A stretch of 32,188 nt of DNA. It comes from a virus (lineage: Duplodnaviria > Caudoviricetes). Every line of letters starts with the position of its first letter. Position 1 is the first letter of the stretch. The notes under the pieces were generated by a model. The model worked only from the letters and a program-made list of their open reading frames with translations. It made no database searches and had not been told where the DNA came from. Where the stretch lies: positions 1 through 32,188 of the IMG/VR virus record IMGVR_UViG_3300035162_000133; one strand, 5' to 3'. Positions 1 to 32,188 of this stretch are shown here, one piece after another. The translations under genes were made by a program, and so were the position numbers.

Positions 1-2445
1 AAAAAGCATACTATTTGCAGCAGTTTTTATTAATCTAAAAACACTTTCTTTTTGTATTATACAACCATTTGTGTCTGAACTATTAACCCAAGCTGAAATA
101 GAAATATTACTATAAGAAGAATAATTTATATCTCCAATAGTCATATAATCATCAGAACCATCAAAATCAACTTGCTTAGTATTAAATACTGTAGGGTTAC
201 CTGACTGATAGTCGTTTCTATTTACAAGTAGATTAGTAGGCATACCTTGATTGTATAGTGATGCTACTTCTAAGTCTGTAAGAGTTCTATCCCATAAACC
301 AAATTCAGTCATTTTACCATCTAAATAAAGTGCTTGTGGATATTGCATACCAAACAAAATATTTTCTGTTAAATTTAAAGTTATTCCTTTAATTACAACA
401 AGATGCCAATGACCATCATTTGGAACTGTAGCAGTTTGAAATCCATCTACATAAGGAGTACCACTTGATATTGAAAGAATATCTAAATCTAAATAAACAA
501 AACCTGTTCCTGTACCACCTAAACCTCTAAAATCAGCAATAAATTGTTCTCCTGTATTATCATCTCTCTTTATCCAACAAGAAACTGAACCTGTAAAGCT
601 ACCTATAGTAATGTTAGCTTTTAAATAATCATCAGCACCATCAAACTCCATACTATTAGTAGAAGTGATTAATGGATTAGCTGACTGATAAGCACCTGAA
701 TTAAGCATAAGGTTTGTAGCATCGTGCTTTAGTTCTTGTAATACTACGTTGGTTATTGAATAATTAGGTGCTACTCCTGATTTGAAAGCATATAAATTTA
801 AACGAGTATTATTATAAGTTGATGTAAAATTAAATGTTGTTTCTCCATTTGCAATAGTAGCATAACCATAAATATCTTGATTTGAAACACCTGTCAGTCT
901 AATAAGTAATTGTGCATTAGCACCTGCATCAGCAACTGTTAAAATTAATTTATATTCTGAACCTGCTGAAAAACTAACTGCATGAGATGTATTATTGTTA
1001 TAAGGTGCTGCACTTGCATCCCAAGATGCTTGTCCTTGCTCTAAACTCCAACCATCAGTAATTGCCCACCCCTGTCCTACTTCTTTGACTGATATGTTGT
1101 CTATTGTACCTTCGTAATTGAAAGCATAAAAACCTATCTCACTATTTGAAGGAGAATTTATAGTAAATGTTTGTACCTCTAAACCTGTACCTGTGTCAAG
1201 GGTATATATAGTGCTTGATGAATATGAAGTGCCATTTTTAACAAATAAAGTACCACTAACTCTATTACTACTGAATGAAATTTTATATGATTTATTAACA
1301 ACTAAACCTAAATCTTGAGTTAATAAATTTGATGTAGATGTAGAACCATCTGCTTCAGCTACACCATCTCCCATACTCCAACCTCCACCAAAACTCCAAT
1401 CTTGCCCAACCTCTTTTACTGATATATCATCTAAAGTCAATATATTAGAGGTAAGTGTTCCAATAAAAGAAATGTAACTAGAATAATTAACATAAAAATC
1501 AAATGTAGTAGGAGTAGTTGTAATAGTTTGTTGTGGGGTAAAATTTGTTAAATCTCCTGAACATTCTAGTAATGCTGTTCCTGTATTTGTTGAAGCTAAT
1601 ACTGATACTTTATAAAGTTTACCTGCCACTACACCCATATAAATCCCATTTAACCTAATACCACCTGAGCTAGTAATTCTAATACTACCATCATTAACTC
1701 CTGTTGATGGTGCAAAACTACCACCAAACCCACTTATCCAATTATGTAAAGCAGAAGTGTCGCTAAAATTTCCGTTAAGATTGTAATTAGTTATTTCTTC
1801 TGAACCTATCTCACTAAAATCTCCATTAGTTACTTCTTCATTACCTATCTGACTAAAGTTACCATTAGCTACTCTGTTTGGAGAGTAGTATGTATTGTAC
1901 ATACGAGTAATCTCTGCTTGAGTTAGTTCTCTATCAAATACTGCAAACTCATCTATGTTCCCTGTAAAATAAGTACCACTTGCTGCTTTATTTCCTCCTA
2001 TAGTTAATGATTCTGTATAAGCATCAGCACTACCTGATGAAACTGTTGATTCAACTGTTTGTAATATACCATCACAATATAACTTAGAATTTGTTATATC
2101 GTTAGTATCTGAATAAACTACCCAATGATGCCACTCTCCATCAGATTGCTTGTCTGTACTATTCCAAAACCTATAATAAGAACCACCAAGATATAAAATA
2201 GGTCTTGTTGGTGTGGAATTATTTAATTGAAAACCACCCTGACTATCTGCACCGTGTCCAAATACTATATTTTTTGTTGCTGTACTTGACTTAGACCAAA
2301 AAGAATAAGTAGTAGGTTGTGCTACAGTATCTGCACCATCAGTAATAATACATTGGTCTACTCCATCAAAGATAATAGAATGTTTATTTACAAACCTATA
2401 GGTAGGTATAGTTGGTAAACTTAACTTTTTAGCTAATGCTAACAT
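1..2445 (-). CDS. N-terminal part of giant LamG/CBM-like adhesin (receptor-binding or fibre protein), open at the window edge
   Basis: Not in the ORF track. My translation from ATG 2445 (MLALAKKLSLPTIPTYRFVNKHSIIFDGVDQ...) has no stop in 815 codons. It has LamG motifs (FDGxD, YSFW, DGEWHH, FTGNIDEFAVFDRELT) and NGxFS...DxISVKE CBM-like motifs. It joins 32166 in frame through the repeat, giving ~1800 aa. Confidence 0.88.
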   Translation of the reverse strand, partial: MLALAKKLSLPTIPTYRFVNKHSIIFDGVDQCIITDGADTVAQPTTYSFWSKSSTATKNIVFGHGADSQGGFQLNNSTPTRPILYLGGSYYRFWNSTDKQSDGEWHHWVVYSDTNDITNSKLYCDGILQTVESTVSSGSADAYTESLTIGGNKAASGTYFTGNIDEFAVFDRELTQAEITRMYNTYYSPNRVANGNFSQIGNEEVTNGDFSEIGSEEITNYNLNGNFSDTSALHNWISGFGGSFAPSTGVNDGSIRITSSGGIRLNGIYMGVVAGKLYKVSVLASTNTGTALLECSGDLTNFTPQQTITTTPTTFDFYVNYSSYISFIGTLTSNILTLDDISVKEVGQDWSFGGGWSMGDGVAEADGSTSTSNLLTQDLGLVVNKSYKISFSSNRVSGTLFVKNGTSYSSSTIYTLDTGTGLEVQTFTINSPSNSEIGFYAFNYEGTIDNISVKEVGQGWAITDGWSLEQGQASWDASAAPYNNNTSHAVSFSAGSEYKLILTVADAGANAQLLIRLTGVSNQDIYGYATIANGETTFNFTSTYNNTRLNLYAFKSGVAPNYSITNVVLQELKHDATNLMLNSGAYQSANPLITSTNSMEFDGADDYLKANITIGSFTGSVSCWIKRDDNTGEQFIADFRGLGGTGTGFVYLDLDILSISSGTPYVDGFQTATVPNDGHWHLVVIKGITLNLTENILFGMQYPQALYLDGKMTEFGLWDRTLTDLEVASLYNQGMPTNLLVNRNDYQSGNPTVFNTKQVDFDGSDDYMTIGDINYSSYSNISISAWVNSSDTNGCIIQKESVFRLIKTAANSMLF
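145..265. repeat. 121-bp exact direct repeat, copy 1 (internal)
   Basis: ATAATCATCAGAACC...GTATAGTGATGCT is identical to 32068-32188. The sequences diverge immediately to the left (t144 vs a32067). Confidence 0.97.
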
Positions 2446-2448
2446 ATA

Positions 2449-2712
2449 TTAGTTTTTATATCCGATAGCTAATCCTGAAGTCAGAGTAATAGCAGTCGTG
2501 TTCATAAACAATGTCGTTCCTGCAGGTATTGTCGTAACTAAGTTACTTGCACCTGTTGAATTAGTTACAGTAATAGCAGATATTACACTTTCTAAAACAA
2601 AGTATATTGCATAATAATCTTTACCTGTTTGTTCAGTAGTTGTAAAAACCTCTACCCCACCTAATCCTCCTAATTGCTCATTTAATAATGCTTGTGTATT
2701 TTTTATTCCCAT
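2449..2712 (-). CDS. Small beta-rich putative virion protein
   Basis: 87-aa ORF rich in T/G/V/I, directly upstream of the adhesin gene. Function is inferred from context only. Confidence 0.6.
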   Translation of the reverse strand: MGIKNTQALLNEQLGGLGGVEVFTTTEQTGKDYYAIYFVLESVISAITVTNSTGASNLVTTIPAGTTLFMNTTAITLTSGLAIGYKN

Positions 2713-2725
2713 TTTTTTTATTTAT

Positions 2726-3214
2726 TTAACTAACGTAAACGTAATTTGTTTGTGCAGGTCTTGTATAAGAATCGTACTGCACTTCTTCGCCACCTGTTGG
2801 TTCTTTTATATATAATTTTCCTAACTCTACTAATCCTTGCACTACTCCCTTATTATTTGCAGGTGGTAGTAATACATCTGTTTCATTAATTGGTGCAGTA
2901 CCTGTCGCTAAAACTACATTAGCAGACTGCCAACTAACCTCGTATATCTCGTATGACCAATACCCATTAGGCATAAAGTTTACTTTACCTGTAAAAACAT
3001 CTTGTAAAGCAGTTGTACTTGGTGTCATATTAACTCTTGTGTATCTGTTGTTTACTAACTGTGTTTGTCCGTATGAATAAACAACATTTCTATCCATATC
3101 ATTTGTGAACTTAAATAGAAACCTTAGCTTTTGTGTTGGTGCAGTTGTATCTATACGATTTTCTTCTGTTGTAGTATAAAAAGTGTAAGGTTGATCGTAT
3201 TGTCCGTGTATCAT
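2726..3214 (-). CDS. Putative virion structural protein
   Basis: 162-aa ORF directly after a late-promoter motif. No catalytic motif recognised. Confidence 0.55.
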   Translation of the reverse strand: MIHGQYDQPYTFYTTTEENRIDTTAPTQKLRFLFKFTNDMDRNVVYSYGQTQLVNNRYTRVNMTPSTTALQDVFTGKVNFMPNGYWSYEIYEVSWQSANVVLATGTAPINETDVLLPPANNKGVVQGLVELGKLYIKEPTGGEEVQYDSYTRPAQTNYVYVS

Positions 3215-3217
3215 AAT

Positions 3218-3246
3218 ATATAATAGAAAAACATTGATTTTGTTTG
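3218..3246 (-). promoter_or_regulatory. Putative late promoter CAAA-N15-TCTATTATAT, 3 nt before ATG 3214
   Basis: One of five copies of the motif upstream of structural genes. Confidence 0.75.
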
Positions 3247-3278
3247 AAAAAAAAAAGGACTACCTAAGCAGTCCTCTT
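3247..3278 (-). terminator. Intrinsic terminator after the tail tube gene
   Basis: Minus strand reads AGGACTGC-TTAG-GTAGTCCT followed by a long T run. Confidence 0.85.
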
Positions 3279-3299
3279 TAAATTATATGTAAAACCTTA

Positions 3300-3863
3300 T
3301 TATGATGTTATAATAGTACCGATAGTAAATGCAGTATTATCAAAAGGAACAGCAGTATAATCTGCAACAGTTTGCATTGGTGCAAATTCCTGTCCTTCAA
3401 ATGTCCAATCATAACCGTTCATATCACTAAAAGCAGCACCTGAAGCATTTGATCCAGAGTTTAAATCCATTCCATTAGTCGCACCTAAACATAATATTAC
3501 ATTATGATCATTAGAAGCTAATACTTGGTTTAATTGAACAAAACAAACTAAATCTGCTTGTGCAATCATTTTTAATTCGTTCTGGTCTTGTGTGCTTAGT
3601 CCTGTTAGTTTTAAATTCAATGTAGGTGCATATACAACAGTACCATTTTCTGTTGATCCTGTGATAGTTTCTGTTACACTAGCATTACCCCTTCTAATTG
3701 AATATCTGTATAAGTCATTAGTTCCCATTTCAATATCAGTAACTTCTGATCCAACAGTTACTAATGAACTAATTTCATCTTTTTTAGCAAAGTACACAAA
3801 CTTTACTCCTCCGATAAGGTTTCTACAAGGGATTCCCCTTCCGTGTGTTAAATTACAAGCCAT
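3300..3863 (-). CDS. Putative major tail (tube) protein
   Basis: 187 aa, beta-rich, with MAC...C...GGVKFVYF N-terminus and a C-terminal NGYDWTFEGQE strand. Resembles tail tube proteins of Bacteroidota siphoviruses and follows the capsid gene. Confidence 0.65.
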   Translation of the reverse strand: MACNLTHGRGIPCRNLIGGVKFVYFAKKDEISSLVTVGSEVTDIEMGTNDLYRYSIRRGNASVTETITGSTENGTVVYAPTLNLKLTGLSTQDQNELKMIAQADLVCFVQLNQVLASNDHNVILCLGATNGMDLNSGSNASGAAFSDMNGYDWTFEGQEFAPMQTVADYTAVPFDNTAFTIGTIITS

Positions 3864-3885
3864 ATTTATTTGTTTTAAAAGTTAA

Positions 3886-3913
3886 AGAAAAGGAGTTTTT
3901 ACACTCCCTTTCT
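3886..3913 (-). terminator. Hairpin / probable leaky terminator after the major capsid gene
   Basis: Minus strand reads AGAAAGGGAGT-GTAAAA-ACTCCTTTTCT then TT, with one G.U pair. Confidence 0.65.
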
Positions 3914-3919
3914 ATTTAA

Positions 3920-4834
3920 TTAGTCTTGCCAAACAACTTCAGAACCAATACCTACTTGTACCCCACCTGAATATTTAGCTACAAATCTTAAGTTCTCTGA
4001 ACCATCTAGTGGCGACATATCAAGCATTTTAACTTGTGTAGTATCACTTAAAAGGTCTGTACCAAAGTAAAGATTAGATTTTTGAGCAGCTACTAATTGA
4101 TTATCTGGCATACCATAAACAACTGCTAACTTAATTCCTTCAAAAGTTGCTTCATATTCGTTGTTCATTGAATACATATTTACATAACCTAAAGTAGAAA
4201 TTGCAGAGATGTATAGTCTGTAAGTTTTCCAATTCATATATATTACTAAATCTTCTCTACCATAAACTGTAGATGGGATTGCAGCAGAAATAATTTGTAA
4301 GTTCTCTATAATATTTGTAGCAGTATAAGCTACACCTGCACCACCTGCATTAGTTGTTGGTACTGTGTTACCATTTACTGCAAAAGCACCTGTAGCAGCA
4401 GTTAAAAACCCTTCAAACTGTCCGTTAGTTGCAGCAGCACCACTCCATACTGAAGATTCAACTGCATCAGAGATGTGTTGAGTAAAGTATGAGATAACGT
4501 AGTCCTCAAATTTAGGAGAGTTGTTATTCATAGCACCTGCCTTCATTGTTTCAGCTTCCCAAGAACTTAAAAGAGTATCTTTACAAGTTTCCATATTAAT
4601 CTGTAAATTCTTTGGAGTTAAAATTGATTCTGTTAATGCAAGATTTCCGTGATTTGTAAAATTACAATCAGCATTTCTTACTAAAGATGAACCTGCAACT
4701 TTTTGTAGGTTTTCTTTAAATTTGATATTTTGTAATACAGTTAAGTGTTCTAAAGAAGTTGCTTCTTTAAGTGCTGCCGAGATATAAAATCCTGCTGCCT
4801 TACCTGCATAATTTGATGTTACTGTAAAAGCCAT
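3920..4834 (-). CDS. Major capsid protein (HK97 fold)
   Basis: 304 aa, follows protease and scaffold. Has a capsid-like pattern (LTPKNLQIN, AVESSVWSG...FEGFL, FEGIKL, NLYFGTDLLSD) and strongly biased codons. Confidence 0.8.
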   Translation of the reverse strand: MAFTVTSNYAGKAAGFYISAALKEATSLEHLTVLQNIKFKENLQKVAGSSLVRNADCNFTNHGNLALTESILTPKNLQINMETCKDTLLSSWEAETMKAGAMNNNSPKFEDYVISYFTQHISDAVESSVWSGAAATNGQFEGFLTAATGAFAVNGNTVPTTNAGGAGVAYTATNIIENLQIISAAIPSTVYGREDLVIYMNWKTYRLYISAISTLGYVNMYSMNNEYEATFEGIKLAVVYGMPDNQLVAAQKSNLYFGTDLLSDTTQVKMLDMSPLDGSENLRFVAKYSGGVQVGIGSEVVWQD

Positions 4835-4851
4835 TTTTATTTATTTTTAAA

Positions 4852-5622
4852 TTATTTAATAGTGTAATTATATAAGATTCTTTCTCTCTTTGTCATTCTT
4901 TTTAAATCTGGAGTAAAATCTTTTTTGTCTGTGCTAAACTTGTTAGTCGCTAAAGGTACATCAGCAGGTTCATTTGATAACTCAACTACTTTAGATTTTA
5001 ATTCATCTATTTTAGCTTGGTATTCAAATTCTACTTCTTCTGTAGTCTTTATTTTTTTAGGAGTTGGATTGTTATCTGTGTCCATTTCTACATCAGATTC
5101 TTCTTCCTCAATATTTCCTACTTTATCTTTTTTAAGGTCTGCAACTGCATCTTCAAGGTTTTGTATTCTTTTTTCCATACCTGCCCAGTCCTCTACATCA
5201 GCTTCCTTACCATCATCTTCTGCCATATCTTCTTTATCTCCTTTAAGATCAGATATAGCATCCTCTAAGTTCTGGATTCTTTTCTCCATTCCTTTCCAAT
5301 CAGCAACATCTGCTTCTTCTTCCATTTCTTCTTCAACAGGTGCGCCTTCAGTTTCCTTTTCTACTTCATCTTCGTAAAGTTCAGCTACAATACCTTCCTT
5401 TTCAACTGAAAAAGCCATACCTTCATCTGTACGATATTGACCTTCTGGTAATAAGATTGTTGAACCATCTTCTGTTAATACAGAAATATCACTACCTGCT
5501 TCTAATGCAACTGCAGTAGATACTATAATAGTACCATCTTCAAGTTTTGCTTGAAATTCAAGTTTAACTTCATCTTGCTTATCAAGACCAAGTGCAACTA
5601 ATATTTGTTCTTTTAAATCCAT
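4852..5622 (-). CDS. Capsid scaffolding protein
   Basis: Very acidic, coiled-coil, lies between protease and capsid genes, and ends in a basic helix (MTKRERIL). Confidence 0.7.
   Translation of the reverse strand: MDLKEQILVALGLDKQDEVKLEFQAKLEDGTIIVSTAVALEAGSDISVLTEDGSTILLPEGQYRTDEGMAFSVEKEGIVAELYEDEVEKETEGAPVEEEMEEEADVADWKGMEKRIQNLEDAISDLKGDKEDMAEDDGKEADVEDWAGMEKRIQNLEDAVADLKKDKVGNIEEEESDVEMDTDNNPTPKKIKTTEEVEFEYQAKIDELKSKVVELSNEPADVPLATNKFSTDKKDFTPDLKRMTKRERILYNYTIK
5122..5316 (-). repeat. Two 28-codon internal repeats in the scaffold gene (period 111 bp)
   Basis: EADVADWKGMEKRIQNLEDAISDLKGDK (5233-5316) and EADVEDWAGMEKRIQNLEDAVADLKKDK (5122-5205). Confidence 0.9.
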
Positions 5623-5639
5623 AGTAAGTTCTTTTTTTT

Positions 5640-5668
5640 ATATAATAGAATTATTTATTGTTTGTTTG
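5640..5668 (-). promoter_or_regulatory. Putative late promoter for scaffold-capsid-tail tube
   Basis: CAAA-N15-TCTATTATAT, 17 nt upstream of ATG 5622. Confidence 0.75.
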
Positions 5669-5672
5669 ATTT

Positions 5673-6707
5673 TTAAAGTTTTTCTTGATATATTTTAGCC
5701 GACATTCTTGCAAATCCGTTTTGAACCTCGCCTAATCTTTTTAATATAAATTCTAAATCACTATATGGTTCAGATTTTCTAACATCAATACCTAATTCTT
5801 TTGCAGCACTTTCAAATTTCTTCCTTAAAGTTTCTGCTTTTTTATTTAATCCATTGACTGCTTTATTTTTATCTGCTGCAATATTTGATAATTTTTTTCT
5901 TGTGTCTTTAAAATCTTTTGTAAATTCTTTTGTTTGATTAAAAAGTTTTTCTATATCATCTGTAATACCCAACTCAATCTTTTGAGTTTTAAGTTCTGTT
6001 TTGCTTTTTATCATTTCATTTAAAGCACTTAGTATTTGTTCTGTTGTTGGTTGTATTTTTGCCATTTTTTCCATTTTATTAATAAAGTATCCTTCTATGC
6101 TTAGACCTTTTAACTCTCCATCTTTTATCTTACTCCAAATATCATCATTATTGATTTTCATTTTAACAAACCAAGTACCATTAGGTAAGTCATAACCATA
6201 TAGTTTAGACTTATCCATATCTCCTTCTTTTATCCAACTTTCTACAGTTAAAACACCTGTAACATCTTCTTCGTGTTGATATGTAGCCTTATGATGATTG
6301 TTATGCTTTAGATATAGACTTGCAGCTTCAGCAACAGTTTCTTTAGAAAAGTAAACGTAATAATCACTATTAGTATTAGGATCGTGTCTAAATATCTGTT
6401 TGTTAGGAATAAGTGCAGGACTAACTAACATTCTTTTCTCCTCATCTATCTTAGCAAATGTTAGATTGTTCTTCTCTTTTCCAAAAAACACAAAATTTTC
6501 TTCTATAGCAGGACTAGTAACCAGACTAATAGCATCTATTGTAAGTTCTGGACTTTCATCAGCTATTACTAATTCTACTATTGAAGTAGTCTTTAAATTC
6601 TTATAATGTTTAGGGTTTGCTTTTTCACAAGCAGCTTTTGAATCGTATTTACACTCTCCATTTTCTCCCCACTTCCATTTTCCGTTATCACATTTTGTAC
6701 AAGGCAT
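5673..6707 (-). CDS. Prohead maturation protease (XkdF-like) with N-terminal Cys-rich and C-terminal helical extensions
   Basis: AISLVTSPAIE, DEEKRMLVSPALIPN, H, VESWI, GTWFVKMKI, GELKGLSIEG pattern of XkdF/S78-like prohead proteases. Confidence 0.8.
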   Translation of the reverse strand: MPCTKCDNGKWKWGENGECKYDSKAACEKANPKHYKNLKTTSIVELVIADESPELTIDAISLVTSPAIEENFVFFGKEKNNLTFAKIDEEKRMLVSPALIPNKQIFRHDPNTNSDYYVYFSKETVAEAASLYLKHNNHHKATYQHEEDVTGVLTVESWIKEGDMDKSKLYGYDLPNGTWFVKMKINNDDIWSKIKDGELKGLSIEGYFINKMEKMAKIQPTTEQILSALNEMIKSKTELKTQKIELGITDDIEKLFNQTKEFTKDFKDTRKKLSNIAADKNKAVNGLNKKAETLRKKFESAAKELGIDVRKSEPYSDLEFILKRLGEVQNGFARMSAKIYQEKL

Positions 6708-6710
6708 AAT

Positions 6711-6739
6711 ATATAATAGATTTAATTAGTTATTATTTG
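6711..6739 (-). promoter_or_regulatory. Putative late promoter, 3 nt before ATG 6707
   Basis: CAAA-N15-TCTATTATAT. Confidence 0.75.
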
Positions 6740-6743
6740 ATTT

Positions 6744-8624
6744 TTAAATTGTTGCTCTCCTACGAATATAAGCCAATTTGTTTTGATTATCTGTAAGATT
6801 GTCTGTAACTACATAGGCTTGAATAGGTTGTTGTTCTGGTGTATCTCCTAAGTTAAAGTTTCCACTTAACATTTGGGGTGCAGGAGTTTGTGGACTACCA
6901 CTAGGAACTGAACCTCCTCCTCCTCCCCCTCCTGGCACATCTGTTTGTAGTATTGTTCTTACATTGTTAAGTCCTGTTGCAATTATTGCTGCAGCTTGTA
7001 TAAATCCTAAAGGTGTTCCTGCACCTGCTGCTAAAGCCTTATTTGCACCTACATAAGTATCTATAACTGCTGATGCTACTGCTAATGCTTTGTTATCTCC
7101 TGCCAAAGTACTTAATGCACCTGCTAGACTAGAATAAGCATCTAATTGATCGTTAATTCCTGCTTGTACTACTTGGGTTTTTTGTTTTTCATATTGCTTA
7201 GTTAATGCAGTAATATCTGTTCCTGACTTCTCAGCCATTTTAAGTTTTTCCTTATAGGCATTTTCTAATTCTAATAATTCCCTTTCTATACCATTAAGAC
7301 CTTCAGCAGCTAATTGATTTTGTATTTCTAATAGTTCTTTTTCTAAAGATACCTGATTAGTCATTTGTTCACTTCTAAAACCTGCTATTTGTGCTTCAAC
7401 TCCTGCCCTATCATTTAATGTTTGCTGATAAGCTACTTGTAAATCTATATTTTCTTTATTAGCATCTAATTCTAATTTTGCTGCTGCTATCCGTGTATCT
7501 GCTAATGATAACATTTCTTTTTCTTGCTTATTTAATATATCTGCTAATTCGTTATTAGCTGCTATACGTTCAGCAAAAGTTTTAGATTCATCATCCCTAA
7601 TTTGTCTTTGTAATTCAGCAAGTCTATCGTTCTTTTCAATTAATCCTTGTATTTGGGCTTCTGCTATTTTAGCTGCATTACCTGCTGCAGTAGTTGATTT
7701 TGATAATTCAAAATTACCTTTAATACTTATTTTAGAAACACCTTCGGCTACTTTTTCATATATAGCACCTATTTCAGTAACTGCATCTCCAAAATTAGTA
7801 ACTATGTTTTTACCTGCATCTATTGCTGCATTACCTACTTTTTCTATATCTATTATTGTTTTTCCAATACTTATTTGAAGTTCAGCCATTTTACTTTTAT
7901 CTCCATTACCTAAAGCTGAACCTTCCCAAGCTAATTGAACTTGATCTATTGCTAGTTTCATTCCTAAAAAAGCTAGTTTTAATGGTGTTATTGCTATAGT
8001 TGTAATACCTTTAATAACTTGACCTAAACCATTAAACCTATCACTAGATGCAGTAACCCATACAACAACATCAGCTAATGTACTAGCTAAATCATTAAAT
8101 GTTTTAGAAATAGTACCTACTACAGTATTCATAGTATCTAAAAACTTTTGGTTTCTTTCTAATGCTTCTTTTAAAGCTACAAAACCTGCTACAAGTAAAC
8201 CAATACCCATAGCCTTTAAAGCACTTCCTATTCCTTTAGCAGCAACACCCATCTTTTTAAAACCTTTAGCACCATCTTCTGTGCCTTTTTCTAAATCTTT
8301 AACACTATCTCTATTGTCATCTATCTGGTTTTTAATTTCTGTTAAACCTATTTTTTCTAACTTTAATTCATCATTAGCTTTTTCTATAGCTTCTTCTAAA
8401 GCATAGAACCCTGCAGCACCTGTCATTGGTGTATCTCTTAATTGAGCCTTCATTAAAACTAAATCTTTTTCAAGATCAGTAATAACTTCTTTTTGAATAC
8501 TCATTTGTTCATTTAAATTTTTGTATTCAGTTTCAGCATCAACTACTGATTTTACTAATTCTTTATTATCTTTAGTAACTGATTTTACATTTGATTTTAC
8601 ATCAAATACTATTTCTTCTGCCAT
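6744..8624 (-). CDS. Tail tape measure protein
   Basis: 626 aa, Ala/Lys/Glu-rich helical protein with a hydrophobic GIGLLVAGFVAL segment and C-terminal IQAYVV. Confidence 0.8.
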   Translation of the reverse strand: MAEEIVFDVKSNVKSVTKDNKELVKSVVDAETEYKNLNEQMSIQKEVITDLEKDLVLMKAQLRDTPMTGAAGFYALEEAIEKANDELKLEKIGLTEIKNQIDDNRDSVKDLEKGTEDGAKGFKKMGVAAKGIGSALKAMGIGLLVAGFVALKEALERNQKFLDTMNTVVGTISKTFNDLASTLADVVVWVTASSDRFNGLGQVIKGITTIAITPLKLAFLGMKLAIDQVQLAWEGSALGNGDKSKMAELQISIGKTIIDIEKVGNAAIDAGKNIVTNFGDAVTEIGAIYEKVAEGVSKISIKGNFELSKSTTAAGNAAKIAEAQIQGLIEKNDRLAELQRQIRDDESKTFAERIAANNELADILNKQEKEMLSLADTRIAAAKLELDANKENIDLQVAYQQTLNDRAGVEAQIAGFRSEQMTNQVSLEKELLEIQNQLAAEGLNGIERELLELENAYKEKLKMAEKSGTDITALTKQYEKQKTQVVQAGINDQLDAYSSLAGALSTLAGDNKALAVASAVIDTYVGANKALAAGAGTPLGFIQAAAIIATGLNNVRTILQTDVPGGGGGGGSVPSGSPQTPAPQMLSGNFNLGDTPEQQPIQAYVVTDNLTDNQNKLAYIRRRATI

Positions 8625-8626
8625 AT

Positions 8627-9463
8627 CTAAAAAGTTGTTGTTAATTTATTTTGCCATAGTTTAATACTTGCAGTCCATTGTATATTAGTTTCTGCTGCAC
8701 CTGTAACATTAACACCAAATGATGTTGCAGTTACATCTTTCATAGTAGCAGTTGCAGTTAAGCCTCCTGCTGCTATTGTTGTTGATGTTTGTGTATATGT
8801 TGATGCTAACCCATTAGTAAATACTACTGCACCTTTTAATTGTAAATAAATATATTGACCTACTTCTCCTTCTCCACCACCATAATTTACACCTATTACA
8901 TTAGATTCAAAACCTATTACAGAATTTTTTACTTTTTGTATATATGTTAAAGGTAAGTATTGTACTAGTAAAGCAGTTTCAGTATTATTTGTAGTTTTAT
9001 TAGATTGCTGAACAAATGATACTTGACTTAATCCTACTGCATTGTTAAAACCACCACCACCTAAAACTACTTCCCCTTGATTTACTATACTAGCTAAACT
9101 TCCTGCTATTATTGAACTATTATTAATTCCTGTTTGTATTTCATTTCTTTCTCCTGTTATTAATATATTAGTATTATTACCTTTTGTTGTATTAGAAGAA
9201 CCTATTATTACTAAATTATTTGAATTTCTTTCTGTATTATTATTTTGACCATTAATTTTATTGTTCTTATTAGTAATTCTATTATTAAGTAAAGAATTAT
9301 ACCTATAAGCACTACAAGTTCCTGATTCAACATTAAAATTATAACCATAAGCTTCACATACTACCTGATTAGCTAATACTTGTTGAGTTCCATTAGTAAA
9401 TAAAACTTCCCCTGTGCTAGTAACTTCAGCAGGTTTTATTGTATATCCTTTTCTATAATCCAT
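8627..9463 (-). CDS. Putative tail fibre/spike
   Basis: Central Asn/Gly-rich short repeats (INGQNN, IIGSSN, ITGERN) typical of trimeric beta-helix/beta-roll shafts, plus a beta-rich C-terminal domain. Confidence 0.55.
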   Translation of the reverse strand: MDYRKGYTIKPAEVTSTGEVLFTNGTQQVLANQVVCEAYGYNFNVESGTCSAYRYNSLLNNRITNKNNKINGQNNNTERNSNNLVIIGSSNTTKGNNTNILITGERNEIQTGINNSSIIAGSLASIVNQGEVVLGGGGFNNAVGLSQVSFVQQSNKTTNNTETALLVQYLPLTYIQKVKNSVIGFESNVIGVNYGGGEGEVGQYIYLQLKGAVVFTNGLASTYTQTSTTIAAGGLTATATMKDVTATSFGVNVTGAAETNIQWTASIKLWQNKLTTTF

Positions 9464-12291
9464 TATGGTATAAGTATAAATTCTACAGTAGATAAATCAT
9501 TAGGCTTGTACTCTATTTTATTAACTCTATACTTTCTGTTTTTAATCATAACTTTATTTGCAAAATCAAAGTCGTGAACATCAGAAGCATTTAGATTAAC
9601 TTTTAATGTCATAATTCTTGTATTTATATTATACAACTCAAAATAATATTGCGACCAATAACTATTAAATAAATTATTTGCAGGTGCTGAACCTATAGGG
9701 CTAATTAATGCACAAGCCCCAAAATTATAATCATCACTATCAGTTGGTAAAGGTGGGTTACTAATTACAGTAGGTATTCTAGATAAATGACTAAATTGTA
9801 AAAAATCATCTTGGTTTTCAGCTGAGTAACCATTTGCTTCAGGAATAAAATAAGTTGTTCCTGTATATTTCTTTCCGTTGTTATATAGTATTCTAGGTAA
9901 ATTATCGTACCCTTCATTCTCTGTGTTATCATCATTTGATGAAAATATAGATGGTACAACAAAACTTGCAAATACTGCATATAAAGGTTTAACAATAGTT
10001 GCAGCAAATGGATTGCCTGAAATTTCTTCTTCTCCTTCTAATAAAGTAAAATCAAATTGATTTTTAGCATCCCATATTTTCTCTCCATAAAGCTGACCAT
10101 TAGTTGCTCTTTTATATTCATTAAAAGTATAATCATCATCATCTTCTTCATATTTAAAAGTAGTTTTAGATAATAAATCTAAAGGCTTTAATTTGATTTG
10201 GGTAGTATCAATTTTATCTGTCCAATCTAAGTTTATACTTCTTTCTAATAATGTTGTACCTGCAGTTCTTATATTAAAAATATCATCATAAGGTTCTATA
10301 ATAAGCCTACCTTCTTTTGTCTTATCTTCTAGTATTATTAAATTAAACATATTAAAAATACCTTTAAGAAATTCCCATTGACCTAACCCACCTCTTTCAG
10401 TATTTAATAATGTATTAGAAGTAGTAGAAACTAAAGAAACTGAAGCAACTAAAAGTGCTGAATATGGTCCGTATATTCTATCTTGCTTAACTGTACCCCC
10501 TGTTGCCCTAAATTGTGCTTCTAATGTATCTCCTAGTATTAAAGTTCTAGTAAAATTACCTATATAAAAATATCTTGTAGCACTATTTATTGTAGTAGTA
10601 GTAAAAGTAACAGAAGTATAATCAATTTCCCCTAAAGGATAAACTACCCCTGAACTATTTTTATGTACCCACCTAAACTCTCCTGTTGCACCACTTGTTA
10701 CATTAAACCCATAAGTATAATCCATATTATAAGTTGCACCATTTGATTGTGCAGTAAACTTATAATTTGTCCAACCCATCTCTGTACTTGGTATAGGGTT
10801 AAATTGATTAATTTGTAAAGCAGAATACACAGAAGTTGCAGTATTATCTACTGTTGCTAATGAAGATACATACCTACCATCAGTTGTTCCTTCAAAGTCT
10901 GATGGTGCAGAACCTGTACCCCAATTAAAGTCCATAAATAATTTAGTAAACTTATCTGTATTTAAAAATACTGATGAATAAGTAAAGCCTGATGTAGCAA
11001 ATATATTATCTAATAAATACTTACAATTTATAAAAGGTCTAAAAGCATCTTCTAATGTTTTAAGTTCAGGAGAACCTGTATTTGCTGATGGATTTGAACC
11101 ATCTGCAATTACTATATTCCCTGTCCAATCTACAAAAGGATATTTTAATACTTGAGTATGTGTATCATTATAAGCACCTGCAAAAGAGTTAGTACTTAAA
11201 GGTGTGCTTAATAAAATACCTGTAGAATCCCAACTTGATTTGATATTAGATTTATTATATAAATGGTCTAGTTCATTTAGTGCAGTTAAATCACTAATAG
11301 TTTTGGATTTTAATTCATCTATTAATGTTATTGATGTAGAAAATAAATTAACACTATAGCTTATTTCTTTATCTTGATCTATTATATCTATTAACCTTAA
11401 ATAACCTTTAAAAATATTATAACCATCTTGCTTTAAAATACATTGTGTCTTTTTATATGGGTTAAAACTATATATATCCCATCTTTTTGTTACTTCAAAT
11501 AAATGACTAAATATTTTGTTGTTTCTTTTTGTTGCAGGTAATTTAAAATCCTTAGTATAGCTTTGTGTTTTTTCAGCTACGTTCTTAAAATTATCTACTG
11601 ATAGACTTAATGGTATATCTTCTTCTTCGTATAAATCACATATTACTTGACCATTTTCTAAATCAGTATAAACTAATGTTGGTGCTATTGATGATTCTTT
11701 TATACTTATATGATTAATATGTATTGTTCTATTATTAGAATTAACATAAGATAAAGCTAATATTTCTTCTGTATGGTCAGCAACAAAATTTACAGATTGA
11801 TAACCTGTAGTTCCAGTACCCCAAGCAGTATTTAATGTATTAGCTTGTAATGTTGTAATAGAGCCTGTAATAGTTCCACCCACTAAACCTACATATAAAA
11901 TACCCCCTACACCTGCTTGTGTAATTTTAACCTTTAATTCATAACTAGCACCTACTGTTAAACCATTAATTAATTGATATACTCCACTAATTGAAGAACT
12001 TGAACCTACTGCTGAATGTAATTCTAATTTATTTACATTATCTCTTGAAGGCATAGCACAAGGCGCCCAAAAAGGATTAGATGAAGGTCTGAATCTATAC
12101 CAATTTGAAACAGGTGGTGCTATATTAATAGCATCAGCAGTAACATATTGTTCAGTAGAATAAACACCACCAAAAGAAGGTATTGTATTAAAGTTTGTAT
12201 TATCAACTACATATTGATTAAATACAGGTGTAGATACTGATGAATAAGAACCATCTAATGCTTGAGGTATTAATACTAATTGTATGCTCAT
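9463..12291 (-). CDS. Large tail tip/baseplate protein with inserted CBM-like domains
   Basis: 942 aa in the tail module with DLYEEEDIPL...SYTKDFKLPAT, EFLKGIFNMFNL and YRVNKIEY tail-hub-like segments. Confidence 0.65.
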   Translation of the reverse strand: MSIQLVLIPQALDGSYSSVSTPVFNQYVVDNTNFNTIPSFGGVYSTEQYVTADAINIAPPVSNWYRFRPSSNPFWAPCAMPSRDNVNKLELHSAVGSSSSISGVYQLINGLTVGASYELKVKITQAGVGGILYVGLVGGTITGSITTLQANTLNTAWGTGTTGYQSVNFVADHTEEILALSYVNSNNRTIHINHISIKESSIAPTLVYTDLENGQVICDLYEEEDIPLSLSVDNFKNVAEKTQSYTKDFKLPATKRNNKIFSHLFEVTKRWDIYSFNPYKKTQCILKQDGYNIFKGYLRLIDIIDQDKEISYSVNLFSTSITLIDELKSKTISDLTALNELDHLYNKSNIKSSWDSTGILLSTPLSTNSFAGAYNDTHTQVLKYPFVDWTGNIVIADGSNPSANTGSPELKTLEDAFRPFINCKYLLDNIFATSGFTYSSVFLNTDKFTKLFMDFNWGTGSAPSDFEGTTDGRYVSSLATVDNTATSVYSALQINQFNPIPSTEMGWTNYKFTAQSNGATYNMDYTYGFNVTSGATGEFRWVHKNSSGVVYPLGEIDYTSVTFTTTTINSATRYFYIGNFTRTLILGDTLEAQFRATGGTVKQDRIYGPYSALLVASVSLVSTTSNTLLNTERGGLGQWEFLKGIFNMFNLIILEDKTKEGRLIIEPYDDIFNIRTAGTTLLERSINLDWTDKIDTTQIKLKPLDLLSKTTFKYEEDDDDYTFNEYKRATNGQLYGEKIWDAKNQFDFTLLEGEEEISGNPFAATIVKPLYAVFASFVVPSIFSSNDDNTENEGYDNLPRILYNNGKKYTGTTYFIPEANGYSAENQDDFLQFSHLSRIPTVISNPPLPTDSDDYNFGACALISPIGSAPANNLFNSYWSQYYFELYNINTRIMTLKVNLNASDVHDFDFANKVMIKNRKYRVNKIEYKPNDLSTVEFILIP

Positions 12292-13760
12292 TATACTGCT
12301 TGTGTTCTTTTGTTATGTGTTTTTTCTAATTCAAATGTATATTGTATTAATTTATCATTTGCTTTAGTTTTTCTTATGTAGTTAGATGTTGTTACTGTTA
12401 CAGGTTCTACATATTTATTAGTTATTCCACTTCTTGTATCTTGTACTGTGTCATTATACCCATTTAATATATATACTTCTGTTGAATTAATTAAATCTTC
12501 AAACCATACTGCATCACTTTCTAATAAGAAATCTGTATTTACAGTAACTAATTGTTTTGTATTTACTCTAAAATTCTTTTTACCACCTTTATAACCATTA
12601 ATTCTAAATTTACTATCATTCCAAGTACCACCAAGTTGTGTATAGTTATTTCTATTTGTTTGTAATGACTTAACTGATTTTTTATTAAATGTATAATAAT
12701 CCCAAACACCATAAGGATTTAACCAAGTTAGTCTTATAGCTTCATAACCACCACAAGGGTTATCTATAACATTAATTTTATACAACTGACTTATTTTTAT
12801 ATTTTGGTCATCATAGGCTTGTATAGTATAATAACTAAGGTTACCTGAAGTAGATGTTCCTCTGAATGCTGAACTCCAATTATATAAATTAGCAGGAAAT
12901 GCACCAAAGAATAGTAACCTGCTATGTACTGATGAATTAGCTATATTTAAACCACCATTAATTTTATTAGCTTCTACTTGTATCGTTAATAATTGTGTGC
13001 CTGAACTATCATAAACTATAATATCTATATAATTAACCATAGGTATAACTGAATCATCTGTACCTACTTGAAAACCTGTATCACTTAAATTTAAAAAATT
13101 AAAAAAAGATAAAGTTCCATAATCAGTAATTCTAGCAAATTGTTCAATAGGTGCATTACTTAAAAATTTACCTAAACTTCCATAGTAATCATTAAAAACT
13201 AATTTAGGTACATTTAAATTAAAACCATAGTTACCTCTCTTTAACACTAAAGGGTCATCATAATCTAAAACTCCATTATAAATTAGATAAGGTTCTGATA
13301 ACAATTCTTTTAAAAAACTTGTTCTTGAATTAGCATCAGCAGTATCATAATATTCTATATTAAAACCTATTTGAAAATAATTAGTAACATTTCTGTTTAA
13401 ACAGTATTTATCTATTAAATGTATAGGGTGTGGTGTATTTAAACTATAATCTACCATTTTAAATTGACTTAAAATAAAACCATCAAAATCTTGTCCTTCG
13501 TGTTGTGAATTAACATAACTTTCTAATATAGATTGTAGTGAGAAAATACCTACACCTTTGTTATTAGGTGTTACTGATAAGTCAGCTATTTTATTTATTG
13601 TATTTGCAATATTTGAAGAAGTATTATTAATGTATAGTGATGCAGTAAATCTAACATCAAATTTAGTAGCTACTACTGTATTGTCTGAAACTGTAAATAT
13701 TATATCCTGACCTACTGCTAATAGGTTATAATATGGTTGTTGTTCTATTATAATACTCAT
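12291..13760 (-). CDS. Tail structural protein (distal tail/baseplate-like)
   Basis: 489 aa with C-terminal RLTWLNPYGVWDYYTF...EDLINSTEVY; located in the tail module. Confidence 0.55.
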   Translation of the reverse strand: MSIIIEQQPYYNLLAVGQDIIFTVSDNTVVATKFDVRFTASLYINNTSSNIANTINKIADLSVTPNNKGVGIFSLQSILESYVNSQHEGQDFDGFILSQFKMVDYSLNTPHPIHLIDKYCLNRNVTNYFQIGFNIEYYDTADANSRTSFLKELLSEPYLIYNGVLDYDDPLVLKRGNYGFNLNVPKLVFNDYYGSLGKFLSNAPIEQFARITDYGTLSFFNFLNLSDTGFQVGTDDSVIPMVNYIDIIVYDSSGTQLLTIQVEANKINGGLNIANSSVHSRLLFFGAFPANLYNWSSAFRGTSTSGNLSYYTIQAYDDQNIKISQLYKINVIDNPCGGYEAIRLTWLNPYGVWDYYTFNKKSVKSLQTNRNNYTQLGGTWNDSKFRINGYKGGKKNFRVNTKQLVTVNTDFLLESDAVWFEDLINSTEVYILNGYNDTVQDTRSGITNKYVEPVTVTTSNYIRKTKANDKLIQYTFELEKTHNKRTQAV

Positions 13761-14278
13761 ATTGTTTTTAAATTATTTAATATTTCTTCTTTAAGTGCTA
13801 ATATAATATCTTTTGGTAATCTATTTAAACCTAACCCTAAAGGTCTTTGGAAGAAACTAAGGCTCTTAATACCATCTCTTTTGATCTTCTTAGCTATTAA
13901 AAAAGCTAAAGACATATTAGTTATATATCTACCTGTTTTTTTATCTCTACCTTTAATACCTCTCATGCTTACCCATTTAGATAAAGGTTTAGCAGGTGGT
14001 TGTTTAGATGTGTATTTAAAAGGACTTGCGACTTTTCTACCATCAAATGTTGTAAACTCTTGTATCTTTTTATTTCCAGAAACTCCCTTATCTACAAACT
14101 CTCCGTAACTATCCATAGAAAAAGAAACAGTATAACCTTGTGCAGTATCAGTAACTTTAAATTTAATAGAATTGTATAAATCCTTAGTTACATTCTTTTT
14201 GCCTTTAGTTAAATTAGTTCTAGCTTGTTGAACAACATACCTACCAAAACTTTCTAAATATTTTTCTATAGCATCCAC
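13757..14278 (-). CDS. Putative tail completion/neck protein (HK97 gp10-like)
   Basis: Basic 173-aa protein with LYNSI, YGEFVDKG and GIK..FF motifs. Confidence 0.6.
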   Translation of the reverse strand: MDAIEKYLESFGRYVVQQARTNLTKGKKNVTKDLYNSIKFKVTDTAQGYTVSFSMDSYGEFVDKGVSGNKKIQEFTTFDGRKVASPFKYTSKQPPAKPLSKWVSMRGIKGRDKKTGRYITNMSLAFLIAKKIKRDGIKSLSFFQRPLGLGLNRLPKDIILALKEEILNNLKTI

Positions 14279-14721
14279 TAGATACTAGCAACAAATATTT
14301 CTACATCTAAAGTAGCAGCAGGATGTACTTGTATACTTGTTAAGTCAGCCATAGTTCCAAAGCTAGGACTAGTATCTGCTTCAGCTAACATAACAGTAAC
14401 TGCTGCACCTAAGATATGAGATTGCCCTGCTGCTAGAGTTACTTGGTATAATGTAGCTGCACCAACTACTGCTAATTCTAAAGCATTAGTAGTGTCTAAG
14501 TTAGTTATTCTAATGTATTTAACATCTTGTTTATCTATCTGAACTGCTGAACCAAAAGAATCAGAATCAAAAGTTGCAAGATGTGTAGTTTCATCTATTG
14601 TACAAGTAACAATTCTTTCATACACATTGTTTATTCCTGTAGTTGTTAAAGTGTTTGTTGATCCTCTTACTGCACCATTTAAGACTACTGATTCAGAAAG
14701 GGTTGTTGTTAAATCTGCCAT
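14278..14721 (-). CDS. Putative virion structural protein (beta-sandwich)
   Basis: 147 aa, Ala/Thr/Val-rich, contains KYIRITNLD; in the structural operon. Confidence 0.55.
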   Translation of the reverse strand: MADLTTTLSESVVLNGAVRGSTNTLTTTGINNVYERIVTCTIDETTHLATFDSDSFGSAVQIDKQDVKYIRITNLDTTNALELAVVGAATLYQVTLAAGQSHILGAAVTVMLAEADTSPSFGTMADLTSIQVHPAATLDVEIFVASI

Positions 14722-14724
14722 ATT

Positions 14725-14814
14725 TTATAATTTATAAGTTATTTTTGGTGGTATTAATTGTATTGTTAGTTTATTTATCTTTATCTTATTTAATCTCTTT
14801 AGTATCTTAAACAT
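14725..14814 (-). CDS. Unlisted 29-aa basic microprotein MFKILKRLNKIKINKLTIQLIPPKITYKL
   Basis: Fills the gap exactly. Its ATG overlaps the upstream TAA (TAATG) and its stop is 3 nt before the next ATG. Confidence 0.55.
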   Translation of the reverse strand: MFKILKRLNKIKINKLTIQLIPPKITYKL

Positions 14815-15308
14815 TATTGTATTGCATCAGTTGTTGCTTGTGGTGCTATACAAGTGTTGTATTCGTTTTCTATAATAACAGGCAGAGTAAATACCCAACC
14901 TGTAGGTGCATTATCAAATCTTTCTGTAAAAGGTTCTATATTTATATCTCCATCTGTAAAGTATTTAGGTAAAGCATCTAAACCTTGATTAGATAATAAA
15001 AGACTTTCCCCATTTTTAAACGTACCTATCAAGTCATTACATATTTGTAAGCAATCAGATAATACTTCTTGTTCATTACTAAGGTCAGGAAATACTAAGT
15101 CCATAATAAAGATTTGAAAGTTTATAGTCATCTGATGAGTTCCTGCTACTGCATTGACAGGTGTTATGTGCATTAATGGAAAATATGAGTTTTTAGCAAG
15201 ATCAACTTCCCATATATCTCCTGTAGTAATTGTCTTAATCATATAGTGTTGCTCTCCTAATTTCTTTAGAGTATCTATAGTATTGTTGTAATCTTTAAAG
15301 TATGTCAT
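14814..15308 (-). CDS. Putative tail terminator protein
   Basis: 164 aa, acidic, with FPLMHI, FQIFIMD and IEPFTERFD..GW pattern; sits among neck/tail genes. Confidence 0.55.
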   Translation of the reverse strand: MTYFKDYNNTIDTLKKLGEQHYMIKTITTGDIWEVDLAKNSYFPLMHITPVNAVAGTHQMTINFQIFIMDLVFPDLSNEQEVLSDCLQICNDLIGTFKNGESLLLSNQGLDALPKYFTDGDINIEPFTERFDNAPTGWVFTLPVIIENEYNTCIAPQATTDAIQ

Positions 15309-15550
15309 TGTTTAACTGATTTTGTTTCGTTTAAATCTGTTTCATAAGTTAGCCAAGTCAAACATTCATACAGGCTAAGATTAGTTATTCTTTCTAAGTT
15401 TATTATCTCTCCATTACACAATCGGTGCATTACACCAAACCATCCCCATTTGTCTGCAAATTGTTCTCCTGCATCCTGTCTAGTATCGCCTTGCTCTGTT
15501 CCATTAAATACAATGGCAAAATTATCGACAGTTCTTTCCCTAAAGTCCAA
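15305..15550 (-). CDS. -1 frame extension of the tail assembly chaperone (gpGT-like C-terminal part)
   Basis: No ATG. The frame begins at the T9 slippery run and its stop overlaps the next ATG (ATGA). Confidence 0.7.
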   Translation of the reverse strand: MDFRERTVDNFAIVFNGTEQGDTRQDAGEQFADKWGWFGVMHRLCNGEIINLERITNLSLYECLTWLTYETDLNETKSVKQ

Positions 15551-16074
15551 AAAAAAACCAGAGAACTATTAACATCTCTTGCCTTCATCTTCTCAAATTT
15601 CTTAGCCCTCATCCGTGAATCACTTATACCATAGGCTTCAATAGAATAATCTTTACCATCTCTCTCTGTTATTGGTCTGTATAATACTGCTATCAGCTTA
15701 GTTAAGTTATCTTCTAAACCATTCTTTAAGTACGTTTCTATATCTGCATACTCTCCTAAAGTTATTTCCTCTAAGTTAGGATGAAAGCCATACTCTACAT
15801 TATCTAACTTTATTATCTTTTTAAGTTTAGTATCTTCTTTTGCTTGTAAGTCTGATATTTTTTTTAATAATATTGCAACATCTCCTATAGCTAATTCATT
15901 TATAAGTTTCTTAGGTATATCAGATAAAACACTAATAGTATCTAGTGCATCTTGTGTTTTAGTTTTCTCTTTCCTACTTATAAGTTTAACCCATTTATCA
16001 AGTGTAACATCATCCCAACTTTTAATTAGATTGTAATTAGTTTTCTTGCCTTCTTTATTAATCTTGACTTGCAT
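15430..16074 (-). CDS. Putative tail assembly chaperone (gpG-like)
   Basis: 214 aa (SWDDVTL, YGFHPNLEEITLGEYADIE, AVLYRP). Contains a T9 slippery site leading into the overlapping -1 ORF. Confidence 0.65.
   Translation of the reverse strand: MQVKINKEGKKTNYNLIKSWDDVTLDKWVKLISRKEKTKTQDALDTISVLSDIPKKLINELAIGDVAILLKKISDLQAKEDTKLKKIIKLDNVEYGFHPNLEEITLGEYADIETYLKNGLEDNLTKLIAVLYRPITERDGKDYSIEAYGISDSRMRAKKFEKMKARDVNSSLVFFWTLGKELSIILPLYLMEQSKAILDRMQENNLQTNGDGLV
15549..15558 (-). other. Programmed -1 ribosomal frameshift site G-TTTTTTTTT
   Basis: CTG GTT TTT TTT TGG. The U UUU UUU heptamer gives ...VFF-LDFRER in the -1 frame, a 256-aa product. Confidence 0.7.
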
Positions 16075-16077
16075 ATT

Positions 16078-16107
16078 ATATAATAGAATTAGTTAATTTT
16101 TAGTTTA
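16078..16107 (-). promoter_or_regulatory. Putative late promoter, 3 nt before ATG 16074
   Basis: TCTATTATAT is exact. The upstream element is TAAA at N16 rather than CAAA at N15. Confidence 0.7.
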
Positions 16108-16113
16108 ATATCG

Positions 16114-16121
16114 TATATTTG
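16114..16121 (+). promoter_or_regulatory. Bacteroidota-type -7 box (TATATTTG) on the plus strand
   Basis: Matches TAnnTTTG and is intergenic. TTAG at 16089-16092, 21 nt upstream, is a possible -33 element. Confidence 0.55.
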
Positions 16122-16123
16122 CT

Positions 16124-16184
16124 ACGTTTTCATAATGTTTTAGTCTTAAAAAGGTGTTAATTCTTCAGAGTTGCACCTTTTTTT
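16124..16184 (+). ncRNA. Candidate small RNA antisense to early-gene start codons
   Basis: Lies between a -7 box and a U-tailed hairpin. Its 5' part GTTTTCATAAT is the reverse complement of ATTATGAAAAC. Confidence 0.5.
16148..16184 (+). terminator. Intrinsic terminator (plus-favoured, possibly bidirectional with terL)
   Basis: AAAAAGGTG-T-TAATTC-TTCA-GAGTTG-CACC-T7. Two G.U pairs form only in the plus-strand RNA. Confidence 0.75.
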
Positions 16185-17391
16185 ATTGTACATAATACTT
16201 ACCTGCATTTGGATTATCTAAATGATATATCACATTATACCTTACACCATCTATAGAATGATTATAATTGTCTACATATAACTTAGAACCCTTATCTGCA
16301 TATACATAATTGTTTAACTCTTTAGCTATGTTAGTAGATTCTGGAGATACTATTAGTTGATAGTCTTGCATACGAGTTATACCACTTTCTATAGTTCCTT
16401 TCTTAACAGGTTTAATGTTTACACCTAAATATCTTAAATCTTCTATTAATCTTGGTTCTGCACTATCTGCAATTATTAGTTTGTTTTGTACCTTTTGTAG
16501 TGTTATTTTAGCTAATTCGTGTGATTTTAAACCATTTCTGTAAATATGCTCTTTTAGATATATCTTCTTATGCTTTTTATCTATAGCTACTTCTGTTAAA
16601 GAATCAGGATCAACAGAAAAACCAAAGTCCATACCACAAGATGTTTGTAAGTTATCAGGATTAAATTCTCCTATTGTCCAATTATCAAATACAACACCCT
16701 CTGCTTTGTCTAACCAACCACCAAGTATCTTATGCAAATACTTTTTAGGATTGTTTCTTTTTAACCTATATATCCTTTCTAAGAAACTATCTGATAGATT
16801 TTGCTTGTTGTCTAAGTAGGTAGAATGTATGTAACACACATCATCTTTAGTACCATTGTAACCTGCTTTAATACCTCTGCTTTCAAAGAACTTCCTATAT
16901 ATCCAATGCTCTTTAGTTGTGGGGTTTAGTATTAATATAATTCTATTCTGTACGTTTTTCTCTCTTATACTTAAATCAATAGTGTCAAATATATTCTCAT
17001 CTACTAATTCTTCAGCTTCATCTAACACCCAACAACTTATTCCTTGTAATGACTTTAGGGATGCAGTCTGATTACCAGAAGATGTTTTAATACCTCTAAA
17101 TAGTATATCACTTTTAGTAGATTGATTAACTACTTCTGCTTTGTTAATGCTAAATATATTTGTAAAACCTAACAGTCCTATCTTTTCTAAAAACTCAGGT
17201 ATAATAGATAAGTGTGCAGATACCATAGTGTATCGTGTAAACAACACCCTAACCCCTTTAGACATAGTTAGTAGTGTTAAGAATACTGTAGCTGCAAATG
17301 ACTTACCTGATCCCCTCCCTCCTGTAATTATATAGTATCTACAATCAGAAGAAAATAGAACACTATACTTTTTATTCAGTTTCGGATTCAA
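16183..17391 (-). CDS. terL: Terminase large subunit (PBSX/SPP1-like)
   Basis: Walker A GGRGSGKS, Walker B WVLDEAEE, ILNP coupling motif, and nuclease motifs GMDFGFSVDP, ADSAEP and NHSIDGVRY. Confidence 0.95.
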   Translation of the reverse strand: MNPKLNKKYSVLFSSDCRYYIITGGRGSGKSFAATVFLTLLTMSKGVRVLFTRYTMVSAHLSIIPEFLEKIGLLGFTNIFSINKAEVVNQSTKSDILFRGIKTSSGNQTASLKSLQGISCWVLDEAEELVDENIFDTIDLSIREKNVQNRIILILNPTTKEHWIYRKFFESRGIKAGYNGTKDDVCYIHSTYLDNKQNLSDSFLERIYRLKRNNPKKYLHKILGGWLDKAEGVVFDNWTIGEFNPDNLQTSCGMDFGFSVDPDSLTEVAIDKKHKKIYLKEHIYRNGLKSHELAKITLQKVQNKLIIADSAEPRLIEDLRYLGVNIKPVKKGTIESGITRMQDYQLIVSPESTNIAKELNNYVYADKGSKLYVDNYNHSIDGVRYNVIYHLDNPNAGKYYVQ

Positions 17392-17641
17392 TGAAGTTTA
17401 TTATTGGTATGTTTAATGTTTCACTATTACTTGTTACATCAACTCTCTGTTGAGGTTTACCATAAAAGTATTCAAAGAATAATTTAACTGCCCATTGTTC
17501 TTTATTCTTTAAGCCTACCTCTAAAGACTTTAAAGCATCAGGATTCATTGGAGTTAAGTTCTCTATTAACTTTTGTTCTTCTGCTTTGCCTTTGCGACCA
17601 GCACCATCTCTTTTACCTCCGTTGTTTATTCGTTTATCCAT
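17372..17641 (-). CDS. terS: Terminase small subunit
   Basis: Directly upstream of and overlapping terL, with GGKRDGAGRK and YGKPQQRVD motifs. ATG 17641 is preferred over the TTG at 17665. Confidence 0.7.
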   Translation of the reverse strand: MDKRINNGGKRDGAGRKGKAEEQKLIENLTPMNPDALKSLEVGLKNKEQWAVKLFFEYFYGKPQQRVDVTSNSETLNIPIINFIESETE

Positions 17642-17672
17642 AATTGAAATAGATTGATTATTCAATCTTTAT

Positions 17673-17701
17673 ATATAATAGAAATTAGTTGTATTCATTT
17701 G
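17673..17701 (-). promoter_or_regulatory. Putative late promoter for terS-terL
   Basis: CAAA-N15-TCTATTATAT; the CAAA part lies within the end of the NinB-like gene. Confidence 0.75.
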
Positions 17702-18068
17702 GTAGCATTAATCTTATTCCTAACTCTGTCATAGCCCATATCCTAATCTGTTCTGCATACACTTCAAATGCTTTAGTGTTTAATGTTGCAGTACTCCCTA
17801 TCTTGTTTATACCTACCTTTTTATCGTTTATCTCTAACATCTCCCATTCTTGTAGAAACTTAGCCCTTAGTATATCGTGCATCTCATTAGGGAAATAACC
17901 TAACTCATTAGATAACTCCTGCACTATACATTTCCAATAATAGTTGTTCTGCATGTTTGATCTGTTGTTTCTTTGTTTCTTTACATCTACTATGTAATCG
18001 TTACCCAATTCTTTCAAATAGTTTATCAGACTTTGTTTATCTTTACTGTCCTTTATTACAAACTTCAA
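17685..18068 (-). CDS. NinB/Orf-like recombination mediator
   Basis: RSNMQNNYYW and STATLNTKAF..Y.E.I..WA..ELGI pattern. Confidence 0.7.
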   Translation of the reverse strand: MKFVIKDSKDKQSLINYLKELGNDYIVDVKKQRNNRSNMQNNYYWKCIVQELSNELGYFPNEMHDILRAKFLQEWEMLEINDKKVGINKIGSTATLNTKAFEVYAEQIRIWAMTELGIRLMLPNEYN

Positions 18069-18295
18069 GATAAAGTATCTTTAGCCCTGTTCCAAAGTTT
18101 ATCATTCTTATTAGATAGTGTAGGCTCTGTTCTTTTTATATTAGGAAACCCACCAAACTTGAAAATCTCTTGCATATACTCTCCACACTCTGGACATTCA
18201 GTTCCAATATTAACAACCTTACCTTTTATCACTTTCATTACTACTCTACTTAACTCCTTTTGTATTTCACATTTATTACATTGATATTTTAACAT
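18065..18295 (-). CDS. FmdB-like zinc-ribbon protein
   Basis: YQCNKC...CPECG. Confidence 0.65.
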   Translation of the reverse strand: MLKYQCNKCEIQKELSRVVMKVIKGKVVNIGTECPECGEYMQEIFKFGGFPNIKRTEPTLSNKNDKLWNRAKDTLS

Positions 18296-18309
18296 AGTTT
18301 ATAGTTTAA

Positions 18310-18376
18310 AAATAAAGGAGAGTATAAAAACATTTAATATATTATTTTGTGGCAGTATGCCTACCCTCCCTTATTT
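18310..18376 (-). other. Structured intergenic RNA element (15-bp stem enclosing a small hairpin and an AU-rich loop)
   Basis: 18310-18324 pairs with 18362-18376, with two G.U pairs on the minus strand. Inner hairpin GGCA-TAC-TGCC at 18351-18361. Confidence 0.55.
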
Positions 18377-18378
18377 AG

Positions 18379-18615
18379 TTATATATGACTTATTCTAGGT
18401 TTCTTCTTCTTCTGTTCTATCTCATCTAACTCAAACTCCAAATGGTGTATAGCTTTTTTTATACATTCCTCAGGAGAATTATGTTTAAAGTTTGCTCTTA
18501 GTAAATATGTTACTGCATTACCTACGTTGTAAGTTAATTCCCAATCCGATATTACTTTTCTTGCTTCGTATTTATAATTTTTTCCTATATAATAATCAGG
18601 TATTTTATTTTTCAT
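18379..18615 (-). CDS. DUF3310-like phage protein
   Basis: PDYY, GNAVTYLLRA..K, and E.IKKAIHHLEFE pattern. Confidence 0.7.
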   Translation of the reverse strand: MKNKIPDYYIGKNYKYEARKVISDWELTYNVGNAVTYLLRANFKHNSPEECIKKAIHHLEFELDEIEQKKKKPRISHI

Positions 18616-19013
18616 ATTTTATATTTTTCATAGATTCTTTTTATTCCTTTAAAACAATCTACTAAACAACTAGAACAAGATGTGCCTGTATCATAATTAG
18701 TTCCATAGATAGTATTAAACAATGTGATCATTCTTTTTTTTGTTGCTTGGTCTTTTGCTATTCCTTTTTCTATATCTTTCCATATTAATAACACTTCTTC
18801 TATTAAATGATTTGGTATATTTACATCTCTATCTATTTCTGTTGTCTTACCCCAATACTTCTGTGGACACTCCATTACGGAAATTCTTGCTTTGATTGAG
18901 GTAAAACAAAGGCAAACTTTACAAGAACCTGTAGGTTTAAAATAATACACACATTCTTTACAGATGTTTAACCTATCATTATAAACCTCATCAGTTACAA
19001 AAAACTTATTCAT
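18612..19013 (-). CDS. Cys-rich metal-binding protein of unknown function
   Basis: RLNICKEC...CKVCLCF...CPQKYW plus C-terminal CSSC. Confidence 0.6.
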   Translation of the reverse strand: MNKFFVTDEVYNDRLNICKECVYYFKPTGSCKVCLCFTSIKARISVMECPQKYWGKTTEIDRDVNIPNHLIEEVLLIWKDIEKGIAKDQATKKRMITLFNTIYGTNYDTGTSCSSCLVDCFKGIKRIYEKYKI

Positions 19014-19630
19014 ATTAACCTTAATTGTGCTTGATGTTGTTTTAATCTCTTTATTGCAGCATCATAATATTCCTTATCTAATTCACAAGCAGTTAGATCA
19101 TATCCTAAGTTATGACAAGCTAAAGCTATTGAGCCACTTCCAAGATGTGTATCTAATATCTTATCTCTTTCCTTTGCATAGTTCATTAATATCCACTCAT
19201 ATAGTTTTACTGGTTTTTGTGTTGGATGTATTTTACCACCTTTATCACTTCCTCTAAATCCAGAATATGGTATTTTTGCTTTTCTTAAAACTTTATCAAA
19301 GCTACACCAGGCTAATTCACCATCAGCAAAATCTACACCAACAGGTACTAATTTATCCCAAAAAATCCAACATCTACTTTGAGATAAAGGAAAATAATTT
19401 CCTCCCCAAATTATCTGATTTTTACTTACCCTAAATAATTCATCAAAATATTTTTTATTTGGTATTTCATCATCCCATTTTTTACCTTTTTTCCATTTTT
19501 TAACACCACTACCCATAGTCATTTCAGATGCTCCAATCCCATAAGGAGGGTCAACTATTGCTAAGTCAAAATGATTATCTTCATATCTTGACATTAAATC
19601 CATATTATCTTCGTTAGTTATATTAATCAT
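19010..19630 (-). CDS. DNA amino-methyltransferase (N6-A/N4-C), beta class, orphan
   Basis: Motif IV DPPY precedes HPTQKP and a motif I variant ILDTHLGSGS. Confidence 0.9.
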   Translation of the reverse strand: MINITNEDNMDLMSRYEDNHFDLAIVDPPYGIGASEMTMGSGVKKWKKGKKWDDEIPNKKYFDELFRVSKNQIIWGGNYFPLSQSRCWIFWDKLVPVGVDFADGELAWCSFDKVLRKAKIPYSGFRGSDKGGKIHPTQKPVKLYEWILMNYAKERDKILDTHLGSGSIALACHNLGYDLTACELDKEYYDAAIKRLKQHQAQLRLI

Positions 19631-20186
19631 CTAATAATTCTTTAAGTTGTTCTCTTACTTTGTCTATAGTCGTGAACAGACTGTTCCTACTTATACCTGT
19701 CTTTTTCGCAAGTCCTGTTAATGTATGTCCTTCATAGTAATATAGCTTAAAAACATCTCTATCGTACCAATAAAAATTATCTAATACTTTATCTATCTGT
19801 TCTAATTTCTGCCATTGTACATATTCTTCTGGGTTAGGTATATTGTATAGATTCTTTTTATTAGATGTTTCTCCTGATTCTGTTATGTCGTAAGTAATGT
19901 TACTTGCCTGTTGATCTAAGTGGGTATAGTATTTCTTGTATTTGTAGTAATAAGGACTTCTAACAGATGTAAAACTTCTTCTTAATACAACTGCGCCATA
20001 TCTTATTAAACCCTTGTGTCCATCTTTAACGTATATATCTTTTAAAGTCTTTGGGTTCATCTGCATAAAATAAATCATACATTCTTGTACTGCTTCATCA
20101 ATTTCATTTATATCTTTAGTAAAAGTGTAGGACATCTTTACAAATGTAGGTCTACAATCTGCTACTGCCTGATATACTTTATTCAT
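19623..20186 (-). CDS. ECF-type sigma-factor-like protein
   Basis: Region-2-like DINEIDEAVQECMIYF and a region-4 HTH (DRDVFKLYYYEGHTLTGLAKKTGISRNSLFTTIDKVREQLK). Confidence 0.7.
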   Translation of the reverse strand: MNKVYQAVADCRPTFVKMSYTFTKDINEIDEAVQECMIYFMQMNPKTLKDIYVKDGHKGLIRYGAVVLRRSFTSVRSPYYYKYKKYYTHLDQQASNITYDITESGETSNKKNLYNIPNPEEYVQWQKLEQIDKVLDNFYWYDRDVFKLYYYEGHTLTGLAKKTGISRNSLFTTIDKVREQLKELLDD

Positions 20187-20538
20187 TTTTATAATTTATA
20201 CTACTTAAATTAACAACACAATCTTCTAAATACTTATCAAGCAGAACCCTATATGCTCTTAATGATTCTCTATTTCTTTTTGATTCTAATGCAGCAAAGT
20301 AACCATTACAACATACTGATAGATTAATAGGTAGTATCATTAACCAATCATTCCAATTCCCTTTATCTAAACCTTCCTCCCCATATCCGTTATGGTAGTT
20401 TATTATTAAATCTACTACCTCTACAAATGAATTATATTTTGTTTCTGATGATGATTCTTTTACAAATGATAACATTAATTTTAAATATTCTTCTATGTAT
20501 ATTTTATGTTGAATACTTGAATAAACAGGCTTTACCAT
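20179..20538 (-). CDS. Hypothetical protein
   Basis: ORF track entry 20179..20544. ATG 20538 is preferred because it follows the -7 box. Confidence 0.6.
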   Translation of the reverse strand: MVKPVYSSIQHKIYIEEYLKLMLSFVKESSSETKYNSFVEVVDLIINYHNGYGEEGLDKGNWNDWLMILPINLSVCCNGYFAALESKRNRESLRAYRVLLDKYLEDCVVNLSSINYKNE

Positions 20539-20541
20539 TCT

Positions 20542-20549
20542 CAAATATA
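20542..20549 (-). promoter_or_regulatory. Bacteroidota-type -7 box TATATTTG for the middle operon
   Basis: Minus strand reads TATATTTG-AGA-ATG in the only gap between these genes. Confidence 0.55.
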
Positions 20550-20559
20550 AAACAAATAT

Positions 20560-20970
20560 TTATTCTATATTTTTTTCTTGTTTGATTTTATTAACAACTG
20601 ATTTATAATAAGTTATCTTTTCTTCGTAATCTATACGCATCATTTTAAAAGTTTGTCTAGCTTTTAATTGCAATTCTTCAGCAGTGCCTAATCCATACTT
20701 AGCATCTAAGTTAAGACCAAATTGCCACTGCATACCTTGTTCAAACATATTACACTTAACACACTGTATTTGATTTCTTTCATCATAACGAGTAGCCATA
20801 AATCTTCTTGATTGAAAATGTCCACACTGCATACCTGATTTGTAATGTGCTATTTTATCACAAGTAAAACACTGAACTACACCCATATCTGTAGCATCTC
20901 TTAGTCTTATGTATAAGCTAAACCATTTGTCTAAATCTTTCTTTAATTTGCTTATTGTCTTTAACCCCAT
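20560..20970 (-). CDS. NinG/Rap-like HNH-type nuclease
   Basis: FSLYIRLRD, CFTC, CGHFQSR, RYDERN, QCVKCN. Confidence 0.85.
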   Translation of the reverse strand: MGLKTISKLKKDLDKWFSLYIRLRDATDMGVVQCFTCDKIAHYKSGMQCGHFQSRRFMATRYDERNQIQCVKCNMFEQGMQWQFGLNLDAKYGLGTAEELQLKARQTFKMMRIDYEEKITYYKSVVNKIKQEKNIE

Positions 20971-21239
20971 ATTAATTTTTGTTCAAACACAGGTGCAGGT
21001 TTAAAGTATAAGTATTTAGCTATAGTTGTTGTTCTCCCAAATCGTGTTTTTATTTTTATATCTGTACTGTGAATATTATATCCATCTTTTTTTAATTTAA
21101 ATATAATATCTGAAAGTCTTGTAGCACCATATTCTTTTATAGCTTCCCAACTTGTTATATGTCCATAATTTTTAAGATGCCATTTAATTGCATCTCTTTG
21201 TGTTTTAATTTGATCTTGTGTTATTATAATTGTTTTCAT
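20961..21239 (-). CDS. Winged-HTH protein
   Basis: HLKNYGHITSWEAIKEYGATRLSDIIFKLKKDGYNI. Confidence 0.7.
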   Translation of the reverse strand: MKTIIITQDQIKTQRDAIKWHLKNYGHITSWEAIKEYGATRLSDIIFKLKKDGYNIHSTDIKIKTRFGRTTTIAKYLYFKPAPVFEQKLIWG

Positions 21240-21601
21240 TTTATTAATAATTTTAGTGGTGGTTGATAAAATTCTACATTCTTTTGATTTAATGTTTCAG
21301 TTTTATAAATAGCTTCGTTAATACTTTTTTTATGACTTATTATAAATCTAAAGAAAGTCTTAATATTTAAGTAAGGATCAAAATCACAATACCTTACTCC
21401 TATGTGAAAAGCATCATCTATTTGATTAAATGTCATTCTTCTAAACCTATTCTCTTTTTGTAAATCTTCTGCAAATATCTTAGCAAGAGATGCCATTGAT
21501 TTAGCATCTGCTCTGTGTCCTAACTCTACTGATGTCTTAGCTATTAAGTCTAATACCTTTTCTGTTAGTTCTTTAATGTTTTCTTCTTGTAATGATTTCA
21601 T
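21236..21601 (-). CDS. Hypothetical protein (possibly replication accessory)
   Basis: 121-aa helical ORF in the replication cluster; function not recognised. Confidence 0.5.
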   Translation of the reverse strand: MKSLQEENIKELTEKVLDLIAKTSVELGHRADAKSMASLAKIFAEDLQKENRFRRMTFNQIDDAFHIGVRYCDFDPYLNIKTFFRFIISHKKSINEAIYKTETLNQKNVEFYQPPLKLLIK

Positions 21602-21844
21602 TTAATCTTTTCGTTTTAAATTATATAAAAAATCTACGTTTGTTTTCTTTCTAATAACTTCAGGTATATCTTCTTTTTTAATTCTTTGTTTTACATAATG
21701 TTTTACTTTATGTATTGCAGAAATTCTATGTCCAATTCTGATTAACATTCTACCATCAGCACACTTTTCTTCTTTTTCTTTTAATTCAAAACTCATTACA
21801 TCTAGTAATTCTATAACATTATTTAAAAATCTATCTGTTTTCAT
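21602..21844 (-). CDS. Hypothetical protein
   Basis: 80-aa ORF coupled to both neighbours. Confidence 0.55.
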   Translation of the reverse strand: MKTDRFLNNVIELLDVMSFELKEKEEKCADGRMLIRIGHRISAIHKVKHYVKQRIKKEDIPEVIRKKTNVDFLYNLKRKD

Positions 21845-22047
21845 TTATTATAATTTTTTAATTTATATTTAGTCATATCATTTATTACTTTAAAAGTATT
21901 ATCTCTATAAGTTGGTGTTAAAGATACTAATCTGTTATTAACCTCTTGCATACCACTATATTTAAAGTAATGATCTAATTCTATAAAGTTTTCTTTTTTA
22001 ATTAAAGCTATAACTTTTCTATATTTTAATTCTTCTACTATATTCAT
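21841..22047 (-). CDS. Hypothetical protein
   Basis: ATG 22047 (ATGA overlap with the upstream stop) is preferred over 22071. Confidence 0.5.
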   Translation of the reverse strand: MNIVEELKYRKVIALIKKENFIELDHYFKYSGMQEVNNRLVSLTPTYRDNTFKVINDMTKYKLKNYNK

Positions 22048-22646
22048 AATAATTCTTTTGCTTTCTGCCAAGCATCTATCTGATCATCTAATTTAGATGT
22101 TACTTTGCTTTTAGGTTTATCCCACTTAGCTGCATTTTTTGACCATCTTTCTAATCTTAGTTTAATCTCAAATGTACTCTGCTTTTGAAACCTCATTTTT
22201 TTAACACCCTCTGTCCAATAACTTATAAAGTCATCTTTCATTTCTTTTGGGTAATCAAAATACATAACTTGATTAATAAATTTTTCCTTTATAGATATAT
22301 TATTACTTGTAGTATTAATACTTGTACTATTACCTTTCATCTTTTCGTGTATAGGGGTATCCGTGTTTTTCGTGATACCTATACATCTTTTTACGATTTG
22401 ATTGTTAGAATCCCTTTCTATTTTAATAACTATAAACCCATAATTTTTTAAATCAGACAACCAGGATGATACTGTATTCTTGTTTACATTATATAATTCT
22501 GCAAAGTATTTGTTAGATGCAAAACAAAATCCATACTTATTACTTAAAGCAGTTATTTCTCCATATAATAACTTAGCATTGGGTTTTAAATCTGAATACC
22601 TTACGTTAGCAGGTATTATAGCATAGTAGTTAGGGTTTTCTTTCAT
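22044..22646 (-). CDS. Replication initiator / replisome organizer (N-terminal HTH)
   Basis: YYAIIPANVRY..LKPNAKLLYGEITAL...FCFASNKYFAELY...TVSSWLSDL, low-complexity linker, and C-terminal FISYWTE...FEIKLRL.RW. Confidence 0.75.
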   Translation of the reverse strand: MKENPNYYAIIPANVRYSDLKPNAKLLYGEITALSNKYGFCFASNKYFAELYNVNKNTVSSWLSDLKNYGFIVIKIERDSNNQIVKRCIGITKNTDTPIHEKMKGNSTSINTTSNNISIKEKFINQVMYFDYPKEMKDDFISYWTEGVKKMRFQKQSTFEIKLRLERWSKNAAKWDKPKSKVTSKLDDQIDAWQKAKELL

Positions 22647-23155
22647 ATTGTTATAATCTCTAATGTATAATTGTAATCTCTTAAAACACTTCTTATTAAG
22701 GTTGTGTTATTAGAAAACTGTAAAAAATCAGTATTTATTGTATAACTACTATTACCACACTTAATTTTTAACTTTACTTGTGGTTTTTTAGAAATTACAA
22801 CACCATTAGAAACTAGTAACATTCTTATAGAATCTGAATCTATAAATACATTTTTAGAACTATTAAGGTCAGTATAGCTATTATATACTTTAGTAAATAT
22901 ATTTCTATACTTTGGAAATGATGCAAAGTTGTGCTTATGGTATTTTACATAATGTATTATTGATGTTCTATGTCTATTAATAACATCAGCAATAATTTCT
23001 GGTGGTATCTTTTCTAATCTACCAATAACAGATGCTACCATTCTAGGTATTTGAACACTATGCTTTCTAGTCTTATCACTTAAAGAACCCTCTTGTAACC
23101 CTACTAGATTAGTAGTAAGGCTACAAAGGGATTCAAATTTTTCTTTATCTGTCAT
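22643..23155 (-). CDS. Protein with a DnaA domain-IV-like HTH
   Basis: KTRKHSVQIPRMVA...IADVINRHRTSIIH resembles the DnaA C-terminal R..PRQ.A...IG....RDHTTV.H pattern. Start placed at ATG 23155. Confidence 0.6.
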   Translation of the reverse strand: MTDKEKFESLCSLTTNLVGLQEGSLSDKTRKHSVQIPRMVASVIGRLEKIPPEIIADVINRHRTSIIHYVKYHKHNFASFPKYRNIFTKVYNSYTDLNSSKNVFIDSDSIRMLLVSNGVVISKKPQVKLKIKCGNSSYTINTDFLQFSNNTTLIRSVLRDYNYTLEIITI

Positions 23156-23156
23156 C

Positions 23157-23669
23157 TTAAAATGGTAAATCATCAGGAGTAGAACCTTTAAACTTAGCAT
23201 CAAATGCAGAAGCATATTGATTAGGATCAGTTATTTGATCTATTTTGTTTTTTAATCTACTATCAAAATTATCTAATGTTTTATTAGTTTCCATTACCCA
23301 ATTATAAAACTTATCAGCATTGTCTAAAACCTCATCAGAACTACAATTACTATTGTATTCTACTGCAGCTTTTAAACTTGATTGCCTAACTATTAGCTTT
23401 TGTCTATCTGGATTATCATTTGAAGAATTATTAAATGATTTATTAAAAGATTCAGGCTTTATATAAACAGGTTTTACTTTAGGAAACTTACCATCTGTGT
23501 ATTCATATTCTGCATTAGTTCCTATTACAAATTTATTTTGATCTTGATTTTTAGATGAGTATTCTCCCACATCTCCATTTTCAAAACCAATTTCAAATTT
23601 ATACATCATTCCATATTTACCTTCCCAAGTACCATTTGATTGTACACTTGTTACTTTACTATTTTTCAT
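23157..23669 (-). CDS. Putative single-stranded DNA-binding protein
   Basis: Beta-rich N-terminal domain and the SSB-type C-terminal tail DDLPF. Confidence 0.65.
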   Translation of the reverse strand: MKNSKVTSVQSNGTWEGKYGMMYKFEIGFENGDVGEYSSKNQDQNKFVIGTNAEYEYTDGKFPKVKPVYIKPESFNKSFNNSSNDNPDRQKLIVRQSSLKAAVEYNSNCSSDEVLDNADKFYNWVMETNKTLDNFDSRLKNKIDQITDPNQYASAFDAKFKGSTPDDLPF

Positions 23670-23675
23670 AATTAT

Positions 23676-24035
23676 TTAATTTATTATTATTAATTTTCTA
23701 TTATTATCTTCATACATCTTTAACAAACCTTTTGTTAAATTGTATGAGTATATTCCTGTTATATTAGGAAAAGTTTTATCCATACATCTTTGTAGTTCTG
23801 TACCTACTACTACAATCCCTTCGTAAGCATCTCTCTCATCTGTTGTTTGTTTTCTTAAAATATTATCAGTTTTAGTAAAACTCTCTGTACCTTTTACATA
23901 ATAAAGTTTTGCTTCAACTATTCTGTCATCACATTTATCATAAATCTTTTGTAATGCTTCTTGATGCTCTTTTTTTATTTCTATTATCCTTTCAGGAGAA
24001 GGTCTTGTAGGTGTGTATAATCTATTTATAGCCAT
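23676..24035 (-). CDS. Hypothetical early protein
   Basis: 119-aa ORF in the early cluster. Confidence 0.55.
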   Translation of the reverse strand: MAINRLYTPTRPSPERIIEIKKEHQEALQKIYDKCDDRIVEAKLYYVKGTESFTKTDNILRKQTTDERDAYEGIVVVGTELQRCMDKTFPNITGIYSYNLTKGLLKMYEDNNRKLIIIN

Positions 24036-24250
24036 TCTACAATAATTTTAGTTCCTAATATTACTATTGCTATTCCTATAAGTGCTAGACCTATTTCTTC
24101 TTTCCAATTAGTTTCTGTTTCTATTTCTAATAATTCTGATTCTAAATAATCATACTTATTTTGATGTTGATAAAATTGTGCTTTTTCTTCAGCATTTAAA
24201 ATATGTTCCTTATTAGTTAATTTGTGTTTTATAATGTATTGTGTTTTCAT
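24026..24250 (-). CDS. First early gene; C-terminally membrane-anchored protein
   Basis: Hydrophobic IGLALIGIAIVILG segment, A-rich leader, downstream of a -7 box. Confidence 0.6.
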   Translation of the reverse strand: MKTQYIIKHKLTNKEHILNAEEKAQFYQHQNKYDYLESELLEIETETNWKEEIGLALIGIAIVILGTKIIVEWL

Positions 24251-24275
24251 AATAATTTTTTAGAATTTATATATG

Positions 24276-24283
24276 CAAATATA
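24276..24283 (-). promoter_or_regulatory. Early promoter -7 box TATATTTG
   Basis: Matches Bacteroidota TAnnTTTG, 25 nt upstream of ATG 24250, in the largest intergenic gap. Confidence 0.7.
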
Positions 24284-24286
24284 CTA

Positions 24287-24328
24287 ATTAACTTTTATAT
24301 TAACATATATATTAACTAAGTTATTAAC
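24287..24328. repeat. Four ATTAAC direct repeats at exact 12-bp period
   Basis: Copies start at 24287, 24299, 24311 and 24323. The last lies within TTATTAACA (24321-24329). Confidence 0.8.
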
Positions 24329-24426
24329 AATTACAATGTTAGTATAATAGAATAAAGAGATATAAGACATTTAAAGCCTTATATACATACTACTATTAAA
24401 GTATTAAGAAAGTTTGTTAGATTGCC

Positions 24427-25149
24427 TTATAAGGGCATTAGTAGGCTTATAGGTATAGTTCCGTTGTTTAATACTACTGCACAACCTATAGATTGTTTTT
24501 TAAAGTTTTTTGCATAAGCTGCTGCATAAGATTTATGATTTACACCACAACCAGATTGTAATCCAAATACTCTATATCTTTTTCCACAAAACCATTGAAC
24601 GTATGCAGAGGTATGTGTATGACCACAAACAGATGACATCATATTGTTTTTAGCTTTTGTTGCAGCTTGACCTCCCTCTCCGTGTTCATATAACACATCA
24701 TTATATATAACACTTTCAACCCAATTCCAATTAGGTGTGCCTAAAACATCATTGTAAGACTTTATCCAAGCTGATGGTATTCCTCCTGACATAGCCTTCC
24801 TTGCAGCCATCCGATCATGATTTCCAATGCACACATCAGCATTAGGGAAGGCTTTATACCATCTTGCTATTCTTTTAATTGCATAACTTAATTCATCTCC
24901 TGCCGACATTCCATCAGGATCGGATTCGTGATATGAAAATCCGTGCGAATCAATAACATCTCCAATAAATATTACTTGATTACAGTTCCAAGTTTCGTAC
25001 TGTTCTATACACCAATCAAGATACTCATCAAGACAAAAAGGTTCGTGCAAATCTCCTATTACTAATATATTACTTATCTCTTGCTCTCGCAGTTTTTGAA
25101 TGACTTGTATCTCGTTCGGTTTTAATCTATATCTGTTACTTCTTTCCAC
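24427..25149 (-). CDS. Calcineurin-like metallophosphoesterase
   Basis: GDLH, GDVID, GNHD, HG and GHTH motifs. Confidence 0.9.
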   Translation of the reverse strand: MERSNRYRLKPNEIQVIQKLREQEISNILVIGDLHEPFCLDEYLDWCIEQYETWNCNQVIFIGDVIDSHGFSYHESDPDGMSAGDELSYAIKRIARWYKAFPNADVCIGNHDRMAARKAMSGGIPSAWIKSYNDVLGTPNWNWVESVIYNDVLYEHGEGGQAATKAKNNMMSSVCGHTHTSAYVQWFCGKRYRVFGLQSGCGVNHKSYAAAYAKNFKKQSIGCAVVLNNGTIPISLLMPL

Positions 25150-25330
25150 TATCAGCTATTCCCTGACCAACAACTAAAGCAGCTAAACTCATTAGCATAT
25201 TGTTTACATCTTCAGGATTAAGTCCGAAACTATCACTTAATAGTGTAGTTAAGCAACCAACAACTGTGTACCAAAACTTTTTAGATTTTACCATTTTTCC
25301 TAATAGGAAGTTTTTTAAAAAATTTGTCAT
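25136..25330 (-). CDS. Putative holin
   Basis: 64 aa, SKKFW followed by two hydrophobic segments and GQGIAD; adjacent to the endolysin. Confidence 0.65.
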   Translation of the reverse strand: MTNFLKNFLLGKMVKSKKFWYTVVGCLTTLLSDSFGLNPEDVNNMLMSLAALVVGQGIADSGKK

Positions 25331-25345
25331 TTTAATTTAATTTAA

Positions 25346-25756
25346 TTAATAATAATGCCACAAAACATCTTGCGACTTTTCGCTTGAATCAACGTGAATA
25401 AAACCTTTACCTAATCCAATTCTATTAAATCCATTCTGAATTAAACTTTGTAAGATTTTAAATCTCTCTCTTGAATTTACTGCTACTATATCAACTGCCT
25501 TACAAGGTATCTCTGTATGTGCAGAATCTATAACCCCACCTACTTTTTTATTATGTTCTTTAGTTCTATAACCAGAAGATATTTTAAAACTAATTCCTGC
25601 TTGTTCTCTGCAAGTATCTAATTTAGTTAAAAATATAGGACACATCTTTTTACCACTACCTTGCTCATCAGGACTATCAAACTCCTTAGAACTAAAATGT
25701 TTTAATGTTTTAACATTCCTATCAAAGTCATAATAGTATTCTGAATGATCTATCAT
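25346..25756 (-). CDS. Endolysin, peptidase M15 family
   Basis: SSGYR, SAH...AVD and FIHVD zinc-peptidase motifs. Confidence 0.85.
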   Translation of the reverse strand: MIDHSEYYYDFDRNVKTLKHFSSKEFDSPDEQGSGKKMCPIFLTKLDTCREQAGISFKISSGYRTKEHNKKVGGVIDSAHTEIPCKAVDIVAVNSRERFKILQSLIQNGFNRIGLGKGFIHVDSSEKSQDVLWHYY

Positions 25757-25878
25757 ATATTATATACTGCATAAATTTTTATTCCTTTTACGTTGTTAAT
25801 CAAAACTTTATTAGTTTTAATTACTTCTTCAACTTTTTGATAACGAGGATTTGTACTGTTTAGCTTATTTTTTTTCAT
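25753..25878 (-). CDS. Unlisted 41-aa basic protein MKKNKLNSTNPRYQKVEEVIKTNKVLINNVKGIKIYAVYNI
   Basis: Fills the gap; its stop overlaps the endolysin ATG (ATGA). Confidence 0.55.
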   Translation of the reverse strand: MKKNKLNSTNPRYQKVEEVIKTNKVLINNVKGIKIYAVYNI

Positions 25879-26047
25879 TATGCTTTTTCTTTTGACTATA
25901 CCACTTATCTAAAGTATAGGCTATTGAAATTACTAACAAGATTATCTTTAAAGCTATCTCTAAGTTAGTAAATGTTGTTACACTTAGGACTGTTCCGTTT
26001 ACTGCAGCTACTTCCAGACTGTCTTGTATTGTTTTTTGTATCGGCAT
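25865..26047 (-). CDS. Small membrane protein (second holin/antiholin candidate)
   Basis: IALKIILLVISIAYTL transmembrane segment followed by a basic tail; in the lysis cluster. Confidence 0.6.
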   Translation of the reverse strand: MPIQKTIQDSLEVAAVNGTVLSVTTFTNLEIALKIILLVISIAYTLDKWYSQKKKHNEKK

Positions 26048-26108
26048 TTGTCAAGTATGATTTTAATTTTATTTTATTGACTTCTTTAACTTTATATCTT
26101 TTCTTCAT
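25965..26108 (-). CDS. Unlisted 47-aa basic protein MKKRYKVKEVNKIKLKSYLTNADTKNN...
   Basis: ATG overlaps the upstream TAA (TAATG). The 3' half overlaps the membrane-protein gene by 83 nt. Confidence 0.4.
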   Translation of the reverse strand: MKKRYKVKEVNKIKLKSYLTNADTKNNTRQSGSSCSKRNSPKCNNIY

Positions 26109-26683
26109 TAATTATATGTAGTATCTAAAAAATCTCTTATAGTTATTTTTGTGTCATTTACTCTGTATCTTTCTAAGTTCATTCCTTGATAATAAGCATT
26201 TGAATCAGGTGTTACATCTGCACCTGTGTTTGTACTGTACTCTGGAAACAGACTAGAGTTATTACATAAATAATCAACAAGTCTTTCAGTATAAAATTGT
26301 GCAGTATTACTAATCTCTGATCTTAAATCTTGTGCTTCTGTTCTTGTTAAAGGTGTAGAGTTTTCAGCAGTTTTAGAAACTACATTATTATTCTGTACCT
26401 TGTATCTAAGAAATGGTAATACTTCATAAAAACTATAGTGTATCAATACATCAGCTATGTAATCATCTAATAACAACTTGTAGTTAGCATTAGCAACATT
26501 ACCAATAGTACCCCCACTAATCATTCCTTGTATAGCTACATACAGATTAGTTCCTAATTTAGTTTCTATATATTTCTCTTGTGCAATTCTAACGTATGGA
26601 AGTAGAAATTGTACATCTACGTTCATATTTATTGCAGTACTTGACTTTAATTTATCTTCACTTATTAGGAGTATATATGCCAT
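26108..26683 (-). CDS. Putative head-tail adaptor/connector
   Basis: Helical 191-aa protein directly after the portal (AQEKYIETKLGT.LY, FYTERLVDYLC...FPEY). Confidence 0.6.
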   Translation of the reverse strand: MAYILLISEDKLKSSTAINMNVDVQFLLPYVRIAQEKYIETKLGTNLYVAIQGMISGGTIGNVANANYKLLLDDYIADVLIHYSFYEVLPFLRYKVQNNNVVSKTAENSTPLTRTEAQDLRSEISNTAQFYTERLVDYLCNNSSLFPEYSTNTGADVTPDSNAYYQGMNLERYRVNDTKITIRDFLDTTYN

Positions 26684-26685
26684 AA

Positions 26686-28701
26686 TTATCTTGGGTTTAA
26701 AAATCCGTTATTCTTCATTCTTTTTGGTGCTTTAGCTACTTTGTTATCATTCTTTTGTGCAGTAAAACCTTCTGATTTAGCTTTAGTATATCCTATTAAT
26801 TGACTAGAAGATATATTACTCTTAGCATTAGTTAGTGAAGTTTTATAAATTTGTCTTAACCAAAAATGATGACAATTACCTCCTCCTTTGTAGAACCAAA
26901 TTGAATAAGTTGCAGCACCTTTTGCACCCCAACCTGCATTTACAGGCTTACTACCCATATTTATAATATCTTGTTTACGATATATCTTTTTTGCAGAAGT
27001 CATTAGTTTACAAAAATCTCTAGTTTCTCCTTCTTGTGATAAGAAATTATCTTTAGCATAAACGTATCTAACTTTGTAATAATCATTAAATGATTTATTT
27101 ACTCCATCTTGATTGTTTTTTCCTCTAGTTTTTGCATTAGGTCTTGCTATACCTGTAGATGCTAACTCTGTTTTATCATTAGCAAATTCATTAAGACTTT
27201 GTTCAAAATCAAAATCTTCGTGTTCTCCATCTACTTTTTCTTCATCTATTAATTCCCAATCTTCTGGTATATCTTCCATAGTATCTAAAAAAGATTCTAA
27301 TTCTGTTTTACCAAAATTCATTAGTTCTTCGTGAGATTCACAAGCCATAAAGACTGTCTTACCTTCGTATTCGTGTTCGTGGTAACCACTACACCCAAGC
27401 CTTTCAGCATTAGCCATAGCTTCCTCTTTAGTATTATAGACAGGCTTACCATCTATCATACCTACTTTATCAAAATCATCTTCTTCTACAACCTCATCTT
27501 GTTCTAATGGTGCTAATCCAAGTTCTTCTCTAATTTCTTCTTGTGTCATTACTGACCTCATATCTTCAATGTCAAATTGAGTTGTAATAGGTTTTGCTTG
27601 TACAAATGAAATAGGCATATCCATATCGTTAATCTTAAATATCTTAGCCAATACTCTTAATATATGTACTTGGAAGTTTTTAATTACAGTATTTAAAAAT
27701 ACTTCAAAAGCTGCATTTAATTCATCTACATTAGAACCTAAACCAGAATCACTTTTTATTCCAAATAATAAAGGAGATACTACTCTGTGTCCTGTAAGTA
27801 TATTTTGTACTAGAAGTTCTTGTAAAGCTAAATATTGTTTGTCTGCATTACTAACTGATATTGGGAATATCTCTGGAGTTCTTGTTTTGTCATCTGAAAA
27901 AGTAATAACCATCTTTCCAGAATTAGAACTGCCTGAAAATTTATTAGCTAAACTTCTTTCTAAAGAAATTCTTTCTTCTTGTGTAGGAACTCCATTAGCA
28001 AAGTTAATCATATACGAACCACTAAATCCATTAGAAATGTTATTTAAATGAAATTCAGCCACCTTTTGATCTACCATAGCCCAGTTATTTGTAGCTAAGT
28101 AGTCTGGTGTGTGATATACATCCATATTAGGGCTATATAAGCCACTATAAAGTAATTGACTAGCACCTGTTCTATCGTTAGTATTAAAGGCTGCTATAGG
28201 TGTAGGTGGGTTTTCTCTTGTATCACTCCAATCTGCAGATACATAATAAGTATCTACAACTCCCATAGCATTTGGGATTCCTGCTCTTACTCGTTCACAA
28301 GGAACGTGGTGTATCTCAACTATTTCTGTTTTAGCTTTGTTCCATATTAAGTGTAAAGCAAAAGCACCTTGTAATTTAAAATCTAATGATACTTTTTCTA
28401 ATATTTCGTGTAGTGTTTCTTTTCCATTTGCATAGTTAAAAAAGTTTTGTAGTTTAACATATCTGTCTACATTTTCTTCTTTACCATCTTCATCTATTAT
28501 TATATCATTTCCTGCAATCATAGCAGCAGTAGTTGTAATAATAGCCCTATGTGTACTAGAATTATTGTATAGATCAATTAAGAACTGTGGGTATAGATTA
28601 GCCCATTCTTCTGTTCCGTATTCTATCCAATCTTTACCTCTAACTTCCTGTACGATTGGAGAAGTTACACTTGATAAATCTACACTTAGTATATTTTCCA
28701 T
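26686..28701 (-). CDS. Portal protein with C-terminal Cys/His-rich extensions
   Basis: LYNNSSTHRAII, DFKLQGAFAL, NNISNGFS, FSGSSNSGK, ILTGHRVVSPLLFGI and EIREELGLAPL, followed by ~270 extra aa. Confidence 0.85.
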   Translation of the reverse strand: MENILSVDLSSVTSPIVQEVRGKDWIEYGTEEWANLYPQFLIDLYNNSSTHRAIITTTAAMIAGNDIIIDEDGKEENVDRYVKLQNFFNYANGKETLHEILEKVSLDFKLQGAFALHLIWNKAKTEIVEIHHVPCERVRAGIPNAMGVVDTYYVSADWSDTRENPPTPIAAFNTNDRTGASQLLYSGLYSPNMDVYHTPDYLATNNWAMVDQKVAEFHLNNISNGFSGSYMINFANGVPTQEERISLERSLANKFSGSSNSGKMVITFSDDKTRTPEIFPISVSNADKQYLALQELLVQNILTGHRVVSPLLFGIKSDSGLGSNVDELNAAFEVFLNTVIKNFQVHILRVLAKIFKINDMDMPISFVQAKPITTQFDIEDMRSVMTQEEIREELGLAPLEQDEVVEEDDFDKVGMIDGKPVYNTKEEAMANAERLGCSGYHEHEYEGKTVFMACESHEELMNFGKTELESFLDTMEDIPEDWELIDEEKVDGEHEDFDFEQSLNEFANDKTELASTGIARPNAKTRGKNNQDGVNKSFNDYYKVRYVYAKDNFLSQEGETRDFCKLMTSAKKIYRKQDIINMGSKPVNAGWGAKGAATYSIWFYKGGGNCHHFWLRQIYKTSLTNAKSNISSSQLIGYTKAKSEGFTAQKNDNKVAKAPKRMKNNGFLNPR

Positions 28702-28709
28702 ATTTATTT

Positions 28710-28955
28710 TTATTCTTGTTCAGGTGTCCAGGCAGCAGTATTAACTATTGCTAAGATTTCTTCGTGAGTATATTGGTCTAATCCATCTAAAAACGTTGGA
28801 GTATCTCCCTCAAATTTAGCAATAAATAATGTACCATCTACTGACTTTCTAACAGTTTCTGCTGAATCTTCTACAATTTGTGAGAAGTCGCATACAGGAT
28901 TTCCCTCTGCATCTACTTCAGCTAATAATGTTGTTAATGGTGTTGTATAAATCAT
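28710..28955 (-). CDS. Small acidic protein following the adhesin (possible fibre chaperone/partner)
   Basis: 81 aa (DFSQIVEDSAETVRKSVDG...KFEGDTPTFL...YTHEEIL). Role inferred from position. Confidence 0.55.
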   Translation of the reverse strand: MIYTTPLTTLLAEVDAEGNPVCDFSQIVEDSAETVRKSVDGTLFIAKFEGDTPTFLDGLDQYTHEEILAIVNTAAWTPEQE

Positions 28956-28965
28956 AATTTAATTT

Positions 28966-31900
28966 TTAATTGTTTGGTGTATCAGGAACTATATCTCCTG
29001 CAGTCATATTAATCATTGTTCCGTAGTTATTTTCTGTAAATAAATCTATTGTTACAGGTAATCCAAAAGTTGGTGCATACGTTTCTGCTTGTGTTTGTTG
29101 TTCTAACTGCGCACCCCATATATATGCCCCTGAACTTCCATCTCCTGTATAAGATGATACTGATTGTGTGTCAGAAACCCAAAACTCACACCTTGCCTGT
29201 GCATTAGAGGTATTACTTAATGTTATCCTAAACCAACCATTATTTACTTGTTCTATAGTAGAATTATTAGGTGCGCCAAGATATGTAATTCCAAGAGTAC
29301 CATTTATTAAATCATACCATCTTCCAACACTTTGGTCTGCAAATCTAATTAACATATATCTTCTTCCGTTATATTTAACAAATACTGAAATAGAAGCATT
29401 TGGCGATATTGACACAGTTGAGGTTTCGTAAATTCTATGCACAGAATTACTTGTATTTTCAATTAATTTATAAGCAGTAGCAGTTCCATCAGGAGAAATA
29501 AATCCACCTGTAACACTTACACCATCTTTTACCCAACTACTTTGTGTAAAATCTTCACTATAAGTAACTAAGTTAGTAGTTGTTGCTTTTCTTACTGATG
29601 CTACACCATAAGATGGTAAGTATGCAGTAGCTTGATGTTGTTGTTCTGCTTGTGCGCCCCAAGCCAAAACATCAATACTTTGTGCAGTTGTTACATCAAA
29701 CAAGGTTAAAGCTGCTGCGTTTGAAACACCTCCTGAAGTGTAAGTAAAAGTGTATCGTTGCCATTCTGTTGTTAAAGTAATTGTACCACGAATTGTATTT
29801 CCCCAACCAAAGTTTATTTCAGGAGTTCCATTTAATGATTTTAGAAAAATTGTTTGAGTATTAGTTACCCCACTTGTTGTAGTAAATAATTGATAAACTT
29901 CAGCATACCCTGTATTTCCTTTGTCTAATTGTACACGACTTGCATTTTGTGTTCCATCAGGAGAAATTCCATAATTTGGTGTAACACTTGCAGAAGCAGT
30001 ACCACCACCTGTTACTGTAGTCCATTGAGATAAATCTTGTGAATACGTTACTAAATTAGTAGTAGGTATATGTGCAAGATTAGGACTTGTTTGGTCTTGA
30101 ATGTTTGGAAACTTATCTAATATACCATCTCCCATTCTATAGTAGTTTCTAATCTTAGTTAGTGGATATTGGTTAGTGATATTACCCTCTACCATATTGG
30201 TCATAGTTGCAGGATTGCCTTGTACTTGTTTTACTGATACATTGTCTATTGAGCCTGTAAAAGTTCCAATAGCATATACTCTTAAAGTCATAGTACCTGT
30301 ATAAGTAGGAGAAAAATAAAATATTACTGTTACGGTTTCTTGTGTAGTATCACTATAACTACCTAATGTTGTATTAACACCATCTGATATAAAATCAGAA
30401 TATAAATTAGTTTCGCCATTACCTGATATATAAGTTCTTTCATAGATTACTTTATATACTTTTCCTGCTTCTACACTTATGTCTTGTGAAATCCCTCTAT
30501 TTTGTGTCTGTCCACTTATTGATGCTTTACCATTTGCTATTGTCCATCCTGTTTGTTTTATCCAATCAGAATCAGTAGCAAAATCTCCATTAACAACTAT
30601 TTCAGCACCAAGAGTAGGATTAGTTTGGTCATAGATAACAGGGTACTCATCATTAATACCACTACCCATCTTCCAATATCCTTGTAGTCCTGTGTTTACT
30701 TCTTCTACTGTTACGTTGTCTATTGAACCTATGAAATTATTTCTTGCTGATATATAAAAAATTGAATTACCTGATGAAATATTTACATAATGTTTAAAAG
30801 CACCATTACTATTAACAACTATTTGTAAATCAGAACCACCTAAAGAAACATAAACATAACCTTGAGTAACATTAGATGCATTACCTTCAACTAAAAAACT
30901 TTTACCATTAAATGAAGAAATTGTTTGACTTAAATTTGATGTTGCATCTGTACCATCACTTGTGGCACTTCCACCACTAATAGTCCAATTAGAACCCTTT
31001 GTCCAATCAGTATCAGTAGCAAAATCACTATTCTGTACTATATTAGCATAAGGACTACCATTCTCTATATCACTAGCAGTCATATTGGTCATTATAGCAG
31101 GGTTACCATTTACTTGTTTTACTGATACGTTGTCTATTGAACCTACAAAATCCGAAGCAGATGAAGTAAAGAATAACGTACCATTAGCAGTAGAAGCAAC
31201 TGTAATATAACCTGTGTATGTTCCTGAGGTAGATTGTGTGCTACCTGCCCAAACTGAAGATGAATCTCCTAATCTAACACTACCACTTGTTATTGTATAT
31301 GTAACTGAATATTTACATACTTGATTCTGAGCTAATATTCCTGATTGATTAGCTATAATATAAACTCCTGCTGAATTTGAATTTAATTTACCACCACTTA
31401 TAGTTGTATTAGCACCTTTAACCCAATTACTATCTGTAGCAAAATCTCCATTAACAACTAACTCACTACCTAAAGTAGCATTTGTTTGGTCAGCAATCAA
31501 TGGATATGTATCTAATGTACCACTACCCATTCTCCAATAACCTACTAAGTTAGATGAAGATGTATAAGCTGCTTGATCTGTGTTTAAGTCTACAGGTAAT
31601 CCGTGATTGTATAAAGAAGATACTTCATCAGCAGTTAGTGTAGAGTTCCATAATCCTACTTGACTTAATTCCCCACCTATAAAACTATTAGGGCTAGGTT
31701 GTAATCTAGCCATTATACCTAAAGGCATAGTGTTAGACAAAGAACCTGTTGCGCCTGTAAGAGAATCGTTTGTTCCTGAATTTACACCATCAATATATCT
31801 ATATCCTAATCCACTTCTATCAAAAACCCAAGCTATATGATGCCATTCCCCATCATTTACTGTAATAGTATCTTCTGTGTCGTAAGCTGCATTATTTGCT

Positions 31901-32188
31901 GCATCTTTCATATAATAACTTACTTTACCATTAGCTAAACCCATTTCATATCCTGCATCTGCTCTTTTAGCAAAAATCATTCCTTCTTCTTCTGTAGTTT
32001 TAAACCAAGCAGAAACAGAAAAATCATTTGTAGTTACATTAACAGAATCTGAATTAGATATATTTAAATAATCATCAGAACCATCAAAATCAACTTGCTT
32101 AGTATTAAATACTGTAGGGTTACCTGACTGATAGTCGTTTCTATTTACAAGTAGATTAGTAGGCATACCTTGATTGTATAGTGATGCT
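28966..32188 (-). CDS. C-terminal part of giant LamG/CBM-like adhesin (continuation of 2445..244)
   Basis: The listed Met at 32166 lies inside the repeat and equals the Met codon at 243 of the upstream ORF. Contains a LamG core, three YW/YRMG...MxNM segments and five CBM-like units. Confidence 0.88.
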   Translation of the reverse strand, partial: ASLYNQGMPTNLLVNRNDYQSGNPTVFNTKQVDFDGSDDYLNISNSDSVNVTTNDFSVSAWFKTTEEEGMIFAKRADAGYEMGLANGKVSYYMKDAANNAAYDTEDTITVNDGEWHHIAWVFDRSGLGYRYIDGVNSGTNDSLTGATGSLSNTMPLGIMARLQPSPNSFIGGELSQVGLWNSTLTADEVSSLYNHGLPVDLNTDQAAYTSSSNLVGYWRMGSGTLDTYPLIADQTNATLGSELVVNGDFATDSNWVKGANTTISGGKLNSNSAGVYIIANQSGILAQNQVCKYSVTYTITSGSVRLGDSSSVWAGSTQSTSGTYTGYITVASTANGTLFFTSSASDFVGSIDNVSVKQVNGNPAIMTNMTASDIENGSPYANIVQNSDFATDTDWTKGSNWTISGGSATSDGTDATSNLSQTISSFNGKSFLVEGNASNVTQGYVYVSLGGSDLQIVVNSNGAFKHYVNISSGNSIFYISARNNFIGSIDNVTVEEVNTGLQGYWKMGSGINDEYPVIYDQTNPTLGAEIVVNGDFATDSDWIKQTGWTIANGKASISGQTQNRGISQDISVEAGKVYKVIYERTYISGNGETNLYSDFISDGVNTTLGSYSDTTQETVTVIFYFSPTYTGTMTLRVYAIGTFTGSIDNVSVKQVQGNPATMTNMVEGNITNQYPLTKIRNYYRMGDGILDKFPNIQDQTSPNLAHIPTTNLVTYSQDLSQWTTVTGGGTASASVTPNYGISPDGTQNASRVQLDKGNTGYAEVYQLFTTTSGVTNTQTIFLKSLNGTPEINFGWGNTIRGTITLTTEWQRYTFTYTSGGVSNAAALTLFDVTTAQSIDVLAWGAQAEQQHQATAYLPSYGVASVRKATTTNLVTYSEDFTQSSWVKDGVSVTGGFISPDGTATAYKLIENTSNSVHRIYETSTVSISPNASISVFVKYNGRRYMLIRFADQSVGRWYDLINGTLGITYLGAPNNSTIEQVNNGWFRITLSNTSNAQARCEFWVSDTQSVSSYTGDGSSGAYIWGAQLEQQTQAETYAPTFGLPVTIDLFTENNYGTMINMTAGDIVPDTPNN
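32068..32188. repeat. 121-bp exact direct repeat, copy 2 (window end)
   Basis: Identical to 145-265. Confidence 0.97.

Follow-up and report, generated by a model that had tools for sequence, protein, structure and literature searches.

What arrangement do three LamG domains take when their openings follow one another along a phage protein and all their closing segments come afterwards, and what would a protein built in this manner do? The question is raised by a gene in the window (the whole stretch of DNA analysed here, a complete 32,188-bp contig with ~30% GC), whose minus strand carries terminase, portal, protease, capsid and endolysin genes. Within the window no recombinase was recognised, and an Rfam search gave no match. 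Sixteen of the 22 runs listed with part of the stretch were brine, seawater, marine or sponge metagenomes. The capsid protein has a match in a single cultured phage, Nonlabens phage P12024 (Inhavirus, JQ823123; 26%), whose gene order is similar, so that the data hint weakly at a marine Flavobacteriaceae host. The sole genome match (L005/L100, PAPR01000004.1) is a 36-kb phage contig of 32% GC within a Pseudooceanicola MAG bin; it is probably mis-binned and was not used as host evidence.

Two further traits of the window are recorded here. An AT-rich motif (ATATAATAGA) is repeated at 3210-3246, 5633-5685, 6703-6756, 16071-16123 and 17665-17701, just 5' of several structural genes (likely as a late promoter or ribosome-binding signal), and a putative scaffold protein (4852-5622) carries an internally duplicated 20-aa segment, ADV.DW.GMEKRIQNLEDA (aa ~104-123 and ~141-160).

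Order and depth of the LamG brackets

The openings are FDGVDQ (2370, residue 26 of the 2445 ORF), FDGADDY (645) and FDGSDDY (32088), and the closings begin with GYWRMG (31542), GYWKMG (30681) and NYYRMG (30147), with DQT at 31491, 30630 and 30096, MTNM at 31092 and 30204, and MINM at 29016, all as an earlier note on this DNA had placed them (Table 1). One detail of that reading fell: core 1 does not run straight into its end segment, for three nested CBM-like domains, together 385 aa, lie between the two. Matches to PF13385 stand above the gathering cut-off (89.2 and 77.3 bits against 27.6). A clostridial neurotoxin reading was rejected, as the PF07953 match and the fold matches were confined to the LamG core and no other toxin domain was found.

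Table 1. Features of the LamG gene and its surroundings, in window coordinates.
Feature	Positions	Strand	Basis
LamG1 core, outermost host	1891..2394	-	Pfam PF13385; varies less than any other slot (median 61% between relatives)
LamG1 linker DATNLMLNSGAYQSAN, LamG2 inserted after it	676..723	-	P0060 goes straight into closing 1
LamG2 core and linker (SLYNQGMPTNLLVNRNDYQSGN), LamG3 inserted after it	196..675	-	PF13385 search, depth series
LamG3 core and linker, innermost LamG	31549..32118	-	PF13385, E 1.8e-21
Closing 3a, LVGYWRMG...DQT	31468..31548	-	motif, profile alignment
Closing 3b, GNPAIMTNM...	31045..31110	-	motif, profile alignment
Closing 2a, GYWKMG...DQT	30607..30696	-	motif, splice points in relatives
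Closing 2b, GNPATMTNM...	30154..30222	-	motif
Closing 1a, IRNYYRMG...DQT	30064..30153	-	motif, P0060
Closing 1b, NNYGTMINM...DTPNN and stop	28966..29031	-	motif, profile alignment
Nest of three CBM-like domains after LamG1 helix	724..1878	-	stacked openings NGNFS 1866, NGDFS 1827, NGNFS 1776
CBM-like domain in LamG3 after DQT	31111..31467	-	equivalent L002 slot: 4d0q Z 15.7, 2zew Z 14.9, 8xmz Z 14.3
CBM-like domain in LamG2 loop, tandem after LamG3	30697..31044	-	position, slot conservation, L002 model
CBM-like domain in LamG2 after DQT	30223..30606	-	71% identical to closing-3 CBM of P0004
Two tandem TNL..WGAQ-type CBM-like modules in LamG1 after DQT	29032..30063	-	phrog_5939
N-terminal motif MLALAKKLSL, likely anchor peptide	2416..2445	-	relatives MLALANKL, MKLALGLSL, MGLGLG
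Gene of 87 aa immediately upstream, likely the base of a head spike (inferred role like that of RcGTA Rcc01079)	2449..2712	-	
81-aa gene	28710..28955	-	kept directly downstream in relatives L002, L003, L005, L006
Conserved hub, 121 nt, where the assembly closes or branches	145..265	.	identical to 32068-32188
Start of alternative LamG3-core allele, same population	1..144	-	P0161 match; X2 contig over 1-125

The earlier proposal that LamG3 is inserted in LamG2, and LamG2 in LamG1, at one and the same loop finds its support in a natural deletion series. Two protein searches yielded 228 stored relatives, which were parsed with HMMs (these match the LamG family by construction, because they were built from that same family), and 89 passed the completeness filter. 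When nesting depth was compared among these, openings equalled closings in 88 of the 89, at depths of 1, 2 or 3: 82 were balanced by regular-expression count (depth 1, n = 8; depth 2, n = 22; depth 3, n = 52) and six more by the HMM parse. The remaining member (P0007) has three openings and two closings, and a truncated protein outside the 89 (L001) has three openings and four closings. The NPA.MTNM hubs of the window are 84% alike over 70 nt, and the two exceptions look like the reciprocal products (deletion and duplication) of an exchange between such hubs, be it unequal crossover or assembly error.

In all 84 proteins with a closing detected by regular expression, every core stands before the first closing. 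The splice points can be read from the shallower members: in depth-1 P0060 the LamG1 linker runs directly into closing 1 (...ATNLMLNAGDYQAASD followed by LQNYYRMG), and in depth-2 P0003 and P0008 the LamG2 linker runs directly into closing 2 (...LLVSRGDYVATN followed by LVGYWKMG). Thus, where an inner LamG is absent the outer core adjoins its own closing, which fixes the pairing at the level of sequence, and the three LamG domains are, at this level, almost certainly nested.

The gene is cut by the contig ends, and its two parts (727 + 1073 aa, from the overlap of the ends) give the joined ORF of ~1,800 aa that had been proposed. The architecture of this join is upheld by intact relatives, found uncut mid-contig (e.g., the L002 protein of 1837 aa), whereas a clean terminal repeat is not: beside the 121 nt identical between the two ends, bases 1-144 diverge, with just 43 of the first 136 positions matching the other end. 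These bases encode a second LamG3-core allele, which over 48 aa is 81% identical to what P0161 carries in its LamG3 slot. A contig of run X1 leads from position 145 on to the sequence at 32038-32067, and a contig of X2 carries the 1-125 allele. The join is correct in architecture, either of the two alleles may share a molecule with this LamG2, and both belong to the LamG3 slot. The possibility that the ends come from a real four-LamG gene lacking its middle was rejected, given that 1-144 is a LamG3-slot allele and that none of the 89 complete relatives has four cores at that loop.

The eight CBM-like modules present agree with the earlier count of about eight, and their insertion at the loop after DQT was confirmed, with a CBM16/CBM70-like fold predicted in a slot of the relative L002 (Z 14-16 to CBM70/CBM16-type modules; 4d0q, rmsd 2.1 over 134). 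None of the eight reaches a Pfam cut-off (best, CBM_4_9, E 0.18). Beyond the LamG nesting, three of these domains are, by the order of their motifs, themselves nested: the stacked openings of the 724..1878 nest are followed by three cores ending in SVKEVGQ-W, SVKEVGQ-W and LQELKH. In relatives, 13-aa CBM openings stand stacked after the LamG1 helix and are followed by an equal number of headless cores, and among 20 proteins inspected 1, 2, 3 and 5 orphan openings correspond to inserts of ~260, 370-410, 500-510 and ~730 aa (regular-expression counts of the core ends miss some). The depth of CBM nesting in relatives is 2, 3, 4 or 6, the chain of P0132 being six deep inside LamG1.

The upstream gene and a likely place on the capsid

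The 87-aa protein encoded directly upstream has 1078 homologues. Of 347 viral loci that carry this gene, the best 80 were considered; the next gene lies within 20 nt in 79, and 35 of those 79 next genes start like the nested LamG family. The others encode unrelated proteins of 54-856 aa; across the loci, unrelated proteins of 54-1783 aa have as their only common feature an alternating-leucine N-terminus (e.g., MKLALGLSL), a motif judged by eye and less regular in the window phage than the IALGLGLGL of RcGTA. In L002, the 87-aa gene, the LamG gene and the 81-aa gene have moved as a trio to another genome position. The window copy of the 87-aa protein has no PHROGs or Pfam match (57 of 116 homologues match phrog_34166), no credible sequence match in the PDB, no match among cultured phages and, in the ESM Atlas, falls only with unnamed viral clusters.

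Some neighbouring observations stand apart from these. In ~30 loci (L037, L040, L043-L064 and others) the anchor-like motif stands at the head of a peptide of 54-55 aa (MKLALGLSL...RVIADGGVFEAKACL) and not of a large fibre; the peptide may be an adaptor to a fibre encoded by another gene. The 81-aa protein encoded downstream is acidic, has no family match and may be a chaperone or partner; in L007 an ORF resembling its gene product stands upstream of the LamG gene.

RcGTA offers a point of reference: there, a pentamer of the small jelly-roll base Rcc01079 holds the IALGLGLGL end of one fibre, Rcc01080, and this head fibre binds capsule (PMC7296036, PMC10218006). The word adhesin, used in the earlier note, describes a role that we can only infer, and a capsid head fibre is the more likely form of it than a tail part. 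By analogy with RcGTA the ~1,800-aa protein is probably such a head fibre, and its domains probably bind glycans. The likeness to the RcGTA spike is meant as ‘works like’ and not as membership, since no homology to the base was detected.

It seems unlikely that the nested protein is a tail or neck appendage (a side fibre or whisker) and not a head spike. Its two C-terminal modules, of the TNL..WGAQ type, do match phage tail-fibre and minor tail proteins (phrog_5939, a tail protein, at E 2e-19; tail-fibre modules at 30-37%), and the 87-aa base protein has no detectable sequence link to Rcc01079; but the gene sits between the capsid/tube cluster and the portal, away from the tape-measure region, and travels with the 87-aa gene, the N-terminal motif common to the loci resembles the RcGTA anchor, and an unsystematic look at the sequence noticed no trimeric fibre features.

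Variation among the domain slots

Variation was assessed in 43 depth-3 relatives of 1650-1950 aa, in blocks of 20 residues. The main linkers and closings are 79-98% conserved and the domain interiors mostly 10-30%, and the ten domain-interior slots (~25% alike) hold 29-36 alleles each at 70% identity. At this same threshold, 786 of 903 pairs have no slot in common, 104 exactly one and 13 two or more, as compared with 765, 129 and 10 expected under independence; slot identities between relatives are uncorrelated, and five pairs with four or more common slots, above independence, make up a clonal tail. Between two of the loci (L034 and L035) the flanks are 95-96% identical and several cassettes are unalignable.

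The hubs also stand out against the rest of the genome and in read depth. Between the window and its relatives they are mostly 85-96% identical and most structural-gene blocks 70-82%, and in three assemblies (X1-X3) the contigs of hubs have 5-15 times the depth of those of cores (window 1-2600; depth is a rough sign). At four-fold sites, the identical positions in hubs (values biased upward, because a hub needed at least 60% identity to be included) against neighbours show a clear excess in two of six loci (87/97 vs 158/254 in L001 and 26/31 vs 102/210 in L004) and little or none in the other four (L003, 111/126 vs 181/217; L006, 61/77 vs 159/220; L005, 25/35 vs 264/446; L002, 103/136 vs 30/55). 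Recombination at the hubs would be the simplest reading of the slot variation, and a real exchange of cassettes between related phages is, on this pattern, quite likely.

All relatives are metagenome assemblies, in which a hub that exceeds the assembly word in length can give rise to chimeras, and chimeric assembly can inflate assortment, not allele richness. We hold it improbable that the free assortment is mostly assembler chimerism across hubs, with real genes that are fewer and clonal. The hubs are indeed longer than usual word sizes, the window itself breaks at one, and 31 of the 79 downstream genes (best 80 of 347 loci) run off their contigs. However, chimeras could arise only where near-identical hubs enclose numerous alleles, and this is the very thing found; whole alleles recur identically in separate assemblies (L033 and L034, from two assemblies, are 100% identical over 8.4 kb); the 18 clusters met more than once give an equal pattern (131 pairs with no slot in common, 19 with one and 3 with more); and the same cassette is found in different slots too (up to 94% identical).

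Closings, folding and known systems

In profile comparison the closings match, in their order, the segment that lies between the cores of ordinary tandem LamG proteins (the piece from the helix to GYW with probability 96% and E 4e-9; the short closing pieces with scores of just 11-13, each above its own 10 shuffles), and P0053 opens with a closing-type segment ahead of its first core. By this alignment the closings are the strands that usually stand at the N-terminus of a bacterial LamG domain, displaced by circular permutation. The two ends of the permuted LamG would lie close together, so that the domain could be inserted into loops. The innermost domain of P0098 holds core, YRMG..D and GTMTNM unbroken.

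A second mode of nesting was read by eye in more distant relatives, in which LamG enters the post-DQ loop to a depth of 2-4: in P0098 and P0064 a first half-closing comes after each of the four cores, and four GxM-type strands are stacked at the C-terminus (in P0098, LamG is four deep at this second loop), while P0113 and P0120 are three deep and P0112 two. In L007:1162-5388 (P0006), P0194 and P0198, a LamG nest of depth 1/2 stands behind a different N-terminus (MSLYDEAILIQKPSG...) and has a long C-terminal part.

Two AlphaFold models were built from relatives, one of depth-2 P0003 (30-row alignment; pLDDT 59, pTM 0.41) and one of residues 557-1418 of the L002 protein, the LamG2-to-closing-2 stretch (66 rows; pLDDT 69, pTM 0.37). 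In both, cores and CBMs are folded and the hubs and closings are of low confidence (pLDDT about 30-68), presumably because invariant segments give no covariation. The modelled LamG cores resemble pentraxin, CBM40 and LamG structures (Z 17-20, rmsd 2.1-3.0), and a Foldseek search gave fold class only. In the structure search with the L002 model, no alignment spans a core plus its closing, and cores alone align over 159-170 residues; with the P0003 model, five aligned ranges fit the nested pairing (21-572 twice, 20-573, 20-572 and 218-544) and others go against it (205-725, 19-358 twice, and three with 361 or 360 as the last residue). The structural expectation of the earlier note, that closings would pack on their own cores and not fold independently, thus had a mixed outcome: the cores form near-complete sandwiches alone, which speaks against it, the closings are not independent domains, which speaks for it, and the packing was not confidently placed.

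Judging from the pairing in sequence, the closings very probably pack on their own cores in three dimensions. It is hardly likely that the cores are self-sufficient beads, with closings that are vestigial, flexible linkers or set crosswise (a bracketed origin and no rigid nest), a reading that agrees with the alignment of lone cores to solved domains, the low pLDDT of the closings and the closing missing in P0007 or supernumerary in L001, but that has against it the far stronger conservation of closings than of cores, the balanced counts, the homology of the closings to normal LamG strands and the covariation argument, by which the low AlphaFold confidence would be explained.

With rather more confidence than doubt, we favour one nested LamG/CBM chain that is likely a capsid-anchored, glycan-binding fibre, and whose interiors are likely exchanged by recombination in the conserved linkers. 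The permutation would unite each domain's two ends and let the whole domain drop into another's loop, and every closing would fold back onto its own core, so that the 11 domains would form a branched body in which two of the branches reach four levels. In the manner of RcGTA, the alternating-leucine N-terminal peptide would bind to the 87-aa protein, present as an oligomer on the capsid; the domains would bind host capsule or another polysaccharide in a first, reversible attachment, with infection proper carried out by separate tail genes. The 60-200-nt hubs would act as crossover sites, leaving ten nearly independent slots. A more tentative step, which we would not press, is that the nesting itself makes a library: the split ends would be gathered in a few invariant hubs serving as both frame and crossover sites, and a wild phage population would bear a capsid lectin tree with ten freely recombining whole-domain slots, dozens of alleles in each, and a depth changed by unequal crossover.

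The interest of the protein resides mainly in such a likely combinatorial adhesin library. Were the shuffling true, phages would here diversify by exchanging entire domains, a route for which no dedicated enzyme has yet been recognised, and the family would be a rich source of candidate binders of marine glycans, all set in one fixed frame that tolerates insertions. The family further provides a natural series (depth 0 to 6, with exact splice points), by which the origin and folding of recursive insertions become testable, and its conserved hubs and variable slots explain the frequent assembly breaks inside the LamG gene and its under-annotation.

In the literature searched, with few subscription papers in it, we found no description of a nested LamG/CBM phage family. 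Recursive insertion as such has already been published: Si3 of the cyanobacterial RNA polymerase beta' subunit follows an A1-B1-C-B2-A2 order over six levels and shares with the phage protein both the recursion and branching hosts with several inserts (PMC13114784). In contrast to Si3, the phage family has two beta-sandwich families that each nest in themselves, at variable depth (LamG 1-3, CBM 2-6), and hypervariable domain interiors; the word ‘concanavalin’ does not occur in the main text of PMC13114784. The LamG domains resemble PF13385 and the pentraxin and CBM40 folds (Pfam match above cut-off, fold Z 17-20) but, unlike ordinary LamG-like domains, have undergone circular permutation and are interrupted at two or three insertion loops. 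With P12024 only one CBM-like module is in common (33%), and no nested LamG match was found there.

With RcGTA the locus shares a small, putatively beta-type gene beside the fibre gene, an alternating-leucine N-terminus and a lectin-like body, yet its putative fibre has 1800 aa against 325 and is nested and hypervariable. A proposed carbohydrate-binding module on a capsid is also carried by the turrets of HFTV1 (PMC12494034). The T-even adhesin gp38 has hypervariable segments between conserved motifs that act as interchangeable specificity determinants (PMC3157838), and this layout, together with an N-terminal attachment part, would likewise apply to the phage fibre; but where in gp38 the variation is confined to four short segments within a single domain, the window family varies ten whole interiors of ~110-160 aa, which are mobile between slots.

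What the first reader, a model, noticed from the sequence alone, without database searches (positions are those of the whole stretch)
16078..16184. Candidate anti-start-codon small RNA that could silence early genes as a class
Seen: the 108-bp gap holds the only plus-strand unit I can find. It has a TATATTTG -7 box (16114), then ACGTTTTCATAATGTTTTAGTC, then a hairpin whose G.U pairs and T7 tail favour the plus strand. The unpaired 5' part is complementary to early translation starts. Matches: 11 nt plus a further TTTTAG at the first early gene (24243-24263), 10 nt at the SSB-like gene (23663-23672), 11/12 at the initiator (22641-22652), and 8 nt at 21232, 21837, 22043 and 18609. Its promoter is back-to-back with and overlaps a late promoter. 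Inference: a trans-acting sRNA masks AUGAAA initiation regions, shutting off early and perhaps host mRNAs in a host without Shine-Dalgarno signals. Caveats: short matches are cheap in AT-rich DNA, and the same bases form a minus-strand mini-ORF ATG AAA ACG TAG (16133-16122).
Basis: partly seen in the sequence, partly recalled or inferred. Interest (0 to 1): 0.85.

Follow-up and report, generated by a model that had tools for sequence, protein, structure and literature searches.

The report
Phage sRNA co-evolving with early leaders
A family of uncultured Flavobacteria-type phages carries a tiny backward-facing unit (host-type promoter signal, U-rich arm, terminator hairpin) whose arm mirrors the start region of each phage's own earliest genes and changes with it from lineage to lineage, so it likely makes a ~60-base RNA that damps early-gene translation, though no transcript has been seen.

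Summary
Observation confirmed, interpretation largely supported. The gap between terL and a late gene holds an antisense unit: Bacteroidota -7 box (16114-16121), a U-rich arm and a terminator hairpin with T7 (predicted RNA 16126-16184). It recurs as 135 distinct sequences in related phages. In 70 of 73 units found through proteins the hairpin folds better on the antisense strand, and the unit is cleanly missing from some relatives. The arm varies widely, yet pairs better with its own phage's first early leader than with other phages' leaders (-10.9 vs -8.0 kcal/mol, 17 clusters, z -5.4; 15 of 16 clusters against nearest relatives). Other proximal early starts show the effect (z -3.2); distal and late starts do not. 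Corrections: TTTTCAT is not a fixed seed (19 of 73), and many arms cover the A-rich leader, not the AUG. Host targeting is untested. There is no RNA evidence, and the G.U test cannot separate RNA pairing from a shared DNA site. It works like FopS/GibS and P1 c4/P4 CI but matches no Rfam family. The scan noted similar anti-early-leader RNAs in other Bacteroidota phages before (e1-5348569, e1-5990149, e1-5845808).

The parts
16114..16121 (+). Host sigma-ABfr -7 box TATATTTG (TAnnTTTG) driving the antisense unit
   Evidence: Among 73 distinct protein-anchored units the box is TATATTTG 38, TATGTTTG 17, TACATTTG 10, TATCTTTG 3, others 5 (the box was part of the detection pattern). Consensus from PMC6847099.
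16088..16097 (+). -33 region of the sRNA promoter, inside the spacer of the late promoter. TTG in most relatives, degenerate in this window.
   Evidence: TTG lies 17-20 nt before the box in 56 of 73 units. TTG in the late-promoter spacer: 56 of 68 with the unit vs 12 of 66 at other or unit-less late promoters.
16126..16152 (+). Predicted 5' single-stranded, U-rich pairing arm. +1 is inferred at G16126, 4 nt after the box.
   Evidence: Unpaired in folds. G at this position in 43 of 73 units; median arm 28 nt, 53% U. Cognate pairing.
16153..16184 (+). Intrinsic-terminator hairpin with G.U pairs and a T7 tail
   Evidence: -13.7 vs -7.9 kcal/mol plus vs minus. 12 consensus pairs, 3 with double-sided changes and many G.U/G-C swaps in 25 relatives. 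Plus strand folds better in 70 of 73.
16079..16107 (-). Late-type promoter (TAAACTAAA ... TTCTATTATA) of the 214-aa gene; it overlaps the sRNA promoter back to back and is kept when the sRNA unit is absent
   Evidence: The motif recurs before late genes at 17683, 6720, 5650 and 3228 and is retained in the short unit-less gaps. Its assignment as a promoter is inferred.
16122..16133 (-). Mini-ORF M-K-T-stop; a by-product of the antisense seed, not conserved
   Evidence: Only 24 of 73 units have an ATG there, and these give 20 different peptides of 3-40 aa.
24243..24263 (-). Main predicted target: leader and start codon of the first early gene (24026-24250, 74 aa, no Pfam or PHROG family)
   Evidence: -14.8 kcal/mol, rank 3 of 41 starts; z -4.8 vs shuffles.
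24276..24283 (-). Early host-type promoter box TATATTTG in front of the first early gene
   Evidence: an equivalent box and leader were used in 43 unit-bearing genomes.
22636..22676 (-). Predicted target: start region of the replication-initiator gene (22044-22646)
   Evidence: Best-scoring start in the window, -16.9. Family-level cognate effect only z -1.6. PHROG initiator hits.
23657..23699 (-).
   Evidence: 10-nt match; -12.5.
16183..17391 (-). Terminase large subunit gene, convergent on the unit
   Evidence: PHROG and Pfam hits. A different gene that does not match terL lies here in many relatives that keep the unit.
15430..16074 (-). 214-aa late gene of unknown function, divergent from the unit; its upstream gap is the constant home of the unit
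   Evidence: only phrog_32199.

Best explanation
The gap holds a conserved antisense promoter-arm-terminator unit that likely yields a ~59-nt trans-acting small RNA, made by host RNA polymerase, whose U-rich 5' arm is predicted to pair with the A-rich translation-initiation region of the phage's first early gene and a few neighbouring early genes and so would likely block their translation. Shown: the anatomy, its conservation and polarity, its modular loss, and the lineage-by-lineage match between arm and own early leaders. Inferred: transcription; pairing in vivo; repression by masking the upstream adenines and/or AUG that Bacteroidota ribosomes use in place of Shine-Dalgarno signals; and a polar effect on the early operon. 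On timing, I infer that RNA and early mRNA both come from host-type promoters from the moment of entry. The RNA would then build up with genome copy number and turn early and replication genes into a self-limiting pulse. It would later be turned down by the overlapping divergent late promoter and by the convergent terS-terL transcript, whose read-through would be its perfect complement.
For: (1) 135 distinct units in 216 of 266 loci scanned (part of the set came from a pattern scan that required the box). (2) Polarity 70 of 73, stem covariation and -33 TTG enrichment. (3) The unit survives replacement of the upstream terminase gene and is cleanly absent in 13 of 74 distinct gaps, so it is a module and not antisense to terL. 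(4) Cognate vs non-cognate first leader: -11.2 vs -8.3 kcal/mol and longest complementary run 9.1 vs 7.3 nt over 40 pairs, p<5e-5; it holds for 13 and 17 clusters. (5) It is specific: of 43 gene families tested only one other reached p<0.001 (an early gene, z -3.8); structural genes gave none; 37 fake sRNAs made from other genes' leaders reached at best z -2.3. (6) Own leader beats the leaders of the three nearest other-cluster phages in 15 of 16 clusters. (7) The first leader ranks in the top 5 of about 42 starts in 30 of 43 genomes, with a gradient first -11.3, proximal early -8.3, distal -7.2, late -6.4. (8) Real arms beat shuffles on first leaders (36 of 37) and proximal early starts (34 of 36) but not late starts (18 of 37). 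(9) The same anatomy and mechanism are proven for host FopS/GibS (PMC11697453, PMC7366714).
Against: No transcript evidence. Mismatches in cognate duplexes are barely biased to G.U (19 G.U vs 14 A.C of 137), and the mirrored duplex scores as well (z -5.1 vs -5.4), so RNA-level pairing is not separated from a shared DNA-level site. In 13 of 43 genomes the first leader ranks below 5th, seven of them 13th-25th. Energies are modest (about -11 kcal/mol, duplex only, no accessibility term). About 1% of arbitrary windows pair as well, and the window's longest perfect match is in a coding region. Some relatives lack the unit altogether, so it is dispensable. The timing model rests on promoter motifs only.
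Confidence: 0.68

Rival explanations
1. Immunity or dormancy use of the same pairing: the RNA is the phage's repressor. It holds early genes down in a carrier or pseudolysogenic state and excludes superinfecting kin with the same leader, and the varied arms are immunity groups. This shares the base-pairing step with the best explanation and differs in purpose.
For: Fast co-divergence of arm and leader across at least 17 clusters. No repressor or integrase hit among 37 window proteins scanned against PHROGs. P1 c4 and P4 CI work this way (PMC5320573, PMC4825925).
Against: No sign of a temperate or plasmid lifestyle was found. The first early gene is often swapped, which by itself would force co-divergence. 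Non-cognate pairing is still about -8 kcal/mol.
Confidence: 0.25
2. DNA-level shared site: arm and early leader carry the same protein-binding sequence (for example for a phage HTH protein) in opposite orientation, and the short transcript is incidental.
For: The G.U test is inconclusive and the mirror duplex scores equally. The window encodes several HTH proteins.
Against: The shared sequence is the non-palindromic translation-initiation region, often including ATG and the first codons. It always lies in the transcribed, unpaired part and in the complementary orientation. It does not explain the dedicated, strand-specific terminator.
Confidence: 0.09
3. Only a transcriptional insulator: a two-way terminator behind terL plus a host promoter that occludes the late promoter until the phage sigma-like factor appears. 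The RNA sequence does not matter.
For: Invariant back-to-back overlap with the late promoter. An A-run of 4 or more before the stem in 17 of 73 units would allow minus-strand termination.
Against: It gives no reason for the cognate match to early leaders 8-11 kb away. Most units lack a minus-strand U tail. Other late promoters have no such partner.
Confidence: 0.07
4. The main targets are host mRNAs with A-rich leaders and AUGAAA starts; matches to phage leaders are secondary.
For: Adenines at -3, -6, -12 and -13 are general initiation signals in Flavobacterium (PMC6847099), so a U-rich arm could pair widely.
Against: The arm tracks the phage's own leader even against nearest relatives. No host genome could be tested.
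Confidence: 0.07
5. Pairing activates or stabilises the early mRNA 5' end instead of repressing it.
For: Some arms pair close to the predicted transcript start rather than over AUG.
Against: Pairing centres on -17 to +7, over the initiation signals. The Bacteroidota precedents with this geometry repress.
Confidence: 0.05
6. A minus-strand mini-ORF (M-K-T) acting as a leader peptide for the late gene.
For: ATG AAA ACG TAG with an A-rich upstream region is present in the window.
Against: ATG is present in only 24 of 73 units, with 20 different peptides. It lies upstream of the late promoter.
Confidence: 0.02

Closest known systems
FopS and GibS small RNAs of Bacteroides thetaiotaomicron (PMC11697453, PMC7366714; passages read)
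   Same: [quoted passage not shown] GibS: 5' seed over translation-initiation regions of SD-less mRNAs.
   Different: Those are chromosomal, conserved in seed, multicopy (FopS) and aimed at host glycan genes. This one is phage-encoded and single copy, with a hypervariable arm that follows the phage's own early leaders. No Rfam match.
c4 antisense RNA of phages P1/P7 (described second-hand in PMC5320573, passages)
   Same: Phage-encoded, trans-acting, short pairing that occludes ribosome-binding regions of the phage's own mRNA; specificity varies between related phages.
   Different: c4 is a three-stem RNA cut from a precursor by RNase P and pairs through loops a' and b'. This unit has its own promoter and terminator, a linear arm, and sits in phages with no detected repressor or antirepressor system.
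CI RNA of satellite phage P4 (one passage in PMC4825925)
   Same: A small phage RNA that pairs with the leader of the operon holding the replication genes.
   Different: CI is processed from the transcript it controls and causes premature termination. This RNA is encoded 8-11 kb away on the other strand and is predicted to mask initiation regions.
Lambda OOP and aQ, P22 sar (review PMC12197685, parts 1-3 of 6 read)
   Same: Short phage RNAs that repress a phage gene by antisense pairing.
   Different: The review calls these antisense RNAs against one gene each (cis-encoded and fully complementary, recalled). This one is trans-encoded, imperfect and multi-target.
Similar units noted by this scan in other Bacteroidota phages (e1-5348569, e1-5990149, e1-5845808, e1-8120630, e1-5947078; unchecked AI notes)
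   Same: A promoter-to-terminator RNA mirroring the phage's own early leaders.
   Different: Other genomes and positions; no sequence look-alike of this unit in the index. Homology was not tested.

Membership tests
Any Rfam 15 family (incl. C4; FopS if present in the release) | Covariance-model score at the family threshold | tested here: not met
   No match to E<=1 in the window. In 20 unit-region loci only 5 chance-level hits, far below gathering scores and none C4, FopS or GibS. I did not check that FopS is in this release.
FopS/GibS-type Bacteroidota sRNA (works-like) | sigma-ABfr promoter TAnnTTTG directly upstream | tested here: met
FopS/GibS-type Bacteroidota sRNA (works-like) | Single-stranded 5' seed plus intrinsic terminator | tested here: met
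   Predicted structure.
FopS/GibS-type Bacteroidota sRNA (works-like) | Pairing over the initiation region of the first gene of an operon | tested here: met
   Computed only.
FopS/GibS family (membership) | Conserved R1 seed sequence | tested here: inconclusive
   The R1 sequence was not in the passages read. The arm here is not conserved across clades, which argues against membership.
FopS/GibS-type Bacteroidota sRNA (works-like) | Transcript exists, represses translation, binds RbpB | not testable with these tools
   No RNA holder listed; needs bench work.
P1/P7 c4 antisense RNA | Three stem-loops with a'/b' loops; RNase P processing from a precursor | tested here: not met
   A single hairpin after a linear arm, own promoter and terminator; no Rfam C4 hit.
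P1/P7 c4 and P4 CI (works-like) | Confers immunity or lysogeny | not testable with these tools
   No integrase or repressor hit among 37 proteins; lifestyle unknown.
Cis-encoded phage antisense RNA (OOP, sar, aQ) | Encoded opposite its target, fully complementary | tested here: not met
   It lies in an intergenic gap, persists when the terminase gene is replaced, and its predicted targets are 6-11 kb away.

The most novel reading that the evidence does not exclude
These phages use a 60-nt RNA as their repressor, with no CI-type protein. It reads the A-rich initiation code of Bacteroidota, silences the early regulon of its own genome and of superinfecting kin, and diversifies with the early leader into many immunity groups. 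It would be one member of a widespread class of anti-leader RNAs that run the early switch in Bacteroidota phages, including the cultured Nonlabens phages P12024S/L.
Probability: 0.25. Interest if true: 0.9.

Novelty: new variant of a known kind. Interest (0 to 1): 0.76.

Why it matters
How phages that show no repressor turn their early genes down is poorly known for Bacteroidota hosts, which lack Shine-Dalgarno signals. I found no described sRNA of a Flavobacteria phage in the searches run; these cover open-access full text only, and I read no supplements, where candidate-RNA tables could list it. Here a simple, testable RNA switch comes with more than a hundred natural variants in which arm and target change together. 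That gives a ready set of specific repressor-target pairs for studying SD-free initiation, for testing RNA-based superinfection control and for building gene-silencing tools for Bacteroidota. A look-alike unit in two cultured phages offers an experimental handle.

Tried and rejected
Expression: no RNA holder listed among 6 runs; this is no evidence either way. Rfam: nothing. blastn of the unit against GenBank phages: no match. Host: the one hit in species genomes (L386) is a 36-kb contig in a Pseudooceanicola MAG with the same length and range as viral contig L042; I take it as a binned phage contig and not as a host, since the promoter motifs are Bacteroidota-type. An attempt to reach a Bacteroidota control genome returned no handle, so host targeting is untested. 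G.U versus A.C asymmetry and the mirror-duplex test did not discriminate; that script stopped before a grouping by marker identity, which I replaced by the tree test. Rejected: fixed TTTTCAT seed (19 of 73); mini-ORF; cis-antisense to terL; genome-wide leader style as the cause of the cognate signal (fake-sRNA and late-gene controls). A scan for a displaced unit in the 5 unit-less genomes gave no convincing one, but the scan also missed the true unit in about 17 genomes, so it is weak.

Full report
Setting. The window is a whole 32,188-base virus record with all long genes on the minus strand. It encodes portal, protease, terminase, endolysin, a replication initiator, NinB/NinG-like proteins, a methylase and a protein with weak sigma-70 region 4 similarity; none of 37 proteins scanned against PHROGs hit an integrase or repressor family. 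The terminase is 62% identical to that of Nonlabens phages P12024S/L, and TAnnTTTG boxes precede the early operon, so a Flavobacteriia host is inferred. The finding lies in the 108-base gap between terL (16183-17391) and a 214-aa late gene (15430-16074).

Observation. Every feature named is present. The hairpin folds at -13.7 kcal/mol on the plus strand and -7.9 on the minus strand. With the 4-5 nt spacing reported for Flavobacterium promoters (PMC6847099, passages), +1 falls at G16126 and the RNA would be about 59 nt; a G stands at that place in 43 of 73 relatives' units. In the window alone the matches are suggestive but not decisive: the longest perfect match (12 nt, 21694-21705) is inside a gene, and 1% of 2,283 arbitrary sense windows pair as well as the first early leader.

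Conservation. Protein searches with the late gene and terL returned 80 loci each (both capped), and a pattern scan that required the -7 box gave 120 more stretches. A unit was called in 216 of 266 loci, giving 135 distinct sequences. For unbiased counts I used the 73 distinct units from protein-anchored loci. The box varies mainly at its two free positions; the hairpin folds better on the antisense strand in 70 of 73; TTG lies 17-20 nt before the box in 56 of 73. In whole records, TTG is in the late-promoter spacer in 56 of 68 unit-bearing cases and 12 of 66 other late promoters. In 25 close relatives chosen by hand the stem has 12 consensus pairs, 3 with double-sided changes and many G.U/G-C exchanges; distant clades have quite different stems that still fold. 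The unit stays when a different gene that does not match terL lies upstream. In 13 of 74 distinct gaps it is cleanly missing, leaving 33-56 bases with the late promoter only. It is thus a separable module tied to the late promoter, not an antisense overlap of terL.

The arm tracks the phage's own early leader. I fetched 75 related records; with the window, 71 of 76 carry the unit. A first early promoter and leader was used for 43 of the 71. Two were dropped because the candidate was not the first promoter (G038, G047), the other 26 were fragments or gave no candidate, and one choice (G028) was changed by hand after I had seen both candidates and noticed the match. The promoter pattern was widened over without reference to the arm. 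Over 40 distinct pairs, own leader versus other leaders gave -11.2 versus -8.3 kcal/mol and a longest complementary run of 9.1 versus 7.3 nt (p<5e-5, 20,000 permutations); the result held with arms grouped into 13 or 17 clusters. Examples: in G022 the first gene starts ATGGAAA and the arm holds TTTCCAT; G049, G051, G064 and G082 have CATTTTAGT against ACTAAAATG; G037, G053 and G081 have TTTTAGTTA against TAACTAAAA upstream of the AUG; G028 has TTTATTGATT against AATCAATAAA.

Controls. The same cluster test on the start regions of 43 gene families gave z -5.4 for the first early leader, z -3.8 for one further early family, three weak values (z -2.0 to -2.4) and nothing for structural genes. Thirty-seven fake RNAs made from other genes' leaders reached at best z -2.3 against the first leader. 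So a genome-wide leader style does not explain the signal. On a five-protein tree, the own leader beat those of the three nearest other-cluster phages in 15 of 16 clusters. With the first gene left out, proximal early starts still showed the effect (z -3.2, p 0.001), while distal early and late starts did not. Against dinucleotide shuffles, real arms were better on first leaders in 36 of 37, on proximal early starts in 34 of 36 and on late starts in 18 of 37. The first leader ranked first in 12, top three in 24 and top five in 30 of 43 genomes of about 42 starts each; seven genomes ranked it 13th-25th. Gene starts came from my own simple caller, which favours A-rich leaders for all classes alike. 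Energies are duplex-only.

What did not come out. Cognate mismatches were 19 G.U-type and 14 A.C-type of 137, and the mirrored duplex scored z -5.1, so sequence alone does not prove that the match acts between RNAs. Predicted pairing covers about -17 to +7, which includes the adenines at -3, -6, -12 and -13 that promote initiation in Flavobacterium. The minus-strand mini-ORF is not conserved. No RNA run is listed and no host genome was reached.

How it most likely works. Host polymerase transcribes the unit; the free U-rich arm pairs with the leader and/or AUG of the first early gene and of nearby early genes, which in several phages share near-identical leaders (G003, G042, G051); ribosome loading is blocked, as shown for FopS and GibS on SD-less mRNAs. 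All of these steps are inferred (0.68 overall; about 0.9 that the RNA is made). The promoter is host-type, it overlaps a divergent late-type promoter, and a late-type motif lies 1.15-4.5 kb upstream of the late gene in 54 of 62 genomes, at 17683 before the small terminase-like gene here, which would drive a convergent transcript. Late transcription would therefore tend to silence the RNA, which fits a dosage-dependent brake on early and replication genes, or a dormancy and immunity role, better than a late shut-off. This rests on motifs only.

Comparison and novelty. It works like FopS/GibS in anatomy and target geometry and like P1 c4 or P4 CI in being a phage RNA aimed at the phage's own leaders, but it fails the tested membership features of c4 and of cis-antisense RNAs and matches no Rfam family. 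Papers seen: PMC6847099, PMC11697453, PMC7366714, PMC5320573 and PMC4825925 as passages; PMC12197685 parts 1-3 of 6; the rest as search listings; no supplements. Searches for a described sRNA of this kind in Flavobacteria phages found none. The scan's notes list similar units in other Bacteroidota phages, one of which pointed me to FopS/GibS; they are leads, not support. Cultured phages P12024S and P12024L carry a look-alike unit behind the holin gene whose arm has a 12-nt match to a leader just behind a host-type promoter, kept although the downstream gene differs; that leader ranked only 7th of 57 starts in P12024S by energy, so this is a lead.

Verdict. A real, conserved and undescribed phage sRNA-type gene with strong comparative evidence that it is aimed at the phage's own first and proximal early leaders. 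New variant of a known kind; interest 0.76.

Noticed in passing
L148:8241-8315 (+) and L387:328-402 (+), Nonlabens phages P12024S/L: Unannotated promoter-arm-terminator unit behind the holin gene. Its arm matches 12 nt of the leader behind a host-type promoter (L148 about 14360; L387 about 6690). A possible cultured model.
   Followed up: partly
window 15305-15550 (-), overlapping the end of 15430-16074: A second-frame ORF overlaps the 214-aa gene near a T-run around 15524. Not checked here.
   Followed up: no
window 24352-24344 (-): A late-type motif (TTCTATTATA) lies about 70 bases upstream of the early promoter and points into the early operon; it could re-drive early genes late with a longer leader.
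   Followed up: no
G043, G056, G057, gap upstream of the 214-aa homologue: A conserved ~45-base extra segment follows the terminator on the antisense strand; in G043 it is preceded by a second TATATTTG box. Possibly a second small RNA.
   Followed up: no
G041, about 1.77 kb upstream of the 214-aa homologue: A second antisense unit with TATATTTG box and a strong hairpin (-26 kcal/mol) plus T tail.
   Followed up: no
L071 and L075 gap: A much longer (about 130-nt), multi-hairpin version of the unit.
   Followed up: no
L005-L033 and others: A roughly 380-aa gene that does not match this window's terL sits at the same place, and the terL C-terminal 'YYVQ/YFVQ' ending next to the unit is kept: likely a swapped terminase module.
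   Followed up: partly
G003, G042, G051, G065 early regions: Several consecutive early genes carry near-identical leaders, suggesting an array of interchangeable cassettes sharing one address.
   Followed up: partly
L386: A phage contig of this family is filed inside a Pseudooceanicola MAG; probably mis-binned.
   Followed up: partly
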